NCBI GenBank assembly: GCA_035480855.1
Contig: DATIHJ010000019.1
Span: 80,096 to 144,095 of the forward strand
Source of the DNA: Patescibacteria group bacterium
GTDB taxonomy: Bacteria; Patescibacteriota; Saccharimonadia; Saccharimonadales; JANWIN01
Direction of reading: 5' to 3'
Length of the DNA: 64,000 bases
In this document: positions 1 through 64,000 of the stretch, piece after piece
How the letters are laid out: each line of letters starts with the position of its first letter
How positions within the stretch are numbered: position 1 is the stretch's first letter
The notes under the pieces: generated by a model
Databases searched by the model: none
Seen by the model: the letters and a program-made list of their open reading frames with translations, nothing else
Told to the model about the DNA's origin: nothing
Position numbers and translations under genes: made by a program

Positions 1-1437
1 AAGGGAGCAGTCTTTGGCCGCGATTCACTTGAGGTCGCAGATGATCTATTGTTAATTAAACCGAGGCTTGTGCAGCATATACTCCTAACTCTAGCTAGCC
101 TACAGGGTCTACATAGCCATGACATTAGTGAGGAAGAGCATGGCAAGATTGTGCATGAGTACCGTACGGCCATTGTAGATGGCAGGCGCCTAGATGATAT
201 GTCAAAGCACATTTTTCATGAACTCTCGTCACGTTGGGGTGGCAATGAGCACGAGATGGCCTACTATGGCTCAATAGATGCTACACCTAAGTTTATTCAG
301 GTGACAGGTCACTATATGCATGCTCACGGCCACCAGCTTATGAACCGTGCTATTCGTCGCCGCGACGGCTCCATTGCACCGTTTCGTCAATCTATAGTAC
401 TCGCCACAGATTGGCTGGTAGAAAAGCTTTCAGACTCAAGCTCAGGACTACTGGAGTATCGTGCCAGGAATCCTCACGGCATAGAAAACCAAGCTTGGAA
501 GGATAGCAGAGAGTTTTATGTACATACCAACGGCAAACTTGCCAACCACAAGCAGCCGATTGGGTCCATTGAGGTACAGGGGCTAGCATATGACGCACTT
601 GAGGCAGCGGCAACTCTTCTTCCGGATAGGTCAGCTGAGCTAAAATCCCACGCCCAGAAACTTCGTGATAGAACTATTGAGCTGCTTTGGCGACCCAAAA
701 TCCATTATTTTGCACTAGGTATTGATCATCGTGATGACGGCAGTATACGTCCAATTGAAACAATTACGGCAAACCCGGCAACTCTTTTACACTCGCATTT
801 TTTTGACTACTTACCAGAGGCAGCAAAGCGAACTTACCTGAGCGGATTAATACGCAATATTATGGGTTCCGACTTTCTTACAGATGCAGGTGTACGAAGC
901 CGCTCGCTGAGCGAAAGCAAGTTAATTAAATTTTGGGACTATCACGGATCGTTTACTTCTTGGCCCAAGGAAACCTTTGATGTAGCTCAGGGACTACGGC
1001 AGCAAGGTTTTCCGCAACTGGCTGATCAGCTAGAAAACCGCATTTTAAATGTAGTACGTAAAAGCCGCAATTACCCAGAGTTTGTCTATGTGGATAGCCG
1101 TGGACGTGTGATGGCAGGACCCCCCGACCCACGTACGCACGGTGAATTATCTCTAGTCGTTGACAGTACAAACAGACCTGAGAGTATCCAGGCCTGGACC
1201 GTATCAGCGGTCTTAGCCATAACAACCGGTCGCAATCCTGGCAAAAGACGCAAAAAACTGCACCAAAAAGAGTGGCAAATAGCACTTGAGAAAGAAGTGC
1301 TTGCCCATATACCCCATGTATCTCCCTTACGTGGTAACAAAGAGCTTAGTGCTCGCTACCCAGATTATTCATATAAGCTTGCCCAAAATAAGGCAAAAAG
1401 CTCTGGTAATTTTCTGCACGAAACATCAGATAGCTAA
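1..1437 (+). CDS. Amylo-alpha-1,6-glucosidase / glycogen-debranching-enzyme-like protein (GDE C-terminal type), 5' end outside the window
   Basis: Frame is open from nt 1 (KGAVFGRDSLEV... precedes the TTG at 49 used by the ORF track). FGRDS motif and general resemblance to GDE_C glucosidases. Stop at 1435-1437. Confidence 0.6.
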   Translation, partial: KGAVFGRDSLEVADDLLLIKPRLVQHILLTLASLQGLHSHDISEEEHGKIVHEYRTAIVDGRRLDDMSKHIFHELSSRWGGNEHEMAYYGSIDATPKFIQVTGHYMHAHGHQLMNRAIRRRDGSIAPFRQSIVLATDWLVEKLSDSSSGLLEYRARNPHGIENQAWKDSREFYVHTNGKLANHKQPIGSIEVQGLAYDALEAAATLLPDRSAELKSHAQKLRDRTIELLWRPKIHYFALGIDHRDDGSIRPIETITANPATLLHSHFFDYLPEAAKRTYLSGLIRNIMGSDFLTDAGVRSRSLSESKLIKFWDYHGSFTSWPKETFDVAQGLRQQGFPQLADQLENRILNVVRKSRNYPEFVYVDSRGRVMAGPPDPRTHGELSLVVDSTNRPESIQAWTVSAVLAITTGRNPGKRRKKLHQKEWQIALEKEVLAHIPHVSPLRGNKELSARYPDYSYKLAQNKAKSSGNFLHETSDS

Positions 1438-1464
1438 ACTCTTCATCCCGAATCTGTTAAGGGG

Positions 1465-1493
1465 TTTACAAAATGCTTGTTTTCAGATAAGAT
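1465..1493 (+). promoter_or_regulatory. Candidate promoter for tuf (TTTACA-17 nt-TAAGAT)
   Basis: Hexamers at 1465-70 and 1488-93 with a 17-nt spacer, about 110 nt upstream of tuf. Confidence 0.35.
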
Positions 1494-1603
1494 TATTCGG
1501 TAACTCGCTTTGGGTAGTGATGCTCGCATTGCTATGTATAGGCGAAACTAATTAATATTCAGAATAACCCTTCGACTTCGCTCAGGGTAAAGGAGAATCA
1601 CAA

Positions 1604-2785
1604 ATGGCAGATTTTGACCGCAGTAAACCTCATGTAAACGTTGGTACTATGGGTCACGTTGACCACGGTAAAACCACACTTACGTCGGCTATTAAGACGG
1701 TTTTGGCAAAGAAGCTTCCTAGCGACACAAACAAAGCTGTAAGCTATGCCGAGATCGATAACGCACCAGAAGAAAAAGCTCGTGGTATTACTATTGCAAC
1801 CTCACACCAAGAGTATGAGAGTGAAAAGCGCCACTATGCCCACGTAGACATGCCTGGTCACGCCGACTATGTAAAGAATATGATTACAGGTGCTGCCCAG
1901 ATTGACGGTGCTATTTTGGTTGTATCTGCTGCTGATGGTCCTATGCCTCAAACCCGCGAGCATGTTCTTCTTGCCAAGCAAGTTGGTGTGCCTTCTATCT
2001 TGGTTTACATGAACAAGATGGACCTAGCTGATCCTGAACTAGTTGAGTTAGTAGAAATGGATATCCGCGAACTACTCAAGAAGTATGATTTTGACGAGAA
2101 CGCGCCCATCATCAAGGGTAGTGCCACTAAGGCGCTTGAGGGCAGCAAAGAAGATGAAGATTCCATTATGGAGCTTGTATCAAAAATGGATGAGTACATT
2201 CCAGAGCCCAAGCGTGATCTAGACAAGCCGTTCCTTATGCCTATTGAAGATGTTTTCTCAATTAAAGGTCGTGGCACAGTTGCTACTGGCCGTGTAGAGA
2301 CAGGTGTTGTTAAGGTAAACGAAGAGATTGAAATCGTCGGCATCCGTCCTACTAAGAAATCCGTCGTTACCGGTGTTGAGATGTTCAAGAAGAACCTAGA
2401 CCAGGGCCAAGCTGGCGATAATGTCGGTATTCTCCTGCGCGGTATTGAGCGTGAAGACATAGAACGAGGTCAGGTGCTTGCTAAGCCAGGTACTATTACT
2501 CCTCACACAGAGTTTGATAGTGAAGTTTACATACTTACCAAAGAAGAAGGCGGACGTCACACTCCATTCTTCAAGGGCTACAAGCCACAGTTTTACTTCC
2601 GTACTACCGATGTAACTGGTGAAGTTGAACTACCAGCCGATAAAGAAATGGTTATGCCTGGTGACACTATCACCTTTAAGGTCAAATTACTAGCACCTAT
2701 TGCTATGGAGCAAGGTCTGCGCTTTGCTATCCGCGAAGGTGGCCGCACTGTCGGCGCCGGCGTTGTGACTAAAATTGTTAAGTAA
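1604..2785 (+). CDS. tuf: Elongation factor Tu
   Basis: 393 aa. [11 protein letters not shown]-loop, DMPGHADY and NKMD GTPase motifs. SD AAGGAGA upstream. Confidence 0.97.
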
Positions 2786-2787
2786 AC

Positions 2788-3186
2788 ATGGCAGAAGATA
2801 AAGAAAAAACAGTGGTTGAAAAATCAGCTGCAAAGAAAGCAGCACCTGTTAAGGAAGTCAAAGAAAAGCCTACTGCCAGTACTGCTCAGCGCATTCGGAT
2901 CCGGCTAAAGGCATATGACCACAAGGTCATTGATCAGTCAGCCAAGCAGATTGTAGATACTGCTCTTCGTACTGGTGCTACAATCGCTGGTCCTATCCCA
3001 CTTCCGACACGTCGCAGTACATTTACTGTGGTAAAAAGTCCGCATGTTTACAAAAAAGGTCGTGAACAGTTTGAAATGCGGGTGCACAAACGTTTGATTG
3101 ACGTATTAGACCCTACCCCCAAGACCATAGATTCACTGATGAATTTATCGTTGCCCGCTGGCTGTGATGCTGAAATCAAAATGTAG
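2788..3186 (+). CDS. rpsJ: 30S ribosomal protein S10 with a K/A/E-rich N-terminal extension of about 30 aa
   Basis: Core [18 protein letters not shown]...GPIPLPT is S10-like. Starts 2 nt after the tuf stop. Confidence 0.95.
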
Positions 3187-3207
3187 GTAATCCCTACCGA
3201 GAAGCCG

Positions 3208-3241
3208 AAAAAGATCATCCATTGTGATGATCTTTTTGATT
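3208..3241 (+). terminator. Intrinsic-terminator-like hairpin directly after rpsJ
   Basis: AAAAAGATCATC (3208-19), loop CATTGT, GATGATCTTTTT (3226-37): a perfect 12-bp stem running into a T tract. Confidence 0.55.
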
Positions 3242-3305
3242 GATAGGTATTGCTATGGGATTAATCTATTTGTAAATTGATGGCAAGTAACTACAGAAGC
3301 ATTCT

Positions 3306-3335
3306 TTGTTAAAAAAATATCCTTTGTGACATAAT
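3306..3335 (+). promoter_or_regulatory. Promoter TTGTTA-18 nt-TGaCATAAT, 7 nt upstream of ATG 3343 (leaderless geometry)
   Basis: -35 at 3306-11, TG at 3327-28, -10 at 3330-35. Confidence 0.45.
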
Positions 3336-3342
3336 GTTGCTT

Positions 3343-3627
3343 ATGGCTAAAGCAAAACAAACAGTTAAGAAACGACGTAACTTAGTAAATGAAGCAGATA
3401 GTGAGTATTTTCTTAAGATACTATTTTATCTTGTGATCGGGTCATTTTGGCTGCGTATTACCAATAGCTCTGGCACTCAGATACCTATTCCAATTGGTTT
3501 TATAGCCGGTGTGGCGCTTGCCATGCATGAGCGTCTTAGGATTGACCGTAAGCTAGAGTATGCAGTACTACTAATGGCAATGTTTATCGGTTTTTGGCTG
3601 CCAATAGGCATAACCATTACCCATTAA
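3343..3627 (+). CDS. Small hypothetical membrane protein (94 aa, 2-3 predicted TM helices) inserted between rpsJ and rplC
   Basis: ORF track starts at 3334. ATG 3343 fits the -10 + 7 nt geometry. Hydrophobic stretches FLKILFYLVIGSFWL, IPIGFIAGVALAM and AVLLMAMFIGFWLPIGI. No homolog recognised. Confidence 0.5.
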   Translation: MAKAKQTVKKRRNLVNEADSEYFLKILFYLVIGSFWLRITNSSGTQIPIPIGFIAGVALAMHERLRIDRKLEYAVLLMAMFIGFWLPIGITITH

Positions 3628-3651
3628 TCGATTTGTAGAATACACAACGAG

Positions 3652-3681
3652 TTGACAGAGGTAGCAATGGTCTGTTAATCT
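3652..3681 (+). promoter_or_regulatory. Candidate promoter for rplC and downstream genes (TTGACA-18 nt-TGtTAATCT)
   Basis: -35 at 3652-57, TG at 3673-74, -10 at 3676-81. Leaves a leader of about 130 nt before rplC. Confidence 0.4.
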
Positions 3682-3820
3682 GTAACGGTACAACAAGACT
3701 CTGAGCACTTGGCATATTGGCAAGTCCACCACGTAACAGGGGTAGATACTGCTAGTAGCCAAGCATTTTTGTGTCTTATCCAGATTCAAAAGCAAGGGTT
3801 ATTAATCTGTACGAGGATTC

Positions 3821-4429
3821 ATGAAAGCATTGATCGCCAAAAAAGTCGGTATGACAAGCACCATCGCAGAAGACGGTGCAGCTGTTGCTGTGACTTTGCT
3901 TTTAGTTGAACCCAATGTAATAAGTCAAATCAAGACAGATGAAACTGATGGTTATACAGCCGTACAAGTAGGCGCAGGAACCGCCAAGCTAGGTAAGGCA
4001 CAGAAAGGTCATTTCAAAGCCGCCAAGATTATGCCTACCATTACCCGTGAATTCCGTGTAGACGAAATCACAGAAGACCTCAAGGTTGGAGAAACACTCA
4101 GCCCCGAGGTCTTTTCAGTTGGAGACATAGTGGCCGTAACCGGAACCAGCAAGGGTAAAGGCTGGGCAGGCACCATAAAGCGACACAACTTTCACCGTGG
4201 ACGCAAGACACATGGTGGTCGCAGCTACCGTCGCCCTGGTTCAATTGGCTCCATGTATCCACAGCACATATTTAAGGGTAAAAAGATGGCTGGACATATG
4301 GGTCATGAACGTGTGACCGTAAAAGGACTCAAGGTAGCAATTGTGGATACAGAGCTTGGTGTAATTGGTGTCACCGGTGCAGTCCCCGGCCCACGTAAAG
4401 CAACGGTCTTGATACGAGGAGCTAACTAA
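3821..4429 (+). CDS. rplC: 50S ribosomal protein L3
   Basis: GTSKGKGWAGTIKRHNFHRG... L3 signature. SD GAGGA upstream. Confidence 0.95.
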   Translation: MKALIAKKVGMTSTIAEDGAAVAVTLLLVEPNVISQIKTDETDGYTAVQVGAGTAKLGKAQKGHFKAAKIMPTITREFRVDEITEDLKVGETLSPEVFSVGDIVAVTGTSKGKGWAGTIKRHNFHRGRKTHGGRSYRRPGSIGSMYPQHIFKGKKMAGHMGHERVTVKGLKVAIVDTELGVIGVTGAVPGPRKATVLIRGAN

Positions 4430-5097
4430 TGCCAGTAGCTACTTATACCAAGACCGGCAACAAAGCCTCTACAGTCGCGAAGCTAGACAAGGCAGTATTT
4501 GGTGTTGAAGTCAAAAACCATGACTTATTGAAGCAAGCCTACCTAGCTTACCTAGCAAATGGACGCGAGAACCTAGCCGTTGTTAAAACCCGAGGCTTAG
4601 TACGTGGCGGTGGTAAAAAACCCTGGAAACAAAAGGGAACGGGTCGGGCACGCTTTGGCTCGTCTCGTAACCCCATTTGGCGTGGTGGTGGTATTGTATT
4701 TGGTCCAACTGGGTTAGAAAACTATTCTCACAACCTCAGTACTCAGTCTAAACGACTTGCCTTGCGTCAAGCCCTATCACTTGCAGCCGATGGCGGACTT
4801 GTAAAAGTTATAGAAACGTTTGAGTGTAAAGAAGGAAAAGTCGCGCCAACAGCTAAGTTACTAAAGAAACTAGAGGCAGACAAAAATGTTCTTCTAGTAG
4901 TTAGCGTTAAAGATAACTTGGTAGAGCAAGCAACTCGTAACATCCCTGGTGTTAAAGCAGTACAAGCTACTTACTTGAACGTTTTTGACATCTTAAATGC
5001 TGACCATATTATCATTAGCCAAGAAGCACTAGTTACTATTAAAGGTTGGTTAGGTGTGACACCTAATGCTGTGGCAGCTAAAGAGGTAAAGGCATGA
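4429..5097 (+). CDS. rplD: 50S ribosomal protein L4
   Basis: GGGKKPWKQKGTGRARFGS motif. TAATG overlap with rplC. Confidence 0.95.
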   Translation: MPVATYTKTGNKASTVAKLDKAVFGVEVKNHDLLKQAYLAYLANGRENLAVVKTRGLVRGGGKKPWKQKGTGRARFGSSRNPIWRGGGIVFGPTGLENYSHNLSTQSKRLALRQALSLAADGGLVKVIETFECKEGKVAPTAKLLKKLEADKNVLLVVSVKDNLVEQATRNIPGVKAVQATYLNVFDILNADHIIISQEALVTIKGWLGVTPNAVAAKEVKA

Positions 5098-5465
5098 GTG
5101 AGCTACTTATACTCAAACCACGCCTAAGTGAAAAAGCTTACGGGCTTAGCCAGACGAACCGTACCTACGTTTTTGATGTCTTATCTAGTGCTAGCAAACA
5201 AAGTATAGGTGTGGCTGTAAGCGAGCAGTTTGCTGTCAGCGTAACCAATGTAAACGTGGCAAACATTAAGGGCAAAGCCAAGCGCACATACGTAAGCCGC
5301 CGTGGCAAGTTTGTCCGTGGTACACGTTCTGATACCAAGAAGGCTTATGTGACGCTTAAAGAAGGTGATAGCATACCAATTTTTGCGGCAGAAGAAGAGG
5401 CAGAGGCTAAGGCTCAAAAAGCCGAAGAAAAAGCTGTTAAAAAAGCTGCTAAGGAGAAGAAATAA
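5094..5465 (+). CDS. rplW: 50S ribosomal protein L23 (E/A/K-rich C-terminal tail)
   Basis: Position and sequence (LKPRLSEKA...) match L23. ATGA overlap with rplD. Confidence 0.93.
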   Translation: MSELLILKPRLSEKAYGLSQTNRTYVFDVLSSASKQSIGVAVSEQFAVSVTNVNVANIKGKAKRTYVSRRGKFVRGTRSDTKKAYVTLKEGDSIPIFAAEEEAEAKAQKAEEKAVKKAAKEKK

Positions 5466-6319
5466 TGGCTATAAAAGCATATAAGCCGACTACTCCTGGC
5501 CAGCGAGGCATGACTACTCAAGATTTGAGTGAGATAACTACTAAGAAGCCACTTAAGTCACTACTAGTATCCCAAAAGGTTGGTAGCGGCCGCAACAACC
5601 AAGGACGCATTACCACCCGTCACCGTGGTGGTGGCGTGCACCACTTTTACCGGTTGGTTAACTTCCAACTTGCAAGCGGTACTAAGGCTACCGTAGAACA
5701 GATAGAGTATGACCCTAACCGTAGTGCCCGTATTGCCAGAATTAAGGATGGCGAAGGCACCTATCACTACATTATTGCGGCTAAGGGAATGAGGGTTGGC
5801 CAAAAACTAGTAAGTGACCAAGAAGCTCCTATAGAAAACGGAAATCGTTTGCCGCTCAAGAACATACCTGTGGGTAGTGTTATATATGCAGTTGAACTAC
5901 AGCCGGGTAAAGGCGCACAACTAGCCCGCAGCGCCGGTGTGCAAGCCCAGCTAGTGGCTAAAGAAGGCACCTATGCCCAGGTACGCTTGCCTAGTGGCGA
6001 AGTCCGGATGGTTCTGCTAGAATGCATGGCCAGTATGGGCGGCGTCGGAAACGACCAACACCAGAATGTTAAGATCGGCAAAGCAGGACGAAACCGTAAA
6101 AAGGGCAAACGCCCTGGAGTACGTGGTGTAGTTATGAATGCAGTAGACCACCCACATGGTGGTGGTGATGGTGGTAGGCACGGAATTGGCGGTGGTAAAG
6201 ACCATGGATCTGCACCTAAGACGCCTTGGGGCCAGAAGACTTTGGGATATAAAACCCGTCGCCGTAAGAGTACGACCAAGTTTATAGTGAAGAGCCGTCA
6301 TGCGGCTAAGAGGAGATAA
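5465..6319 (+). CDS. rplB: 50S ribosomal protein L2
   Basis: GRNNQGRITTRHRGGG and MNAVDHPHGGG motifs. Confidence 0.97.
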   Translation: MAIKAYKPTTPGQRGMTTQDLSEITTKKPLKSLLVSQKVGSGRNNQGRITTRHRGGGVHHFYRLVNFQLASGTKATVEQIEYDPNRSARIARIKDGEGTYHYIIAAKGMRVGQKLVSDQEAPIENGNRLPLKNIPVGSVIYAVELQPGKGAQLARSAGVQAQLVAKEGTYAQVRLPSGEVRMVLLECMASMGGVGNDQHQNVKIGKAGRNRKKGKRPGVRGVVMNAVDHPHGGGDGGRHGIGGGKDHGSAPKTPWGQKTLGYKTRRRKSTTKFIVKSRHAAKRR

Positions 6320-6324
6320 TTAGA

Positions 6325-6651
6325 ATGCCTAAAATAGATAGCGCAAATTTAGTAAAGCCACAAAGAATATGGATGCAGGGATTTAACGATGCTGTTTTTG
6401 AAGATGTATTTGGTCAAGCATATGTAACTATTGAAGAACTGCATAAGAAACATTACCTCGGTGACGAATTTAAATCTGTAGAAACACCTCCTCTTTGTAA
6501 TTTGAGCAATTCGTACATGAGCGACTATTTTGAACAAAGAAGTTTTGGACTTCATAGTTACACAAGTGGCTATAAAGCTGCTTCTTATATCTTATTAAAA
6601 GACCAGGGAGTAATTTCTCAAGTTGCCGAAACAGGGGGCAGTCGTGTCTAG
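6325..6651 (+). CDS. Orphan 108-aa ORF inserted between rplB and rpsS
   Basis: ATG 9 nt after SD AGGAG (6311-15, inside the rplB 3' end). AT-rich. Its stop overlaps the rpsS start. No recognisable family. Confidence 0.4.
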
Positions 6652-6919
6652 ATCTCTCAAAAAAGGACCATTCGTTGATCCGAAACTGGCCAAAAAGGTA
6701 GCTGCATTGGGCGGTGAGGATCGTACCATTATCAAAACATGGGCCCGCGCATCTACCATAAGTCCGGATTTTGTAGGTCGTACAATAGCAGTACACAACG
6801 GCAAAGTCCACGTTCCAGTATTTATTACAGAAAATATGGTTGGGCACAAACTGGGTGAATTTTCTCCAACTCGTAAGTTCCGTAGCCATGGCGGCAAATT
6901 AGCAAAGGCAGGTAACTAA
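6644..6919 (+). CDS. rpsS: 30S ribosomal protein S19
   Basis: GTG 6644 gives the canonical N-terminus (M)[10 protein letters not shown] and follows GGGGG (6634-38). The ORF track TTG 6623 would add 7 residues. [23 protein letters not shown] motif. Confidence 0.93.
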
Positions 6920-6921
6920 TA

Positions 6922-7311
6922 ATGAGTGTTCAAGCAGTAGCCAAAGGCGTTAGTATGAGCCCCCGCAAAGTAGCGGTAGTGGCTGATCTAGTACGCGGTC
7001 ACTCAGTAGCAGATGCACTGACTATCTTAGAACACACGCCCCGCCGCTCAGCCCTTCCCGTTAAAAAAGTTATCGAGAGCGCCCAATCAAATGCAGACCA
7101 TAACCACAATCTACGTCCTGAAAGTTTGAAGATAGTAACTATTAGCGTTACTCCTGGCCCACGAACTAAGCGTTACCGACCAGCAGCCCACGGCCGTGCC
7201 TTGCCCTACCAAAAGAAGAGCTCACATATAACCGTTATTGTTGAAGGTGAAAAACGCGAAGTTAAAAAGGTAGCAGACAAGAAACCTGCAACTAAGAAGG
7301 AGACCAAGTAA
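6922..7311 (+). CDS. rplV: 50S ribosomal protein L22 (K-rich C-terminal tail)
   Basis: Order and sequence (SPRKVAVVADLVRG...). Confidence 0.95.
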   Translation: MSVQAVAKGVSMSPRKVAVVADLVRGHSVADALTILEHTPRRSALPVKKVIESAQSNADHNHNLRPESLKIVTISVTPGPRTKRYRPAAHGRALPYQKKSSHITVIVEGEKREVKKVADKKPATKKETK

Positions 7312-7940
7312 TGGGCCAAAAAGTTAACCCTACCAGCATGCGTCTCCAAGTAAATAAGGATTGGCGTAGTAAATGGTTTGCTAACAAAAAAGAGTATGCA
7401 ATCTATCTTGGACAAGATTTGGCTGTCCGCCGGATGATCCAGGACAAACTTGGCTCCCGCGCCGCCATTAACAAGGTTGACATTGAACGTTCACCTAACC
7501 TAGTTACTGTAACCATCAATACCGCTAAAGCCGGTGTAGTTATTGGTCGTGGTGGTACAGGTGCCCAGGAGCTTAAGACTGCTATTGAAAAAATCTACGG
7601 TGTACCTTCTCGTGTAAATATTGAAGAAGTCAAGAAACCTGAACTGCACGCCAAGCTAGTTGCAGAAAACATTGCCCACCAGCTAGAGCGTCGTATTTCT
7701 TTCCGCCGAGCTATCAAGCAGACAGCTGCCGCTACAATGCGGGCTGGTGCCAAAGGTGTCCGCATACAGGTGTCTGGCCGACTAAATGGCAATGATATGT
7801 CACGACGCGAGAAAGAAGTTGCTGGAAGCGTGCCTTTGCACACAATACGGGCAGATATTGACTATGCCCAAGTACACGCCAAAACTGTTTCTGGAATCAT
7901 TGGCGTTAAAGTTTGGATTTATAAGGGAGAGGTAGTCTAG
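7311..7940 (+). CDS. rpsC: 30S ribosomal protein S3
   Basis: [13 protein letters not shown]-terminus and KH-domain GRGG motif. Confidence 0.96.
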
Positions 7941-7941
7941 C

Positions 7942-8355
7942 ATGTTGATGCCGAGCCGCACTAAACACCGCAAGGTCCGAAAAGGCCGTATTCGTGGCGT
8001 AGCAACGGCTGGCAACTATATTGCCTTTGGTGAGTATGCCTTGCAGGCCCAAAGCTCAGAGCGCATTACTGCCCGCCAGATTGAAGCTGCCCGCCAAGCT
8101 ATGACCCGCTATATCAAGCGTGGTGGCAAAATCTGGATCCGAATATTCCCCCACACACCAGTCACTCGTAAACCCCAAGACGTAAAAATGGGTAGCGGTA
8201 AGGGTAACCCTGAGTTTTTTGTAGCCAAGGTCCGTCCGGGCACCATTCTGTTTGAAATGCAGGGCGTTAGCGAAGAAGTTGCGCGTGAAGCAATGCGCCT
8301 GGCTGCACACAAACTTCCCATTAAAACCAAGTTCTTGATTAAGGAAGGGGTATAG
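7942..8355 (+). CDS. rplP: 50S ribosomal protein L16
   Basis: [11 protein letters not shown]... L16 N-terminus. Confidence 0.96.
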
Positions 8356-8357
8356 CT

Positions 8358-8558
8358 ATGAAAATTGCTGATATCCGTAAACTTTCTACTAAAGAACTAG
8401 CTAGCGAAAGTACCAAACTACGTGATGAGATTATGCAGCTTAGGCGCGGTCTATATATGGGTGAAACCCAAAACGTCCGTTTAGTCCGCCACAAGCGCAA
8501 AGATTTAGCCCGTTTGTTAACTGTACTGGGCGAGCAATTAAGCAAGGAGGCTCTATAA
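8358..8558 (+). CDS. rpmC: 50S ribosomal protein L29
   Basis: Size, position and sequence (IRKLSTKELASE...LR). Confidence 0.93.
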   Translation: MKIADIRKLSTKELASESTKLRDEIMQLRRGLYMGETQNVRLVRHKRKDLARLLTVLGEQLSKEAL

Positions 8559-8914
8559 TGGCCAAAACACTGATTGGCGTTGTATCGTCTGATAAACCAG
8601 ATAAGACAATTATTGTTACCGTACGCTCACGTAAAACACATCCCCTATATAAGAAGCAGTACTCCGTCTCTCGTCGTTTTATGGCCCATGATGCCAAAAA
8701 CGAGGCTCAAGAAGGTGACAAAGTATCTATTATAGAAACTCGACCACTTAGCGCTCGTAAGCGCTACAAACTGGACAAGATTATTGAGAAACCCGCTATA
8801 CGCCAGGAATTATCTGTAGAGGCCGTAACAGCAGAACCAGCACCTGAGGAAAAGCCTGAGGAAAAAACGCCAGCAAAACCTGCTAGCAAAGCAAAGAAAC
8901 CGGAGTCCAAATAA
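8558..8914 (+). CDS. rpsQ: 30S ribosomal protein S17 (P/E/K-rich C-terminal tail of about 35 aa)
   Basis: [16 protein letters not shown]...[13 protein letters not shown] core. Confidence 0.94.
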
Positions 8915-9282
8915 TGATTCAACAAGAATCACGATTACTAGTAACAGACAACAGCGGTGCCAAAGAAATTTTGTGCATCCGTGTACTTGGTGGTACCCGA
9001 CGCCGCTACGCACATGTTGGCGATACTATTGTGGCCACCGTTAAACAAGCTAACCCGAGCGGCAACGTCAAGAAGAAGTCTGTAGTACGAGCGGTAGTGG
9101 TACGAACTAAAGCACCTATTAAGCGCCGTGATGGTTCTACAATCCGTTTTGATGACAACGCAGCCGTAATAATTGGCGACGACAAGTTGCCACGGGGCAC
9201 TCGTATTTTTGGTCCTGTACCGCGTGAGCTTCGCGACATGGGCTACGCCCGAATCATTTCACTAGCGCCGGAGGTACTATAA
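8914..9282 (+). CDS. rplN: 50S ribosomal protein L14
   Basis: [18 protein letters not shown]-terminus. Confidence 0.97.
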
Positions 9283-9632
9283 TGAGCCGCGCTCCAGAAC
9301 TAAATAAGACTGTCTACAAAATACGTCTCAAGGTAGGCGACACTATTGTGGTCCGTGCTGGCAAATACAAAGGCAAAACTGGAAAAATCATTGCCACGCA
9401 CCCCACCCTTAACCAGGTTACTGTTGAAGGTATTAATGTAGTCAAAAAGCATATTAAGCCTACCCGTCAGCAGCCTAAGGGCACAATCGTGGAGCTGACT
9501 AAGCCTATGTGGGTATCTAAAGTTGGTATTGTTGAACCTGCTAGCAAAAAGCCAGCCAGGATTGCTTATAAAGTTGCCAAAGACGGCACCAAGACCCGTG
9601 TATTTGCCAAAACACTCAAGGAGATTAAGTAA
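9282..9632 (+). CDS. rplX: 50S ribosomal protein L24
   Basis: KOW motif VGDTIVVRAGKYKGKTGKI. Confidence 0.95.
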   Translation: MSRAPELNKTVYKIRLKVGDTIVVRAGKYKGKTGKIIATHPTLNQVTVEGINVVKKHIKPTRQQPKGTIVELTKPMWVSKVGIVEPASKKPARIAYKVAKDGTKTRVFAKTLKEIK

Positions 9633-10207
9633 TGGCTACTAAAACTATTAGCCAAGCTAGGCTAAAACACCAATTTGACAGTGAATTTGCTGCTGCCCTG
9701 CGTAGTGAACTCAAGCTAAAGAATATTCATGAGGTGCCTCGTCTTGAGAAGATTGTCATTAATACCGGACTTGGAAAAGCCAACGATGATAAGAAAATCA
9801 TGGAAGTTGCTACCAACACACTACGCAAAATTACAGGGCAACAACCCGTCCAGACAACTGCTCGTAAATCTATTGCGGCCTTTAAGCTTCGTGAGGGAAA
9901 CAAAATTGGGCTTAAAGTAACACTGCGTGACGAGCGTATGTATGAGTTTATGGACCGTCTAATTAACATCGTTCTTCCTCGCTTACGAGATTTTCACGGC
10001 GTTAGCTTAAAGTCTTTTGATGGCGGTGGTAACTACGCACTAGGCATATCCGACCAATCTGTTTTTCCGGAGCTTAGTTTTGAAGAAACTACATCCTCCC
10101 ACGGTCTACAAGTTATATTTGTTATAAAATCAAAGTCCTCTAAAGAATCTCAGGCACTACTAGAAAAGTTTGGAATGCCATTTGAGAAGGAAGGTAAGGA
10201 GAATTAA
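9632..10207 (+). CDS. rplE: 50S ribosomal protein L5
   Basis: Order and sequence ([12 protein letters not shown]...). Confidence 0.96.
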
Positions 10208-10209
10208 TC

Positions 10210-10479
10210 ATGGCAAAGAAATCTATTGTTATGCGTGATCTAAAGCGCCAGAAAATGATCAAGCAATATGCTGCTAAGCGTGCAGAACTCAAAGAACTTG
10301 GTGACCAGGAGGGATTACACAAACTTCCTCGCAACTCTTCGCCAACCCGTTGGAAGAATCGTTGCCAAGAAACAGGACGTGGCCGTGCATATATGCGTAC
10401 ATTTGGACTAAGTCGCATTTCCTTCCGAGAACATGCCAGTAAGGGTGAGATTCCTGGTGTAACAAAGGCGAGCTGGTAG
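10210..10479 (+). CDS. rpsN: 30S ribosomal protein S14, long zinc-independent (C-) type
   Basis: 89 aa. [25 protein letters not shown] retains only 1 of the 4 Cys of the Zn-ribbon form. Confidence 0.94.
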
Positions 10480-10484
10480 CAAAT

Positions 10485-10886
10485 ATGAGTAGTGTATCAA
10501 CCGATCCCATTGCCGACATGCTATCGCGTATTCGTAACGCCATAGCTGTGCATAAGCACGAAATAAACTTGCCACATTCTAAGGTTAAGGAAGCTGTTGC
10601 ACGCCTGCTTATGGACAATAACTTTATAGACAAAGTTGAAGTTAGCGATGCAGTCGTTGGCAAGACTCTTAATCTCATCTTGAATTCTCCTGAGCGCAAT
10701 GCTCGAATTACTGAAATCGTTCGTTTGAGCACTCCAGGACGCCGACATTATGCTAGCGTGGATGCTATTCCTACTGTCAAGCAGGGTCGTGGACTAGTAA
10801 TATTGTCTACCTCTAGAGGTGTTATGACTGGTAAGCAAGCCAAAGACCAGAATGTTGGTGGCGAATTAATTTGTAAGGTGTATTAA
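10485..10886 (+). CDS. rpsH: 30S ribosomal protein S8
   Basis: DPIADMLSRIRNA motif. Confidence 0.96.
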   Translation: MSSVSTDPIADMLSRIRNAIAVHKHEINLPHSKVKEAVARLLMDNNFIDKVEVSDAVVGKTLNLILNSPERNARITEIVRLSTPGRRHYASVDAIPTVKQGRGLVILSTSRGVMTGKQAKDQNVGGELICKVY

Positions 10887-10894
10887 GGAAGTAT

Positions 10895-11437
10895 ATGAGC
10901 AGGACAGGCAAAATGCCCATTACAATACCGAGCGGTGTCACAGTAGCAATCGATAAAGATGCTGTTACTGTAAATGGCTCAAAAGGTAGTTTGAGCCAGT
11001 TCACAATGCCAGGAATTACTGTTGCCCAGTCTGATGGGATCGTAAATGTCACTCGTGCCAATGATGAGCCTAAGATCAGGTCTAAGCATGGGCTGATGCG
11101 TACACTTATAGACAACATGGTTGTAGGCGTTAGCCAGGGCTTTTCTAAACAGCTAGAGATAAACGGCGTGGGCTATAGAGTTAATCTGTCCGGTAATGAT
11201 CTTACCTTTAACCTCGGTTTTTCTCACGATGTACACTACAAGCTGCCCGAGGGTATAGCCGCTACGGTTGAGCAGAACATTATAACTATTAGCGGCATCA
11301 GCAAACAGCAAGTTGGCCAAGTGTCTGCAGAGATTAGGGCTCTTAAGAAGCCTGAACCATATAAAGGCAAGGGCATATCATATGTTGGCGAGCGCATTAT
11401 CCGTAAGTCTGGCAAATCTGGTAAGGAGAAAGCATGA
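10895..11437 (+). CDS. rplF: 50S ribosomal protein L6
   Basis: [16 protein letters not shown]-terminus. Confidence 0.96.
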
Positions 11438-11790
11438 GTCGTTTAGCCCAAAAATCACAGCACCTTCGTCTCCGTAAGCAGCGTGTGCGCGGCATTGTAT
11501 CTGGTACAACTGCACGACCGCGTCTAAGCGTTTCTATTAGCAACCACCACATAAGTGCACAAATTATTGACGATACTAAGCAAAGCACATTGGCAGCCGT
11601 TACTACTGTTGGCAGCAAAGAAGCATCAGGAAATATGACAGAGCGTGCAGCATGGGTTGGAACCTTGGTCGCAGGGCGCGCCAAGAAAGCTAAAGTTAAA
11701 ACTGTAGTATTTGACCGTAATGGCCGACTATACCACGGTCGCATAAAAGCCTTAGCAGAGGCAGCCCGCAAGGCAGGATTGGAGTTTTAG
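11434..11790 (+). CDS. rplR: 50S ribosomal protein L18
   Basis: ATGA overlap with rpl[20 protein letters not shown] motif. Confidence 0.95.
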
Positions 11791-12423
11791 ATGGTAGGAA
11801 CAATGCAGCAAAAACCGCGCAGAGAAGCGAACACCGAGGAAAAGCAATTCGATGAACGCGTAGTGCACATAGACCGAGTTGCTAGGGTAGTTCGTGGCGG
11901 CCGACGTTTCCGTTTTAGAGCACTTGTAGTTATTGGTGATCACAAAAGCCGGGTTGGCATTGGCTCAGCAAAAGGTGCGGATGTAACTGCTGCTGTTACC
12001 AAGGCTGTAGAAGTTGCAAAAAAGCATCTTATTACTATCCCACTATATAAAGACACACTACCTCATGAAGTCGAGGCAAAAGTTGGTGGAGCGGTTATCT
12101 TAATTAAACCAGCCAGCCCTGGTACAGGGCTAATAGCTGGTGGTGTTGTACGGGTTATATTAGAAGTTGGCGGCATAAGCAATGCACTTAGCAAATCGTT
12201 AGGCTCAAGCAACAAAACCAATACAGCTTACGCCACTATTAAAGCCTTGCAGCAAATAGTGCCCGCCAAACAGTGGATTACCCGTCCAGAATCCAAGCCA
12301 AAGACTGCTGAATCTGCTCCTAAGATAGAGGAACAAGCTCCAGCTAAGACGGAACCTGCAAAGAAGACAGTTAAACCGGCAGTCAAGAAAGCAGCTACTA
12401 AGAAAACGAAAGATAAGTCATGA
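11791..12423 (+). CDS. rpsE: 30S ribosomal protein S5 (K/P/A-rich C-terminal tail)
   Basis: RVVRGGRRFRFRALVVIGD motif. Confidence 0.95.
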   Translation: MVGTMQQKPRREANTEEKQFDERVVHIDRVARVVRGGRRFRFRALVVIGDHKSRVGIGSAKGADVTAAVTKAVEVAKKHLITIPLYKDTLPHEVEAKVGGAVILIKPASPGTGLIAGGVVRVILEVGGISNALSKSLGSSNKTNTAYATIKALQQIVPAKQWITRPESKPKTAESAPKIEEQAPAKTEPAKKTVKPAVKKAATKKTKDKS

Positions 12424-12878
12424 AGTATAACGAACTTACACTCAGCACACACCACTCTACTAAACGCGTTGGACGTGGTATTTCCGCAGGCCAGGGTAAA
12501 ACAGCTGGTAGGGGAACCAAGGGCCAAAAATCACGAACTGGTAGTAGCCGGCGCCCTGGGTTTGAAGGCGGCCAGAACCCGCTTATTCAACGTATACCTA
12601 AGCTACGTGGGTTTACTTCACACCGCCAATCTACAGATGCTGTCTATACTGGACAAATCAATGCGTTGACGGGTACTATTGATAACTTCAAGCTTGCAGA
12701 GGCAGGCTTAGTTACCAGCCCACATACGCAGGTAAAGCTTATACTCAAGGGTGAAATTAACAAAAAACTAACCGTTAAGCTTCAATCTGCTAGTAAGTCT
12801 GCTATTGACGCTGTTAAAAAAGCTGGTGGTGAATTCCAGCCAACACCGCGCATAGGCCGCGTTAAAAAAGAAAAGTAA
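12420..12878 (+). CDS. rplO: 50S ribosomal protein L15 (directly follows rpsE, with no L30 gene between them)
   Basis: ATGA overlap with rpsE. GRGISAGQGKTAGRGTKGQKSR motif. Confidence 0.95.
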   Translation: MKYNELTLSTHHSTKRVGRGISAGQGKTAGRGTKGQKSRTGSSRRPGFEGGQNPLIQRIPKLRGFTSHRQSTDAVYTGQINALTGTIDNFKLAEAGLVTSPHTQVKLILKGEINKKLTVKLQSASKSAIDAVKKAGGEFQPTPRIGRVKKEK

Positions 12879-12993
12879 AGTCTTTCTTTATTTAGCGCCC
12901 AGGTCTTGATCAAAGTTTTATTATAGAGCTACAACGCTGGTAGGATGTCCTGTATACTAGAGTACAGATTTTCGAATAAATACGGGGAACAAT

Positions 12994-14493
12994 GTGAACT
13001 GGAAGGTAATTGGGCAGTCAGTCAAAAACAGCGATATGCGCAAGCGCATACTGGCTGTCTTAGGCATGATCTTAGTTTTTCGTATCTTTGCGCACATTCC
13101 CGTACCGCTTAGTGACCCACAAACGCTCCAGCAAGTACTCAAAAATGTCTTTTCTTCTGCGCAAACCCCTCAACTTCTAAGCTTTATTAACGTATTGTCC
13201 GGCGGTGCGCTGGCCAATTTCTCCATTATGTTAGTTGGACTAGGGCCATACATTAACGCATCAATTATCATGCAGCTACTTACCCGGGCAATTCCTAAGC
13301 TTGAAGCACTAAATAATGAAGGTGAGTATGGCCGTAAGAAAATTAACCAGTACACCCGGCTGCTTACATTTCCCTTAGCTATAGTCCAATCTATAGGTGC
13401 CATTTACCTTGTACGCCAAACAGCCTCCAGTATTGGAGGACTAGGTGATATTACAGCCCATACCTCTCTAATGCAGTGGGTGCTGATGGTTGCAGCCTTA
13501 ACCGGTGGAGCGATGATTTTGATGTGGTTAGGAGAACTTATAACCGAACAGGGTATTGGAAACGGAATATCGCTAGTTATTACAGTTGGTATTGTCAGTA
13601 GTCTTCCAAAGACAATTGGGGCTGTGTTTAGTTCTATAACTGCTGGTGGACACAAGATGAAATTATTAGGTCAATCACTACCTTTTAGCTTAAGTGGGTT
13701 TCTCTACATTGTGCTGATCTTATCGATAGTAGTACTGGTAACTGTATTTATTGTGAAACTTAATGAAGCATCCAGGAATGTAACTGTTAACTACGCTAAA
13801 CGTGTGCAAGGCAACCGTACCTATGGTGGCGTAACTACAGTGTTGCCCGTTAAGCTCATCACAGCTGGTGTAATACCTATTATCTTTGCCGTAGCCTTCC
13901 TAAGCGTTCCAAGCTTTGCCGGGCAACTTATGTCAGGTGCCTCTAGTTTGCGGCTGCAAAACATTGGATCGCATTTGTTACGGCTGTTCCAAACGCCAAG
14001 CGCCACTACATTCCAACAGGGGGGCTGGCAGCCCTACCTGTATCCTCTGGTGTACTTCTTGCTCGTCGTGGTATTTACTTACTTTTATACGAGTGTAGCC
14101 TTTAACGCCAAAGAGATAGCAGAGAACCTACAAAAACAGGGAGGATTTATTGCAGATATCCGATCCGGTAAGCAGACAGAAAAGTATCTCAGCAGACTAG
14201 TAAATCGGCTGACTCTTTTTGGAGCTTTGGCTCTAGGATTCTTGGCGCTACTACCAATGGCAGCGCAGATATTTCTAAAGACTAACATTGCTATTGGCGG
14301 CACAAGTATTCTTATTTTGGTATCCGTTGCACTTGAAACACTGCGTCAAATTGAGTCACGTGCACTCATGGTCACATATGACCAATATAGCGAGCCAGAC
14401 TTCTTCTACGACTCGAGTGAGCCTGCCCAAGCCGGCACGGGAGCGCGCCGTTTAAGGTTCTTACCTGGCCGTGGCAAAAAATCTGATAGCTAA
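12994..14493 (+). CDS. secY: Preprotein translocase subunit SecY
   Basis: 499 aa, 10-TM-type profile, RKRILAVLGMILVFRIFAHIPVP N-terminus. GTG start after GGGGA. Confidence 0.95.
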   Translation: MNWKVIGQSVKNSDMRKRILAVLGMILVFRIFAHIPVPLSDPQTLQQVLKNVFSSAQTPQLLSFINVLSGGALANFSIMLVGLGPYINASIIMQLLTRAIPKLEALNNEGEYGRKKINQYTRLLTFPLAIVQSIGAIYLVRQTASSIGGLGDITAHTSLMQWVLMVAALTGGAMILMWLGELITEQGIGNGISLVITVGIVSSLPKTIGAVFSSITAGGHKMKLLGQSLPFSLSGFLYIVLILSIVVLVTVFIVKLNEASRNVTVNYAKRVQGNRTYGGVTTVLPVKLITAGVIPIIFAVAFLSVPSFAGQLMSGASSLRLQNIGSHLLRLFQTPSATTFQQGGWQPYLYPLVYFLLVVVFTYFYTSVAFNAKEIAENLQKQGGFIADIRSGKQTEKYLSRLVNRLTLFGALALGFLALLPMAAQIFLKTNIAIGGTSILILVSVALETLRQIESRALMVTYDQYSEPDFFYDSSEPAQAGTGARRLRFLPGRGKKSDS

Positions 14494-14504
14494 TAAAACT
14501 GTCG

Positions 14505-14513
14505 TGGTATAAT
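14505..14513 (+). promoter_or_regulatory. Consensus extended -10 element TGgTATAAT downstream of secY
   Basis: TG at 14505-06, TATAAT at 14508-13. Weak -35. Confidence 0.4.
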
Positions 14514-14555
14514 AGGCCTAGTATTTACCACGTTCTGCTAAAGTGATAAAACACT

Positions 14556-14584
14556 TTACAAACGGTGGTGGTGTTTGTTATACT
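14556..14584 (+). promoter_or_regulatory. Candidate promoter for infA-rpmJ-rpsM... (TTACAA-17 nt-TGtTATACT)
   Basis: -35 at 14556-61, -10 at 14579-84. A short SD-less leader precedes infA. Confidence 0.45.
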
Positions 14585-14603
14585 TAATTCTTGTTAATAT
14601 TTT

Positions 14604-14825
14604 ATGACTGCCAGTAAAGAGGTTATCGAACTTACAGGGACGGTAGTGGAAACACTACCTGGTACTCAGTTTCGGGTAGAGCTCGAAAACGGGCATAAAA
14701 TAATAGCTCACGTTGCCGGTAAAATGCGAAAGCACTACATCCGCATTGTGCCAGGTGACAGCGTTACGGTCGAGTTGACCCCTTACGATCTTTCGAAGGG
14801 CAGAATCACCTATCGCAAGTCCTAA
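14604..14825 (+). CDS. infA: Translation initiation factor IF-1
   Basis: 73 aa, S1-like fold sequence [32 protein letters not shown]. Confidence 0.96.
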
Positions 14826-14869
14826 CCATATTAAGCAGTGAGTCATCACTTATAAGGGAGATGATCCGC

Positions 14870-14986
14870 ATGAAAGTGCGTGCAAGTGTCAAAAAAATTA
14901 GTCCAGACGATAAAATAGTCCGCCGCAAAGGTCGTGTCTATGTAATTAACAAACTTAAACCTAAGCACAAGCAAAGGCAAGGTTAA
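14870..14986 (+). CDS. rpmJ: 50S ribosomal protein L36, cysteine-free variant (not in the ORF track because it is under 60 aa)
   Basis: Hand translation gives [45 protein letters not shown] upstream. Canonical position between infA and rpsM. Confidence 0.9.
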
Positions 14987-14989
14987 AAC

Positions 14990-15376
14990 GTGGCAAGAAT
15001 TTCTGGAGTAACTATCCCCTCTGACAAGCAAGTACAGATTGCTTTGACTTATGTATATGGTATCGGCCCCAAAACTAGCCAAGATATTTTAGCTGTGGCC
15101 AAAGTACAACCTACTGTACGCGTAAAAGACCTAACAGACGCCGAGATTGGACACATCCAAGAAGTTATTAATGATAAATACATTGTTGAGGGCGAACTAC
15201 AGCGTATAGTTACCGGAAACATTAAACGTCTTAAAGATATAAACGCCTACCGCGGACTGAGACATAAGGCAAGTTTACCTTCTCGTGGACAGCGCACCCG
15301 CACAAACGCTCGTACTCGCCGCGGCAAGAAGATTACTGTTGGTGGAACAGCAAAGAAAGCAGTATCTAAAACCTAG
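14990..15376 (+). CDS. rpsM: 30S ribosomal protein S13
   Basis: (M)ARISGVTIP N-terminus, GTG start. Confidence 0.95.
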   Translation: MARISGVTIPSDKQVQIALTYVYGIGPKTSQDILAVAKVQPTVRVKDLTDAEIGHIQEVINDKYIVEGELQRIVTGNIKRLKDINAYRGLRHKASLPSRGQRTRTNARTRRGKKITVGGTAKKAVSKT

Positions 15377-15384
15377 GAAATAAT

Positions 15385-15855
15385 ATGGCAGAAGAAACCC
15401 CAAAAACTACCGATACAACCGTACCAGCCACCGCTTCTACTGCGGTAGATGATACTGCCGTTGCCGAAAAGCCAGCTACTCCTAAAAAACGTAAAGTTAA
15501 AAGGGCTGTAGCCTCCGGCCAAGTACACGTTTTGGCATCGTTTAACAACACTATCATCACATTTACAGATCCTAAGGGCGGGGTTCTTAGTTGGTCTAGC
15601 GCTGGTAGTTGCGGTTTCCGTGGTTCTAAAAAAGGTACTGCCTATGCCGCCCAAGTGGCTTCAGAAAAAGCCGGCCAAACAGCAAAGCAATTTTATGGAT
15701 TTTCTAAAGCAGATGTTTTTGTCAAAGGTATTGGTCTTGGACGTGATGCAGCCATACGTTCGCTTCAGAATCTAGATATACAAGTAGAGAGCATACACGA
15801 CGTAACTGGCGTACCACATGGTGGCGTACGGCCACGTAAGGCAAGGAGAGTCTAG
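15385..15855 (+). CDS. rpsK: 30S ribosomal protein S11 (T/A/P-rich N-terminal extension)
   Basis: HVLASFNNTIITFTDPKG core. Confidence 0.95.
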   Translation: MAEETPKTTDTTVPATASTAVDDTAVAEKPATPKKRKVKRAVASGQVHVLASFNNTIITFTDPKGGVLSWSSAGSCGFRGSKKGTAYAAQVASEKAGQTAKQFYGFSKADVFVKGIGLGRDAAIRSLQNLDIQVESIHDVTGVPHGGVRPRKARRV

Positions 15856-15856
15856 A

Positions 15857-16477
15857 ATGGCCAGAGACAGATCATCAATAGTTAAAATGAGTCGCCGTGA
15901 AGGCTATGCTCTGCACCCTAAGGCTCATAAAGCGCTTGTAAAGCGCACAACTATGCCAGGCCAGCAGCCAGGTCGTATGTCACGTAATAAGCCCAGCCAG
16001 TATTCGCTGCAGCTTCGTGAAAAGCAAAAGGTTAAGCGATTATATGGCCTATTGGAGCGCCAGTTTAGTAATCTTATGAAAGAAGCTTCTCGTACGAAGG
16101 GCCAATCCGGCCAAGCTCTATTAGTTTTCTTAGAGCAGCGAATGGACAACACTGTTTATCGTAGTGGTTTAGCCATTAGTCGCCGAGCTGCCAGACAACT
16201 AGTAACACATGGACACTTTATGCTGAACGGACGCCGCGTAGACATCCCTTCAATTCGTATCAAACCCGGCGATGTCATAGTTGCGCGCGACCACAGTAAA
16301 CAAACAGAGTATTTCAAACATATTGATGATGTAAGCCCAGCCAGCCCAAATGACATACCAAGCTGGCTCAAGGTCAATCGCAAGAAGTTAGAAATCACGG
16401 TCAGCAGCTTACCCACAAGGGACGATGCTGAACCGGATATAAATGAGCAACTAATTGTGGAATATTATTCACGCTAA
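15857..16477 (+). CDS. rpsD: 30S ribosomal protein S4
   Basis: ATG 15857 follows SD AAGGAGAG (15843-50) and the rpsK stop. The ORF track start at 15818 overlaps rpsK and has no SD. Confidence 0.93.
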   Translation: MARDRSSIVKMSRREGYALHPKAHKALVKRTTMPGQQPGRMSRNKPSQYSLQLREKQKVKRLYGLLERQFSNLMKEASRTKGQSGQALLVFLEQRMDNTVYRSGLAISRRAARQLVTHGHFMLNGRRVDIPSIRIKPGDVIVARDHSKQTEYFKHIDDVSPASPNDIPSWLKVNRKKLEITVSSLPTRDDAEPDINEQLIVEYYSR

Positions 16478-16490
16478 AGGAGGCAGATAC

Positions 16491-17435
16491 ATGTCAAAGA
16501 TTATTCACACCCCGGGACTCGTAGCCATAGACGATCACAGCAAAAGTTCGGCTACATTTACTATAGAGCCACTTCATACTGGTTATGGCATGACGCTAGG
16601 CAACTCACTACGGCGCGTACTGCTGTCTAGTATTGCAGGTGCAGCCATCACCGCCTTTCGCATAGAAGGTGCCTCGCACGAATTTACTACTATCCCTCAC
16701 ATCAAAGAGGATGTGGTAGACATAATGCTAAACCTAAAAGGCATCCGCTTCCGCGTATTTAGCGATGAACCCCAGACACTACGAATTACCAAACAAGGCA
16801 AAGGTGCTATCACAGCTCGTGATATCACTACCAACGCAGATGTTGAAGTAGTAAACAAAGATCACGTTATTGCTACCTTGGACGACGCCAAGGGCAAACT
16901 AGTCATGGACATTGTCGTAGAGACTGGCCGCGGTTACCGGGCCACCGATGAGAACGCTACCCGCAAAAACGCAGATATGATTACACTAGATGCCGTCTTT
17001 AGTCCCGTCACTCGGGTCCGCTACAAGGTTGAGAACACCCGTGTAGGACAAATGACTGACCTTGACCGCCTGCTCATCACAATTGACACCGATGGCTCAC
17101 TAACTCCTCGTGACGCCTTTGAAGAGGCAGCTGCTATCTTAGTCAACCAGTACACTGCTCTAGCTGGCCAAACAAAAGTAGAGGTAAGTGCACCACCAGC
17201 CTCAATAGACAGCATGGGCGGCGAAATTGGCGACAGCGATGAACCACCAGAACTAATGACGCCAATTGAGGATCTAAATCTTTCCGCACGGACAACTAAC
17301 GCGCTTGTAAATAATGAGATCCACACGCTCAAAGACCTATTTAGCCTAAACGATAGTGAATTACGTGAGCTAAAAGGCTTTGGCAACAAAGCGCTTGACG
17401 AAGTTAAAGAGAAAATGGCGGAGCTGGAGCTTTAA
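16491..17435 (+). CDS. rpoA: DNA-directed RNA polymerase subunit alpha
   Basis: ATG 16491 follows SD AAGGAGG (16477-83). N-terminal domain and C-terminal helix-hairpin-helix region (LNLSARTTNAL). Confidence 0.95.
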   Translation: MSKIIHTPGLVAIDDHSKSSATFTIEPLHTGYGMTLGNSLRRVLLSSIAGAAITAFRIEGASHEFTTIPHIKEDVVDIMLNLKGIRFRVFSDEPQTLRITKQGKGAITARDITTNADVEVVNKDHVIATLDDAKGKLVMDIVVETGRGYRATDENATRKNADMITLDAVFSPVTRVRYKVENTRVGQMTDLDRLLITIDTDGSLTPRDAFEEAAAILVNQYTALAGQTKVEVSAPPASIDSMGGEIGDSDEPPELMTPIEDLNLSARTTNALVNNEIHTLKDLFSLNDSELRELKGFGNKALDEVKEKMAELEL

Positions 17436-17438
17436 ACA

Positions 17439-17912
17439 ATGCATAGGCACGGATACCAAGGAAGAAAGTTTCACCGAGAGCAAGGTGAGAGGCTGGCGCT
17501 CATTAAGGGCCTAGCCGATTCTTTGGTTATCTATGAATCTATAGAGACTACTCTGCCTAAGGCCAAAGAACTCCGCCCATATATGGAGCGACTTATTAGT
17601 AAAGCTAAAAACGGAGACTTGCACAGTCGCCGGCTTATTATAGGCAGTCTTCAAACCAAAGCTGCAGCTCACAAGCTAGTAGACGAGATTGCACCAAAGC
17701 TTGGAGCACGAACCAGTGGTTATTTACGTATCGAGCGCACGGGTTTTCGCCGTGGTGACCACGCTGAAACAGCCAGAGTTAGCTTTGTCGATGATCTAAA
17801 GGCAAGCACCAGCAAGCCAATTACTAAGACTGCTGATGTGCCTGCTAAAACTAGCGCCAAACCCGCAACTAAGCGCCCAGCAGCAAAACCTAAGGCAAAG
17901 GCGGCAGCATGA
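17439..17912 (+). CDS. rplQ: 50S ribosomal protein L17 (K/A/P-rich C-terminal tail)
   Basis: MHRHGYQGRKFHRE... L17 N-terminus. Confidence 0.94.
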   Translation: MHRHGYQGRKFHREQGERLALIKGLADSLVIYESIETTLPKAKELRPYMERLISKAKNGDLHSRRLIIGSLQTKAAAHKLVDEIAPKLGARTSGYLRIERTGFRRGDHAETARVSFVDDLKASTSKPITKTADVPAKTSAKPATKRPAAKPKAKAAA

Positions 17913-18352
17913 TGAAGACTTTTAGCATGAAAGGCAGCGATGTCGAACGTGCATGGTACATTTTAGACGCCAGTGAGCTACCGCTTGGCCGACTTGCTAC
18001 AGAGATTGCGAGCCTTCTTATTGGTAAAAGAAAACCAACAGTTACAGCCCACGTAGATGGCGGGGATTATGTTATTGTCATAAATGCCCAAAACTTGGTA
18101 GTAACTGGCGACAAGATGCTTGATAAAAAATATTACAGCCACAGCAGCTATCCTGGTGGACTCAAAACAGCTAGCCTTAGTGAAAAGATTGCTAAAGATC
18201 CAACCCAAGTTATTGTAAAAGCCGTGCGTGGCATGCTACCTGTCAACAAACTTCGTGATGGTCGGTTACTACGACTCAAGGTCTACACAGGAGCAGAACA
18301 TCAGCATGAGGCACAAAAACCGCAATTAATTTCTTTGAAACGGGGCAAATAA
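17909..18352 (+). CDS. rplM: 50S ribosomal protein L13
   Basis: ERAWYILDASELPLGRLAT motif. Confidence 0.95.
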   Translation: MMKTFSMKGSDVERAWYILDASELPLGRLATEIASLLIGKRKPTVTAHVDGGDYVIVINAQNLVVTGDKMLDKKYYSHSSYPGGLKTASLSEKIAKDPTQVIVKAVRGMLPVNKLRDGRLLRLKVYTGAEHQHEAQKPQLISLKRGK

Positions 18353-18750
18353 TGGCAGAGAAGCACTATCATTACGGACTTGGTCGACGCAAAAGCGCAA
18401 CGGCTCGTGTACGTTTACAGAGTGGTAAGGGTGTTATAGTTATCAACGGTAAGCCAGCAGATGAGTATTGGGCCAGCAGTAAAAACCTACTAAACAAGCT
18501 AGAGCAACCTTTTACAGTACTAGAACAAAATAACAAATATGATGTTAGTGCAGTTGTTTCTGGTGGTGGTCCTAATGGCCAGGTAGAGGCTGTACAACTT
18601 GGAATTGCCAAGGCATTGGCTGTTATGAACGAAGACCTTCGTGCCACCCTAAAGCGGGCAGACTTGCTGGGACGTGACCCGCGCGAAAAAGAACGTAAGA
18701 AGTTTGGCCTCAAGGGCGCTCGCAAACAACGCCAGTTTACCAAGCGCTAA
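18352..18750 (+). CDS. rpsI: 30S ribosomal protein S9
   Basis: C-terminal GLKGARKQRQFTKR. Confidence 0.95.
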   Translation: MAEKHYHYGLGRRKSATARVRLQSGKGVIVINGKPADEYWASSKNLLNKLEQPFTVLEQNNKYDVSAVVSGGGPNGQVEAVQLGIAKALAVMNEDLRATLKRADLLGRDPREKERKKFGLKGARKQRQFTKR

Positions 18751-18754
18751 CCCC

Positions 18755-18782
18755 TTGACTTTTCAGCTCCTACTGATAACAT
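18755..18782 (+). promoter_or_regulatory. Promoter TTGACT-16 nt-TGaTAACAT, 6 nt upstream of mini-ORF ATG 18789
   Basis: -35 at 18755-60, TG at 18774-75, -10 at 18777-82. Confidence 0.4.
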
Positions 18783-18788
18783 TTTAGT

Positions 18789-18842
18789 ATGTCCTGTGAC
18801 AAACAAGTATACGCAAAGAACGCCTTTGCCATCCGCAACTAG
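18789..18842 (+). CDS. Candidate leaderless leader peptide, 17 aa (MSCDKQVYAKNAFAIRN)
   Basis: Hand translation. The ATG lies 6 nt after the -10. The stop TAG (18840-42) abuts the antiterminator strand GCGGTT (18842-47). Confidence 0.35.
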   Translation: MSCDKQVYAKNAFAIRN

Positions 18843-18890
18843 CGGTTGACTTACTTGTTACGCCCCACAAGACACCATAGCAAGAAAAGT

Positions 18891-18914
18891 AAACCGCCCG
18901 GAAGGCGGTTTTTT
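18891..18914 (+). terminator. Intrinsic terminator AAACCGCC-CGGAA-GGCGGTTTTTT (end of the ribosomal operon and/or attenuator of the pheA-like gene)
   Basis: 8-bp GC-rich stem (18891-98 / 18904-11) plus a T6 tract. SD GAGGAG and ATG 18932 follow. Confidence 0.75.
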
Positions 18915-18931
18915 AACCCCGAGGAGTATTA

Positions 18932-19852
18932 ATGGAACCAAAAAAAGTTGCGTTCCAGGGTGAAGTAGGTTCGCACCATGAGGGTGTTACCAAACAGAAG
19001 TTCGCAGATGAGGATATTGAGATGGTTTATATGGCGAGCTTTAGTGATGTATATACTGCTGTCGCAAACGGTACCGTCGATCAAGCTATTGTTGCCGTAG
19101 GCAATACTAACATCACGTCAATCAGCGATTCAACTGACGCACTATTGACTGGTAGATTTTACGTACGGGATGACATTTTTTATGAAGTAAAGCATAGTCT
19201 GGGCGGTGTAGAAGGCGCTACCATTGAAGGAGCACGCGAAATTCATTCCAATGTGCACGCCCTAAGACAATGTACGGCATTATTCAAAAGACTGCCGGGA
19301 GTTCTGGCTGTGCCGGAAACAGACACAGCCAAAAGTGCTCGCCAAGTAAAGGCAGCAGGAGATGTAGGCATATTAGCGATTGCCAGCGCCGAGGCCCTTG
19401 AAGTAAACGGGCTTGTCACGGTTGAAGCAGATGTGCAAGATCCGCATAACTATACTCGCTTTATGGTTGTAGAAAAACTAAATGGCCAGAGACCCAGAGT
19501 TGGCCATACCAGAACTACTATGCTAATCACAATTAATAACACTCCTAAATCATTAGCGGATGCGCTGGCTGTATTCGGCGAAGACAACATAGATCTTTCA
19601 TTGATAGAAACTCCAGGTGTTACGGCAGGACACCCAAGGACAAGAGTCTTAGTTGAAGTAAAGGCGGGTCTATATAATCGCGCTATGCAATCCGCCATGG
19701 GTCGTTTAGTCGCAGATGGAACTGTTAAAGTCAGGTTTATTGGTAGCTACAACGGAGATGAATTGCCAGCAGGCGAATATAGTAGCGAAGAATGGGAAGA
19801 GCCCGAAACAAATATTAATATCGAAGAATTTGTCGCTTCCCTCGAAATGTAG
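18932..19852 (+). CDS. pheA: Prephenate dehydratase-like protein (PDT domain plus a divergent ACT domain)
   Basis: N-terminal KVAFQGEVGSHHE, the PDT signature ...NYTRFMVV, and a C-terminal ACT-like region with IETPG in place of the usual IESRP. Confidence 0.6.
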   Translation: MEPKKVAFQGEVGSHHEGVTKQKFADEDIEMVYMASFSDVYTAVANGTVDQAIVAVGNTNITSISDSTDALLTGRFYVRDDIFYEVKHSLGGVEGATIEGAREIHSNVHALRQCTALFKRLPGVLAVPETDTAKSARQVKAAGDVGILAIASAEALEVNGLVTVEADVQDPHNYTRFMVVEKLNGQRPRVGHTRTTMLITINNTPKSLADALAVFGEDNIDLSLIETPGVTAGHPRTRVLVEVKAGLYNRAMQSAMGRLVADGTVKVRFIGSYNGDELPAGEYSSEEWEEPETNINIEEFVASLEM

Positions 19853-19857
19853 CAAAG

Positions 19858-19886
19858 TTGCTAGAGAGCAATATCCGTGATAAAGT
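19858..19886 (+). promoter_or_regulatory. Promoter TTGCTA-17 nt-TGaTAAAGT, 7 nt upstream of mini-ORF ATG 19894
   Basis: -35 at 19858-63, TG at 19878-79, -10 at 19881-86. Confidence 0.45.
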
Positions 19887-19893
19887 ATCCTTC

Positions 19894-19971
19894 ATGTCAA
19901 ATACGACAATCCAAAATTCAAACTATTGGTTTACAGACACTGCTCGTGGCGGTTTGCTCCATATGTTTTAA
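19894..19971 (+). CDS. Candidate leaderless leader peptide, 25 aa (MSNTTIQNSNYWFTDTARGGLLHMF) with consecutive Tyr-Trp-Phe codons
   Basis: Hand translation. TAT-TGG-TTT at 19924-32. Contains the antiterminator strand GGCGGTTT (19948-55). Confidence 0.45.
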   Translation: MSNTTIQNSNYWFTDTARGGLLHMF

Positions 19972-19992
19972 AAAATTTAGAACCTACCGAAT

Positions 19993-20016
19993 AAACCGCC
20001 ACTCAGGCGGTTTTTT
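19993..20016 (+). terminator. Intrinsic terminator AAACCGCC-ACTCA-GGCGGTTTTTT (stem identical to the one at 18891)
   Basis: 8-bp stem (19993-20000 / 20006-13) plus a T tract. SD AGGAGG and ATG 20038 follow. Confidence 0.75.
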
Positions 20017-20037
20017 AATACAATATAGGAGGAATTA

Positions 20038-20235
20038 ATGTCAGATAGAATAAAAACTGACGGACCTTCGGAGGAAGAGGCAGCTGCCTTTTTAAGGAAA
20101 AGTGGCGTAGAGAGAGGTCCAGACGAATTTCGTACTGCACTACATATCGCTAGTTTGTTAAGGAGTACAGGCAGTCCAGCAGAGCCGAGGACAGAGCAAA
20201 CTGATGTAGCTGAATCTATAGATGAACCTAGTTAA
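20038..20235 (+). CDS. Hypothetical acidic 65-aa protein
   Basis: Strong SD AGGAGG 7 nt upstream. No recognisable family. Confidence 0.45.
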   Translation: MSDRIKTDGPSEEEAAAFLRKSGVERGPDEFRTALHIASLLRSTGSPAEPRTEQTDVAESIDEPS

Positions 20236-20252
20236 CAACAGGGTTTATAGGA

Positions 20253-20258
20253 TATAAT
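20253..20258 (+). promoter_or_regulatory. -10 box TATAAT 8 nt upstream of the trpS ATG (leaderless geometry)
   Basis: No SD between the box and ATG 20267. Confidence 0.4.
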
Positions 20259-20266
20259 TACATTCA

Positions 20267-21298
20267 ATGAGTAAGCAGGTAATTTTGACAGGGCTTAGAG
20301 CCAATAGTGAGTTTCACTTAGGTAACTATCTTGGTGCCATTTTGCCTATGGTAGATGTGCAAAAGAAACATGCCGGGGATTACCAGCTGAATATGTTTGT
20401 CCCAGACCTTCACAGCTTCACTACACCAATCGACCATGGCAAGCTTTATCAGAACACTTTAGATAATTTAAAGGTTTTTGACGCAGCAGGCCTAGATATA
20501 GAAAATTCTGATACATTCATTTACAGGCAGAGTTACATACCAGCGCACAGTGAACTTGCATGGATACTTGACTGCTTTACTTATTTTGGTGAGGCAAGCA
20601 GAATGATTGAGTTTAAAGACAAGTCACAAAAGTTTGGTAATGATACCGTTAGTGTCGGCCAGTTCAACTATCCAGTACTAATGGCAGCAGACATTTTGTT
20701 ATATGGTGCGGAATGGGTTCCACTGGGTGACGATCAGCAACAGCATCTTGAGCTTGCCCGCGATCTGGGTATGCGTATGAACAATAAGTTTGGTGATTTG
20801 TTTGTTGTGCCGCGTGAATGGAAAAAGCAACTGGAGTTTACGGATAGGACTAGCGTACGCATCCGCTCGCTGCGAAACCCAGAAAAAAAGATGAGCAAAA
20901 GTGTGGAAGACCCCGCCGGCACAATTATGCTCAATGACAAACCAGACGAAGCCGTAAAGAAGATTATGAGTGCCACAACTGATTCTGTGGGATCAATTCA
21001 CCTGGACTGGGATAAACAACCCGGCATTAGCAATTTACTTCAAATAAGCGCTCTCTTACAAGGTCAAAACATGCAGGACACAGCTAAGGAGTGGGAAGGC
21101 AAGACAAGCTACGGAGAACTAAAGGAGCATACTGCTGAGCTTGTTAAAAAGTTTTTGTCGGAGCTGCAGCCAAAAGTAATGAGTATTAGCGAAGAAACTG
21201 TACTCAAAAAGCTGGAGCAAGACGAGGCAGCCATGACTAAAGTAGCCAATGCCACCTTACTAAAAGTTCAAAAGGCGGTGGGACTAAGGTCAGAGTGA
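20267..21298 (+). CDS. trpS: Tryptophanyl-tRNA synthetase
   Basis: Class I HIGH-type motif (FHLGNYLGA) and KMSKS. Confidence 0.93.
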   Translation: MSKQVILTGLRANSEFHLGNYLGAILPMVDVQKKHAGDYQLNMFVPDLHSFTTPIDHGKLYQNTLDNLKVFDAAGLDIENSDTFIYRQSYIPAHSELAWILDCFTYFGEASRMIEFKDKSQKFGNDTVSVGQFNYPVLMAADILLYGAEWVPLGDDQQQHLELARDLGMRMNNKFGDLFVVPREWKKQLEFTDRTSVRIRSLRNPEKKMSKSVEDPAGTIMLNDKPDEAVKKIMSATTDSVGSIHLDWDKQPGISNLLQISALLQGQNMQDTAKEWEGKTSYGELKEHTAELVKKFLSELQPKVMSISEETVLKKLEQDEAAMTKVANATLLKVQKAVGLRSE

Positions 21299-22188
21299 AG
21301 CGGTTTAAAGTAAGCAGCCATGATATAGGCAAGCGGCTAGATGTGTTTGTTGTTGAGCAAATGCCAACCCTCAGTCGCGCATTTGTGCACAAACTTTGTG
21401 ACCAAGGCAAAATGCTAGTAAACGACCAGCAGGAAAAGCATGGATATAGGCTTCGCCAAGATGACAAAATTGCCGTTAATTATGATTTGGCGCAACTGGG
21501 GCAAATTCCAAGCATAGACATACCAGTACTTTACGAAGACAAGGAATGCGTAGTTATCAATAAACCAGTTGGACTACTAACCCACAGTAAAGGAGTCTTT
21601 AATCCCGAGCCCACAGTAGCCACCTGGCTAAGTCAAAGACTGAATTCAAGTTTTACAGGATCAGACTCTGTAGAAAGTAATCAAAGAGATGGGATTGTGC
21701 ATAGGTTGGATAGGGCAACGTCTGGGGTGATGATTTGCGCCAAGACTCGACAGGCACAGTCATGGCTACAAAAACAGTTTTCTAGCCGTAAGGTTCATAA
21801 AACCTACATTGCAATCATAGAGGGTGCTTTGGAGCCAACAGCAGCAATTATTGATATGCCTATAGAGCGCAACCCCAAAAAACCACAGACATTCAGAGTG
21901 GGAGCAAATGGCAAGCCATCTATAACCGAATATGAAACTCTTAGCTCAAACGAACACTACAGTTTAGTAAAACTATCGCCCCAAACAGGACGAACACACC
22001 AACTGCGGGTACACTTGAAGCAGCAAGGTCACCCAATTGTCGGCGACACCCTATACGATGGCCAACCTGCAGAACGCTTATTCTTGCATGCTTTATCCCT
22101 TGAGCTGACACTGCTGAATAAGTCGCGCCAAACTTTTGAGGCACCCTTACCTCCAGATTTTGAAAATTTTATGAAAGATGAAGTATGA
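21295..22188 (+). CDS. rluD: RluA/RluD-family pseudouridine synthase with N-terminal S4 domain
   Basis: HRLDRATSGVM catalytic motif. ATGA-type overlap with trpS. Confidence 0.88.
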   Translation: MKRFKVSSHDIGKRLDVFVVEQMPTLSRAFVHKLCDQGKMLVNDQQEKHGYRLRQDDKIAVNYDLAQLGQIPSIDIPVLYEDKECVVINKPVGLLTHSKGVFNPEPTVATWLSQRLNSSFTGSDSVESNQRDGIVHRLDRATSGVMICAKTRQAQSWLQKQFSSRKVHKTYIAIIEGALEPTAAIIDMPIERNPKKPQTFRVGANGKPSITEYETLSSNEHYSLVKLSPQTGRTHQLRVHLKQQGHPIVGDTLYDGQPAERLFLHALSLELTLLNKSRQTFEAPLPPDFENFMKDEV

Positions 22189-23051
22189 AGTTACTGCTTC
22201 ACAAAAACACCAGCGCTGACATCAAACGTTTTTTAGAGCACCCTAAGCACGCTATGCTAATTGAGGGTTTAGAAGGTGTGGGCAAAGGAGCAGTTGCTGA
22301 ATATATTGCTGCTGAAGTATTAAAAGATTCTACAGAAAAACTTGGTATTTATCCATATTACTTACACGTCGAGCCGGATGGCACATCTATATCTATAGAC
22401 ACAGTACGGAATATCCAGCGCTTTATGCACCTCAAAACACTAGGTACTCAGGACCTACGCCGAGTATTAATTATTGAACGAGCACAGACAATGACTATAG
22501 AAGCGCAGAATGCCTTTCTAAAACTACTAGAAGAACCACCAGCAGATACTCTAATTATCCTAACTGCTATTAGCGCAACCAAGTTGCTACCCACTCTACG
22601 TTCACGTGTACAGACTATTCACATAAATGTGCCTGCTGAATCTGATATTCGGGAGTATTTTAACGAGTTAGGATTTGCAAAAGCAGATATAACTCGAGCT
22701 TACCACATAAGCCAGGGTCGTCCTGGCTTGATGCAAGCAGTTCTTCAGAAAGATAATACTCATGAGTTAGTTGCCCAGATTGAGAAAGCCAAAAAGCTGC
22801 TAGCAGAACCAGTAGCTAATCGTTTAGGAGAAATAGATGAACTAGCTAAGCAGAAAGAGTCGCTGGGCGAGCTTATGCATGCCCTAGAGCTTGTGTGTCA
22901 TGCAGCACTCGTCCAGGCTAGTGAGCGCCATCAAACTCCGCAGATTAAGCGCTGGCATAAGGCAATGGCCAGGTTAAGTAACGCCCAACAAGACTATGCT
23001 CATAACGCCAACCCTAAGCTTTTGCTCAGCGATCTGATGCTGAATTTGTAG
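22185..23051 (+). CDS. holB: DNA polymerase III subunit delta'
   Basis: AAA+ clamp-loader N-terminus (HAMLIEGLEGVGKG), SRVQ motif (LRSRVQTIHI). Confidence 0.8.
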   Translation: MKLLLHKNTSADIKRFLEHPKHAMLIEGLEGVGKGAVAEYIAAEVLKDSTEKLGIYPYYLHVEPDGTSISIDTVRNIQRFMHLKTLGTQDLRRVLIIERAQTMTIEAQNAFLKLLEEPPADTLIILTAISATKLLPTLRSRVQTIHINVPAESDIREYFNELGFAKADITRAYHISQGRPGLMQAVLQKDNTHELVAQIEKAKKLLAEPVANRLGEIDELAKQKESLGELMHALELVCHAALVQASERHQTPQIKRWHKAMARLSNAQQDYAHNANPKLLLSDLMLNL

Positions 23052-23055
23052 GCTT

Positions 23056-23064
23056 TGCTATAAT
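23056..23064 (+). promoter_or_regulatory. Extended -10 TGcTATAAT 7 nt upstream of ATG 23072 (leaderless geometry)
   Basis: TATAAT at 23059-64. No SD. Confidence 0.45.
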
Positions 23065-23071
23065 AGGCACT

Positions 23072-23725
23072 ATGTTTGAACTAGGTTTAGTACTGGGCTT
23101 TGGGCTTCTGGCAGTTCGTAGCGCCCAGGTTCGTGACGAGGAACTATCCGCCATTCCGCGCCGTATTAGCGACAAGCTAGGTAAGCTTTGGGACATAGCT
23201 CATCAGGGTATGCGCGAAAACCGTTTCCTGAGGGCTGAAAAGGCCTTACTAACCATCCTAAAGATAGACGAGCGTAATGCGGCGGCCTATAACCGTCTTG
23301 GCATACTCTATGCCAAACAAAAGGAATATAAAGACGCTATAGACTGCTTTGAGATAGCCAGCAGCATAGAATCCACACCTTCTAGCTTGCATAACCTGGG
23401 ACTAATTTATTACGAGACCGAAAACTATCAAAAGGCAGCCATAGCATTTGAACAGTCCCTTAAACTAGAAGACACCTATGCCGCCCGGCATATTGCCTAC
23501 GCCAAGGTACAAGAGAAGTTGGGAAACCAAAAGTTAATGCTTCAGGAATTAGAACGTGCTGCAGAGCTCGAGCCTAATAAAGAGACCTACAACTTGCTTA
23601 TCAAAGCCTACGACGATTTAGGTATGGCGGTGGAAGCTGACCAACTCAAAGACCGTTTAGCCAAGCTTGTAGTGCCAGCAGGACGCTCCAAACGCGTCCT
23701 CCGCCCTCGCAAGGTTGTTATTTGA
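23072..23725 (+). CDS. TPR-repeat protein with N-terminal membrane anchor
   Basis: Repeated AxYNLGxxY-type TPR units (AAAYNRLGILYAKQKEYKDAIDCFE...). Confidence 0.75.
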   Translation: MFELGLVLGFGLLAVRSAQVRDEELSAIPRRISDKLGKLWDIAHQGMRENRFLRAEKALLTILKIDERNAAAYNRLGILYAKQKEYKDAIDCFEIASSIESTPSSLHNLGLIYYETENYQKAAIAFEQSLKLEDTYAARHIAYAKVQEKLGNQKLMLQELERAAELEPNKETYNLLIKAYDDLGMAVEADQLKDRLAKLVVPAGRSKRVLRPRKVVI

Positions 23726-23743
23726 CCTCTGTTTTGCTACACT
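23715..23743 (+). promoter_or_regulatory. Candidate promoter for tRNA-Thr/tRNA-Tyr (TTGTTA-17 nt-TGcTACACT)
   Basis: -35 at 23715-20, -10 at 23738-43, 20 nt before the tRNA 5' end. Confidence 0.4.
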
Positions 23744-23763
23744 ACGGCAGTTAATTCAGGCGC

Positions 23764-23840
23764 GCCGACGTAGCTCAGTTGGTCAGAGCGGCTGTTTTGT
23801 AAACAGCGGGTCGTGGGTTCGAATCCCTCCGTCGGCTCCA
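23764..23840 (+). tRNA. tRNA-Thr (anticodon UGU), CCA encoded
   Basis: Cloverleaf folded by hand: acceptor GCCGACG/CGTCGGC, anticodon stem GCTGT/ACAGC with loop TTTGTAA, T-loop GGTTCGAATCC. One U-U mismatch in the T stem. Confidence 0.9.
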
Positions 23841-23852
23841 TGACATTAACGT

Positions 23853-23938
23853 GCAGGGTTAGTGAAGCGGTCAAACACAACAGACTGTAAATCTGTCGGC
23901 TTATGCCTTCGTAGGTTCGAATCCTACACCCTGCACCA
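23853..23938 (+). tRNA. tRNA-Tyr (anticodon GUA), long variable arm, CCA encoded
   Basis: Acceptor GCAGGGT/ACCCTGC, anticodon loop CTGTAAA, variable arm CGGCTTATGCCTTC. Aligns to E. coli tRNA-Tyr. Confidence 0.9.
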
Positions 23939-23952
23939 ATTTCTGGATATAA

Positions 23953-24501
23953 ATGCAAACTATAACTATCGTAACAGGCAATCCTGGCAAGGTCAGAGAA
24001 CTTCAGGCCATGGCAATGGGTAAACTTGACTTTAGAATGCATGATTTAGATATTGAAGAGATCCAAAGTTTAGACTTAGAAAAGATAGTAAAAAATAAAG
24101 CTAGTCAGGCATACGAACAAATAAAAGGACCTGTGATTGTTGATGACGTTTCCGCCGGACTGTCAAAACTTAAGGGGCTTCCGGGACCATTTATCAAATT
24201 TTTTAACAAAGAGATGGGTAGCGACGCGCTGTATCTATTGGCTGGGTCGGAAGATCAAGAAGTTGTGATTAACTGTATTGCAGCATATTTTGACGGCACT
24301 GACTTTGTTCAGGGTAAGGGCACAATATCAGGTAAAGTAGTCAGCCCTAGGGGAACAAACGGTTTTGGTTTTGATGCTGTAGTTATTCCGGAGGGACAAA
24401 ACAGAACTATGGCAGAAATGTCCGAGGAAGAAAAAATGAAAGTTAGCCATAGAGGTTTAGCATTTAAGGATTTATTAAAGCAGCTAGAGACTTTAAAATA
24501 G
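23953..24501 (+). CDS. rdgB: Non-canonical purine NTP pyrophosphatase (RdgB/HAM1 family)
   Basis: ITIVTGNPGKVRE N-terminus and SHRG motif near the C-terminus. Confidence 0.88.
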   Translation: MQTITIVTGNPGKVRELQAMAMGKLDFRMHDLDIEEIQSLDLEKIVKNKASQAYEQIKGPVIVDDVSAGLSKLKGLPGPFIKFFNKEMGSDALYLLAGSEDQEVVINCIAAYFDGTDFVQGKGTISGKVVSPRGTNGFGFDAVVIPEGQNRTMAEMSEEEKMKVSHRGLAFKDLLKQLETLK

Positions 24502-24568
24502 TTACTACAGTATAGATTACCCTGTACAATTAGCATTGTACTTATACTTTTGTTAGAGGAATAATATT

Positions 24569-25009
24569 ATGCCAATAAATGCAAATAGGGAAATACAAAA
24601 ATTTAAAACGGCCGAAGATAGAGCAGCGGATAAAATTACTAGATTTGCCGGTACGATGCATTTTGTTTACATACACTCCGTTTGGTTTGCTGTTTGGATT
24701 ATTATCAATCTAGGATTACTCGGCGCAGGGATAGTTTTCGATAAATTCCCGTTTGGGTTACTTACTTTGATTGTGTCCCTTGAGGCAATATTTCTTTCAA
24801 CTTTTGTTATGATTTCACAGAACAGACAAGCATTAGCAGCAGATATACGCTCAGAACTGGACTATCAAGTTAACGTCAAAGCCGAGAAAGAGATAGACCT
24901 TATCTTAAAAGCACTGCAGAGAATTGCCGAAAAGCAAGGCATCGGGGTAGGTGACTTACTTGGTGAGTTAAAAGAGATTCGTAAACTTGAGGGCGTGAAG
25001 AAGCGATAA
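24569..25009 (+). CDS. DUF1003-family membrane protein
   Basis: DRAADKITRFAGTMHFVYIHSVWFAVWI plus a second TM helix and a C-terminal coiled region, typical of DUF1003. Confidence 0.7.
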   Translation: MPINANREIQKFKTAEDRAADKITRFAGTMHFVYIHSVWFAVWIIINLGLLGAGIVFDKFPFGLLTLIVSLEAIFLSTFVMISQNRQALAADIRSELDYQVNVKAEKEIDLILKALQRIAEKQGIGVGDLLGELKEIRKLEGVKKR

Positions 25010-25121
25010 ATAGAGTACTACTATCATTTATAACCATACATTCATTTGTACTATTGAGGGGGTTTCTTTATTAAAAAAGGCGCATATAATCTAAAGTATA
25101 AACGCTACGAATGGAGGAAAT

Positions 25122-25538
25122 ATGCGCGGACCAATAGATTATATAATTGTTGGGTTTGAGGGTAACAAATTTGATGGTAGCGTTTTAAAGGCACTGGCGG
25201 AAGCGATAGACAAAGGTATAATTGCACTCGTTGCACTGAGCTTGCTTGTCAAAAACGAAAAAGGCGATACAGCGATCATAGACGTTGCTCAGTCAGGTGA
25301 TGAATTTATTGTCAACTTTGTAGAGAAATATAAAACAGAAAAAGATTTAATCACCCAGGATGATATTGATGAAGTTTCTGACTTACTAGAAAACAATACT
25401 TCTGCAGGATTGTTAATAATTGAGCAGTTGTGGGCAAAACCTCTGAAACAAGCACTTTTGGATGCTAAAGGTGTGTTGGTGGCCGAAGGCCGTATACATC
25501 CCGACGCAGCCGCAGAACTAACAAGTAAGGAGAAGTAA
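25122..25538 (+). CDS. DUF6325-like protein (uncharacterised family usually paired with SHOCT proteins)
   Basis: N-terminal GPIDYIIVGFEGNKFDGSVLKAL pattern. The family assignment is from memory. Confidence 0.5.
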   Translation: MRGPIDYIIVGFEGNKFDGSVLKALAEAIDKGIIALVALSLLVKNEKGDTAIIDVAQSGDEFIVNFVEKYKTEKDLITQDDIDEVSDLLENNTSAGLLIIEQLWAKPLKQALLDAKGVLVAEGRIHPDAAAELTSKEK

Positions 25539-25539
25539 C

Positions 25540-25788
25540 ATGGGTTTATTAAGAGGAATGGCTAGAACAGCAGTAATTGCCGGTACGGCAACCGCAGTAT
25601 CAAATAACGTATCACGCAGACAAGCCAGTCGTTGGGGGGCCACAGAGGAACAACAAGCTGCTCCAGCAACAACCTCTGGCAGTGATCCTATGGAAGACTT
25701 ACAGCAACTAGGACAACTACACGACAGTGGAGTCCTGACAGACGAAGAATTTGCAGCCAAAAAAGCTGAAATATTGCAACGAATGTAG
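25540..25788 (+). CDS. SHOCT-domain protein
   Basis: N-terminal GLLRGMARTAVIAGTATAVSNNVSRRQ and C-terminal SHOCT motif LHDSGVLTDEEFAAKKAEIL. Starts 1 nt after the previous stop. Confidence 0.75.
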   Translation: MGLLRGMARTAVIAGTATAVSNNVSRRQASRWGATEEQQAAPATTSGSDPMEDLQQLGQLHDSGVLTDEEFAAKKAEILQRM

Positions 25789-25834
25789 ACAGTTGTCATT
25801 TTATCGTTCTGTGTACGCTACCAATTCAGTTAGC

Positions 25835-25863
25835 TTGGTAGAAAGCTCTTAAACTGTTAAAAT
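25835..25863 (+). promoter_or_regulatory. Candidate promoter for tRNA-Thr(GGU) (TTGGTA-17 nt-TGtTAAAAT)
   Basis: -35 at 25835-40, -10 at 25858-63, 13 nt before the tRNA 5' end. Confidence 0.45.
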
Positions 25864-25876
25864 CACATCTGTTAAT

Positions 25877-25951
25877 GCCGACATAGCTCAGTGGTAGAGC
25901 ACCTCCATGGTAAGGAGGGGGTCCCGAGTTCAAGTCTCGGTGTCGGCTCCA
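25877..25951 (+). tRNA. tRNA-Thr (anticodon GGU), CCA encoded
   Basis: Acceptor GCCGACA/TGTCGGC, anticodon stem CCTCC/GGAGG with loop ATGGTAA, T arm CCGAG-TTCAAGT-CTCGG. Confidence 0.92.
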
Positions 25952-25972
25952 GTTGTAAAACTAATCCTTATC

Positions 25973-25981
25973 TGTTAGAAT
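25973..25981 (+). promoter_or_regulatory. Extended -10 TGtTAGAAT 9 nt upstream of the rpmG ATG
   Basis: TAGAAT at 25976-81. No SD before ATG 25991. Confidence 0.4.
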
Positions 25982-25990
25982 GGTCTGAAT

Positions 25991-26191
25991 ATGACTAAAA
26001 AAGGTGACAAGCGCAAAATTATTGGTATGGTGAGCGAAGACAGCGGTCATCGCCATTACTACACGACCAAAAATACTATGAATACCCCCGACAAGCTCCG
26101 CTTAAAGAAATATGACCCGGTAGTACGCAAACACGTTTGGTACAGCGAGACCAAGAAAAGCCTTGGCCGTAACGAAGTTAAACCTCGTTAG
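25991..26191 (+). CDS. rpmG: 50S ribosomal protein L33, cysteine-free (C-) type
   Basis: [34 protein letters not shown] aligns to L33. All four Zn-ribbon Cys positions are substituted. Confidence 0.88.
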
Positions 26192-27384
26192 ATTAATCTT
26201 TTTATAGCAATGGCTACAGCAGCCTCTTTTAGGCTGACTTTTTGTTTTTGGGAATAATTATAAATCTGTGTCGTAGCCCTAGCCAAGTACCGTTCCAGTT
26301 CTTTGTTTACTTCTATTTCATTCATACGCCTATTCTCTTTGTTCTGAACCCACTCTAAATAGCTCACAATAACACCACCAGCATTGGCCAGGATATCTGG
26401 TACCACAATCACTCCGCGGTTCGTTAGGTACTCATAGGCTTCGTCATTGACTGGCCCGTTAGCAAGCTCCACCACTATATCTGCTTGCACCTGCGCCATA
26501 TTGTTGTTCGTAACAGCTCCGTCCAAGGCAGCGAGCACTAAAACATCTGCTTTTATACCAATAAGTTCATCGTTTGTAATCATTTTCCCATGCCCGTAGT
26601 CCTTTAGAGCTCCGCCAGCTGACTTAAACTTATTCACTTCTTCGGCGTCTAAACCATCGAAATCTTTTATGCCACCTCTGGAGTCCGTGGCAGCTATCAT
26701 TGTCCACTGAGGTCTAAGCTGCGAAGCTGAGAGCGAAAAGAAAGAGCCAACATTACCAAACCCTTGCAACGCGTAAGTAAGGGGTTTGTCAGATCTACCT
26801 AATTTTTCTAGAAGTTCACGCAGTACAATCACACCACCGCGCCCAGTGGCGGTATCACGACCGAGACTCCCGCCTCGTCCCACTGATTTGCCAGTAAAGG
26901 CAGCATGGCTAGAATCACTAGTAATAGACTCAAACTCGTCTAGCATCCAGTCGATAACTTGGCTATTGGTATTTACATCTGGGGCGGGTACGTCTTTGTC
27001 TGGACCTATGTGCGGAGCAAGATACTTAGCATATTTACGGCTCAGTTCTTCTAGTTCTTCCTTGTCCAATTCCTTGGGATTAACCACAATACCGCCCTTG
27101 CCGCCACCCATTGGCAAGCCCACCGCTGCTGTTTTAAGGCTCATGAGTGTCGCCAAAGCACGGACCTCGTCCAAATCCACCTCGGGGTGAAAACGTATTC
27201 CGCCTTTATATGGTCCGCGCTTGTTATTGTGCTGTATGCGGTAGGCTGGGAATTTTTTACCGTTATCCAGTTCAATTTCAAAGCGGTGCTCAGCATTAAT
27301 TTTGAGCACATCGGCAATCTGTTTGTCAGACAAGCCTAGTTGTTTGCCAACCTTCTTAATCAAGGAATGTGTAGTTTCTAGCAT
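26188..27384 (-). CDS. Glu/Leu/Phe/Val dehydrogenase family enzyme, most likely glutamate dehydrogenase
   Basis: KGGIRFHP...[19 protein letters not shown] active-site region and GFGNVG Rossmann motif. Confidence 0.88.
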
Positions 27385-27398
27385 AATAATTAAGCTAC

Positions 27399-27473
27399 TG
27401 GCAGGGGCACGTGGAATCGAACCACGATCTAGGGTTTTGGAGACCCTTATACTAACCGTTGTACTATGCCCCT
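27399..27473 (-). tRNA. tRNA-Trp (anticodon CCA), CCA end encoded
   Basis: Reverse complement folds as AGGGGCA...TGCCCCT, anticodon stem AGGGT/ACCCT with loop CTCCAAA, T arm CGTGG-TTCGATT-CCACG. Confidence 0.92.
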
Positions 27474-27571
27474 ATAACCTACAGCAGTAATAATAATCTA
27501 TCTGCACCGTCCTGTCACCAGGGTACGCCTCTTTTCATCTAGGGAGAAATCTGCTATACCATAGGTTAGTT

Positions 27572-28231
27572 ATGAACAAACTTGTGCTGAGTAAACCAAC
27601 GCTAATTATGCTCTACGGCTTCCCTGGGGCAGGTAAAACACATTTTTCTCGTCAATTATCCGATGCAGTCAGCATTGCACATGTTAGTGGTGATCGCATA
27701 CGTTTTGAATTATTTGAAAAACCACATTACGACAAACAAGAAAACGATGTGGTCAACCATCTTATGGAATACATGACAGAGGAATTCTTGCAGGCAGGTG
27801 TAAGCGTTATTTATGATGACAATGCCATGCGCCTAAGCCAACGTCGGGCACTACGCGATATGGCCCGCAAAGCACACGCCCAGCCCGTTCTTATTTGGAT
27901 ACAAATTGACCCAGACAGCGCCCAGGTCCGGCTTAGTGGCCGAGATAAGCGCAAAGCAGACGACAAATACGCTGCAGATTACGATAAACACGGTTTTGAA
28001 ACATATAGTGGCCACATGCAAAACCCACGTAACGAAGATTATATTGTCATCAGCGGCAAACATACCTTTAATACCCAAAAAAGCGCTGTGGTCAAAAAGC
28101 TTTATGACCTGGGTTTGCTCAGCGCAGATAATGCGACCACAAAGGTAGTCAAGCCAGGGCTTGTAAACCTCGTGCCAAACATGGCAGCTGGACGGGTAGA
28201 CATGACCCGCCGCAACATCGTAATTCGTTAA
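27572..28231 (+). CDS. P-loop kinase-like ATP-binding protein (AAA_33 / zeta-toxin-like fold)
   Basis: Walker A in LIMLYGFPGAGKTHFS. No further specificity recognisable. Confidence 0.6.
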   Translation: MNKLVLSKPTLIMLYGFPGAGKTHFSRQLSDAVSIAHVSGDRIRFELFEKPHYDKQENDVVNHLMEYMTEEFLQAGVSVIYDDNAMRLSQRRALRDMARKAHAQPVLIWIQIDPDSAQVRLSGRDKRKADDKYAADYDKHGFETYSGHMQNPRNEDYIVISGKHTFNTQKSAVVKKLYDLGLLSADNATTKVVKPGLVNLVPNMAAGRVDMTRRNIVIR

Positions 28232-28927
28232 ATGGCTTATAAGCAACTAGAAGTGCCAGGTGTTGGCACCGTAAAACTTTATAAAAGGCGTGACGCTAGG
28301 GCTCTTAAGATTACTATTGCTCACGACAACCATATACGAGTTACTCTACCCATGTGGCTGCCATATAGGGCAGGTCTGGAGTTTGTCAAAATAAAGCAAG
28401 ACTGGATTGCTACGCACCGCCGTACACAAAACGTTCTTTTAGAGGGCCAACTAATTGGTAAATCACACCGTCTCCGTTTTGTAGCAGCAGAGTACGCCCC
28501 TACCCAGAGCACCAGAGTTACCACGCAAGAAATACGTATTATGCTGGCACCAAATACTCAATCTAGCAGCCCAGGCGCACAGCAACTGGCAAAACAAGCC
28601 AGTATAAAAGCCCTGAGACAAGAGGCAGAGGCCCTGCTCCCAATACGCCTTAAACAGCTAGCCACACAATATGGATTTGAGTATAAATCTGTGAGTATCA
28701 AGCAACTAAAAGCACGCTGGGGGAGCTGCAGTCACCAGCAGCATATTTCACTCAGCCTGTTTCTTATGTTATTGCCCTGGCCCCTAATAGACTACGTGCT
28801 ATTACATGAACTAACTCACACCAAAGCTCTCAACCACGGAAAAGATTTTTGGGATATTTTATTACGTTGCCAGCCTAAAGCTAAAGAACTACGGCGAGAG
28901 CTGCGTGCTCACCAGCCAAGTTTGTAA
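28232..28927 (+). CDS. YgjP-like metal-dependent hydrolase (DUF45 / M48-like, COG1451)
   Basis: HELTHTKALNHGKDFW zinc-binding motif near the C-terminus. The ATG directly abuts the previous stop. Confidence 0.75.
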   Translation: MAYKQLEVPGVGTVKLYKRRDARALKITIAHDNHIRVTLPMWLPYRAGLEFVKIKQDWIATHRRTQNVLLEGQLIGKSHRLRFVAAEYAPTQSTRVTTQEIRIMLAPNTQSSSPGAQQLAKQASIKALRQEAEALLPIRLKQLATQYGFEYKSVSIKQLKARWGSCSHQQHISLSLFLMLLPWPLIDYVLLHELTHTKALNHGKDFWDILLRCQPKAKELRRELRAHQPSL

Positions 28928-28945
28928 ACAACCATAAGCGGTCTA

Positions 28946-28954
28946 TGGCATAAT
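28946..28954 (+). promoter_or_regulatory. Extended -10 TGgCATAAT 6 nt upstream of ATG 28961 (leaderless geometry)
   Basis: CATAAT at 28949-54. No SD. Confidence 0.45.
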
Positions 28955-28960
28955 ACAGGT

Positions 28961-30064
28961 ATGCCCCAAGACACAGCGCCGGTACCACAGAATGATGCCC
29001 AAATTGAGCGTGAGCGTTTAATTAGTCTAATCAATAGTATGGCAGACGGAGTTATTGCCATAAATGAGGCTAAGGTAGTAGTTATCTACAATGGAGCTGC
29101 GCTTAATATTTTGGATGTAAACAGCACTATCACCGGAATGCCCATCGACAAAGCTATTAAACTAGTAGACAAAAATAACCAGCCAGTAAACGTAGTCGAG
29201 CTAATCAACCAAACTACTCGTGCCTACTCCACTCGGGATCTGCTTATACAATACACAGGCGGTGGCACCATTAACCTTTACCTTAGCATTGCACCTGTAC
29301 ATCTAGGCTTCGGCAAAAGCGGCGCTCATGGCCATGTCCTGCTACTACGTGACATTACAAGAGAAAAATCACTTGAGGAAGAGCGTGATGAGTTTATTAG
29401 TGTTGCTAGCCATGAACTTAGGACGCCCATTGCCATTGCCGAAGGCAACATCAGCAACGCCCAAATGATTACTGACAAAGGTGGTGACATAGAGCAGGTC
29501 AAGAGTGCCCTCAAACAGGCATACGACCAAATAACCTTTTTGTCCGGCCTAATTAATGATCTGGCCACGCTTTCTCGCGCCGAGAGAGGTAAGTTAACTG
29601 CAGACGTTGAAGACATAAATGCGCATCAGCTATTAGATGATTTAGCGGCTAACTATAAGCCACAGGCAGAGTCCAAACATTTGCAGCTACTTACAGAAAT
29701 AGACCCAATGCTTGAGGTATTAAAGTCTAACGGGCTTTACGTACGTGAAATGCTGCAAAATTTTATTACCAATGCCATAAAATATACAGAGACTGGCAGT
29801 ATCACCATAGGTGCGCGTACACAGGACAAAGGAATAATGTTTTGGGTGCGTGATACAGGTATAGGTATCAGCAAAAGCGACCAAGACAAAGTATTCGACA
29901 AATTCTTTCGCTCAGAGGATTTTCGCACCCGACAAAGCAAAGGCACAGGCCTTGGTTTGTACGTAACAATGAAACTAGCTAGACTGCTACATGCCGAGAT
30001 TGACTTGCATAGTGAACTCAATAAAGGATCGACCTTTCAAATCTATGTGCCAAACTTATCATAA
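28961..30064 (+). CDS. Cytoplasmic sensor histidine kinase (PAS-like domain + HisKA + HATPase_c)
   Basis: H-box SHELRTPI, N box NAIKYT, G boxes DTGIGI and GTGLGL. No TM segment. Confidence 0.88.
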   Translation: MPQDTAPVPQNDAQIERERLISLINSMADGVIAINEAKVVVIYNGAALNILDVNSTITGMPIDKAIKLVDKNNQPVNVVELINQTTRAYSTRDLLIQYTGGGTINLYLSIAPVHLGFGKSGAHGHVLLLRDITREKSLEEERDEFISVASHELRTPIAIAEGNISNAQMITDKGGDIEQVKSALKQAYDQITFLSGLINDLATLSRAERGKLTADVEDINAHQLLDDLAANYKPQAESKHLQLLTEIDPMLEVLKSNGLYVREMLQNFITNAIKYTETGSITIGARTQDKGIMFWVRDTGIGISKSDQDKVFDKFFRSEDFRTRQSKGTGLGLYVTMKLARLLHAEIDLHSELNKGSTFQIYVPNLS

Positions 30065-30107
30065 TTGTGTTGACCGGTGTGATGGGATAGAGTACTATTG
30101 ACAAGTG

Positions 30108-30134
30108 AAGACCTACAACGTGTAGGTTTTTTTT
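30108..30134 (+). terminator. Intrinsic terminator between the histidine kinase and secE
   Basis: ACCTACA (30111-17), loop ACG, TGTAGGT (30121-27) followed by a T8 tract. 13 nt before the secE ATG. Confidence 0.65.
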
Positions 30135-30147
30135 ATTAGGAGAATAC

Positions 30148-30570
30148 ATGGCAGACAGCGAAGCTAAACCGAAGCGTAAGGTCCGACCAGCGCCAACAGT
30201 CCGGGAACAAACAGAAGAAGCAGCTAAGCCCAAAACACAGGGGCGTCGTGTGCGTGCAACTGCCGCTGCCTCAAAGCCTATCCGGGCAACCGGAAGTGCT
30301 ATTGGACGTGGTTTGCGACCTTTTAGGTTTTTGCTTGCCCCATTTCATAATCGGCCAATGCGCTTTATTGGCCGCAAGCTATATATCATTACCGGTGCTC
30401 GTTATTTCCGCAACTCTTGGAAAGAGCTAAAACTGGTTACATGGCCAAACCGCAAACAAACAGCTCAGCTAACATTTGCTGTGTTCGTTTTTGCTGCAGT
30501 GTTTGGCATTTTGGTGACCATAACAGATTATGGCTTAGACAAGATATTTAAACGCATTTTATTAAAGTAG
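30148..30570 (+). CDS. secE: Preprotein translocase subunit SecE with a basic N-terminal extension of about 70 aa
   Basis: C-terminal WKELKLVTWPNRKQTAQLTFAVFVFAAVFGILV is the SecE core. SD AGGAGA upstream. Confidence 0.88.
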   Translation: MADSEAKPKRKVRPAPTVREQTEEAAKPKTQGRRVRATAAASKPIRATGSAIGRGLRPFRFLLAPFHNRPMRFIGRKLYIITGARYFRNSWKELKLVTWPNRKQTAQLTFAVFVFAAVFGILVTITDYGLDKIFKRILLK

Positions 30571-30579
30571 GAGCAGATA

Positions 30580-31122
30580 ATGACCAAACGTTATGACACA
30601 AGCAAGCAATGGTATGCCATACATACCTATAGTGGCTACGAAGAAAAAGTAGCAGAATCTATTCGCCAACGCGCAGATAGCTTGGATATGAAGGATAAGA
30701 TTTTTGAGATCTTAGTACCTAAAGAAAAGATGATAGAGATCAAAAATGGCAAACGCAAAGTGGTAGAAAAGAGAATCTTCCAAGGATACGTTCTTGTGCA
30801 GATGAAGCTGAGCGAAGATGCATGGTACATTGTACGTAATACTCCAAGCGTGACAGGATTTGTGGGCAGCGGTACCGAGCCGACACCCATTAGCTTGGAC
30901 GAAATGGAAAAGATCCAGAAACGTATGGGCTTGGAACAGCCTAAGCACAAGATTGATTACAATGTGGGTGAAGTAGTAAGTATTACAGACGGGCCATTTA
31001 AAGGCTTTGATGGCAGCATCAATGAGATTGACCCCCAAAAGGGCAAACTCAAGGTGTTAGTAAACATGTTTGGCCGTGAAACACCAGTAGAACTGGATAG
31101 TCTACAAGTTAAACGAGTTTAA
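30580..31122 (+). CDS. nusG: Transcription termination/antitermination factor NusG
   Basis: KQWYAIHTYSGYEEKV NGN start and C-terminal KOW motif (VGEVVSITDGPFKGFDG). Confidence 0.95.
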   Translation: MTKRYDTSKQWYAIHTYSGYEEKVAESIRQRADSLDMKDKIFEILVPKEKMIEIKNGKRKVVEKRIFQGYVLVQMKLSEDAWYIVRNTPSVTGFVGSGTEPTPISLDEMEKIQKRMGLEQPKHKIDYNVGEVVSITDGPFKGFDGSINEIDPQKGKLKVLVNMFGRETPVELDSLQVKRV

Positions 31123-31132
31123 AAAAGTTAAC

Positions 31133-31465
31133 ATGACTACATCAATCGAACATGATGGATTAGGACGGCAAGTATTTGATAAAGTGGTGAATCATGCGGC
31201 AGCACCCTCTGACGTTGTAGCTGATCTGAGTTTTCTTGAGATGTCAGATGCAACTGATTTATTGTATGAAGACGGAGATTACTCACCCGCGCAGCGCATA
31301 AGGTTGAGAGGGCTAGGAATCCAGATTTTTACAGAGGCGCTGGAAAGACACGCACTTGGTTTGATACCAATAGCAGAGTGTGAGCAGGCTCATACTGATT
31401 ATCTAGATGTAATGCTTGACGCTGGAAAATGGCTTGCGCGACATCAGCCTGGACAACAGGGGTGA
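31133..31465 (+). CDS. Orphan acidic 110-aa ORF between nusG and rplK
   Basis: Open frame 10 nt after the nusG stop. No SD and no recognisable family. Confidence 0.35.
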   Translation: MTTSIEHDGLGRQVFDKVVNHAAAPSDVVADLSFLEMSDATDLLYEDGDYSPAQRIRLRGLGIQIFTEALERHALGLIPIAECEQAHTDYLDVMLDAGKWLARHQPGQQG

Positions 31466-31534
31466 AGTATAGTAGACTACTCTAGTTACGCACGAGAGAC
31501 GAGGAGCTTCTATCCCCGTTATTAAGGATTAATT

Positions 31535-31963
31535 ATGGCCGAGAAAAAAGTTACAGCTAATTTAAAGATGAAGATACCTGCTGGCAAGGCTACTGCCGCG
31601 CCGCCAGTGGGCAGCACGCTTGGCCAGTACGGCGTAAATATGATGGACTTTATTACGCCTTTTAACGAGCAAACCAAGGAGCTTAAAGGCACCGTAACAG
31701 CCCACATAACTATATTTGAGGACCGCACCATGGCCTTTCGGGTTGTTAGCCAACCCACAGACGACCTTATCCGTGCCAAACTGGGCATTGACAAAGGTTC
31801 AGGCAAACCTAACAGCGAAAAGATAGAAAAGAAGTTATCTGACCAGCAACTAACAGAGATTGCCCAAGAAAAGGCTAATGATATGAACGCCGAGGACATT
31901 GAGGCCATCAAAAAGATTGTAGCCGGCACCGCACGCAGTATGGGCGTAGAGATAGGCAATTAG
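31535..31963 (+). CDS. rplK: 50S ribosomal protein L11
   Basis: IPAGKATAAPPVGSTLGQYGVNMMDF motif. Confidence 0.96.
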   Translation: MAEKKVTANLKMKIPAGKATAAPPVGSTLGQYGVNMMDFITPFNEQTKELKGTVTAHITIFEDRTMAFRVVSQPTDDLIRAKLGIDKGSGKPNSEKIEKKLSDQQLTEIAQEKANDMNAEDIEAIKKIVAGTARSMGVEIGN

Positions 31964-31964
31964 T

Positions 31965-32183
31965 ATGAAGACTGAGCATTTTGTTACTCTTGTTCCTGTA
32001 GTAACTCAAAGAGAAGGAATAGATTTGAATAGTGCGGCTAAGGTTGTGTTTGAATCTAGAGCAGACAATATGAGTGGACCCTTCATGAACAGACGTAATT
32101 TTTCGTCTGATTTTTATAGACCCCCAACTCCGGAGCAAAGTGCCGCCTATTTCGCCATCCAAAGTTGCATGATTGAATTTTAA
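31965..32183 (+). CDS. Orphan 72-aa ORF between rplK and rplA
   Basis: ATG 1 nt after the rplK stop. No SD and no recognisable family. Confidence 0.3.
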   Translation: MKTEHFVTLVPVVTQREGIDLNSAAKVVFESRADNMSGPFMNRRNFSSDFYRPPTPEQSAAYFAIQSCMIEF

Positions 32184-32238
32184 TTAATTTTGTGGGAGCA
32201 CGTTATAAGACGTGCGTTTGCACCACGAAGGAGAAAAT

Positions 32239-33261
32239 ATGGCGGAAGCCAAGAAAGCTGCCAAGGCAGCAGAAAAGAAACCATTAGTAAAGAAGAAAGT
32301 TGTTGCTGAAAAGACTCCAACTGCGAAGAAAGCTGTTGCCAAGAAAGAACCGGCAAGCAAAAAGACAGCTCCTGCTGAAAAGCCAGCCGATAAAGAGGTT
32401 ATAAAGCCTGTAGAGAAAACAGAGGAACCTGTAGTTGCTAAAGCAGGTAAGCGAAGTGCTAAAGCTCTCCAAGAGACTGAAGAAAAACTAGCCAAAGAAG
32501 AGCACAAGGCCGAGATATCTGAAGAAAAGGAATCTAAAGCTCCCAGAAAGCCAGAAAAACCTGCCCGTTCCAAGCTTGAACGACGCAGTAAGAAATACCG
32601 TGATGCTACTAAACTTATAGAAAAGGATAAAGAGTATTCCGCCAAGGATGCTTTGGAGCTTGCTATAAAAACAAGTACCGTTAAGTTTGATGCAACGGTG
32701 GAACTTCATGTAAACCTAGATGTTGACCCCAAACAGGCAGACCAAAATATTCGTGGTACTGTAACATTGCCATCTGGTAGTGGCAAAACAGTACGCGTAG
32801 CTGTGTTTGTTGAGGCAGATAAAGTAGCAGAAGCTAAAAAAGCTGGTGCAGACATTGCCGGGATAGAAGAAATTGTTAAACTCCTAGATAAAGAGTCCAT
32901 GGACTTTGATGTGCTCATCTCTCCGCCAACTCTAATGTCCCAGCTCGGGAAATACGCCCGTTTGCTAGGTCCTAGAGGCCTTATGCCTAACCCAAAGAGT
33001 GGAACTGTAACAACAGACATTAAAAAGGCGATTACAGAAGCCAAAGCTGGTCGAGTAGAATACCGCGTAGACAGTACGGGTATTGTGCACCTGGGCATTG
33101 GTAAGGTCAGTTTTGGTGCCGATAAACTTGTTCCTAACGCAGAGGCAGTGCTGGGCGCTATCCGTAGTGCAAAGCCTGCATCACTCAAGGGCAATTACGT
33201 TAAATCTGTTTACGTGACCAGCACAATGGGCCCCAGCGTCCGACTATCAACTACGATATAA
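32239..33261 (+). CDS. rplA: 50S ribosomal protein L1 with a K/A/E/P-rich N-terminal extension of about 110 aa
   Basis: ATG 32239 follows SD GAAGGAGAA (the ORF track GTG at 32212 has none). The L1 core begins near RSKKYRDATKLIEKDKEYS. Confidence 0.92.
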   Translation: MAEAKKAAKAAEKKPLVKKKVVAEKTPTAKKAVAKKEPASKKTAPAEKPADKEVIKPVEKTEEPVVAKAGKRSAKALQETEEKLAKEEHKAEISEEKESKAPRKPEKPARSKLERRSKKYRDATKLIEKDKEYSAKDALELAIKTSTVKFDATVELHVNLDVDPKQADQNIRGTVTLPSGSGKTVRVAVFVEADKVAEAKKAGADIAGIEEIVKLLDKESMDFDVLISPPTLMSQLGKYARLLGPRGLMPNPKSGTVTTDIKKAITEAKAGRVEYRVDSTGIVHLGIGKVSFGADKLVPNAEAVLGAIRSAKPASLKGNYVKSVYVTSTMGPSVRLSTTI

Positions 33262-33262
33262 T
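33257..33262 (+). promoter_or_regulatory. -10 box TATAAT spanning the rplA stop, 7 nt upstream of the tmk ATG (leaderless geometry)
   Basis: No SD before ATG 33270. Confidence 0.35.
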
Positions 33263-33269
33263 ACTTACA

Positions 33270-33896
33270 ATGAACGGCTACATAATTGCCATAGACGGGC
33301 CAGATGGCGTGGGCAAGTCAACCCAGGCTGAACTTCTTCGGAAATACCTAGTAGGTAAGGGGCACAAAGTCCATTTTACCCGAGCATCTGGTGGTACACC
33401 TATTGGCGAGGAACTACGCCGTGCCTCGCTATCACACCACCCCCGCCCAGTCGAAACAGATCTACATATATCCCTAGCAATGCAGACGGCACTCGGTTTT
33501 GACCTGCAAAAGCGAAAAAAGGCAGGCGAGGTTATAGTTGTAGATAGAAGTCCACTGGCAATTGTGGCCTATCAAGTATACGGTAATCAACTAAAGCCCG
33601 AATCTGATGGGTTCGATGCCTGTGAGAAAATGCTGCGGATATGGGGCATAGATACACTATTTGTACTTGAAGCTCCCCAGCCAGTGCTAGATGATCGGCG
33701 CAAAAAGCGACTTAAGGACAGTGATTATTTTGAAGACCAGCCGGCAGACTATCACCACCGTGTACAGGAAGGTTATAGAGACGCCCAAGCTGCTGTACGC
33801 AAGATTGATCTACCTATGAAGACAATTACAATTGACGCCAGGCCATCTGCCGAAATAATTCACCAAAATATACTAAAGCATATCCCTAAGAACTAA
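33270..33896 (+). CDS. tmk: Thymidylate kinase (stand-alone copy)
   Basis: IAIDGPDGVGKSTQ P-loop and DRSPLAIVAYQVYG motif. Confidence 0.85.
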   Translation: MNGYIIAIDGPDGVGKSTQAELLRKYLVGKGHKVHFTRASGGTPIGEELRRASLSHHPRPVETDLHISLAMQTALGFDLQKRKKAGEVIVVDRSPLAIVAYQVYGNQLKPESDGFDACEKMLRIWGIDTLFVLEAPQPVLDDRRKKRLKDSDYFEDQPADYHHRVQEGYRDAQAAVRKIDLPMKTITIDARPSAEIIHQNILKHIPKN

Positions 33897-35595
33897 TTTT
33901 TAAGCCATGATGAACACGCATGGCCTTATTTAGGGCATTTACCACTCGGCTAAAGGTTCGTATGCCGCCTTTGTATGCTATGTAGCGATTCTGCCAACGT
34001 GGCTCGTATTTTGCCTTGAACCGATACAGTCCACTGAATGAGTAAAATCGGTCGCCGTTTGCGTATACGAACTGTAAAGCGCTATCGATAATGGTCTTAT
34101 CTTCGTCGGCCTGGTATTTGAGGCCAGTAAGCGGGCAAAGTCCCAGATTAAGACTGTCAAACCCGTTTGCGTGCAGATATTTGGCAAATTCTATCAGTAA
34201 AAAGTCATTGGTATTACTTATTGCCACACTACTTTGCCGCAGCAAGTCGTAGTTAGCTTCTTTTACGTCAAAACTGGGTATTTGGTTTATAAATCCCTGT
34301 ACAATTCCATCTTTATCAATTGCGGCCAAAATATGGCTCATTTGCATATATTCCGCTGTGAAATGTCCCATCATTAACCCTCGCTCTGCTCGTCCTGGAA
34401 GTTTGAGCCATTCATTAGAAATGTTACGCAGGCGATTTATGAGTTCTGGAGAATGAGGCGGTAAAAGCATCTTAGCCTCATAACCCTCGCGTCCAAACCG
34501 GTTACTAATTTGACGGAAATATTTATTACGGCTAGTGGACTGAGTGAATTCGCCCAATTCAAGAATTGCTTCCTGACCAATTTTTTGTAGGCTATAACCA
34601 TTAGTTTTGTAGAAACTAGACCATTTTGGCTCAGTGTGTATAAATGCCGGAGTCCAATCGTTTGTGCGGCAAAGCTCATGGAATTTTGTAAGCAGTTGGG
34701 CGGTAGCAACTTTCTGCCCGACAGGATCGCCTACAACTAAAGCCACTCCGCGCTCTACGCGGAATGCCAGCCCAGCCTGGTTACCAGCCGCTAAATAATA
34801 GCCTTTATCATGCGGCCAAAGTTTAAAGAAATCTTCACTGGAGCCGCCATACCGCTCCAATAGCTCCTTTAGTATTAAACGGTTGCGGTTCTGGTCACTC
34901 AACCGCGCTTTAATCGGTTGAAATAACGAAATCGCTACATATGCCAAGGCCGTAGCGCTGACTAACGACAGTGAGTTTAAAAACAGATGTCCTCGAGCAG
35001 TAAAGGCGATTAGCGCCTTATTAGTAGTTAAGCCAAACTGGTCCACCGTATAGTGTGCGGCTTGGACTAGGCTTATTTCTTGTCTAAAATCATGCTTATC
35101 AAGCAGCTGGAATCCAATTACCCCATACAAAAAGGCTATGATGAGTACTAGACAAATAAACCGCAGGGACAGGGCAAAGTTGCGAATATCACTCCTGACT
35201 GTAAACTCATGACGGTAGTACGCTAGGCTACATAGTACGACCAGAGGTAAAACGATAGATCGCAAGAAGTGTGTAGCGCCAAAATCATCAAACGACATAG
35301 ATGACAGATAGGGTGCTGTATTTAGACCCAGCAAAAATGCATACAGGCCAATGGTAATCGCCCAGGCAATCTGTTTCCGACGTACTAGCAAGGTAGATAG
35401 ATAAATAAAACTCATACCAATAATTATTGACACACTTATTCGGGCGTCGCTGGTTGCGGTATGTCTAAAAATAGTAATGTGGCTGGCGAGCACACTGGCA
35501 ATAATCAACAGGCCGTTAGCAAATACGCCAAAGGCCACTAGCCTGAGGACAAACAGTTTGCGTACTAAATGCCGCTTTTGCTGGGTATCAGCCAT
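33886..35595 (-). CDS. mprF: Aminoacyl-phosphatidylglycerol synthase (MprF-type C-terminal DUF2156 domain with an N-terminal polytopic membrane domain)
   Basis: 6-7 N-terminal TM helices. C-terminal FVYANGDRFYSFSGLYRFKAKYEPRWQNRYIAY is typical of lysyl-PG synthase domains. Confidence 0.75.
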   Translation of the reverse strand: MADTQQKRHLVRKLFVLRLVAFGVFANGLLIIASVLASHITIFRHTATSDARISVSIIIGMSFIYLSTLLVRRKQIAWAITIGLYAFLLGLNTAPYLSSMSFDDFGATHFLRSIVLPLVVLCSLAYYRHEFTVRSDIRNFALSLRFICLVLIIAFLYGVIGFQLLDKHDFRQEISLVQAAHYTVDQFGLTTNKALIAFTARGHLFLNSLSLVSATALAYVAISLFQPIKARLSDQNRNRLILKELLERYGGSSEDFFKLWPHDKGYYLAAGNQAGLAFRVERGVALVVGDPVGQKVATAQLLTKFHELCRTNDWTPAFIHTEPKWSSFYKTNGYSLQKIGQEAILELGEFTQSTSRNKYFRQISNRFGREGYEAKMLLPPHSPELINRLRNISNEWLKLPGRAERGLMMGHFTAEYMQMSHILAAIDKDGIVQGFINQIPSFDVKEANYDLLRQSSVAISNTNDFLLIEFAKYLHANGFDSLNLGLCPLTGLKYQADEDKTIIDSALQFVYANGDRFYSFSGLYRFKAKYEPRWQNRYIAYKGGIRTFSRVVNALNKAMRVHHGLKISS

Positions 35596-35603
35596 GTATA
35601 GAT

Positions 35604-35609
35604 ATTGTA
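35604..35609 (-). promoter_or_regulatory. -10 box TACAAT 8 nt upstream of the mprF-like ATG (leaderless geometry)
   Basis: The minus strand reads TACAAT-atctatac-ATG. No SD. Confidence 0.35.
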
Positions 35610-35708
35610 TACTGTCAGCTGCATAAGCTTATTACTAAAAAGAAGTTGTAATATTTCCAGTCCTACTTGCCAGCCTGTCAAATCATTTCGTACAATGGTT
35701 ATAGTTAA

Positions 35709-36437
35709 GTGAAAGAGGGTACTGTGGGGGTATATAGCAACATACAAATACGTCAGGCAATGGAGGATGGTCATATTATTTGCACTCCTTTTGACCCTAA
35801 GCGCGTATCGCATGCCAGCCTTGATGTTACTCTGGGTTACTACTTCTACCGCATAGAGCGGATGAACGAGCGTAACATTTATAACCCGTTTGACCGTGAG
35901 GACGTGGAGCGCTATTTTGATGGCCCTTACAAGGCACAGCCTCACGCCGAGTGGTGTGACCAGAACGGTGTAAAGCCGCTGCTAGGCATTTCAGATAGTC
36001 ACCCAGTTATTGCACTTAAACCTGGAGAGCGTATTTTGGCACATACCCATGAGTTTTTTGGCATTAAGCCACCTGGTGCGTTTGATCTAAGAGCCCGCTC
36101 TAGTTGGGCACGCAACGGAGTCGCAGTGTGTTTTGATGCTGGCTGGGTTGATCCGGGCTACATTAATCGGCTTACCCTTGAAATCTATAACCTGAATCAC
36201 CGTGAAACAGTTGTATTGCCAGTGGGTGAGCGTATTGCCCAGGCAGTGTTTCACGAAACGGGTGAAGTTGAGGGTAATTACGGTTCAGGCCGGGACGAAG
36301 GTTTTAGCGGCAAGTACCAACGAGGCACAGACATAGATACAATCATCAAAACCTGGGCACCGGATATGATGCTACCTCAAGCATACAAAGACAAACGCAC
36401 ATTGCCACCTAAAATTGAAGGTATGGCGTATGAGTGA
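35709..36437 (+). CDS. dcd: dCTP deaminase family protein (long, 242 aa)
   Basis: RARSSWARNGVAV...GWVDPGYINRLTLEIYN core of the dCTP deaminase/dUTPase superfamily. GTG start after AGAGGG. Confidence 0.8.
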   Translation: MKEGTVGVYSNIQIRQAMEDGHIICTPFDPKRVSHASLDVTLGYYFYRIERMNERNIYNPFDREDVERYFDGPYKAQPHAEWCDQNGVKPLLGISDSHPVIALKPGERILAHTHEFFGIKPPGAFDLRARSSWARNGVAVCFDAGWVDPGYINRLTLEIYNLNHRETVVLPVGERIAQAVFHETGEVEGNYGSGRDEGFSGKYQRGTDIDTIIKTWAPDMMLPQAYKDKRTLPPKIEGMAYE

Positions 36438-38769
36438 GCCGCTTGGTAAATATATAGTCATCGAGGGTCCAGAGGGTGCGGGCAAGACAACCCAAATAAC
36501 ACTTCTGGCAGCCGGACTGCAAGCAGCCGGTTTGCCAGTACGTGTCCTTCGTGAGCCAGATAGCCAGAGCGATTTAACCGCCCGTAGCATACGTCAGCTG
36601 ACCCAAGACCCACGCTACCCCATGAATAGCCGCACAGAAGTGCTACTTTACAACGCTGCTCGTTCACAATCACTGGATATTATTCGTGCGTCTATTGCCC
36701 AAGGCATTATGTGCCTAGTAGATCGTAATTACCTGACCACATTGGCTATTCAGTATTACGGACGTGGAGATGTACCGGATTACGAAACTATAAACCAAAT
36801 TATAAGCTTTGCAGTCAACGGTATGGAGCCAGACCTTACGATTGTACTGGATGCACCCGTGCAAATGCTTCGCGAGCGCACCCAGACGCGGCGTACCAAG
36901 GAACGCTTTGACAATCTGGACGAAGCCTTTTTGGAACGAGTTAGGGCAGGGTACCTCTGGGAAGCCAAACAGCGAGGCTTACCGGTTGTATTTGCGACAG
37001 AGCCACCAGAAGAAGTCTTTAAGCAAGTATGGGAATTAGTCGCTCAAACACTAGCTATACGGGGCCCCAAAGCTCAGCAGGCCAGCGAGCCTGCATCGAT
37101 TAGAGACATCTTAGCGGAGCGCCAAACCACCATGCCACATTCTAAACAGATGGAAACTCAAGGAGAGGATGAAGCTTTAGTTATTAAAGACGACCAGGGT
37201 GTTTATAGCGTGACAGACGCTGGCCGCCGCGAGCTGGAACAAGCAGTCACGAATGTAGACGATGATGTTTATTCATTTACTGAGCGCCTGAGCCCAATGA
37301 CCATTGCAGCAGCCATGGCTCGACTCAGCCGTCGGGGCGATGATATGCGTATTACACTTTTGGATGAATTTATGGGCAAGGCCGGTAAGGACGAACAGCT
37401 TCTGCACCGCATTATTACCGCTTTTGGCGACGATTCTGTACAGCAGTTGGCAGGGCAGCACATAGTGGTAGAAAACGCTTCAAACTTGCTAACCAAAAAG
37501 TTGGAGTGGGGCAGGCTGGCCGCCTATTTGGAGCAGTCCACGCGTTACATCTACTTTGACCAAAAGGATAAAGACGGTAATTACAAATACTACGTGCCCA
37601 AACAGTTCAACAAAAAGACTGCTAGCTTGTACCGCAAAGCTATGGATGCAATATTTGACAGCTACTCAGATATGGTTCGAGAACTAACAACCTACATCCA
37701 GCAGCACTCAAACGTCCCCAAGAAGGAGCAAGACGGAGCCTGGCGGGCCGCCACCAGGGCCCAGGCCTGTGATGCAGTCCGCCCAGTGTTGCCGGTAGCG
37801 ACTAAGTCTACCGTAGGCATTTATGCCTCTGGACAGGCTCTAGAAAGCCTTATTATGCACTTACTAAGTGATGAGCTACCTGAAGCCCGTGAAACAGGCC
37901 AGAAAATGCTCGATGAAGCTCGCAAAACTATGGGCACATTCCTAGAGCGCGCCGACAAGCCTGACCGTGGCGGTGCAATGGTTGCCTACCGAGCCAATAC
38001 TGCAGCAGGAGTAAAAGATCTTGCGCATAAATATTTGCCAGATAATTATGGCCAACAAGATGCGCCGGTCACCCTCACAGCCGTTTGGCCCCGTAACGAG
38101 CTAGACCTAATACCAGATATGCTCTACGACCATAGCAATTTATCACTAGAAGAGTTAAAACAGCAGGTTAGCGCTTGGCCCTACAGCAGAAAAGAAAAAG
38201 TCTTTAAGGCATATGTTGGTGAGAGGCTTAACCGCCGCCATAAGCCAGGACGAGCATTAGAAAACGCCCACTATAGCTGGGATCTACTATGCGATTACGG
38301 CATTTTCCGCGACTTGCAGCGCCACCGCATAGTGGATGACCTAGAATGGCAGCTACTTACACCGCGCTATGGCTACGATGTACCGTCACTAATAGAAGAG
38401 GCTGGACTAACAGAGCAGTTCCAGGCTTGTTTTGATACAAGTCTTGAACTCTATAGCGCCCTGCAGGCTTCAGGGTACGAACTTGAGGCCCAATATGCTA
38501 CCTTGCTAGGCCACAAAATGCGTTGGAAGATTACCTATAACGCTCGTGAAGCCTTCCACTTGCACGAACTACGTACTACACCCCAGGGACACCCTGGCTA
38601 CCGCAAGCTGGTATTACAGATGCATGAAAAGCTAGCTGAGATCCACCCGATGTTGGCGGAAGCTATGAAATTTGTGAATCAAGACGAAGATCCGGCGTTA
38701 ACCCGTCTAGCAGCTGAGCGCTACACACAGTTCAAGCTAGAGCAGTTGGACAAAGCCAAATCTAAGTAG
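36430..38769 (+). CDS. thyX: Fusion protein: thymidylate kinase (N-terminal, about 210 aa) + tandem ThyX-like (FAD-dependent thymidylate synthase, Thy1) domains
   Basis: ATG 36430 overlaps the dcd stop (ATGAGTGA). Tmk motifs: IEGPEGAGKTTQ and DRNYLTTLAIQYYGRG. ThyX-like halves: EWGRLAAYLEQSTRY and FRDLQRHRIVDD...TPRY / NAREAFHLHELRTTPQGHPGYR. Confidence 0.75.
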   Translation: MSEPLGKYIVIEGPEGAGKTTQITLLAAGLQAAGLPVRVLREPDSQSDLTARSIRQLTQDPRYPMNSRTEVLLYNAARSQSLDIIRASIAQGIMCLVDRNYLTTLAIQYYGRGDVPDYETINQIISFAVNGMEPDLTIVLDAPVQMLRERTQTRRTKERFDNLDEAFLERVRAGYLWEAKQRGLPVVFATEPPEEVFKQVWELVAQTLAIRGPKAQQASEPASIRDILAERQTTMPHSKQMETQGEDEALVIKDDQGVYSVTDAGRRELEQAVTNVDDDVYSFTERLSPMTIAAAMARLSRRGDDMRITLLDEFMGKAGKDEQLLHRIITAFGDDSVQQLAGQHIVVENASNLLTKKLEWGRLAAYLEQSTRYIYFDQKDKDGNYKYYVPKQFNKKTASLYRKAMDAIFDSYSDMVRELTTYIQQHSNVPKKEQDGAWRAATRAQACDAVRPVLPVATKSTVGIYASGQALESLIMHLLSDELPEARETGQKMLDEARKTMGTFLERADKPDRGGAMVAYRANTAAGVKDLAHKYLPDNYGQQDAPVTLTAVWPRNELDLIPDMLYDHSNLSLEELKQQVSAWPYSRKEKVFKAYVGERLNRRHKPGRALENAHYSWDLLCDYGIFRDLQRHRIVDDLEWQLLTPRYGYDVPSLIEEAGLTEQFQACFDTSLELYSALQASGYELEAQYATLLGHKMRWKITYNAREAFHLHELRTTPQGHPGYRKLVLQMHEKLAEIHPMLAEAMKFVNQDEDPALTRLAAERYTQFKLEQLDKAKSK

Positions 38770-39193
38770 CCTGAGAATGTCCACCCAAAAGATATACCTT
38801 TGCATCAACCGGGGTGTGATCTTCGAGGCCAACACTACTATCATTTACCCGAAGATCAACTCTCCTGCCAAACATTTTTCCCGACCAAAGAATATTAATT
38901 CCATTTACATCTGCCGAAAGATCTGTTTGACCCCGAGAGCCAATTGATTCAACTAAGTGTTTATTCAGGAGTTGCGTATCTTCGTCAGATAACTTGACTC
39001 CCCATGCAATACAAGACCCATACTCTGTAGATTTGTCATCACGCATTTCAATTAACAATGCTTCTAGTCTGCGTTGTGCTAGGCCTATGTCTTCTGGAGT
39101 CAACGGACCTCTAAAAGCCAACGCTACAGAAATTTGAGCATCAAGCGGTAATAATCTATTTGGACCAAACTCAGGCCCTTCTGAATCTAACAT
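38762..39193 (-). CDS. Hypothetical 143-aa protein (orphan)
   Basis: SD GGAGA 6 nt upstream of the ATG. Tail-to-tail 8-nt overlap with thyX. No family recognised. Confidence 0.5.
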   Translation of the reverse strand: MLDSEGPEFGPNRLLPLDAQISVALAFRGPLTPEDIGLAQRRLEALLIEMRDDKSTEYGSCIAWGVKLSDEDTQLLNKHLVESIGSRGQTDLSADVNGINILWSGKMFGRRVDLRVNDSSVGLEDHTPVDAKVYLLGGHSQAT

Positions 39194-39223
39194 TTAATAT
39201 CTCCGAAGCAATTCAAAAATTTC

Positions 39224-39251
39224 AGATCCTTAGGATTAAGGATCTCTTTTT
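39224..39251. terminator. Perfect 9-bp palindromic hairpin with U tracts on both strands (bidirectional-terminator-like)
   Basis: AGATCCTTA-GGAT-TAAGGATCT (39224-45). The plus strand continues CTTTTTG. The minus strand continues GAAATTTTTG. Confidence 0.45.
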
Positions 39252-39308
39252 GTTTGCCTATATCTTATAGGTCTGCACGATTGAGTAATTTACTCTTCCC
39301 GAGTTATC

Positions 39309-39337
39309 TTGTCAACGTTTGACGACGGTGTTAAAAT
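39309..39337 (+). promoter_or_regulatory. Promoter TTGTCA-17 nt-TGtTAAAAT, 7 nt upstream of mini-ORF ATG 39345
   Basis: -35 at 39309-14, TG at 39329-30, -10 at 39332-37. Confidence 0.5.
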
Positions 39338-39344
39338 TACACGC

Positions 39345-39419
39345 ATGATTGGTTTGAACCGTTTGCAGCACCCCCTACTCGCTCTTACTGGGCTGTGCTT
39401 CATTACGGTTGAAGCCTGA
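39345..39419 (+). CDS. Candidate leaderless mini-ORF / leader peptide, 24 aa (MIGLNRLQHPLLALTGLCFITVEA)
   Basis: Hand translation. The last codons and the stop (39406-19) coincide with the 5' arm of the 13-bp helix. Confidence 0.4.
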   Translation: MIGLNRLQHPLLALTGLCFITVEA

Positions 39420-39485
39420 TCCGCACTACGCGGAATCGCACAGCTCAACCCAACAGGCTTCAACCGGAAGCTTGTCTTTAATTTT
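39406..39485 (+). promoter_or_regulatory. Alternative-helix switch: a 13-bp antiterminator helix versus an 8-bp terminator-like hairpin with a U-rich tail
   Basis: CGGTTGAAGCCTG (39406-18) pairs with CAGGCTTCAACCG (39454-66). Alternatively CAGGCTTC (39454-61) pairs with GAAGCTTG (39467-74), followed by TCTTTAATTTT. Confidence 0.45.
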
Positions 39486-39498
39486 AGGAGATTTAATT

Positions 39499-39717
39499 AT
39501 GAGTAAATTGCGCGGTGAATGGAGAGATATTATCTTAGATCCTTCAGATGCAGCTTATGGCCGCTGGAGGACTCACGACGGCCTTCCTCCAAACAGAAGT
39601 GAGATTGAGGGCGGACCACCTATTTTTAAGCGTTTGCCGCCTACAGAATTAGGGGCGACTTCAATACAGGCAGCTAGCATAGATGAAATAGAACAACCGC
39701 CCTATCAGCTTCCTTAG
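39499..39717 (+). CDS. Hypothetical Pro-rich 72-aa protein (orphan)
   Basis: ATG 39499 follows SD AGGAG (39486-90). The ORF track TTG 39409 lacks an SD and lies inside the leader helices. Confidence 0.5.
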   Translation: MSKLRGEWRDIILDPSDAAYGRWRTHDGLPPNRSEIEGGPPIFKRLPPTELGATSIQAASIDEIEQPPYQLP

Positions 39718-39720
39718 GGG

Positions 39721-39749
39721 TTGTATCTTACAAGTGTTTCTTGTAGAAT
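39721..39749 (+). promoter_or_regulatory. Candidate rplJL promoter (TTGTAT-17 nt-TAGAAT)
   Basis: -35 at 39721-26, -10 at 39744-49. Confidence 0.5.
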
Positions 39750-39831
39750 ATCTTTAGTTACCAAAGACAGCGACTGTGTAATAACTTAATTTGTCGCCGA
39801 GGTTTAAACAATACTTGTTTTCTCGTAATTT

Positions 39832-39857
39832 GTCTTTGGATGTCCAAAGACTTTTTT
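39832..39857 (+). terminator. Terminator-like hairpin inside the rplJ leader (L10-leader-type attenuator)
   Basis: GTCTTTGG-ATGT-CCAAAGAC followed by a T6 tract. An upstream copy of CCAAAGAC (39761-68) can pair with the 5' arm. Confidence 0.55.
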
Positions 39858-39914
39858 ATTACGGTAACTAAACCCGAGGTGGTCGATCCGGGCTAAACAA
39901 TAAGGAGACACACA

Positions 39915-40442
39915 GTGTCACTAACCAAAGATAAGAAACATGAAGTTGTTGACCAAATTGGTCAGTTACTAAGTGATGCCAAGCTAACAGTTGTTGCCAA
40001 ATACGAAGGTACAACCGTAAAAGCCATGCAGGACTTGCGTAAGCAAGCCAAAGACACCGGCACTATGGTGCATGTTGTCAAAAACCGCCTGGTTATCAAG
40101 GCAGTTGAGAGCAATGAAGCTCTAAAAAGTGTTGACACCAGCGCATTGCGCGGACAGTTACTTTACGCCTTTAACAGCGAGGATGAAGTAGCACCGGCGC
40201 AAGTTTTGGCCAACTTTGCAAAATTACAGCCACAACTACAGTTTGTAGGCGCGATTACAGCAGACGGGAAGTTCCTAGGCGCGGACGATGTTAAGGCGCT
40301 AGCTAGCTTGCCAAGCAAGGATCAGTTACGAGCCCAACTAGTCGGTACCATTGGTGCACCTCTCAGTGGCTTTGTTAATGTTCTATCGGGGAATTTGCGA
40401 GGTTTCCTGAACGTATTAAGTGCAAAAGCAGAATTAAGTTAA
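39915..40442 (+). CDS. rplJ: 50S ribosomal protein L10
   Basis: GTG start after SD AAGGAGA. Sequence and position upstream of rplL. Confidence 0.94.
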
Positions 40443-40455
40443 TAAGGAGAGAATC

Positions 40456-40920
40456 ATGGCAGATGAAGACGTAAAAGAGACTACTGAGGCTCCAGCCGAA
40501 AAGGCAGAAGCCAAATCAGAAAAATCAGAAAAGGTAAAAACTCCTAAGGAGTTTGAAAAACTAGTAGCTGAGCTCGACAAAATGAGTGCACTAGAGATTA
40601 GCAAATTTGTTAAATTTCTAGAAGAGTACTGGGGTGTTAGCGCCGCAGCACCAGCTGCAGCATCAGCCGCTGCACCAGCTGCAGATGCTGCACCAACAGA
40701 AGAGGCAAAGAGTGAGTACGATGTAATCCTTAAAGATGCAGGCGCCCAAAAGGTTGCCGTCATCAAGGCAGTAAAAGACATCACTAACCTCGGTCTTGGT
40801 GAAGCCAAAGCCCTAGTGGATGGTGCTCCTAAGCCCGTTCTTGAAAAGGCTAAAAAAGATGATGCCGAAGCCGCCAAGAAAACATTAGAAGACGCCGGCG
40901 CAACAGTTGAACTAGCTTAA
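40456..40920 (+). CDS. rplL: 50S ribosomal protein L7/L12 with an acidic/K-rich N-terminal extension of about 30 aa
   Basis: Ala-rich hinge and C-terminal [28 protein letters not shown]. Confidence 0.95.
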
Positions 40921-40936
40921 TATAAGACTAGCGTAC

Positions 40937-40966
40937 AAAAATCACCCGTTTCGGCGGGTGATTTTA
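40937..40966 (+). terminator. Intrinsic terminator after rplL
   Basis: ATCACCCG (40941-48), loop TTTCGG, CGGGTGAT (40955-62), flanked by A and T tracts. Confidence 0.7.
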
Positions 40967-40977
40967 TACAGTCTTTT

Positions 40978-41009
40978 AGATATCCTAGCGATAGGATGTC
41001 TATCTTTTT
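40978..41009 (+). terminator. Second hairpin plus T tract (tandem terminator)
   Basis: AGATATCCTA (40978-87), loop GCGA, TAGGATGTCT (40992-41001), 10 bp with one G-U pair, followed by ATCTTTTT. Confidence 0.4.
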
Positions 41010-41101
41010 AGTTCTAATCTCTATGTACCGTACTCCTATTATTATATTTACTTGTTCTGACCCGATACTCATCGTTTATCCACAGGTTTAGACTTGCATC
41101 T

Positions 41102-41130
41102 TTGACTTGTACGTGTATTCATGGTAATTT
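41102..41130 (+). promoter_or_regulatory. Candidate promoter (TTGACT-17 nt-TGgTAATTT) for the 169-aa ORF
   Basis: -35 at 41102-07, -10 at 41125-30. Confidence 0.4.
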
Positions 41131-41176
41131 TGGGTAAGAGTGTAGCAAACAAACACACTACGGAGTAAGGGACGGA

Positions 41177-41686
41177 ATGGCAGACGTACCAGATAAACAG
41201 GTAAAAAGACTAAGAAGCCTTATTCAGGAGGCTGAGACGAGTTTGGCAGCCGCCAAAGAGCTGCTACTGAGTTTAGTGGGCGAAAACCCAGAAGAAACAG
41301 CCACAACTGTGGACGATTCGCTCGGCAAAGTTATAGAGGGTGTGTTTGACGGCCAAAACATGGTAGGCAGCGACGGCAAAACTTACCCAGTGCCTGCTAA
41401 CTATGCTTCTAAGTCAAAACTTGTACAGGGAGACATTCTCAAGCTAACAATAGGTGACGATGGTGCATTTACTTACAAACAGATTGGCCCCATTCCACGT
41501 AAACAAGTTGTTGGCAGCCTAGAGCTCAAAGAAGGCCACTACTTTGTAAAGGTTGCTGATAAAGAATACCGCGTACTACTAGCTAGTGTGACATATTTCA
41601 AGGCCAAGCCAGGCGACCAAGTTAGTGTGAACATACCAGAAGACGATGCGAACGCCGAGTGGGCAGCTCTCGAAGCCGCTTTATAA
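41177..41686 (+). CDS. Hypothetical 169-aa protein (N-terminal coiled coil, C-terminal beta-rich domain)
   Basis: SD-like GGAG/AAGGGA upstream. No family recognised. Confidence 0.5.
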   Translation: MADVPDKQVKRLRSLIQEAETSLAAAKELLLSLVGENPEETATTVDDSLGKVIEGVFDGQNMVGSDGKTYPVPANYASKSKLVQGDILKLTIGDDGAFTYKQIGPIPRKQVVGSLELKEGHYFVKVADKEYRVLLASVTYFKAKPGDQVSVNIPEDDANAEWAALEAAL

Positions 41687-41743
41687 ACACCTTTTTTACT
41701 AACCATAGCTGAATAAACAACAGCATTCGTTGTATGCCTTCGC

Positions 41744-41749
41744 TATAAT
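41744..41749 (+). promoter_or_regulatory. -10 box TATAAT 9 nt upstream of the dnaX ATG
   Basis: No SD before ATG 41759. Confidence 0.35.
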
Positions 41750-41758
41750 AGATAGCAC

Positions 41759-43207
41759 ATGGGGCAAGCGTTATACCGTAAATACCGGTCTAAGACTTTG
41801 GGTGAAGTGGTGGGGCAAGAGCACATCACATCCACTCTTCAAAGCGCCTTAAAAAGTGGCAAAATCAGCCACGCTTATTTGTTCACCGGGCCACGAGGCA
41901 CAGGCAAGACAAGTGTAGCCCGAATACTGGCTCACGAGGTCAATGGTTTACCCTACACTGATGAGTCCATTCACCTAGACATTATAGAAATAGACGCGGC
42001 CAGTAACCGCCGCATAGACGAAATTCGTGATCTGCGCGATAAAGTCCACATATCTCCCACTAGCGCCAAATATAAGGTCTACATCATAGACGAAGTCCAT
42101 ATGTTGACCAAAGAGGCCTTTAACGCCTTGCTTAAGACCCTAGAAGAACCACCAGCTCACGTTATATTCATCCTTGCCACTACAGAGGCCCATAAGCTGC
42201 CAGATACCATCATCAGCCGCACCCAACGCTACAGCTTTAAGCCTATTAAGACCAAAAACATCACCTCCCACTTAAAACAAATTGCCCAAAAAGAAAAGAT
42301 TAATATAGATGTCGAAGCCCTGGAACTAATTGCACTGCACAGTGACGGCGGACTGCGTGACAGCATTAGCCTACTCGACCAAGCAGGCTCCAGGGGCAGC
42401 GAAGTAACTCTTGCTAGCGTCCAGCAGCTGCTTGGCATTGCCCCCAGCGAAGCTATAAACGAACTTCTGGCAGCTCTGGCAAGTGGCTCACCCAAGCAAC
42501 TGCTAGATATTTTAGCTAGCTTACATACCCAAGGGCTCCAAGCCGGTCAGCTGGCCAAACAGCTAGGTCAAACTTTGCGTCAGCAGCTAGTAGACAACCA
42601 ATTAACCCTACCCGTGAATGAAACAACTGAGCTACTTGGCAGGTTATTAGATGTACCGGCAAGTGGCCAAGCCGACCGCTTGCTAGAAGTCATTCTTCTA
42701 GAGGTGTTGCTTAGTTTAAGCGCTGATCAACCCCGTCCCGTTGAGCAATCCAAAGCCAATAAGCCTTCGCCTGAGCCAGAGACGCCAGCGCCAAAAACTA
42801 AACCCGAACCTGCCAAAGTAGAACAAGTAGCTATAAATACTAAATCCAATTCCAAGACATCCCAACCAGCTAACTCTAGCTTCGCACTAGACATGTGGCC
42901 AGAAATATTACAAAACGTCAAAGCCGAGCATAACACTCTTTATAGCGTGCTACGTATGGCAGAGCCATCACTTGAGAACAAGACCCTTTACCTGGGCTTC
43001 CAGTTTGCTTTTCACCAAAAGCGCATCAATGAATCTAAAAACAAGAAAATACTAGCAGATATCATTGCAGCTCACTCCAGCCAGCCCATTACAGTTGAGG
43101 CAATTGTTTTGGAAAAGCCCGTATCCCAAAAAGCAAAACCAGAGCCAGTAGTAGCTAATATAGAGACCATTAGCAGTATTTTTGGAGGTGGCGAGGTGCT
43201 AGACTAG
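41759..43207 (+). CDS. dnaX: DNA polymerase III subunit gamma/tau
   Basis: YRKYRSKTLGEVVGQEH..., Walker A GPRGTGKTS, DEVHML, SRTQ sensor. Confidence 0.93.
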   Translation: MGQALYRKYRSKTLGEVVGQEHITSTLQSALKSGKISHAYLFTGPRGTGKTSVARILAHEVNGLPYTDESIHLDIIEIDAASNRRIDEIRDLRDKVHISPTSAKYKVYIIDEVHMLTKEAFNALLKTLEEPPAHVIFILATTEAHKLPDTIISRTQRYSFKPIKTKNITSHLKQIAQKEKINIDVEALELIALHSDGGLRDSISLLDQAGSRGSEVTLASVQQLLGIAPSEAINELLAALASGSPKQLLDILASLHTQGLQAGQLAKQLGQTLRQQLVDNQLTLPVNETTELLGRLLDVPASGQADRLLEVILLEVLLSLSADQPRPVEQSKANKPSPEPETPAPKTKPEPAKVEQVAINTKSNSKTSQPANSSFALDMWPEILQNVKAEHNTLYSVLRMAEPSLENKTLYLGFQFAFHQKRINESKNKKILADIIAAHSSQPITVEAIVLEKPVSQKAKPEPVVANIETISSIFGGGEVLD

Positions 43208-43228
43208 TACCACACTACAAGAGGGATT

Positions 43229-44590
43229 ATGGACAGCGAAACAGCAGTTATACCACCACAAAATACGGATGCCGAAGCTAGTCTGTTGGGCGCTATCCTA
43301 ATAGATAGCGATGCCATAGTAAAAATAGCAGATATTATTACTATGCAGGATTTCTACGACCCTCGCCATCAGCGCATATATGAAGCCATAAACCAACTGT
43401 ACGAAAAGCATCAGCCCATAGATGTACTCACTCTATCTGACCAACTCAAAAACAGCGGTTTTTTGGACTTTGTTGGCGGTGGAGCCTACCTAACAGAACT
43501 AACTAACTATGTGCCAACAGCTTCACACGTTGAGCAATACGCCGATATTGTGGCTCAAAAAGCCATGCGCCGTCGGCTCATTAGTGCCTCTCAGGACATT
43601 ATTAAACTTGGTTATGACGAAAAGCAGGGGCTTCGCGAGCTTGTTGAGGAGGCAGAAAATCGTCTGTTCCAGGTCAGCCAGCAGCACCTTAAGCAAAACA
43701 TTGCCAGCTTAGAGACTATTTTGGGTGAGAGTTTTGACCGCCTGGATGAACTACACAAAGACAAAGGTAAAATCCGCGGACTGCCCACTGGTTTTAAAGA
43801 TTTAGACAATATCTTGGCTGGATTGCAACGTTCAGACCTAATCATACTGGCAGCCAGGCCGTCCATGGGCAAAACCGCCCTAGCCCTTAACATTGCCCAT
43901 AAAGTAGCTCTCAAGGCTAACGAGCCAGTCCTTATCTTTAGCCTAGAAATGAGCAAAGAACAGCTTGTGGACCGCTTGCTGGCCATGGAGTCTGGTGTTG
44001 ATGCTTGGGCTCTACGCACCGGGAACCTAAGTGACAACGACTTTGAAAAGATAGGACAGGCCATGGGTAGTTTGAGTGAAGCACAGATGTATATAGATGA
44101 TAGTCCGGGTATAACCGTCAGCGACCTTCGCACTAAAGCACGTCGTGAAGCCCACCAACGCCCGCTCGGCCTAATCATTGTAGATTATTTACAGCTTATG
44201 AGTGGCGGCAGCCGTTTTGGTAGTGATTTTAACCGTGTACAAGAAATTTCAGAGATTTCGCGAAGCCTCAAAGGTATTGCACGTGAGCTTAATGTGCCAG
44301 TGCTAGCCTTAAGCCAGCTAAGCCGATCAGTTGAAAGCCGTAGCCCACAGATTCCACAGCTGGCTGACCTCCGTGAATCTGGCTCTATCGAACAAGATGC
44401 AGATGTGGTGGCCTTTATTTACCGCGAGGATTACTATAACCCAGAAACCGAACGAAAAAACATGACAGATATACTTATCAAAAAGCACCGCAATGGCCCA
44501 ACTGGCAACATTGAGCTGTATTTTGATAAGGAACGCCAGCGTTTTAACAGCCTAGACACCAAGCACAGCCAACCATTCCAGGAGCAATAA
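43229..44590 (+). CDS. dnaB: Replicative DNA helicase DnaB
   Basis: PPQNTDAEASLLGAIL N-terminus, Walker A ARPSMGKTA, IVDYLQLM, and no intein. Confidence 0.95.
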   Translation: MDSETAVIPPQNTDAEASLLGAILIDSDAIVKIADIITMQDFYDPRHQRIYEAINQLYEKHQPIDVLTLSDQLKNSGFLDFVGGGAYLTELTNYVPTASHVEQYADIVAQKAMRRRLISASQDIIKLGYDEKQGLRELVEEAENRLFQVSQQHLKQNIASLETILGESFDRLDELHKDKGKIRGLPTGFKDLDNILAGLQRSDLIILAARPSMGKTALALNIAHKVALKANEPVLIFSLEMSKEQLVDRLLAMESGVDAWALRTGNLSDNDFEKIGQAMGSLSEAQMYIDDSPGITVSDLRTKARREAHQRPLGLIIVDYLQLMSGGSRFGSDFNRVQEISEISRSLKGIARELNVPVLALSQLSRSVESRSPQIPQLADLRESGSIEQDADVVAFIYREDYYNPETERKNMTDILIKKHRNGPTGNIELYFDKERQRFNSLDTKHSQPFQEQ

Positions 44591-44624
44591 GTAAAGCGAT
44601 AATGCTATACTAGACCGCGTATCT

Positions 44625-45815
44625 ATGAGTCTTAGCAAACGCCTCCATGTCTTATTTATCCGCGTGTCATCGCCGCTTGTTTGGGGCCTAGCTGCACTAG
44701 CGGGAATCGGTTTTATACTTTTTTATCGACTGGGTAGCTTAGTACCAGGCTGGAGCCAGGCAGAACTTAGCTTTTTAAATCAGAGCCGCACATTCAAGGG
44801 CATTTTGAACAACCCCCTAAATGCACCTTACAAACTTGCGCAACTAGCGCTAATTCTACTCCACCATGAAGGGCCAATAGCAATGCGCAGCCTTAGTGCC
44901 CTTATTGGACTCACAAGTATTGCACTGTTTTATTATGTTATCCGTAAATGGCACACTACACGTGTCGCCTTGATGAGCGTAGTGCTACTGGCCACGTCCA
45001 GCTGGTTTTTGGGGTATGCTCGGGTAGCTCTGCCGGCTATACTCTATACTTTTCTAATTGCCGCTCTTGCATATGGCACCTGGCTACGCTCAACTAAAAA
45101 GTCTGCTTTGGCACTGTTTGTAGGTGCTGCACTAGCAGTGTTTTTAATCTATATTCCTGGCCTAGTGTGGTTTGTCTTAGTAGCCGGTGTCTGGCAGCGC
45201 AAAGCCATATTTGCTCACTACAAAGACAGGTCTGTACTGGGATTTTTGGCTATTATTATGGGTTGTGTGCTACTACTTCCACTTATCTATGGGTTGGTCA
45301 TGCATCCTCAACTTACACGTTCGTTTGCTGGACTTCCGTTACTGCATTGGCCAAGCGTACTCACTGTTTGCAAAAACATCTTGTATGTACCTTACCATCT
45401 GGCTGTACATAGTGGCCTTAACCCCGTTTTTGGCCTGAGCAACTTACCACTGCTAGATATCTTTACGCTAGCGATGGCCGTGCTAGGCATATATGCCTAC
45501 TTTTTTCGTCGTCAGCTTGATCGTACCAAGCTACTTCTGGGTTCAATCATTCTCGGAGTAGCCCTAATAAGTTTGGGTGGAGGGGTAGAAATAGTTATAT
45601 TGCTACCTTTTATATATCTATTTGCAGCTGGTGGTATTACCCTAATGCTACAACAGTGGTTTACAGTTTTCCCACTCAACCCACTAGCCAGGATAGTGGC
45701 CACAACCCTTATGACCGTGATTGTACTAATGGCCAGCTTTTATCACATCAACCGCTATTTCGTAGCTTGGCCAAATGCCCCGATCACCAAGCAAACCTTC
45801 CATATTCACTCCTAG
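44625..45815 (+). CDS. Polytopic membrane protein (at least 9 TM helices), possibly a GT-C (ArnT/PMT-like) glycosyltransferase
   Basis: Hydrophobicity pattern and loose resemblance to family-39 glycosyltransferases. The function is uncertain. Confidence 0.4.
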   Translation: MSLSKRLHVLFIRVSSPLVWGLAALAGIGFILFYRLGSLVPGWSQAELSFLNQSRTFKGILNNPLNAPYKLAQLALILLHHEGPIAMRSLSALIGLTSIALFYYVIRKWHTTRVALMSVVLLATSSWFLGYARVALPAILYTFLIAALAYGTWLRSTKKSALALFVGAALAVFLIYIPGLVWFVLVAGVWQRKAIFAHYKDRSVLGFLAIIMGCVLLLPLIYGLVMHPQLTRSFAGLPLLHWPSVLTVCKNILYVPYHLAVHSGLNPVFGLSNLPLLDIFTLAMAVLGIYAYFFRRQLDRTKLLLGSIILGVALISLGGGVEIVILLPFIYLFAAGGITLMLQQWFTVFPLNPLARIVATTLMTVIVLMASFYHINRYFVAWPNAPITKQTFHIHS

Positions 45816-45881
45816 CCAAGCCATGCAAGGACTTACCTTGCAAAGATCCATTATGTAAGCGGTTACCATCTGTAAGAAGTT

Positions 45882-45890
45882 TGCTACAAT
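45882..45890 (+). promoter_or_regulatory. Extended -10 TGcTACAAT upstream of ybaB
   Basis: TACAAT at 45885-90. An SD-containing leader of about 18 nt follows. Confidence 0.35.
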
Positions 45891-45914
45891 AAGGGAGTAA
45901 TTAGGAGGACAGAA

Positions 45915-46208
45915 ATGAGCCGTTTTGACCAAGCTAAAATGCTTATGAAGATTAAAAAGGTCCAAAAAGAGCTGCAAAAACAGATTATAACTATTGAGAC
46001 AGGAGACGGGGCAGTTAAGGTAGAAATTACTGCTGAGCAAAAGATTAAAAAAATCCATATCGACCCTGAGTATGTTGACTTAGAAGATATTGGCCAGTTA
46101 GAGCGCTGGGTAGAAGATGCTGTAAAAGACGCCATCAACGAAAGCCAAAAAGTAGCCGCAGAAAAAATGCAGCCATTTATGGGAATGCTGGGCGATTTGG
46201 GACTATAG
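45915..46208 (+). CDS. ybaB: Nucleoid-associated protein YbaB/EbfC family
   Basis: Size and pattern (MLMKIKKVQKELQK...GDGAVKVEITAEQKIKKIHIDPE). SD TAGGAGG. Confidence 0.85.
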   Translation: MSRFDQAKMLMKIKKVQKELQKQIITIETGDGAVKVEITAEQKIKKIHIDPEYVDLEDIGQLERWVEDAVKDAINESQKVAAEKMQPFMGMLGDLGL

Positions 46209-46219
46209 CCAGGAAATTC

Positions 46220-46825
46220 GTGAATATTTTGCCGCCTGCACTGAGTGATTTGATAGAAGCCCTGGGAGCTTTGCCTGGAGTAGGGCCGCGTTCTGCGGAG
46301 CGTTATGCATATTTTATGCTTAGGAATGATCCTGGACTAGCACAGCGCCTGGCAGAATCACTTGGCGGCCTACATGGTGGCATTGGTGTCTGTCAAAAAA
46401 CGTTTGCGCTAGTAGAAAAAGGCCAGAAACTATCCAATCTTTATACTGACCCTAAACGTGATAAAAAGCTGGTGGCTGTGGTAGCCGAGCCTTTTGACAT
46501 ACTCGCTCTTGAAAAAACCAACCAGTTCAAGGGCACTTATCACGTGCTAGGGGGCTTAGTTTCGCCTATCGATAACATTAATCCAGAGCAACTGCATATC
46601 CGTGAGCTCATAAAGCGAATTGACGAGGATGGTGTAGAGGAAATCATCCTAGCCACCAATGCCAGCGTAGAGGGTGAATCCACAGCCCTATATATCCAGC
46701 AACAGCTTGGTGAGCGCAAAGTTAAGATTACTCGCCTAGCCCGTGGTCTACCAATAGGCGTAGACCTGGAATATGCCGACCAGATAACTCTAGGACGCGC
46801 CCTAGAGGGCCGCACCCAGTTATAG
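46220..46825 (+). CDS. recR: Recombination protein RecR (zinc-finger cysteines largely absent)
   Basis: LPGVGPRSAERYAYFML HhH motif and a Toprim region. Only one Cys sits where the C4 finger normally lies. Confidence 0.88.
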   Translation: MNILPPALSDLIEALGALPGVGPRSAERYAYFMLRNDPGLAQRLAESLGGLHGGIGVCQKTFALVEKGQKLSNLYTDPKRDKKLVAVVAEPFDILALEKTNQFKGTYHVLGGLVSPIDNINPEQLHIRELIKRIDEDGVEEIILATNASVEGESTALYIQQQLGERKVKITRLARGLPIGVDLEYADQITLGRALEGRTQL

Positions 46826-46851
46826 AATTAATAGATTAGGTCGTTATCGGA

Positions 46852-46857
46852 TATACT
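46852..46857 (+). promoter_or_regulatory. -10 box TATACT 7 nt upstream of ATG 46865 (leaderless geometry)
   Basis: No SD. Confidence 0.35.
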
Positions 46858-46864
46858 TAGACAG

Positions 46865-47878
46865 ATGAAGTACCCTGAAGCGCAAAAGATCAAAGACATA
46901 TTGGACGGTGCCAAAACGGTGGTTATTATCCAGGCAGATAACCCCGACGGCGATAGCTTGGCTAGTTCACTGGCACTAGAGCAAATTCTGGGCGATCTGG
47001 GCAAAGAGCCACATATGTACTGCAGTGTGGATATGCCTGACTACCTCAAACACTTGCCTGGCTGGGACAGAGTCAGCAAAGATATACCGTCCAAGCTAGA
47101 TGCCAGCATTATCGTAGACACCAGCGCCATCTTGCTACTAGAAAAGCTAGAAGCCAGTGAATACAGAGGCTGGGTGTCAACAAAACCAGTAATGGTACTA
47201 GACCATCATGCAGAGGTAGTTTGTGATATACCGTATGCCAAAGTTGTTATAAATGATGCGGATTCCGTAGCTACAGGGGAGGTTATCTATCATCTGGCGA
47301 AGCAGTTAGATTGGCCACTTAATCTGATGGCAAAAACACACATAGCCAGCAGTATTTTGGCAGACTCATTAGGACTTAACAGTGAAGGAACTACCCCAAC
47401 TACTTACAGGATCATGGCCGATCTGATTGAGGCAGGTGTAGATCGCCCTGCACTAGAGGAAGCCCGGCGCGCTCTTTCTAAAATGCCAGAGCAGATCTTC
47501 CGTTATAAGGCTGAGCTTATCAAACGGACAGAACTTCACGCTGAGGACCAGCTAGCCCTCGTCACGATACCAAATGATGAAATTATGCGCTACAGTCCGC
47601 TATATAATCCTGCACCACTAATTCAAAACGATATGCTACAAACTGATGGAGTCCGGGTTGCAATAGTGCTTAAACAGTACAAAGATGGCAAGACTACAGG
47701 GGCTATACGTTGTGGCTACAATACAAAGATTGCAGCAGATCTAGCTAAACATTTTGGTGGAGGCGGACACGTATACGCCAGTGGCTTTAAAGTAGAAAAA
47801 GGCAAAAGCTTTGACCAGATTAAATCTGAATGCATTAAAATAGCCTCTGAATTACTTAGTAAATCTAATTCCAAATAA
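46865..47878 (+). CDS. nrnA: DHH-family phosphoesterase (NrnA-like oligoribonuclease/pAp phosphatase)
   Basis: DNPDGDSLAS (DHH motifs I/II), DHH, and GGGGH in the DHHA1 domain. Confidence 0.8.
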   Translation: MKYPEAQKIKDILDGAKTVVIIQADNPDGDSLASSLALEQILGDLGKEPHMYCSVDMPDYLKHLPGWDRVSKDIPSKLDASIIVDTSAILLLEKLEASEYRGWVSTKPVMVLDHHAEVVCDIPYAKVVINDADSVATGEVIYHLAKQLDWPLNLMAKTHIASSILADSLGLNSEGTTPTTYRIMADLIEAGVDRPALEEARRALSKMPEQIFRYKAELIKRTELHAEDQLALVTIPNDEIMRYSPLYNPAPLIQNDMLQTDGVRVAIVLKQYKDGKTTGAIRCGYNTKIAADLAKHFGGGGHVYASGFKVEKGKSFDQIKSECIKIASELLSKSNSK

Positions 47879-47881
47879 AGC

Positions 47882-49303
47882 ATGAAGCTCTATAATACTT
47901 TAACTAGAAAAGTTGAGGAGGTTAATCCCATTAATCCTCCAGTGGTTACAGTTTATACCTGTGGTCCTACGGTTTATGACTATCCGCACATTGGTAACTG
48001 GTTTACCTTTATCCGCTATGACATTCTTATACGCGCTCTCAAAGCTTCAGGTCTCAAGCCCAAGTGGGTTATGAATGTTACCGATGTTGGGCATTTGGTG
48101 AGTGATGCGGATGAAGGTGAAGATAAGCTAGAAAAGGGCGCTAAACGCGAAGGTAAAAGCGCCTGGCAGGTTGCAGAATTCTACACAGATTACTTTACTA
48201 AGGGTTTAGATCGCCTTAACATCACCGAGCCAGACCAATTGCCGCGCGCAACCGAACACATCCAGGAACAGATAGATCTTATTAAAGACCTGGAGAAAAA
48301 GGGTTACACCTATACGATTTCAGATGGAGTGTATTACGATACCAGCAAATTCCCAGACTATGGCAAAATGGCCAGATTAGACATAGCAAATCTCAAGGAA
48401 GGTGCCCGTGTGCAAGTGAATGCCGACAAGCGTAACCCAACTGATTTTGCACTCTGGAAGTTTTCACCCAAAGACAAAAAACGCGATATGGAATGGGACA
48501 GCACTTGGGGCAAGGGCTTCCCTGGTTGGCACCTGGAGTGTTCTGCTATGAGCATGAAGTACCTAGGGGAAACACTAGACATTCACGCTGGTGGTATTGA
48601 GCATATACCAGTGCATCACACAAATGAGATTGCCCAAAGCGAAGGCGCAACTGGCAAAAAGTTTGCCAACATTTGGGTGCACATGAACCACATTCTGACT
48701 GGCGGAGAGAAAATTTCCAAAAGCACCGGCAACGGCATCACTCTAGAAGATATAGAAAAAAAGGGTTACAGCCTAGAGGCTTTACGACTACTTGTATTAG
48801 AATCTCATTACCGCACCCAAGCAGAATTTACCTGGGAAACTCTTGAATCAGCTCAAAACAGATTAAAAGATTACCATGCTATGGCAGCATTACGCTTTCA
48901 AACGCGCAAACATTCAGACGACGCAAGCATGTACGTACTAAAAGAGGTGGCCCCTGATCTTGTTAATACAATAAGTAACGATCTGGATACACCTTCGTTG
49001 CTAGCACGGCTTAGCGATATATCTTCACAGCTTAGCGTTCTTTTAATCGATGAAGAGAATGGCAACAGATACAATAACTTAAAAGACTTCACCGCTTTAC
49101 TAGAGACAATTGATCAGATATCCGGCTTATCACTTATGAGAGTTGAGGATATTTCAGAAGATCAAAAACGGTTCATATCCCAGCGCGAGGAATCACGTGA
49201 GGCTAAAGACTGGGCAAAGTCAGATGATATACGTGGTCAACTAGAAAAGCAGGGAATTGGGCTACGTGATACTGATCACGGTCCTATTTGGTTCCGGCTT
49301 TAG
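47882..49303 (+). CDS. cysS: Cysteinyl-tRNA synthetase
   Basis: VYTCGPTVYDYPHIGN (HIGH region), WHLEC, and KISKS (KMSKS). Confidence 0.93.
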   Translation: MKLYNTLTRKVEEVNPINPPVVTVYTCGPTVYDYPHIGNWFTFIRYDILIRALKASGLKPKWVMNVTDVGHLVSDADEGEDKLEKGAKREGKSAWQVAEFYTDYFTKGLDRLNITEPDQLPRATEHIQEQIDLIKDLEKKGYTYTISDGVYYDTSKFPDYGKMARLDIANLKEGARVQVNADKRNPTDFALWKFSPKDKKRDMEWDSTWGKGFPGWHLECSAMSMKYLGETLDIHAGGIEHIPVHHTNEIAQSEGATGKKFANIWVHMNHILTGGEKISKSTGNGITLEDIEKKGYSLEALRLLVLESHYRTQAEFTWETLESAQNRLKDYHAMAALRFQTRKHSDDASMYVLKEVAPDLVNTISNDLDTPSLLARLSDISSQLSVLLIDEENGNRYNNLKDFTALLETIDQISGLSLMRVEDISEDQKRFISQREESREAKDWAKSDDIRGQLEKQGIGLRDTDHGPIWFRL

Positions 49304-50396
49304 CTGTTTCTGGCTCAATCAAGTTATTACGATTCAAATAATCTAATACTAGTATTCGCAGACATCCGGCAATTGGTATAGCTACTAGTCCCCCTAGTAG
49401 ACCACTAAAGCTCACGCCTATGATAACGGAACTAAAGACAAGCAATGGTGACATTTCAGTAGCATTAGCCTGGATACGTGGTTGTATAAAGTAGGTTTCG
49501 AACTGCTGGTAGAGGATGTAGTAGCAAAATACAATAATTGCCGCAGGTACAGAGTGAAACAGCGCAATAGTACTTACTATCACGGCACCAATAGTATGAC
49601 CAACAAGTGGTATTAGTCCACAGACAAACACAATTACCATAAGTGCCACTGGATAACTAACATGCAGAATGAGCAGTGGAATAATTATAAGCACTCCTGC
49701 TAATACTGCCAAAAATAACTGGCCATTAACGTAACCCTTTATGACCTTGTACATATCCCCAACTATCTTTTTGGCATGAGTCTCTTTGCTCTCAGGAAGT
49801 AAGCGCTCAGCAATACGTAGCCATTGCGGACCCTCAATTAGCATCATAAATGTTAGAACTAGCACTGTAAGTACCGAAAATACGCTACTACTAATGCGCG
49901 TAACAGTAGTAAATGCGCTGCCGCTAATATTATTTAGCCGGGCGGAGAGCTGCTTTGCAAATTTATCTACCTGATTTTCTAGATGATGATTGCGTACAAA
50001 GCTGCCCACTGAAGTGTTTTGATTGTGCAAATCCTCTACAATATGGGGCGCTTGGTGCACAAAATTACTTGTCTGGCGTACCAGAGGTGGAGCGATGCTG
50101 GCAATAAAGCCAGCTAGCAGCAACACGATAGATATAAAGGCTGTGGCTGTGGCAAGCGTCCGGTTACCGCGACTACTACCAGGTAGACGTTCTGCAATCC
50201 AGTGTACTGGGGAGTTAAGTGCAAGCGCCAGGAAAAACGCCACAAAAATAAGTGTCAGCGCATGGGAGGCCCTATGCAGGGCGGCAAGCATAATAACAGA
50301 GAGAAATATAAAAAGTAGTACCCGTATTACCGTGAAGCTCGCAATGGTTATTTCTACTTGTGAAGCTTTTTTGTCTTTTCTAAGGTAGCCAAACAT
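49284..50396 (-). CDS. AI-2E family transporter (PerM/UPF0118)
   Basis: 370 aa, about 8 TM helices, typical family layout. Confidence 0.75.
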   Translation of the reverse strand: MFGYLRKDKKASQVEITIASFTVIRVLLFIFLSVIMLAALHRASHALTLIFVAFFLALALNSPVHWIAERLPGSSRGNRTLATATAFISIVLLLAGFIASIAPPLVRQTSNFVHQAPHIVEDLHNQNTSVGSFVRNHHLENQVDKFAKQLSARLNNISGSAFTTVTRISSSVFSVLTVLVLTFMMLIEGPQWLRIAERLLPESKETHAKKIVGDMYKVIKGYVNGQLFLAVLAGVLIIIPLLILHVSYPVALMVIVFVCGLIPLVGHTIGAVIVSTIALFHSVPAAIIVFCYYILYQQFETYFIQPRIQANATEMSPLLVFSSVIIGVSFSGLLGGLVAIPIAGCLRILVLDYLNRNNLIEPETAKAGTK

Positions 50397-50402
50397 AGCC
50401 CC

Positions 50403-50411
50403 ATTATCTCA
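50403..50411 (-). promoter_or_regulatory. Extended -10 TGaGATAAT 6 nt upstream of ATG 50396 (leaderless geometry)
   Basis: The minus strand reads caTGaGATAAT-ggggct-ATG. Confidence 0.4.
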
Positions 50412-50434
50412 TGCCCAGCCCTGGTTGCAACTAC

Positions 50435-51331
50435 CTATGCGTTTCTAAGTAATTCGCGTAGCTTGGTTGGCAATAATGGCGATATGTCTTTGGCGCTAGC
50501 CAGCATTGGGATAGCATGCTTAGGCTGCTTTGACTTTAAAAGCGTAAAGTCGCTAAACACAACCTTCATATGCTGCTCCACAATGTGATTATCAAAATAG
50601 TGGTCAGCACCTACGGCTACATGGTAAACGGGCAGGTCTACATGATGTTTACATAGATCAAGTGTGAGCATTTCGTTCGCAGTCTTCATATATGTTTGCG
50701 TATCATTAGAGCGCCACAACACAATTTTGAACTGCGCCTCTTCGCTAGCCGGGTCAATGCCGCGTACTCGGTAAGCTAAGCGTACTAGGCTTGGGCGAAG
50801 CAAAACATTGTGCGTCAACCAAGAAGGTGCCCTGTGTGCACTTAGCGAAGAGCCATGCTGCAAAGCAAAATACTTTGGCTTACTAAATACAAAATCATCC
50901 TTATGGACAAAGCCGGTTAGGCTAACAAGCAGATTAACCTTACCAGCTATTTGTGGATATTTTTGTAGCATTTTAGTCACTACAATAAAACCAAACGATA
51001 CTCCTACAATAGTAATGCGGCGATTTTTGTAACGAAGTTTAATAAAAGCAGCTAGGTAGTCTGCTAGATTATCGAGCGTTGGAGTCATGCCAATTTTATA
51101 AAAACTCTGCATACCGCCAAAACCAGGCAAATCCGGCATACTAACAGCACCGTAACGATTAAGTGCAGTAGCTAAGCTTACATAGCGCTCCAAACTAGCA
51201 AAATGGCCGTACACAAGTAATATCTCTTTGCTTTTGCCTTTGGGCGGCGGCAAATACAGCATGCGACCTTGCAGACCATTCATATATAGAGGCTGCAAAT
51301 GAGTTGTGGTTTTTGGTCTAAGCGTAGCCAT
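50435..51331 (-). CDS. Alpha/beta-fold hydrolase
   Basis: Nucleophile elbow GVSFG. SD GGAG upstream. Confidence 0.7.
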   Translation of the reverse strand: MATLRPKTTTHLQPLYMNGLQGRMLYLPPPKGKSKEILLVYGHFASLERYVSLATALNRYGAVSMPDLPGFGGMQSFYKIGMTPTLDNLADYLAAFIKLRYKNRRITIVGVSFGFIVVTKMLQKYPQIAGKVNLLVSLTGFVHKDDFVFSKPKYFALQHGSSLSAHRAPSWLTHNVLLRPSLVRLAYRVRGIDPASEEAQFKIVLWRSNDTQTYMKTANEMLTLDLCKHHVDLPVYHVAVGADHYFDNHIVEQHMKVVFSDFTLLKSKQPKHAIPMLASAKDISPLLPTKLRELLRNA

Positions 51332-51397
51332 AGTACTCCAAAATGTACGCTACATTAGGAAGTTAATCAACATATTTAGGCCTTTTTGCAAATAGTC

Positions 51398-51403
51398 TAT
51401 ACT
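51398..51403 (+). promoter_or_regulatory. -10 box TATACT 7 nt upstream of ATG 51411 (leaderless geometry)
   Basis: No SD. Confidence 0.35.
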
Positions 51404-51410
51404 GTCTAGT

Positions 51411-52160
51411 ATGCAGCGGCCACACGTATATACTCTTTCAGCACTGGTTATAACACTGGTTATTGGCGGAATTGTACTTGCATTTAAAAACCCTAGTCCT
51501 CTTCATTTGCCCAGCTCAACTACTAGTAAAAATCAAACTAGCTCATCACAGAAAAATAATGTACCACCGACCGGCTTTAACAAACAGCTTTACTCTATAA
51601 GTGATCCAGCCAGCATATGGGTGGTCGTGAATAAGACGAGGCCACTAAATCCAAACACCTATGCACCATCTGCTCTTACGCCAATAGGCAACGGACAGTT
51701 GATGCGGCTGCAATCAGCCCAGGCCCTTGCGACCTTATTTGCGGCTGCCAAGACGGCTGGCTTTAGCTTGTATGCAGAGAGTGGATACCGATCATATGGC
51801 ACACAGGCGGGCGTGTATGCTAGCGAAGTTAAAAATTTCGGTCAGGCCACTGCAGATAGCGAGAGCGCCCGGCCGGGCTATAGTGAGCATCAAACAGGTT
51901 GGGCCGTAGACATTGCTAGCCCTGGTTGCGTAGAAGACTGCTTTGGCAAAACGACGGCAGCGGCTTGGGTAAACTCCAACGCCTATACGTATGGGTTTAT
52001 CCAGCGTTATCCAACCGACAAAACAGCTATAACTGGGTATCGTAACGAACCGTGGCATTACCGCTATATAGGCGTATTGCTTGCCACAGAAATGCGCAAT
52101 AAAAGTATAAAAACTTTAGAAGAGTTCTTTGGCCTGCCTCCCGCCCCAGATTATAAGTAG
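51411..52160 (+). CDS. M15-family D-alanyl-D-alanine carboxypeptidase (VanY-like) with N-terminal anchor
   Basis: SGYRSY, SEHQTGWAVDI and EPWHYRY motifs. Confidence 0.85.
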   Translation: MQRPHVYTLSALVITLVIGGIVLAFKNPSPLHLPSSTTSKNQTSSSQKNNVPPTGFNKQLYSISDPASIWVVVNKTRPLNPNTYAPSALTPIGNGQLMRLQSAQALATLFAAAKTAGFSLYAESGYRSYGTQAGVYASEVKNFGQATADSESARPGYSEHQTGWAVDIASPGCVEDCFGKTTAAAWVNSNAYTYGFIQRYPTDKTAITGYRNEPWHYRYIGVLLATEMRNKSIKTLEEFFGLPPAPDYK

Positions 52161-52162
52161 GG

Positions 52163-53404
52163 TTAGTGGAAAATACGCCAATGGCCTGATGGAGTAGATG
52201 TAGTGTCACTAAGCACCACTGGAACAGTTTGACGACCAGCTGCACTATCTACACCGATTGTGCCCACCTCGTAACCAGCGCTATGAGGCTGTTGCAAAGG
52301 CAGCAAGCCAATACTGGGCTTGTAGGTAGCCCCGCGCCAACCAAATATTGTTAGGGCTTTTTGAGCAATCGCAGGTACATGTGTGCCCCAGGGTAGGGAA
52401 TAGTTTGCAATTGTCTGGCCAGATTTAACTACAGTAATTTGCCCAAAACCTTGGTAGGCAGCATCAAGCAGTGGTAAAGCATCACGCATAGCCACCCCAA
52501 GACTTGGAGCGCCCAAGATTGAACCTACGACTGTTATATGCTGGCCTGGTGCAACATCACGGATAGCAGCAAACAGATAACAGCCACCCGCATCACTAGT
52601 GTTGCCAGTCTTAATGCCAATAATTCCGTCCTGACCCAGTAGAAAGTTGGTGTTATATACAGTGCCCGCTACTGGAATATCCGCCTGTTGCTGGGCTACT
52701 ATCTCTGCCAGCACTGGGTTCTGCAACGCCGCCCCACCTAGTCTCACAAGATCCGTTGCCGTACTGATAGTCTCAGGTGAAAATCCGCTGGCATCGGCTA
52801 AGTGAGTACTAGCCATACCCAAGCTCTTTGCTAAATTATTTGAATAGGTTAGGTAGGCATCAACAGAGCCAAACGCCCATATAGCCAGCGTATCTGCCAT
52901 ATTGTTACCAGACGGTAAAATAAGCGCCTGCATCGCCTGATATTCGCTAATCTGTTCTCCTTCCTCTACAGCTACCACAGATCCGCCCTGCGCCGCTGCC
53001 TGCTGATACAGATCTACATCATGGGCACTAATAGTAATGAGCGGGCCTTGCTGCCCTGGTACAATCGGGTTTTGCCTAAGTACTGCCAACGCCACCATAA
53101 CCTTAGCAACGCTAGCAATTGGAACAGCCAGACCATCGTGAGAACTTGCCAGTACTCCATAACCCTGGGCGCCTATTGACGCCTGTCCATACGAGGGCCA
53201 GGGAAGGCTTATATTTTGGGCAGGGATAGCGCCGGCTACAAGCTCAGGTGACGTACTGGGCAGTGCTCTGTTATATGCCATAGCAGTATAAGTACCGCCC
53301 AGGACTGCCATAGCTAACACGAACATAACAAACAGGCGCACCAAATGGCGATGTTTTCGCTTAGCAGGTCGTTTGCGAAGCTCCTTTGGCTCTATCACTC
53401 TCAT
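52163..53404 (-). CDS. Serine-type D-Ala-D-Ala carboxypeptidase (S11, PBP5/6-like)
   Basis: SVAK (SxxK), SGN and KTG motifs in the correct order. N-terminal anchor. Confidence 0.85.
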   Translation of the reverse strand: MRVIEPKELRKRPAKRKHRHLVRLFVMFVLAMAVLGGTYTAMAYNRALPSTSPELVAGAIPAQNISLPWPSYGQASIGAQGYGVLASSHDGLAVPIASVAKVMVALAVLRQNPIVPGQQGPLITISAHDVDLYQQAAAQGGSVVAVEEGEQISEYQAMQALILPSGNNMADTLAIWAFGSVDAYLTYSNNLAKSLGMASTHLADASGFSPETISTATDLVRLGGAALQNPVLAEIVAQQQADIPVAGTVYNTNFLLGQDGIIGIKTGNTSDAGGCYLFAAIRDVAPGQHITVVGSILGAPSLGVAMRDALPLLDAAYQGFGQITVVKSGQTIANYSLPWGTHVPAIAQKALTIFGWRGATYKPSIGLLPLQQPHSAGYEVGTIGVDSAAGRQTVPVVLSDTTSTPSGHWRIFH

Positions 53405-53542
53405 GCATATAAGCTTACAGCTGATAGCAGACAGCTCATAGCATTTTCATACCGCTTGTGCATAAGTAGTATTGACAACAGTGCATATAGGGAGTAAACC
53501 TAGACTATAGGTTTGTAATTTTAGACAAAAAGTGAGTTAACA

Positions 53543-54091
53543 ATGGCGCAACACGTCGATACAATTTTCCCAATTACATCAGATGCTGCAGGAGGTGAGT
53601 TCCAGGCCACATTGCACTTAGTCCAACCAGGAATTATAGGCAAGATTGAACCAGGAAAAGAAAAAGAACATGCTGTACCAGAATTGTATGACGATACTAT
53701 GCGCAGCTTCTTTGCGATGGTTGAAATGCTTTATGCGCCTGTTATGGATGGAGACAATGGTAACACTCTGATTGCGGAGACAGTAGGTAGGGTAGAAGTA
53801 TACACAGATGAAGGTGAAAAATTTTTAATTACACATGGAAATGATGATCAGGGAAACTCGATCGCCGCTGTACTCACACACGACGGACGCCATGAGCATG
53901 ACCATGCGTTATCTATAATTGATGCTGGCGATAGAGGTATTTATACGGAACAGCATCGTTTTCGTTATTCCAACAGCAAACTTATAGAGAGCTTTAGCGA
54001 GCCAATTAAGGAACGCGATTATGTCCAGGTATTTGACAGAATGATTGACCTGGTAATGACGGGTAACGCGACAATTGTCGCAAACCCATAA
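53543..54091 (+). CDS. Hypothetical 182-aa acidic protein with a His/Asp cluster (HDGRHEHDH)
   Basis: ORF only. No family recognised. Confidence 0.4.
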   Translation: MAQHVDTIFPITSDAAGGEFQATLHLVQPGIIGKIEPGKEKEHAVPELYDDTMRSFFAMVEMLYAPVMDGDNGNTLIAETVGRVEVYTDEGEKFLITHGNDDQGNSIAAVLTHDGRHEHDHALSIIDAGDRGIYTEQHRFRYSNSKLIESFSEPIKERDYVQVFDRMIDLVMTGNATIVANP

Positions 54092-54117
54092 ATAGGCTAA
54101 AATTTAATCTGTTATAG

Positions 54118-54191
54118 TTCGGGATCGTCTAATGGTAGGACACCGGGTTTTGGTCCCGGCAATCTAGGTTCGAATCCTAGTCCCGAAGCCA
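54118..54191 (+). tRNA. tRNA-Gln (anticodon UUG), CCA encoded
   Basis: Acceptor TTCGGGA/TCCCGAA (U1-A72), anticodon stem CCGGG/CCCGG with loop TTTTGGT, T arm CTAGG-TTCGAAT-CCTAG. Confidence 0.9.
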
Positions 54192-54245
54192 TGTATATAT
54201 GAATTCACCCAGATATTCGTTTTATAACTATGGTCGCGGTGCACG

Positions 54246-54881
54246 ATGAATGATTTTTCATGGCTGAAGGGAAACGCAGATGAAATTGCACCGCGTCTGT
54301 TGGGGTGTGTTTTAGAGCGCATTATTGACGGCAAATCTATTAGTGGCAAGATAGTGGAAGTAGAGGCTTATGACCAGTCGGATTCAGCCAGCCACAGCTA
54401 TAGGGGCAAAACAGCCAGAACCGAGATAATGTTTGGTGCGCCTGGCCACTTGTATGTGTACTTTACCTATGGCATGCATTACTGCTGCAATATAGTTGTG
54501 GGCCCATCTGGACATGGCTCTGCAGTATTAATACGGGCAATAGAACCGATAGGGGGCTTGGAGACTATGGCGACTAAGCGCGGCGGCAAAGTTGGACAAG
54601 AGCTTACCAACGGCCCCGCCAAACTGTGCCAAGCGCTTGGAATAGACAAGGCACTCAACGGCCACGATTTACATAAAAAGCCCTTACAGCTAAAAGTTGG
54701 TAAGCAAATTCCTAAAGGTCAGATTGTCCAGACAACCCGCATTGGCATACGCCATGCAACAGATACACCCTGGAGGTTTTATATTAAGGATAACGTGTAC
54801 GTTTCAAAAGCTAAGATGTTTACCCTACAGAAAAACCCGCTCGTGGCGAATGTCGAGCGGGCTATAATGCTTGACGCCTAA
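54246..54881 (+). CDS. mpg: DNA-3-methyladenine glycosylase (Mpg/AAG family)
   Basis: VEVEAYDQSDSASHSYRGKTARTEIMFGAPGHLYVYFTYGMHYCCN motif block. Confidence 0.88.
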   Translation: MNDFSWLKGNADEIAPRLLGCVLERIIDGKSISGKIVEVEAYDQSDSASHSYRGKTARTEIMFGAPGHLYVYFTYGMHYCCNIVVGPSGHGSAVLIRAIEPIGGLETMATKRGGKVGQELTNGPAKLCQALGIDKALNGHDLHKKPLQLKVGKQIPKGQIVQTTRIGIRHATDTPWRFYIKDNVYVSKAKMFTLQKNPLVANVERAIMLDA

Positions 54882-54972
54882 TGATGGTACAGGTTACTCC
54901 ACCAAGCATAGCTATATTTAAAATCTGTTGCTATAGATTGTCTGTGAGAATACTTACAAAACCTATAGCCTA

Positions 54973-55374
54973 TCAGACCAGTGAGGAAACTAACGAGTGA
55001 ATATCGCCAATAGTTTCTCTGGTCTTATCTTCCGATAAGCCCTTGAGATCAGGTACATTCCAACGGGGAAATTCACCCAACCAATCGGGTATAACATTTA
55101 GCTCCGCCATTACAAATATATGGGCATATATATCTTTCATTTCTTGCGACACCCTTTGACGACGGCATTCTGATATATCAATGTTATAGTCGCGCTTCAT
55201 AACATCTATTGTGTATTTGGCTTCTGGTCTGTCACCAACTTTTTGTCCGGGGATATCAACATTAATACCCGCAGATTCAGCTTCTCCTTGGTGAAGCTGA
55301 TTATAAAACGCTGCTCCTACTTGGCTTCGGCCTATATTTTCGCGACATACAAATAGTACTCGATGCACATCCAT
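54973..55374 (-). CDS. Low-molecular-weight phosphatase family protein (LMW-PTP / ArsC-like)
   Basis: VLFVCRENIGRS contains the C-X5-R P-loop. Confidence 0.7.
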   Translation of the reverse strand: MDVHRVLFVCRENIGRSQVGAAFYNQLHQGEAESAGINVDIPGQKVGDRPEAKYTIDVMKRDYNIDISECRRQRVSQEMKDIYAHIFVMAELNVIPDWLGEFPRWNVPDLKGLSEDKTRETIGDIHSLVSSLV

Positions 55375-55377
55375 TAT

Positions 55378-56076
55378 CTACCTTGCTTCAAACGCCTCAA
55401 GTTTGAGTTTTTCTATACTAGGGACAGAAATATATTTGCCTGTTTTAATTAACTTTTTCTTTCTGAGTTGCGACATACATAAAGACACTGTTTCTCTAGT
55501 CGTACTAAGCACATCCGCCATATCCTGTTGGGTCAAAGGTATCTTAATTTTTGCACTGTCGCCTTTTTTTTCACTAAATTTATTAGCAAAGAACCAAAGT
55601 TGATGTGCCACCCGCGTATAGGATATTCCTAGACTAATATTCTCTAACTGATGTATGTTTGACTGAAACCTATCGGCTGCTACTAGTAATAAGTCACCAT
55701 AAAGAAGGGGGTCTGTCTTTATAGCTTCAACCAGTGCACCCCCGTCAAGGCTATATAGAGAAGTCCTAGTCATAGCTTCGTAATAATACGTTTCTGGACC
55801 ACTATAAATTGACTTATTGAACAGTAGCCTAAAAACATAAGTCAGCGGGAAAACTTCTTTTGGTCCGTAAATACTCTGTATACTTATGTTTCCCGTATTG
55901 GTTATTTGGTAGCGTTTAATATAACCCTCCTTCACCATCTGTAATGACTTATTGTCCTCGGTAGAAAGCACTATCTCACCCTTAGGTACAGTATAAGTCC
56001 TACCTTGTCTGATTAGGTCTGCCAACTGTCCCGCCACTGCAGTAGTGAACATACTTATTATTAAACCATATCCCAA
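55378..56076 (-). CDS. Crp/Fnr-family transcriptional regulator
   Basis: N-terminal cNMP-binding-like barrel and C-terminal HTH (TQQDMADVLSTTRETVSLCMSQLRKKKLI). TTG start at 56076; an ATG at 56052 is an alternative. Confidence 0.75.
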   Translation of the reverse strand: MGYGLIISMFTTAVAGQLADLIRQGRTYTVPKGEIVLSTEDNKSLQMVKEGYIKRYQITNTGNISIQSIYGPKEVFPLTYVFRLLFNKSIYSGPETYYYEAMTRTSLYSLDGGALVEAIKTDPLLYGDLLLVAADRFQSNIHQLENISLGISYTRVAHQLWFFANKFSEKKGDSAKIKIPLTQQDMADVLSTTRETVSLCMSQLRKKKLIKTGKYISVPSIEKLKLEAFEAR

Positions 56077-56145
56077 ATGTTATCTATAAGATTTCTCACC
56101 ATGATTATGAATAAATTTGGTGGTCTGTAAGGGTATAAATGTTTG

Positions 56146-56154
56146 TGCTAAACT
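56146..56154 (+). promoter_or_regulatory. Extended -10 TGcTAAACT 7 nt upstream of ATG 56162 (leaderless geometry)
   Basis: TAAACT at 56149-54. Confidence 0.4.
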
Positions 56155-56161
56155 GAAAAAT

Positions 56162-57046
56162 ATGGGCATAGAGGTACCTACTCCTAGCCACAGAGCGTAT
56201 GCGTCTGACATGCGATTTGATAGCGTTGCGCAATATGGTGGCACGGCCCTATATTTAATAAGCCGTGAGAAGGTTTACGGACATACCCGTGAGGGTGTAA
56301 CCATGCATGACCGACTGCATAAAGAGGGGCTTGCTAACCTTCGTGGAGACGAGACTGTTGTTGATCTAGGGTGTGGTTATGGTAGGACTCTGCGCAAACT
56401 ACGTGATCGTGGGCACAAGGGACATCTTGTGGGATTTGATGCAAATGATACATGGTCGGTATTACCTCCAAAAGATCTGAAAGGTCTTGATCTTATCTTA
56501 AAAGACGCTCGAAATACAGAACTACCTGATGAATCCGCAGACGTAGTCATATTGGAAAAGTCTATTTACCATTTTCCTAATATTCTGCCAGAGGTGTACA
56601 GAATAATGAAACCAGGCGCACGGGCTGAGGTAACAACCTCAGGAGAATACAATAAAACCAAACAACGCATACTCCAAGAATTAATTATCAGGGCTATAAA
56701 CAATGACAATCAAGAGGAAGAGGAAATAACTTCTCCTGTTGATCTAGCTGCGCCGTTTAAAAGCGCTAAAATGTATGATCTAATGCCGGTAATTTTTGAT
56801 ACGGTAGTAAAACACGAACCCATTCAGACTATAATGATTATCAACGGTCTTGAAGCACTTGAAGATTATGTAGGGTCGATAGATTCAATGTCCACTACTT
56901 GTAACCCACCTATACCAGGTGGTATATGGCACCCATATACCTTACGTCACGCTGTCCCTCTCATTAAAATGGAGTGGCACTTAAACGGCCGTTACTCAGA
57001 TTTTATAGATCAGCACTGGATGACTGGCTATAAAAAGGCTGCCTAA
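56162..57046 (+). CDS. Class I SAM-dependent methyltransferase
   Basis: Motif I VVDLGCGYGRT. ATG 56162 is preferred over the ORF track TTG 56117. Confidence 0.75.
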   Translation: MGIEVPTPSHRAYASDMRFDSVAQYGGTALYLISREKVYGHTREGVTMHDRLHKEGLANLRGDETVVDLGCGYGRTLRKLRDRGHKGHLVGFDANDTWSVLPPKDLKGLDLILKDARNTELPDESADVVILEKSIYHFPNILPEVYRIMKPGARAEVTTSGEYNKTKQRILQELIIRAINNDNQEEEEITSPVDLAAPFKSAKMYDLMPVIFDTVVKHEPIQTIMIINGLEALEDYVGSIDSMSTTCNPPIPGGIWHPYTLRHAVPLIKMEWHLNGRYSDFIDQHWMTGYKKAA

Positions 57047-57237
57047 TAGCTTAAGTGGCGGCCATTCAATGAATGACTCTCAGAAATTGCCATACGGCTA
57101 GCTAGTTTGCGCCAGCGCCTATCACGGAGTTTGCGTGCCCGTTTCTGCCAATTATGTGCGTCGTCAAAAACGTCCTCCATGTAGTTTACGTGTTTCTCTG
57201 ACCGTATTGGTGTTGCTATGAAACGATTGCTACGCAT
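57043..57237 (-). CDS. Small basic 64-aa hypothetical protein
   Basis: Excellent SD GGGAGG 8 nt upstream of the ATG. R/K-rich. Confidence 0.4.
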   Translation of the reverse strand: MRSNRFIATPIRSEKHVNYMEDVFDDAHNWQKRARKLRDRRWRKLASRMAISESHSLNGRHLSY

Positions 57238-57394
57238 TTGCTATTCCTCCCTTACCTTTTCTCCTAGCATCAATAGTGTATCCAAATGGTGTAAGGCAGT
57301 CTGTGTGAAAATTCACAAATACAGAGGCCAGTATAAGGGCACAAACTTTGAACTATCTTGTATACTAGAAAGAGTAAATAAGGAAGGGCTAGAT

Positions 57395-57784
57395 ATGAAG
57401 GCAGTGGCAGCATTTAGTGGATTTTCTGTAAAAGATTTAGCAGAGGCTAAAGACTTTTATAAAGGTAAACTTGGCTTAAAACTAAACGATGAGAAAATGG
57501 GACTAGACTTTAGCTTACCTGGTGGGGGCAAAATGTTTATATATCAAAAGGATAGTCATGAGCCAGCCACATTTACTATCCTAAACTTTGTGGTTGAGGA
57601 TATTGACGAAGCAGTCAAAGACTTAAAGTCAAAAGGCATAACGTTTGAGCAATATGATTTTGGCGGCGGCGCTAAAACCGATGCAAACGATATTATGCGT
57701 GGCCTAGCCGCAAAGCAGGGTCCAGACATAGCCTGGTTTAAAGACCCAGACAATAACATACTCGCTGTCTTGCAAGCTAAATAA
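57395..57784 (+). CDS. VOC (glyoxalase/bleomycin-resistance/dioxygenase) family protein
   Basis: ATG 57395 follows SD AAGGAAGGG. The ORF track start at 57218 has no SD. Confidence 0.65.
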   Translation: MKAVAAFSGFSVKDLAEAKDFYKGKLGLKLNDEKMGLDFSLPGGGKMFIYQKDSHEPATFTILNFVVEDIDEAVKDLKSKGITFEQYDFGGGAKTDANDIMRGLAAKQGPDIAWFKDPDNNILAVLQAK

Positions 57785-57785
57785 C

Positions 57786-58736
57786 ATGGCCAAACCCCTA
57801 ATCGTAATATCCGGCTCTCTGGCTATTGATCGTATAATGAATTTTGATGGGCACTATAGGGAGTTGATTGAACCTAGCAAAATTGAAGTCCTATCTGTAA
57901 GTGTACTTGTGAATTCGCTTGAGGAAGCAGAAGGTGGAACTGGAGCTAATATTGCTCACAACCTAGCGAGTATGGGTGAAAAGCCCATACTGCTTGCATC
58001 TGCAGGCAAAAGCGCCACTAGTTACGTTGAGCGTCTTGCTACCTCCGGTATAGACACTAGTAATGTACACATTAGCAAACTACCCACTGCTTCTTTCAAC
58101 GTTTTAACAGATAGTGCAAGTAATCAAGTAGGCGGATTCTATCCTGGCGCCATGGCAGACGCCAGTACACTCAGTTTTGAGCCATACAGTGGGCAAGATG
58201 TCATTGCCTGCATATCTGCCCATGATCCCGTCGCTATGCGCCGCCAGAGTGAGGAATGTGTAAAACACAAAATCCGCCTGGTCTATGACCCCGGGCAGCA
58301 AGTGAGTAATATTTCTGGTGAAGATTTGCGAGTAGGAGTAGAGGCCGCAGAAGTAGTTATCGTTAACGAGTACGAGCTGGATATGCTTACGAAAAAAACC
58401 GGTTGGACCGCGTCGCAGCTAGAATCAAAAATTCCAGTACTAATTAGTACACATGGCGAACAAGGGTCACGTATAGCAGGAAAAAGTATTCCCAGTTCCA
58501 TACAGATCAGTAGCGCCAAGCCGGTCAAGATTGCAGATCCTACAGGGGCAGGAGACGCCTACCGGGCTGGCTTTTTATATGGTTATTTGCGACAATGGGA
58601 GCCTGGAAAGTGCGGACAGTTGGGCTCGGTTGTGGCATCATTTGCACTTGAGCAGCATGGACCACAAGCCAAACTGTCTCAACCAGATATAGAAGCACGT
58701 TATCAGCAAACATTTAATGAGAAGGTAGTACTGTAG
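57786..58736 (+). CDS. PfkB-family carbohydrate/nucleoside kinase (adenosine-kinase-like)
   Basis: [16 protein letters not shown] signature. Confidence 0.8.
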
Positions 58737-60022
58737 TGGATTATAAAGTCAAAGACATCAAGCTGGCCAAATGGGGCCGCCAAGAAATAACATTAGCCGA
58801 AAGTGAAATGCCAGGGCTAATGTCACTGCGCGAGGAGTACGGAAAAGTAAAGCCACTCAAAGGTGCACGCATCGCCGGCTCCATACATATGACTATTCAA
58901 ACAGCTGTGCTAGTAGAAACACTTCAGGCGCTTGGCGCTGATGTCCGCTGGTCTTCATGCAACATCTTTTCTACACAAGACCACGCAGCTGCTGCTATTG
59001 CGGAGGCTGGAACACCGGTGTTTGCCTGGAAAGGTGAAACAGAAAAAGAATACTGGTGGTGCGTGGAGCAAACCCTGAAATTTGGCGACGACCTTGGCCC
59101 AAACATGCTGCTGGATGACGGTGGCGACCTAACAGATCTGGTACACGATAAACACCCTAAGCTGCTAGAAAAGATAAAAGGCGTTTCAGAAGAAACTACT
59201 ACGGGTGTTAAACAATTAGACAAATTCTTTAAGGACGGTTCACTTAAAATCCCAGCCATAAACGTCAACGATTCAGTTACCAAATCTAAGTTTGATAACC
59301 TCTATGGTTGTCGTGAGTCGCTGATGGACGGTATTAAACGAGCTACAGACGTCATGATTGCCGGCAAAGTAGCTGTAGTAGCCGGTTACGGCGATGTAGG
59401 TAAGGGCAGTGCACAGTCATTACGTGCATTTGGCGCTAGAGTGCTAATTACAGAAATTGATCCTATCTGTGCCTTGCAGGCGCTAATGGAGGGCTACGAG
59501 GTAGTTACTATGGATCAGGCAGCTCCGCAGGCAGATATATTTGTAACTGCTACCGGCTGCAAAGATATAATTACGCTAGAACACATGCAGAAGATGAAAG
59601 ATACTGCTATTGTTTGCAACATTGGCCACTTTGATCACGAAATCCAGGTAAAGCAGCTTAACGAGCTTAAGGGAGCTAAAAAAGAAACCATCAAACCGCT
59701 CGTAGATATGTACACAATGCCTTCCGGCCGTCGTTTAATACTATTGTCTGAAGGCCGTCTGGTGAACCTTGGCAACGCCACCGGTCACCCATCGTTCGTC
59801 ATGTCCTGCTCCTTCTCTAACCAAGTACTTGCCCAAATTGAACTCTATACCAAGCCTTACGACATTGGTGTCCACCGTCTACCCAAAGCACTGGACGAAA
59901 AGGTTGCAGCCATTCATGTTGCTGCGCTTGACGGACACGTCAGTAAGCTCAGCCAAGATCAGGCTAAATATCTTGGCTTAAAAGTAGACGGGCCGTTCAA
60001 ATCTGAGTTTTATCGCTACTAA
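58736..60022 (+). CDS. ahcY: S-adenosyl-L-homocysteine hydrolase
   Basis: [16 protein letters not shown], the [11 protein letters not shown] site and the [10 protein letters not shown] motif. The GTG overlaps the previous stop by 1 nt. Confidence 0.95.
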
Positions 60023-60837
60023 TTTAAGTTTTTTAAATAATTACTAAACTGTTTCATGAGTGTCGATAGACTTGTAGAGCTTGAGCCAAACACGTACCCA
60101 TCAATTGATTTAGCAGGCAGGATTTTAGATGATGTGCTAGTGACAAATGCAGCTTCGTATTGATCCAAATCATCAAGATGAATTGGTTTGTGCGCCACCT
60201 TAAATCCGTTTTTCTGAGCATAGTCTAAGACGGCGGCACGCATAATACCTGGTAATATTTGCTCTTCTGGTGGACTTGTAATAGTTTGTCCCTTTAGGCA
60301 CAAAAAGTTGGTACGGGTCCCCTCTGTTATATAGCCAGCTGGGTTTATCAGCAGTGCATCGTAAGCCCTTTGTTGTTTAGCCTGCCGATAAGCCAAGTAG
60401 CTAGGCAGCATATTGAGTGTTTTGGCGTGTGGATAATCACGTACATGCTCACAAGTAATAAAGTGCGCACCCTGCATATATAGCTTTCTGTCTGGGAATA
60501 ACGGCACCAGGCACAGTATATACAGCTTGGCGTCAGCTGGTGTGAGTCCTCCCACTAGTATTACCTTTATATTGCAAGTTTCTACTTTGTTCTTGGTAAT
60601 TAGCCCAATAATGCTTTCTTGAATAAACACTGGGGAAAATGAATGCTCTAGAGATATTATCTTTGCAGATGCTAGTAGTCTGTTGCAATGTTGGCTTATA
60701 AAATATGGTTTGCCACGCACTACACGAAGCGCTTCGTAAACACCAAAGCCATATTGATACTCTATGTTTGCTATGGAAATTACAGCTTGCTCTATGGGCA
60801 GCAATTTACCATTTGCCGAAAAATATCTATATTTCAT
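60019..60837 (-). CDS. Class IV (fold type IV) PLP aminotransferase: branched-chain, D-amino-acid, or ADC-lyase type
   Basis: [31 protein letters not shown] block typical of class IV enzymes. Confidence 0.78.
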
Positions 60838-60845
60838 TTGCCCCT

Positions 60846-60851
60846 ATTATA
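60846..60851 (-). promoter_or_regulatory. -10 box TATAAT 8 nt upstream of ATG 60837 (leaderless geometry)
   Basis: The minus strand reads gatTATAAT-aggggcaa-ATG. Confidence 0.35.
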
Positions 60852-60952
60852 ATCTGTAAACGCTATACCAGCTATAACGCCGAAAATGCACTAGCAATAT
60901 AGCAAAATTTGATATATTATTTTTTGGTCGATCCTCTCTTAGGGCTAATTAA

Positions 60953-60979
60953 CCTCTACCTGTTGGTAGCGGATTTTTT
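60953..60979 (+). promoter_or_regulatory. Terminator-like hairpin plus T6 tract in the leader of the ATP-grasp gene
   Basis: CCtCTACC-TGTT-GGTAGcGG (one mismatch) followed by ATTTTTT. An extended -10 TGaTATATT lies at 60910-18. Confidence 0.35.
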
Positions 60980-61028
60980 GCCTGGCAGATAGACGTAAAT
61001 TAGCTCTTAGGCGGATCTCCATTAAGCT

Positions 61029-62324
61029 ATGACAAGTACAACCATGACTAAACTATTGTTTAAGTTTGCAACGCCCAAAAAGCGTTTGTCTCTTTCAAGA
61101 TACTTTCCGGCAGGTACAAGTTACTTTTACGCCTATCCAGCAGGTGAGGACTCTGGATTTTTAAATAAAGTTAGTCCTAAGGTAGAGGAGCTAGTCGCAG
61201 CACGCACACTTAGCTGCGCAGGAGAGGACGTGTCAGTAGTCAAATTTGCAGCTACTCATAGTTCGGTTGTAGGCAAGGACCTTATTAAAACTCTAGGTAT
61301 ACCTCAGCTGCCCGCAAAGCAGGTTATTGTTCTGCCAGAGAAAATAGACGCTAACTTAGCAGGCACTTCTCGCAACAAGGCCATTAAAGAGGCCCTTTTA
61401 AAGCGGGTAAGGCCAGGTAGCCTGGTAATGGCTCAGCCCTACACAGATAATTCTATAGCTCATATGTATCAAATACCTGCCCAGCTAAGCACTTGGATTA
61501 ACGACAAAAACAATATGGATCAGTACATCGATCCCAAAAACTTACCAAAGCGTCAGGCGGTATACATAGACGGCGAGCAATTCGGTGCCTACCACAATGA
61601 AATCAAACTACCGTGCGTAGTAAAGGTAACGTCCTCAAGCTCTGGGGATGGCGTATATATCTGCCGAACCGAGCAAGACATGGAACATGCTATGGATGAG
61701 CTCCGCGACATAAAAAGTACCATATTTGTAGAGCAGTATATTGAAGCTAAGAAAAACTATGGCATACACTTTGGGATTCCGTATGACCATACAAAACCAA
61801 TTGACCTTATTGGCGTTAACGAGCAACTAACCACTAAAGATGGTGAATTTATGGGTGGAATTATTGAAACCGTGGCCTTGCCAACAGAGCTTCTACCCCT
61901 AGAAGGCTACCTATTAGATGAGGTTTTGCCTAAGATTCGAGATATGGGCTGGTATGGGGTTGGCTGTTTTGATGTTTTGTGTGATGATCAAGACCGCTTA
62001 TACCTTATTGATGCTAATTTCCGAGTTACGGGTATGTCTGCCTACCATTTTTTAATTTCTAACGGAGTTATCAAGAAGCCACTTCTGAGTTTCGGCGGCG
62101 AGTTTGTAGGCAACAGGGAGCAGTTCGAAGAAGCGCTATTCCCATATGCAAGCAAAAATAGCCGTACACGTATGGTCCAAATGATTGCACTTACTCGCTA
62201 CGGCGACACATGGAGTTTTAACGCAGCCCTGTCGTTTGAGAACCACCTGCAACTTAAGTCCCGCGCCTGGGCACTACTTCGTCAAGGCATAAAATCACCA
62301 GCCCTGGAGCATTTAATCAAATAG
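61029..62324 (+). CDS. ATP-grasp domain protein (unknown ligase), 431 aa
   Basis: VVKVTSSSSGDGVYIC (glycine-rich loop), FVEQYIE hinge, and LYLIDANFRVTG (Mg/ATP site). Confidence 0.7.
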   Translation: MTSTTMTKLLFKFATPKKRLSLSRYFPAGTSYFYAYPAGEDSGFLNKVSPKVEELVAARTLSCAGEDVSVVKFAATHSSVVGKDLIKTLGIPQLPAKQVIVLPEKIDANLAGTSRNKAIKEALLKRVRPGSLVMAQPYTDNSIAHMYQIPAQLSTWINDKNNMDQYIDPKNLPKRQAVYIDGEQFGAYHNEIKLPCVVKVTSSSSGDGVYICRTEQDMEHAMDELRDIKSTIFVEQYIEAKKNYGIHFGIPYDHTKPIDLIGVNEQLTTKDGEFMGGIIETVALPTELLPLEGYLLDEVLPKIRDMGWYGVGCFDVLCDDQDRLYLIDANFRVTGMSAYHFLISNGVIKKPLLSFGGEFVGNREQFEEALFPYASKNSRTRMVQMIALTRYGDTWSFNAALSFENHLQLKSRAWALLRQGIKSPALEHLIK

Positions 62325-62327
62325 AAA

Positions 62328-63752
62328 CTATTGATGTTCCGTAATTAAGGGCAGGGTAATGATAAAAGTGGCGCCATGGCCTATCTGGCTTTGAGCAGTT
62401 ATGTTACCGCCCATACGGTCTATGACAAGTTTTGTAGAGTAAAGGCCAATTCCTGTGCCCTCATATTGATACTCCATGGTACTAGTACCTCGGTGAAACT
62501 TCGTAAAAAGCCTAGACATTTCCTCTGCGGCTATACCAATGCCAGAGTCAGAAATAGATAGCTTCGCATTACTGCCCTCGGTCATGGCTTCTAACTTTAC
62601 CCAGCCCCCATCCGGCGTAAATTTCAGAGCGTTATCGAGCAAATTCCAAATAGCACCACGTAAATGGGCTGGGCTAATATTTGCTTTCACATCTCCAAGA
62701 CTAATGTTAGGAGTAAACGTAATATTTTTTTGGTTAGCAAGTATGACCGCATCATCGGCCATACCTTGCAAAAGCTTCGCCAGTTCTGTTGGCTCTTTTT
62801 GTATCACATCTTTACCAGACTCCACCTGAGAAATTGTTAACATATCCTCTGCAAAGGCAGTCAAACGTTTGCTACTAACAGCAATGGTATCTAGTATGTG
62901 CCGCAGCTGGGCACTAACCTCTGTTTTTTGCAGCGACTCTAGATAGCCGTTTATTATTGTCAACGGCGTACGCAAGTTATGTGAGCTTATCATCATAAAT
63001 TCCGTTTTTAGCCTATCAACCTCGCGAAGTTGGGCAATATTAGCCTTTAGCGACTCCGCCATGCTGTTTACAGCTTTAGCTAGTGCTCCTACTTCGTCAT
63101 GACTTACTATATTTATCTGCTGATCGAAATGTCCAGCGCTAATCAGTAGAGCCTGCCTACTAACAGCTTGGATAGGCTTAACGAACAGCCGAGTTGTCAC
63201 AAGATAGGTAATGAGAATGCTAACCAGTAGACCCAAAATAACAAACAAAATAGTAAGCATCTCTGTGTGGTGAATGGCTGCTTCCACCGAAGTGCTTGAA
63301 ACAAAATATACCAAATTGTAGCGGTGTGAACCGTTTTCTTCTATCAGCGGTACAACAATGCGTTGAATAATGCCGCTGGCATTGTGGTCATATATTGGCT
63401 TAAAGGTAGTAGCCGTTTGCTCATCTACTTGGACAGTTTGGTTATCGTGCTGGTTGAAAGCGACTTTTCCCACAGTGTCAACGACAGCCACATCTGCAAT
63501 CGTTTTATTTAAATCTGTAAAGTTTTGTATTTGCTGGGTGATTTTTATCTGACCTGAATCCTGATAAGTCAAAAACGTATTACCTACAGGGGTTGTGGCT
63601 AGCGCCGCAAACAGCTTTGACCGGGTGTTTAGGTCATCACGTAAACTACTTGAGTTTTGACGGATCAAGACAACTGCAATCACACCAAAAATTAGCGCCA
63701 GCAATGCAACAATAACAAATGCGAACTTTAGGCGAAGGCCTGGCCGCTTCAT
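62328..63752 (-). CDS. Membrane sensor histidine kinase (extracytoplasmic sensor domain + HAMP + HisKA + HATPase_c)
   Basis: Two TM helices flank a sensor domain of about 130 aa. H-box SSHNLRTPL; DSGIGI and GTGIGL boxes. Confidence 0.88.
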   Translation of the reverse strand: MKRPGLRLKFAFVIVALLALIFGVIAVVLIRQNSSSLRDDLNTRSKLFAALATTPVGNTFLTYQDSGQIKITQQIQNFTDLNKTIADVAVVDTVGKVAFNQHDNQTVQVDEQTATTFKPIYDHNASGIIQRIVVPLIEENGSHRYNLVYFVSSTSVEAAIHHTEMLTILFVILGLLVSILITYLVTTRLFVKPIQAVSRQALLISAGHFDQQINIVSHDEVGALAKAVNSMAESLKANIAQLREVDRLKTEFMMISSHNLRTPLTIINGYLESLQKTEVSAQLRHILDTIAVSSKRLTAFAEDMLTISQVESGKDVIQKEPTELAKLLQGMADDAVILANQKNITFTPNISLGDVKANISPAHLRGAIWNLLDNALKFTPDGGWVKLEAMTEGSNAKLSISDSGIGIAAEEMSRLFTKFHRGTSTMEYQYEGTGIGLYSTKLVIDRMGGNITAQSQIGHGATFIITLPLITEHQ

Positions 63753-63755
63753 GGC

Positions 63756-64000
63756 CTATTGCTGATAGACTTTCCAGAGGTAGACACCTAGGCCTGCACC
63801 TGGAATATCACGGTGCAGCGTGTAGCTTGTGCTGGTCTGTGCATAGAAACCTGTTCGGCTAAATAGTGGAATAGCAGGCACATTATCATTTAGTTTTTGG
63901 GCTGCTTGTTGCAAAAGTGTAATGTGCTTGGCGCCATCAAGGGTCTGGTTAGCTTTAGTTAGCAAATCATCCACCGCCTGATTATCGAACGTAGAAGGGT
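63756..64000 (-). CDS. C-terminal end of an ABC-transporter substrate-binding protein (family 5, peptide/nickel type); the 5' part is outside the window
   Basis: Frame is open to the window edge. The C-terminal pattern ...NVPAIPLFSRTGFYAQ... is typical of SBP_bac_5. The stop lies 3 nt before the kinase ATG. Confidence 0.6.
   Translation of the reverse strand, partial: PSTFDNQAVDDLLTKANQTLDGAKHITLLQQAAQKLNDNVPAIPLFSRTGFYAQTSTSYTLHRDIPGAGLGVYLWKVYQQ

Follow-up and report, generated by a model that had tools for sequence, protein, structure and literature searches.

What does a gene do that joins a thymidylate kinase domain to two ThyX-like halves, neither of which carries the whole ThyX signature, and that starts within the end of a dCTP deaminase gene? 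We followed up this question in a 64,000-nucleotide stretch, here called the window, of a chromosome from the Saccharimonadales, a group of the CPR/Patescibacteria. We consider it likely that the locus is a housekeeping thymidylate module of Saccharimonadales, in which a predicted dUMP-forming Dcd is translationally coupled to a dTMP kinase/two-domain ThyX protein and which would lead from dCTP to dTDP. The fusion is a real and widely conserved gene, an uncharacterised variant of known enzymes.

The open reading frames and coordinates in the 64-kb window agree with the original prediction. The fusion gene (36430-38769, + strand) is a 779-aa ORF made up of a dTMP kinase, a linker and two Thy1/ThyX domains, and dcd, a gene of the dCTP deaminase family (237 aa, 35724-36437, +), precedes it. 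With the dcd-like ORF running to 36437 and the fusion ORF starting at the ATG at 36430, the dcd stop codon and the fusion start codon lie in a shared 8-nt overlap, ATGAGTGA (36430-36437, +), which is read directly from the sequence as predicted. The dcd ORF had been taken to begin at 35709; its end stands, but the GTG at 35724, which follows AAAGAGGG and is chosen by gene callers, is a likelier start than the alternative GTG at 35709. A promoter-like TTGCCA-18-TACAAT with 10 of 12 consensus matches lies 5' of dcd (35667-35696, +); since shuffled sequence is expected to contain at least as many sites of this kind as the region does, it is a lead only. Further upstream, a stand-alone thymidylate-kinase-like gene of the 'Tmk2 type' (208 aa, 33270-33896, +) begins 8 nt past the rplA stop. 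The leaderless promoter ascribed to it comes down to a lone TATAAT overlapping the rplA stop, and a two-hexamer scan found no site there. An MprF-like aminoacyl-phosphatidylglycerol synthase gene (569 aa, 33886-35595) separates the two tmk genes on the other strand, just as had been described: it matches PF09924 (LPG_synthase_C, the MprF C-terminal domain) with 217.9 bits, and NF033480 with 294.9 bits against a cutoff of 600, covering only model positions 319-832 of 841. This gene occurs at the equivalent position in only some relatives and is mentioned as context only. The order dcd-fusion recurs across Saccharibacteria species between rplA and rplJ, and the complete order rplA-[tmk, mprF, dcd, fusion]-rplJ is also found in a relative that is 72% identical.

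The domain composition of the fusion protein is as originally called, and the motifs quoted for it (EGPEGAGKTT, DRNY, YYGRG, RRTKERFD, EWGRLAAYLEQSTRY and QRHRIVDDLEWQLLTPRY) are all present in the translation. The kinase domain, designated 'type A' (aa 1-210, 36430-37059), matches Pfam Thymidylate_kin over aa 11-199 with 98.9 bits and NCBIfam TIGR00041, the dTMP-kinase equivalog, with 110.8 bits, above the cutoff of 83.25. Its P-loop EGPEGAGKTT (36463-36492), the DRNY motif and the lid RTQTRRTKERFD align to Tmk of Pseudomonas aeruginosa (E 2.5e-25), and its model superposes on solved Tmks with target-normalised Foldseek TM-scores of 0.84-0.90. A probably disordered linker follows (aa 211-244, 37060-37161) that AlphaFold2 models with low confidence (pLDDT <50 at aa 211-222 and 231-244, both flanks >90) apart from one short predicted helix at aa 224-231. 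The stand-alone Tmk reaches 64.7 bits for PF02223 (cutoff 27) and 68.6 bits for TIGR00041, below the same equivalog cutoff; it is a family member at the Pfam level and a putative dTMP kinase, with T. maritima Tmk (3hjn, E 1.8e-15) as its closest solved relative.

Behind the linker, Thy1 (PF02511, cutoff 24.8 bits) matches twice: in half 1 (aa 245-517, 37162-37980) over aa 289-500 with 64.9 bits, and in half 2 (aa 518-779 plus stop codon, 37981-38769) over about aa 594-740 with 57.2 bits. The ThyX equivalog model TIGR02170 stays below its cutoff of 87.9, with 53.5 bits for the 779-aa protein and 55.8 bits for its tandem part, and it matches all 32 of 32 diverse tandem ThyX members. Single-sequence searches with either half did not find a solved ThyX; with family profiles half 1 matches ThyX of M. 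tuberculosis (E 1.5e-12) and half 2 those of H. pylori, PBCV-1 and T. maritima. BLASTP detects no similarity between the two halves (E 0.62). The AlphaFold2 models of the full-length protein and of the tandem part each have a mean pLDDT of 92 (pTM 0.72 and 0.88), and each half fits solved ThyX of T. maritima, M. tuberculosis and PBCV-1 with Foldseek TM-scores of 0.66-0.73 at probability 1.00. Among the PDB matches there was no solved two-domain ThyX, each match covering one half (query-normalised TM-score ≤0.34).

The residues of the ThyX active site are divided between the halves. They are numbered here as in T. maritima ThyX, and the equivalences come from profile alignments and a hand alignment, not from a superposed ligand complex. 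The full signature RHRxxxxxxxS(xRY) is found in neither half alone and is complete only across both. Half 1 reads W-G-R...S-T-R-Y; it keeps LEWGRLAAYLEQSTRY (37501-37548) and R451 of the fusion protein, and with them the equivalents of E86, S88, R90, Y91 and R147, and is without equivalents of RHR, N163, R165 and R174. Half 2 reads R-H-R, a 3-residue insertion and T-P-R-Y; it keeps FRDLQRHR...TPRY (38305-38370) and NAREAFHLHELRTTPQGH (38539-38592), and thus R74, R78, H79, R80, N163, R165 and R174, with Gln in place of R147. Half 2 had been said to retain RHR and to have lost both Ser; the RHR is indeed kept, but the half is less degenerate than stated, with Thr at the Ser88 position and R-Y intact. 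The proposed complementarity holds well beyond the window. In a set of 32 diverse two-domain ThyX proteins and in 199 fusions, R80, E86, S88, R90, Y91 and R147 of half 1 never vary, and its R78, H79, N163 and R165 positions are substituted and variable (R174 being retained in only 15 of the 32). In half 2, R74, R78, H79, R80, N163, R165, R174 and H178 vary rarely or not at all, and R147 is usually Gln.

This division has a counterpart in canonical ThyX. In the PBCV-1 enzyme the uracil pocket is formed by Gln75 and Arg182 from monomer A and Ser88/Gln89 from monomer B; Arg182 is strictly conserved, and we equate it with R174 of T. maritima. R174 activates dUMP, and methylene transfer needs S88, R90 and Y91. 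As aligned, half 1 matches the monomer-B role and half 2 the monomer-A role of the canonical site, and hence a dimer of the fusion would probably have two complete active sites. In the Saccharimonadales clade half 2 also retains T-x-R-Y, so that the other two pseudo-sites may have kept some activity.

The original prediction presented Dcd, ThyX and Tmk as catalysing consecutive steps, which holds only if Dcd also hydrolyses dUTP, and the sequence determinant for this is present. The Dcd protein matches PF22769 with 112.1 bits and TIGR02274 marginally above cutoff (93.7 against 92.8). Among solved structures it is closest to 4xjc (E 7.9e-14) and to 2qxx from M. tuberculosis, and its version of the catalytic Ser/Arg/Glu motif (RSSxxRxG...TLE) reads RSSWARNG and LTLE. 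Bifunctional dCTP deaminase:dUTPases carry an aromatic residue at the position of E. coli Arg126, where Arg marks the monofunctional deaminases, together with Ser, Asp and Gln that are needed for dUTP hydrolysis (PMC3360063). In the window Dcd this position is Trp (AGWVDPGY, aligned to AGFIDPGF of M. tuberculosis), and equivalents of M. tuberculosis S102, D119 and Q148 (RIAQ) are present. Among the 36 neighbouring Dcd ORFs, 34 have Trp or Phe here and none has Arg. Dcd is thus probably of the bifunctional, dUMP-forming type.

The arrangement is common in Saccharibacteria. Fusions occur in 36 of about 40 species loci, with a dcd ORF directly upstream on the same strand in 34 of the 36. In about 22 of the 29 loci with a placeable start, dcd stop and fusion start overlap by 8, 4 or 1 nt: the 8-nt overlap is kept in 11 type-A loci, counting the window record, and about 9 type-B loci have one of 4 nt (ATGA/GTGA). 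About 11 of roughly 40 loci, again including the window, have a 'Tmk2 type' gene close to the fusion. A protein 100% identical to the fusion is present in NCBI, and among the matches listed at least 198 fused relatives longer than 700 aa share its architecture and are 67-91% identical over the aligned part. A first search gave 3857 proteins at E ≤ 0.001, many of them probably matched through the kinase domain alone; the best 120 listed were without exception fusions with 70-100% identity to that of the window. With a profile, 7994 of 8000 candidates matched at E ≤ 1e-10. Two non-orthologous Tmk types are joined to one ThyX core among the relatives. The unfused order dcd-tmk-thyX2 in deeper-branching loci (L034) suggests a history from operon to fusion. 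The two-domain core itself forms a large family of about 520-560 aa with the RefSeq name "FAD-dependent thymidylate synthase". Whether the fusion was already catalogued had been left open; it is listed in databases, as 'thymidylate kinase/thymidylate synthase ThyX' by JGI and as 'dTMP kinase' by NCBI. We found no paper in the literature describing a kinase-ThyX fusion, nor biochemical or genetic work on any family member.

Several other explanations have to be weighed against this reading. The original prediction itself named a frameshift in sequencing or assembly that joined separate tmk and thyX genes; we found no support for it, although unfused arrangements do exist in the deeper-branching L034 and L035, and it is refuted by a continuous fusion ORF in about 200 independent assemblies (NCBI, JGI, ENA, Logan), including contigs of 0.5-1.1 Mb, one of 1.1 Mb carrying the fusion locus, as well as by the identical protein and the long relatives described above. 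Such an artefact has practically no chance of being the cause. The fused kinase domain might also bind nucleotides in a regulatory or structural role, such as feedback of dTMP or dTTP on ThyX, with phosphorylation left to the stand-alone tmk. The second Tmk-like gene 2.5 kb upstream makes it less clear why a fused kinase would be needed, some fused relatives have degenerate P-loops (P0132 with 'EGLSNY-RDQ', P0127, P0161), and GKG replaces GK[ST] in many type-B domains. However, it is the fused domain that passes the dTMP-kinase equivalog cutoff and the stand-alone copy that fails it, the P-loop pattern is intact in 169 of the 198 relatives longer than 700 aa and D-R-[NS]-Y in 165 (VDRNY in 159 of these), and at most loci examined no stand-alone tmk was found within about 6 kb of the fusion, though the gene could sit elsewhere in the genome. 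We consider a regulatory module quite unlikely.

Equally, the ThyX halves might be dead remnants, so that the protein is simply a dTMP kinase extended by a large C-terminal region, in a cell that takes its thymidylate from salvage. The NCBI name, a complete motif in neither half and the description of Saccharibacteria as without de novo nucleotide synthesis all fit this, yet dead domains would not keep a complementary catalytic set that is strictly invariant in proteins 33-55% identical to the window ThyX part, and free-living bacteria have the tandem core without a kinase, under the annotation of thymidylate synthase; this makes the idea highly improbable. Nor do we favour the alternative from the original prediction, that the ThyX part has diverged to act on a non-canonical pyrimidine, the two kinases serving different nucleotides. 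It could draw on the two kinase genes, on the score below the ThyX equivalog cutoff and on the capacity of the ThyX fold for other specificities, PolB (4p5b; UMP/dUMP methylation) being among the fold matches of the ThyX part. Against it, the residues for dUMP binding, dUMP activation and methyl transfer are invariant family-wide, the two-domain family occupies at least 594 stretches of species-representative genomes from several phyla, in core chromosomal regions, and its unfused members are the annotated FAD-dependent thymidylate synthases of cultured bacteria. The coupling to a Dcd predicted to supply dUMP speaks against it as well, and so do the genes around the module, which are of housekeeping type, with no DNA-modification genes found among them. 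A non-canonical pyrimidine is therefore extremely improbable.

The thymidylate module that we prefer might work as follows. Dcd would convert dCTP directly to dUMP. The ThyX halves would stem from an ancient internal duplication, after which the active-site residues were divided: half 2 would give the monomer-A set (R74, R78-H79-R80, N163, R165, the dUMP-activating R174 and H178), and half 1 the monomer-B set (E86, S88, R90, Y91 and the phosphate-binding R147). Two chains would pair into an assembly resembling the canonical ThyX tetramer but having just two complete FAD/dUMP sites, hence one site for each attached kinase domain. On one polypeptide, dUMP would first be methylated to give dTMP, which would then be phosphorylated to dTDP. 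Channelling or stoichiometric co-expression may be the benefit. A bolder version, rather unlikely in our opinion, is a physically organised dCTP-to-dTDP 'thymidylate metabolon' of Dcd and Tmk::ThyX-ThyX. Here an obligately asymmetric ThyX, with two of four pseudo-sites active and formed from complementary degenerate halves, would be matched 1:1 with a tethered kinase that receives dTMP directly. Tethering would have been so strongly selected that the kinase was swapped between non-orthologous Pseudomonas-like and Mycobacterium-like Tmk subfamilies during Saccharimonadales evolution, and Actinomycetota, the phylum to which the hosts of cultured Saccharibacteria belong, may be the source of both the tandem ThyX and the Mycobacterium-like kinase.

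The active site of ThyX, an antibacterial target, depends on residues contributed by several identical subunits. A two-domain ThyX with these residues split between non-identical halves would be a natural asymmetric version of the enzyme, and would make it possible to test the contributions of single subunits and whether half of the sites are enough. The fused kinase, together with the coupled Dcd predicted to form dUMP, suggests a compact and balanced thymidylate supply in very small genomes without de novo nucleotide synthesis, which is relevant to culturing and targeting Saccharibacteria. As the NCBI records say only 'dTMP kinase', metabolic reconstructions may wrongly score such genomes as being without a thymidylate synthase.

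Compared with bacterial dTMP kinases (TIGR00041; P. aeruginosa, E. coli and T. maritima Tmk), the fused domain is alike in equivalog score, P-loop, DR motif, lid arginines and fold, and differs in its covalent tether to ThyX by a linker of about 35 residues and in having DRNY instead of DR[YFH]; in sister lineages an M. tuberculosis-like Tmk subfamily sits where the window fusion has its Tmk. The window Dcd shares the aromatic residue and Ser/Asp/Gln with the bifunctional enzymes M. tuberculosis Rv0321 and M. jannaschii MJ0430 and is about 45 residues longer in its N-terminal half. Unfused two-domain ThyX proteins of about 520-565 aa are known from Euzebya pacifica (WP_164711104.1), Miltoncostaea oceani, Parabacteroides distasonis, Bacillus licheniformis plasmids and Acidimicrobiia MAGs. 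They are orthologous to the fusion core (22-38% identical for annotated plasmid records, 40-42% for Acidimicrobiia MAGs, about 90% coverage) and have identical invariant split residues, but they lack a kinase domain, and their start codons do not overlap a dcd stop codon; in Euzebya dcd lies about 700 bp upstream. The ThyX of Chlamydia, about 530 aa long and assayed biochemically, may be a further member of the two-domain type. The bifunctional DHFR-TS of protozoa and plants also combines two enzymes of the thymidylate/folate cycle in one chain and is the classic example in discussions of channelling; the likeness is analogy, not homology, as the folds (ThyA and DHFR) are unrelated and the partner step is different. 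Canonical ThyX (T. maritima TM0449, M. tuberculosis Rv2754c, PBCV-1 A674R) shares fold and Pfam family with each half, and its FAD, dUMP and catalytic residue set is complete in the fusion when both halves are pooled. It has a single Thy1 domain and forms a homotetramer with four active sites, each built by three subunits, whereas for the fusion, with two Thy1 domains per chain and the RHR...S..RY signature split between them, the predicted form is a dimer having two complete sites.

We found that a dcd gene (35724-36437, +) is coupled to a gene for a 779-aa Tmk::ThyX-ThyX fusion (36430-38769, +), as the original prediction had it, and the ORFs, their overlap and the domain matches all bear this out. 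The two genes share 8 nt, ATGAGTGA, in which the fusion starts and dcd stops, as read directly from the sequence. As the start of dcd, GTG 35724 is more likely than GTG 35709, since it is preceded by AAAGAGGG and is used by gene callers. The first 210 residues of the fusion are a dTMP kinase by Pfam (98.9 bits) and by TIGR00041 (110.8 against a cutoff of 83.25), and the Tmk of Pseudomonas aeruginosa aligns to this domain (E 2.5e-25), matching its P-loop, DR motif and lid arginines. Residues 245-779 comprise two Thy1 domains (64.9 and 57.2 bits), each of which alone exceeds the Pfam cutoff. The linker between kinase and ThyX part (aa 211-244) is predicted to be disordered. Within it lies a short predicted helix (aa 224-231, 37099-37122) whose sequence S-I-R-D-I-L-A reappears as S-[VI]-x-[ED]-[IV]-L-A in several fused relatives with the same type of kinase (type A); this helix may be a docking element.

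AlphaFold2 modelled the full chain with a mean pLDDT of 92 and a pTM of 0.72. The tandem part, modelled alone because the PDB matches of the full-length model were dominated by the kinase, likewise had a mean pLDDT of 92, with a pTM of 0.88. The kinase domain resembles solved Tmks with TM-scores of 0.84-0.90. For the tandem part the fold matches were single-domain ThyX structures only (Mycobacterium tuberculosis, Thermotoga maritima, PBCV-1 and the ThyX-like PolB), with TM-scores of about 0.7 per target and at most 0.34 per query, and hence no two-domain ThyX is among the solved structures. When each half was searched against the PDB as a single sequence no ThyX was matched, and family profiles alone did so. 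Compared pairwise, the halves are not recognisably similar (E 0.62), which argues that the duplication is old.

How could two such diverged halves make one enzyme? From an alignment of the family profile with solved ThyX we tallied which residues stand at the T. maritima positions, across 32 diverse two-domain proteins and 199 fused ones. In half 1, R80, E86, S88, R90, Y91 and R147 are invariant or nearly so, R78 (mostly W), H79 (mostly G), N163 (S/N/T) and R165 (Q) are replaced or variable, and R174 is an arginine in 15/32 and variable in the rest. In half 2, R74, R78, H79 (31/32), R80, N163, R165, R174 and H178 are invariant or nearly so and R147 is replaced (mostly by Q); the S88 position holds T or S, and R90/Y91 are not conserved across the family as a whole. 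T-P-R-Y is retained in 198/199 proteins of the Saccharimonadales clade. In PBCV-1 ThyX, monomer A contributes Gln75 and Arg182, the latter strictly conserved, to the uracil pocket, and monomer B contributes Ser88/Gln89 (PMC3498832); we equate this Arg182 with T. maritima R174. R174 activates dUMP, and methylene transfer needs S88, R90 and Y91 (PMC8316439). Taken with these published structures, the residue split argues for specialisation, with the monomer-A (and FAD) role in half 2 and the monomer-B role in half 1. On this residue pattern two chains would assemble into a pseudo-tetramer bearing two complete and two degenerate sites.

The Dcd encoded upstream scores 93.7 as a dCTP deaminase, barely above the equivalog cutoff of 92.8. 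Its best solved relatives are 4xjc, which we take to be a bifunctional enzyme, and the M. tuberculosis enzyme 2qxx. According to PMC3360063, which refers to Johansson 2005 and Helt 2008, an Arg at E. coli position 126 blocks dUTP hydrolysis in monofunctional Dcd, and bifunctional, dUMP-forming Dcd carries Phe or Trp at this position, plus Ser102, Asp119 and Gln148. In the window AGWVDPGY is aligned with AGFIDPGF of M. tuberculosis, and the Ser, Asp and Gln are all present. Among 36 Dcd ORFs adjoining the fusion in relatives, Trp was found in 33, Phe in 1 and Arg in none. If the rule holds, the window Dcd would make dUMP directly, and in that case two overlapping genes would cover three successive steps: dCTP to dUMP by Dcd, dUMP to dTMP by the ThyX part and dTMP to dTDP by the fused kinase.

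This arrangement is widely conserved. In about 40 Saccharibacteria loci (including the window's own record, L002) the fusion was found in 36, and 34 of these 36 have a same-strand dcd ORF just upstream; in 11 loci dcd runs 8 nt into the fusion gene, and in about 9 it does so by 4 nt. The fused N-terminal kinases are of two non-orthologous types. Type A, to which the window's belongs, is nearest to the Pseudomonas/E. coli Tmk (17 loci, mostly with the 8-nt overlap), whereas type B, with an FPxYG motif, is nearest to M. tuberculosis TMPK (E 1.5e-15; 19 loci, mostly with the 4-nt overlap). A type-A kinase aligned to a type-B one scores only about 20 bits, and two kinases of one type score more than 190 bits; the ThyX cores of both types share 59-77% identity with the window's, mostly 65-74%. 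The deeper-branching locus L034 is unfused, with the order dcd-tmkB-thyX2 (thyX2 being a two-domain thyX), and L035 and L039, also deeper-branching, likewise have an unfused type-B tmk beside the tandem thyX. A neighbour-joining tree, crude, without support values and too coarse for counting changes of kinase type, places the unfused loci first, a type-B grade next and type A mostly later. The simplest reading that this suggests, which we noticed rather than established, is that an operon became a fusion whose kinase module was later replaced. Some fused kinases have a degenerate Walker A (P0132, P0127, P0141 and P0161, e.g. EGLSNY-RDQ or DGPDDLYVVRQ), many type-B domains have GKG for GK[ST], and some have NR for DR; judging by these motifs the fused kinase may be inactive in some lineages.

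Several other explanations were considered. An artificial joining of separate tmk and thyX genes by a frameshift or assembly error is ruled out, as the ORF recurs in many assemblies. The original prediction had also raised the possibility of an enzyme acting on a non-canonical pyrimidine, given the two kinases and the degenerate motifs. We found no support for this. The components are all known enzymes, and the reading as a fusion of consecutive steps is backed by sequence, fold and comparative genomics. As to the other kinase, the stand-alone tmk-like gene (33270-33896, +) encodes a bona fide Tmk-family protein, judged by Pfam and by its relatives in the PDB, and it scores under the TIGR00041 equivalog cutoff. 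This Tmk2 type was seen close to the fusion in about 11 loci, one being the window's own record, with fused kinases of either type; it could serve salvage-derived dTMP, act as a backup or use another substrate. The leaderless promoter proposed for it found no support: a lone TATAAT (33257-33262) overlaps the rplA stop 7 nt 5' of the tmk ATG, no -35 match accompanies it, and the promoter scan reports nothing there.

The window belongs to the core chromosome of a Saccharimonadales (Saccharibacteria/TM7, Patescibacteria) bacterium. Its rplA and rplJ are separated by five inserted genes (33270-39193), namely the stand-alone tmk, the mprF-like gene, dcd, the fusion gene and a 143-aa ORF, with secE-nusG-rplK-rplA, rplJ-rplL, dnaX, dnaB, recR and cysS around them. 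The rplK-rplA/rplJ-rplL ribosomal-protein cluster is usually contiguous and is broken here by this block. A phage or plasmid origin of the locus was ruled out because ribosomal-protein and replication genes adjoin and composition is flat, except that GC is slightly raised (0.50) over the fusion gene. An mprF-like gene (33886-35595, -), whose 3' end overlaps that of the stand-alone tmk by 11 nt, is present, like the latter, only in some relatives. Its 569-aa product aligns only to positions 319-832 of the bifunctional MprF model, which has 841, so that the synthase part is present and most of the N-terminal flippase region is absent. A promoter-like TTGCCA-18-TACAAT lies at 35667-35696; such sites are not commoner in the region than in shuffled sequence. 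Ribosomal protein L1 (32212-33261, +; 340-349 aa) has an N-terminal extension of about 120-130 residues, of low complexity and rich in Lys, Ala and Glu, which is also seen in a relative (336 aa, L001). A 143-aa ORF without family match (38762-39193, -) is convergent with the fusion gene, the two sharing 8 nt at the stop of the fusion, and L001 has an ORF of unknown family (172 aa) at this position. Further ORFs without a Pfam match lie at 31133-31465, 39409-39717, 41177-41686 and 44625-45815 (all +), among them a 110-aa ORF between nusG and rplK and a 396-aa ORF 3' of dnaB. The gap separating the 143-aa ORF from the next ORF on the plus strand holds a perfect palindrome (39224-39245, both strands; 9-bp stem, AGATCCTTAGGATTAAGGATCT) flanked by T-runs, which resembles a bidirectional terminator.

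Databases already contain the two-domain ThyX as well as the fusion, both under automatically assigned names, and a 100% identical protein is recorded from a 'Patescibacteria group bacterium' MAG (GCA_964561555.1). Among the matches listed, NCBI calls nearly all fusions only 'dTMP kinase' and one 'FAD-dependent thymidylate synthase', and at JGI the name 'thymidylate kinase/thymidylate synthase ThyX' is in use as well; when metabolism is reconstructed automatically, the thymidylate synthase of Saccharibacteria may hence be missed. No NCBIfam model besides TIGR02170 matches the two-domain family, and the window's ThyX part scores 55.8 with it, under the cutoff of 87.9. Our literature search found no paper describing the two-domain ThyX with its split site, its fusion to Tmk or the Dcd coupling, nor any description of ThyX in Saccharibacteria/CPR, of a ThyX fusion or tandem, of Chlamydia ThyX or CT632, or of B. 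halodurans Dcd. A first homology search with the fusion gave 3857 proteins (E <= 0.001), many of them probably matched through the kinase domain alone; the best 120 were all Tmk+Thy1 proteins of 764-795 aa. The ThyX part alone, searched against 1.84 billion cluster representatives, gave 3444 matches (E <= 0.001; 712 below 1e-30), and most of the best 150 were unfused (510-560 aa), about 35 having an N-terminal kinase. A genome scan built on the 32-sequence alignment found at least 594 stretches encoding a relative in species-representative genomes, ranking Saccharibacteria best, then Acidimicrobiia and other Actinomycetota, Acidobacteriota and Binatia.

Actinomycetota are the phylum of cultured Saccharibacteria hosts. 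The nearest tandem-ThyX relatives beyond Saccharibacteria (L044-L082) come from Acidimicrobiia and other Actinomycetota, at 40-42% identity. The type-B kinase, too, is Mycobacterium-like, and a horizontal transfer between the two groups, in either direction, is possible. A two-domain ThyX gene is also found in the 309-kb jumbo phage Tunturiibacter phage Tunturi_5 (PP885688.1, 46534-47979) and on large Bacillus and Paenibacillus plasmids (e.g. L084, Bacillus licheniformis pSCDB14), which may be phage-plasmids; these proteins share 21-25% identity with the window's tandem part. Chlamydia ThyX, of about 530 aa, may likewise be a two-domain protein. RefSeq calls unfused two-domain homologues 'FAD-dependent thymidylate synthase' in several cultured bacteria, with examples on Miltoncostaea, Parabacteroides, Bacillus and Paenibacillus replicons. 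In Euzebya pacifica (L083, plasmid NZ_CP031166.1, 175377-178200) the RefSeq-annotated tandem ThyX (516 aa) differs from the window's in being unfused, and dcd lies about 700 bp upstream of its gene.

Follow-up and report, generated by a model that had tools for sequence, protein, structure and literature searches.

Positions 39309 to 39498 of the window (the whole 64,000-nt stretch of DNA analysed here) probably form a classical ribosome-mediated transcription attenuator of the Leu type that belongs to a conserved, undescribed Saccharibacteria family. A sequence-only reading of this DNA had proposed translation-coupled attenuation sensing amino-acid supply, and we found support for it in a conserved leader reading frame, covariation of the helices and a codon run that matches the downstream enzyme. 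As the sensed signal, amino-acid supply fits this codon run and its enzyme match, whereas the stalling compound offered by the same reading is less likely. The features of the window element are collected in Table 1.

Table 1. Coordinates of the attenuator and its neighbours in the window
Feature	Position	Strand	Detail
Sigma-70-type promoter	39309..39337	+	-35 TTGTCA 39309-14, 17-nt spacer, extended -10 TGtTAAAAT 39329-37
Leader mini-ORF	39345..39419	+	24 codons and stop TGA (39417-19); peptide MIGLNRLQHPLLALTGLCFITVEA
Candidate regulatory Leu codons	39375..39395	+	L11 CTA, L12 CTC, L14 CTT, L17 CTG
P1 5' strand	39390..39398	+	GGGCUGUGC; also codes G-L-C; partner 39438-46
Region 1	39397..39402	+	GCUUCA; can pair with UGAAGC (39410-15) as the 1:2 helix (P2)
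Region 2 (antiterminator 5' arm)	39406..39418	+	CGGTTGAAGCCTG / CGGUUGAAGCCUG; carries the last mini-ORF codons and the stop (39417-19)
P3 small hairpin	39420..39434	+	UCCGC, loop ACUAC, GCGGA
P1 3' strand	39438..39446	+	GCACAGCUC; partner 39390-98
Region 3	39454..39466	+	CAGGCTTCAACCG / CAGGCUUCAACCG; used in the antiterminator when paired to region 2, and in the terminator when paired to region 4
Region 4 and U-rich tail	39467..39485	+	GAAGCTTG / GAAGCUUG (39467-74); tail CTTTAATTTT / TCTTTAATTTT
Regulated gene (putative)	39486..39717	+	SD AGGAG 39486-90; 72-aa ORF 39499-39717
L10 leader RF00557	39743..39867		Directly downstream of the attenuator; a separate element

The promoter scan gave the window promoter a score of 10/12 plus the extended TG, and its -10 hexamer (39332-37) ends 7 nt upstream of the mini-ORF ATG. 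From this geometry, the transcript should start at the ATG or 1-2 nt before it, which would make the mRNA leaderless; we found no Shine-Dalgarno sequence upstream of the window mini-ORF. The promoter and the 24-codon ORF that the sequence-only reading had described are both in the sequence, the latter with Leu at six codons, for which it uses five triplets (TTG twice, CTA, CTC, CTT and CTG). Beyond the four candidate regulatory codons, Leu is encoded at 39354 and 39363. By these codons the window leader is of the Leu type, and its codon run is weak: LLAL holds two adjacent Leu codons only, plus L17.

Across the family, the -10 spacing is conserved, as would be expected if the start site near 39344 predicted by the sequence-only reading were correct. 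A TANNNT hexamer ends 5-12 nt upstream of the ATG in 80 of 107 copies, versus 9.5% of control positions, and the homologues have a TTGACA-like -35 at about -37. A Shine-Dalgarno sequence ahead of the mini-ORF is nearly absent from the family (only about four homologues). The mini-ORF frame is open for 13 codons upstream in all 111 copies, versus 29 and 77 for the other two frames. Similarly, an in-frame ATG 33-66 nt upstream with the frame open downstream is present in 106 of 111 distinct copies, versus 1 and 0. The stop codon comes directly after region 2 or no more than about 20 nt further across the family, and the peptide consensus is M-[SV]-F-N-x-x-K-Q-[LIV]4-6-[GS]-L-x-G-L-C-F-x-M-V-E-A.

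We found that regions 2 and 3 of the window are fully complementary over 13 bp (39406-18 with 39454-66), as the sequence-only reading had noted. Folding 39400-39490 also gives this antiterminator as the MFE structure (-30.6 kcal/mol, z = -4.3, none of 200 shuffles as good); such a single-sequence z-score would be weak by itself, but more than 120 independent sequences show this arrangement again. At 13 bp, the window is at the long end of the family, in which the antiterminator typically has 10-11 bp. The competing hairpin, which had been called terminator-like, is called a terminator by our scan: 39454-61 pairs with 39467-74 around the loop AACCG ahead of the U-rich tail, with nine pairs including A39453-T39475 and a span of 39453-85. 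Folding 39345-39486 gave -47.7 kcal/mol for the terminator state versus -44.1 kcal/mol with the antiterminator enforced. To the earlier picture we add P1, the 1:2 helix and P3, and we propose from the fold of the core (39389-39449) that the 1:2 helix would act as an anti-antiterminator.

Covariation of the helices, on which the sequence-only reading had let its proposal depend, is present as compensatory changes in P1, the antiterminator and the terminator. P1 is 98.9% paired over 101 sequences, with compensatory pairs at columns 14-85 (GC88/AU3/CG2), 19-79 and 20-77; in loci L027 and L023 and in the first copy of contig L096, both P1 strands are altered together. The antiterminator is 90.5% paired across the family, with columns 33-112 at GC81/GU10/AU6/UA1 and double changes at 33-112 and 34-111, and this is to be read knowing that 7 of its 12 pairs and the whole 1:2 helix are invariant by design, since most homologues were gathered by a pattern that fixes much of regions 1, 2 and 3. 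For the same reason, the 99.8% pairing of the 1:2 helix in alignment A3 is uninformative, both of its arms being fixed by the search pattern. The terminator covaries strongly (columns 102-147, CG53/UA20/AU11; columns 101-148, AU35/UA33/GU11/GC6). None of 500 shuffles reached the observed covariation scores, and RNAalifold independently finds P1 and the terminator base. P3 is kept in position and as a structure: a hairpin of at least 4 bp is present in 95% of 101 homologues although all 101 segment sequences differ, and its mean MFE is -5.6 kcal/mol versus -1.4 for shuffles.

We also considered a conserved 5' 'region 0' (UUCAACC, codons 3-5) that would pair with region 2, and rejected it; TCAAC is present in 18 of 107 copies versus 2.6% of controls. 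The corresponding window pairing (39351-61 with 39406-16) is common to the closest relative, locus L001, and is not family-wide.

These parts suggest the following switch. The strong promoter would start the transcript at or beside the ATG of the 24-codon ORF, yielding a leaderless mRNA. With charged Leu-tRNA plentiful, the ribosome would reach the stop codon on region 2 and cover this region; region 3 would then pair with region 4, and RNA polymerase would terminate at the U tract. With no ribosome, P1, the 1:2 helix and P3 would form, followed by the terminator, and expression would also be off. A ribosome delayed at the Leu codons just ahead of and within the 5' strand of P1 (39375-39395) would block P1 and region 1; region 2 would then be free to pair with region 3, the terminator would be pre-empted, and transcription would proceed into the SD and the 72-aa ORF.

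The place of the stop codon, on or just behind region 2 throughout the family, fits a ribosome masking this region there. The proposed stall positions can be compared with the reach of a ribosome. Assuming that about 12-13 nt of mRNA are covered 3' of the A site (an estimate), a ribosome with its A site on the switching codons, which are 13-24 nt upstream of P1, reaches approximately the first P1 base only. If a stalled ribosome left P1 closed, termination would follow. The later conserved Leu/Ile codons at -4, -2 and +1 are better placed by their positions, and stalling may need them to be effective.

The search of related genomes for the mini-ORF and its helices, suggested by the sequence-only reading, gave more than 120 homologues of the window element (39308-39505); they come from genomes and metagenomes of Saccharibacteria, which here are uncultured organisms known from MAGs. 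There are 10 copies among 35 Saccharibacteria rplJ loci, and at least 120 metagenome stretches match the pattern, with about 1-2 expected by chance (a rough estimate). The CM scores of the family copies are 60-113 bits. Scanning the remaining 25 rplJ loci of Saccharibacteria with a loose regular expression gave no diverged copies (its match in L003 is coding sequence). Nearly all copies with sufficient flank sit between tmk-thyX and the L10 leader/rplJ, on the same strand. In the comparison with L001, whose L10 is 97% identical, alignment is confined to thyX, 39308-39505 and the L10 leader/rplJ (88-91%) and is absent from the 72-aa and 143-aa ORFs.

We found only one family copy within the window by motif search and CM search, and a motif-search match at 13619 is inside an ORF. 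Hence, the other 'leaderless mini-ORF leaders' listed by the sequence-only reading are not paralogues of this one. Rfam 15 gave no match in 39300-39500, either at gathering thresholds (whole window) or at E <= 10 (39150-39950), and none at the homologous elements of eight loci; its matches in the window are the L10 leader and tRNAs only. Similarly, ARAGORN found no tRNA or tmRNA at the element. An SRP RNA or 6S-type small RNA gene, suggested by the layout of promoter and terminator, was dropped given the conserved ORF and the SD and gene after the terminator.

The codon run ahead of P1 comes in two versions. The per-codon profile shows that codons -8 to -5 alternate between L and I/V across the family. 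Of 114 copies, 100 have L at codon -4; at codon -2, 84 have L and 11 have I. We found a Leu-type leader upstream of isopropylmalate-synthase-like genes in 10 of 10 cases, and an Ile/Val-type leader upstream of acetolactate synthase, threonine-dehydratase-like PALP or RidA genes in 6 of 6; these counts are without phylogenetic correction and represent about 7 and about 5 independent lineages by our estimate. Biosynthetic acetolactate synthase, the cargo at loci L100 and L165, was assigned by TIGR00118 above its cutoff. Locus L149 is a partial exception, with a Leu-type leader followed by a small ORF and then ALS and IlvA. On contig L096, Leu-type and Ile/Val-type copies stand in tandem and differ mainly in the codon run. 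In the run, Leu is most often CUC (63%) and Val most often GUC; these are the rarest synonymous codons in the long ORFs of the window (8% and 15%). Read from sequence, a codon run that tracks the downstream enzyme is the signature of a leader-peptide attenuator.

Most copies, including that of the window, precede hypervariable acidic ORFs of 45-100 aa; such an orphan-like ORF is the first gene in the window and in about 80 other loci. We confirmed the SD AGGAG and the 72-aa orphan ORF noted by the sequence-only reading. The protein matches only itself among 5.8e9 proteins (word-index search) and among 1.84e9 representatives (full HMMER search), and it has no Pfam match; one 24-residue match to a 1441-aa protein (E = 1.7e-5) was not trusted. 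In its place, L001 has an unrelated 82-aa ORF between flanks that are 88-91% identical. The window's orphan has no link to Leu metabolism. Across the family, the SD and ATG lie at a fixed distance after the U tract. Since the SD directly follows the U tract, a second promoter would not fit between them, and the downstream gene could be expressed only by read-through.

The composition of the small ORFs differs with the leader. Behind Ile/Val-type leaders they contain 2.0% Ile versus 4.9% in the long ORFs of the same loci (ratio 0.43), and behind Leu-type leaders the Ile ratio is 1.25 (p = 3e-5 versus Ile/Val-type). Leu in the small ORFs is about half of background with both leader types; the window's 72-aa ORF, with 8% Leu, is not Leu-poor. 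These cargo genes appear to be induced by amino-acid shortage. Decayed leuA/ilv remnants were ruled out as their origin: a small ORF precedes intact ALS/IlvA in L149, L116 and L101.

The L10 leader downstream has its own conserved promoter, found directly upstream of it in 24 of 24 loci (TTGTAT-17-TAGAAT, 39721-49, in the window), which rules out the attenuator as a necessary promoter for rplJL. Since the terminator scan found no terminator between 39717 and the L10 leader, read-through could add to rplJL transcription.

The core of the element is much more conserved than is usual for attenuators, and this bears on what else the element might be. The three-way junction of P1, the 1:2 helix and P3 might be a metabolite or protein sensor in which binding selects between 2:3 and 3:4 pairing, the ORF being incidental or secondary. 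About 40 nt (GGGCUGUGCUUCA, GGUUGAAGCC, GCACAGCCC and GGCUUCAACC) are near-invariant across genomes whose L10 proteins are 55-75% identical, which is more typical of aptamers and protein sites than of attenuators; moreover, P1 closes the junction with the variable P3, and the ribosome-stall geometry is borderline. However, a sensor has no need for an ORF in a single frame (106/111) with its ATG at the predicted start site, for a stop codon placed on region 2, or for a Leu versus Ile/Val run that tracks the downstream enzyme and the cargo composition; the tandem L096 copies differ in their codon runs on a near-identical RNA core, and the element has no match in Rfam. The high conservation is itself explicable, because these segments each pair with two partners and also code. 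We thus regard the sensor as quite unlikely, and the unusual conservation of the core leaves room for an additional peptide role or a bound factor beside attenuation. A functional small hydrophobic peptide (membrane, toxin or signal), with the hairpin mainly as its own terminator and the L/I/V swaps as conservative changes, was the alternative offered by the sequence-only reading, and it is unlikely. The peptide is conserved over its full length, every nucleotide change in GGGCUGUGCUUC and in GLCF in L027 and L023 is synonymous, and L, I and V are exchangeable in membrane helices. Yet the hydrophobic stretch is short, at about 10-15 residues, and is interrupted by Pro in Ile-type leaders (IIIIPDIP, IIIPGIH), and we found no membrane-spanning helix with peptide-level selection of the kind expected of a small membrane peptide or type I toxin. 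The frame of L002 shifts after CF and ends in SNG, the first L096 copy changes Cys to Arg while the RNA pair is kept, and the C-terminal extensions range from 0 to 7 residues. Nor does a peptide account for Leu versus Ile/Val tracking the downstream enzyme rather than varying at random, for a terminator directly preceding an SD and a gene without its own promoter, or for the covarying alternative helix that competes with it. Attenuation fits these data better, and the mini-ORF peptide may have a second role.

An arrest peptide is a related idea: the conserved C-terminal GLCFxMVEA would stall the ribosome at or near the stop codon when a small molecule such as an antibiotic or free amino acid is present, as ErmCL and TnaC exemplify. 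GLCF and VEA are indeed near-invariant directly before the stop, and there is precedent for this option of the sequence-only reading in uORFs that sense ribosome-targeting compounds by stalling (PMC12121999 and PMC9226507). However, the same nucleotides form P1, region 1 and region 2; hence, the invariance of GLCF and MVEA is accounted for by RNA pairing, and the first L096 copy has C to R with a compensating RNA change. A ribosome at the stop would cover region 2 and favour termination, which would be strange for an inducible switch; the downstream genes encode branched-chain amino-acid enzymes or are small ORFs, and none is a resistance gene; and the Leu versus Ile/Val switching and the cargo depletion would be left unexplained. 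Stalling by the nascent peptide is therefore very unlikely to be the main mechanism. Finally, the real product could be the TTG-initiated ORF of 102 aa (39409-39717), with the helices inside a coding region, as the sequence-only reading had considered. This frame is open from 39409 in the window, but only 22 of 111 homologues keep it open as far upstream as region 2, and the median extension is 24 nt. The family keeps the SD and ATG at their fixed distance behind the U tract, and the 102-aa ORF is not conserved even in L001 and has no protein homologue, so this reading is almost certainly wrong. The 72-aa 'hypothetical protein' is best annotated with its start at 39499, not as the 102-aa TTG product.

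The attenuator reading can be extended to the cargo, in a form we consider doubtful. Where ilv/leu are lost, as at the window's locus, the attenuator might be kept as a stand-alone sensor of Leu/Ile-tRNA charging that induces a fast-replaced, acidic, probably disordered mini-protein translatable under that very starvation. If so, cargo that is Ile-poor behind Ile-type leaders and Leu-poor generally would be a starvation-translatable design, and the thyX-rplJ slot would be a starvation-induced hypervariable 'cassette' locus. In these amino-acid-dependent episymbionts, the cassette might then target the host, or the ribosome supply of the cell itself, and, as a further layer, the invariant GLCFxMVEA nascent peptide might tune termination or stalling.

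Members of the Candidate Phyla Radiation probably obtain their amino acids from hosts, and very little is known of how they regulate their genes. Attenuation by leader peptides is a textbook mechanism; to our knowledge, it is undescribed in this radiation, and our literature search on attenuators and leader peptides in Saccharibacteria or Patescibacteria found nothing relevant. With more than 120 members, a near-fixed slot, ON and OFF folds and Leu and Ile/Val versions, the family can be made into an RNA-family model and a database entry, and used in annotating Saccharibacteria. It also gives a testable readout of the amino acids sensed by these episymbionts, and it points to small, quickly changing genes that are overlooked or labelled orphans in standard annotation. 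The window's putative switch precedes an orphan mini-gene.

Among known systems, the neighbouring L10 leader (RF00557) is likewise a terminator-based leader and lies in the same intergenic stretch; L10(L12)4-dependent attenuation is described for B. subtilis (PMC4538822). The L10 leader differs in being a separate, protein-sensing element, and it has its own conserved promoter. Mycobacteria have leaderless polycysteine short ORFs that are Cys-responsive attenuators. Like these, the Saccharibacteria element has a leaderless short ORF whose codon content would sense one amino acid and control downstream genes, but the amino acid, the phylum and the sequence differ.

The enterobacterial leu, ilvGMEDA and ilvBN leaders (leuL, ilvL and ivbL), with the trp paradigm, share the 1:2 / 2:3 / 3:4 logic, runs of end-product codons, rare Leu codons (CUC here) and an intrinsic terminator directly before the genes. 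In the E. coli leu leader, the rare regulatory Leu codon is CUA. Unlike the Saccharibacteria element, these leaders have an SD and a 5' UTR, their stop codon falls between regions 1 and 2 and not at the 3' end of region 2, and they always precede a pathway operon. There is no detectable sequence kinship, including with Rfam Leu_leader (no cmscan match at E <= 10).

Judging from its sequence features, the family described here is new in sequence and most likely works by a known mechanism, that of leaderless leader-peptide attenuators such as Corynebacterium ilvBNC. In C. glutamicum ilvBNC, the transcript starts one nucleotide from the leader-peptide start codon, and the leader contains anti-antiterminator, antiterminator and terminator hairpins (PMC11857589). 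The leader peptide IlvL is MTIIRLVVVTARRLP (Morbach et al. 2000, as described in PMC11857589), and a related ilvB-II/uORF motif is given in PMC10272879. Both systems have a leader rich in branched-chain amino-acid codons that is leaderless without an RBS (here by promoter geometry) and three competing hairpins, and acetolactate synthase, controlled in C. glutamicum, is the cargo in L100 and L165. The two have no similarity in sequence or by Rfam model. In addition, the Saccharibacteria element has the closing helix P1 and the variable P3, which make a three-way junction; it places its stop codon on region 2, comes in separate Leu-type and Ile/Val-type versions, and mostly carries a small orphan ORF instead of a biosynthetic operon.

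We read window positions 38700-40300, which belong to a Saccharibacteria (Patescibacteria/CPR) genome, listed the ORFs and found that all features named in the sequence-only reading are present (table). The mini-ORF ATG lies 7 nt past the -10 hexamer, and the six Leu codons of the mini-ORF use five different triplets. The 13-bp antiterminator helix was the dominant fold of 39400-39490 (-30.6 kcal/mol, z = -4.3), and for 39345-39486 the terminator state folded at -47.7 kcal/mol versus -44.1 kcal/mol for the enforced antiterminator. Since these two energies are close, the leader RNA looks bistable in the folding calculations.

Features of the element and its surroundings (window positions, except the L096 modules)
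Feature	Position	Strand	Remark
dCTP-deaminase-like ORF	35709-36437	+	name read from translation
Tmk-ThyX-like ORF, 784 aa	36415-38769	+	name read from translation
143-aa ORF	38762-39193	-	without Pfam family
Hairpin in 5' UTR of 143-aa ORF	39224-39245		perfect, 9 bp; T runs on both strands
Promoter-like site of 143-aa ORF	39315-10, 39292-87		TTGACA, TAAATT
Leader promoter	39309-14, 39332-37	+	-35 TTGTCA, 17-nt spacer, TGtTAAAAT; consensus scan 10/12 with extended TG
Mini-ORF	ATG 39345 to stop TGA 39417-19	+	encodes MIGLNRLQHPLLALTGLCFITVEA
Mini-ORF start and region 2	39351-39361, 39406-39416		GGUUUGAACCG can pair with region 2
P1 (closing helix)	39390-98 x 39438-46		98.9% paired in alignment A3
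Region 1	39397-402		GCUUCA; pairing possible with UGAAGC inside region 2
Antiterminator arms	39406-18 x 39454-66		CGGTTGAAGCCTG x CAGGCTTCAACCG, exact complements, 13 bp
P3 (variable hairpin)	39420-34
Terminator	39454-61 alternatively x 39467-74		then TCTTTAATTTT; called by terminator scan
AGGAG, then 72-aa ORF	39486-90, 39499-39717	+	ATG 39499
Promoter upstream of L10 leader	39721-39749		TTGTAT-17-TAGAAT
L10 leader RF00557	39743-39867	+	64.6 bits
rplJ and rplL starts	39915 and 40456	+
ORFs from spacing scan	18789-18842	+	17 codons
	30823-30740	-	27 codons
L096 tandem modules	10038-10155 and 10459-10575		complete attenuator and small ORF each, own promoter each

The 72-aa ORF had no Pfam match and matched only itself among 5.8e9 proteins. 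A full HMMER scan (1.84e9 cluster representatives) gave one non-self match, to residues 491-513 of the 1441-aa protein P0002 (24 residues in 3 stretches, E = 1.7e-5), which we take for a probable coincidence due to low complexity or repeats. Judging from its translation, the 784-aa ORF is an apparent fusion of thymidylate kinase (N-terminal GPEGAGKTT P-loop) and a ThyX-like C-terminal part, and most loci have this fusion conserved on the 5' side of the element. The promoter-like site of the 143-aa ORF and the -35 of the leader have a palindromic TTGTCAA in common, with the two promoters back to back.

We compared 80 rplJ loci from species-representative genomes with window 39194-39742. For the closest relative, L001 (L10 97% identical), only 39308-39505 aligned within this interval, at 88%; seven more distant Saccharibacteria aligned over ~39371-39507 at 71-77%. 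Direct comparison with L001 gave three conserved blocks, thyX (88%), 39308-39505 (88%) and the L10 leader plus rplJ (91%), and no counterpart for the region of the 143-aa minus-strand ORF or for the 72-aa ORF. Hence, the leader is under selection, and the gene that follows has been replaced. Where the window has the 72-aa ORF (39506-39755 compared with L001 1938-2279), L001 has an unrelated 82-aa ORF between flanks that are 88-91% identical, and the breakpoints coincide with the start of the ORF and with the L10 leader.

A metagenome scan with a pattern of the invariant blocks found at least 120 stretches, and by our rough estimate chance would yield one or two. Covariance model R1 scored 60-113 bits on the metagenome stretches among the matches listed and found a single copy in the window (87 bits), one copy beyond the search pattern (locus L027) and a second, tandem copy in locus L096. 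Nearly all sufficiently flanked loci had tmk-thyX upstream and, 0.4-7 kb downstream, rplJ-rplL, all on one strand. Hence, the element has a single constant place in the genome; it is present in about 10 of 35 Saccharibacteria species loci.

Structure statistics were taken from a model-based alignment (A3, 101 sequences). The terminator (regions 3:4) was 97% paired, with basal covariation at columns 102-147 (CG53/UA20/AU11) and 101-148 (AU35/UA33/GU11/GC6), and three loci had a shifted stem, CACYCGG...CCGRGUG. Three pairs of P1 had compensatory changes, and RNAalifold independently found P1 and the terminator base. Outside the search pattern, P1 variants were GGGCUAUGU with ACAUUAGCCC in L027, GGGCUGUGU with ACACAAGCCC in L023, and GGGCUGCGC with GCGUAGCCC in the first L096 copy. 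The antiterminator (2:3) was 90.5% paired, 7 of its 12 pairs being invariant since the search pattern fixed them, and had double changes at columns 33-112 (GC81/GU10/AU6/UA1) and 34-111; its covariation score was matched by 0 of 500 shuffles. Its outermost two pairs are weak, so that a helix of 10-11 bp is usual. P3 was a hairpin in 95% of copies (mean MFE -5.6 vs -1.4 kcal/mol for shuffles), and its segment differed in all 101 sequences. Taken together, P1, the anti-antiterminator pairing 1:2 and P3 make the translation-free fold a three-way junction followed by the terminator. Both the window and L001 allow the mini-ORF start to pair with region 2, a pairing that the MFE fold includes; 18 of 107 homologues (among the matches listed) have a UCAAC motif of related sequence near the 5' end, versus 2.6% of controls. 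This segment may be an extra partner of region 2 before ribosome loading.

The G-L-C-F frame was open 13 codons upstream in all 111 distinct copies among the matches listed, versus 29 and 77 for the other two frames, and 106 copies of the same set, versus 1 and 0, had an ATG in frame 33-66 nt upstream and an open frame after it. On this comparative evidence, the mini-ORF is real as an ORF. Leader peptides have 24-31 aa and the consensus M-[SV]-F-N-x-x-K-Q-[LIV]4-6-[GS]-L-x-G-L-C-F-x-M-V-E-A, then a stop or 2-7 more residues. The alternative that the TTG-initiated 102-aa ORF is the real product was rejected. A TTGACA-like -35 lies at about -37 from the leader ATG, and among the matches listed 80 of 107 copies have a TANNNT hexamer whose end is 5-12 nt upstream of the ATG (vs 9.5% at control positions), and only about four have a Shine-Dalgarno there. 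This promoter-ATG geometry puts the predicted TSS at or beside the leader ATG, and the mini-ORF is probably leaderless. For the C. glutamicum ilvBNC leader peptide, a TSS at or beside the start codon was demonstrated by experiment (PMC11857589). A crude scan for promoter-ATG spacing returned two ORFs 5-6 nt after promoter-like sites (table); they are not members of the element's RNA family and may be the other leaderless mini-ORF leaders reported earlier.

Counted from GLCF, the codons at -8 to -5 are Leu in some members of the family and Ile/Val in others. Among the matches listed, 100 of 114 copies have Leu at codon -4; at codon -2, 84 have Leu and 11 have Ile, the latter being 10 Ile/Val-type leaders and one Leu-type leader. 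We typed the first downstream enzymes with Pfam and NCBIfam and set them against leader type. All 10 loci with an HMGL-like, 2-isopropylmalate-synthase-like (IPMS-like) first gene had Leu-type leaders. Ile/Val-type leaders preceded the biosynthetic acetolactate synthase (ALS) large subunit (TIGR00118, above cutoff) at two loci and RidA at one, and Ile-type leaders (IIII, III) preceded PLP enzymes at three loci, their best match, below curated cutoffs, being threonine ammonia-lyase. Longer cargos were ALS-RidA-IlvA, IPMS-like-RidA-IlvA and small ORF-ALS-(IlvN-like)-IlvA. At L149, a Leu-type leader precedes a small ORF, then ALS and IlvA; hence, the split is not absolute. In the L096 tandem, one copy is Leu-type (..SILSLLLLSLMGLRF..) and the other Ile/Val-type (..SIIAVIIVLGIRGLCF..), and their RNA cores are nearly equal. 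Within the runs, Leu is mostly written CUC (63%) and Val mostly GUC, the rarest synonymous codons in the window's long ORFs (8% and 15%, one genome only). The mostly CUC Leu runs (CUCCUCCUC) are also complementary to the downstream gene's AGGAG Shine-Dalgarno, and masking of that site is a possible extra layer; CUCCU is absent from the window's leader run (39375-39386).

The 79 distinct small ORFs among the matches listed are acidic (mean net charge -4.9), poor in Lys (2.1%) and Leu, and diverse, with 50 singletons at blastp 1e-3. A protein meant for production under shortage of an amino acid would be expected to avoid that amino acid. Behind Ile/Val-type leaders, small ORFs contained 2.0% Ile vs 4.9% in the same loci's long ORFs (ratio 0.43), and behind Leu-type leaders the ratio was 1.25 (p = 3e-5); Leu was about half of background behind both. 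With the replacement in L001 and the 50 of 79 small ORFs that lack a detectable relative, the small-ORF position behaves like a swap-in cassette. Nine small ORFs (L081-L200, e.g. L103, L109, L145 and L199) share [VI]PY.G.E[SD] and a C-terminal (N/D)[LWM]PA.

A need of rplJL for the attenuator was rejected, as rplJL has its own conserved promoter. In the window and 24 related loci (TTGAC...TAtaaT in the latter), the distance from this promoter to the L10-leader motif GTTACCAAAGACAG downstream of it is constant. The terminator scan called none between the 72-aa ORF and the L10 leader, so rplJL could also be transcribed in part by read-through from the attenuator.

We consider it probable that the element is a Leu-responsive leader-peptide attenuator. 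Amino-acid-responsive, translation-coupled attenuation, as proposed in the sequence-only reading, is supported by frame conservation, stop-codon position, codon switching and cargo composition. A ribosome at the stop codon would cover region 2, leaving region 3 to pair with region 4 and end transcription; if no ribosome is present, region 2 would be tied up in the three-way junction and the terminator would form too. A ribosome delayed on Leu codons before or inside the P1 5' strand would block P1 and the 1:2 helix, and region 2 would then pair with region 3, allowing transcription into the Shine-Dalgarno and ORF. The stall geometry is the weak point of this model: with ~12-13 nt of mRNA covered 3' of the A site (our own estimate), a ribosome with the last switching codon (13-15 nt before P1) in its A site would get only to about the first P1 base. 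Codons -4, -2 and +1 are better placed for reaching P1.

The same four lines of evidence are left unexplained if the junction is a riboswitch or protein-binding site, which we regard as most improbable although it fits the unusually strong sequence conservation. A functional hydrophobic peptide would account for conservation at the level of the peptide and for the fact that the changes in L027 and L023 are synonymous, but the L002 peptide is frameshifted, L096 has a Cys-to-Arg change with RNA compensation, Ile-type runs contain Pro residues, and leader type is linked to downstream enzymes; as the main explanation, this reading is highly unlikely. The cargo gives no support to a leader acting as a drug-sensing arrest peptide.

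Under the attenuator reading the mechanism is a textbook one, yet the family itself is new, has many members and lends itself well to experiments; it also points to hypervariable, starvation-linked small genes as a class in CPR bacteria. Rfam returned nothing at the element, at gathering thresholds or E <= 10, so by sequence it belongs to no Rfam family, and we found no literature report of attenuators in Saccharibacteria or Patescibacteria; hence, the family is new and the mechanism known. Unusual traits are the P1/P3 three-way junction, the fixed genomic slot with interchangeable cargo, and retention of the element before orphan mini-genes where there are no biosynthetic genes, the window being one such case. 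The element would work like the enterobacterial leu and ilv leaders, and its closest likeness is the C. glutamicum ilvBNC attenuator, which is leaderless and has three hairpins.
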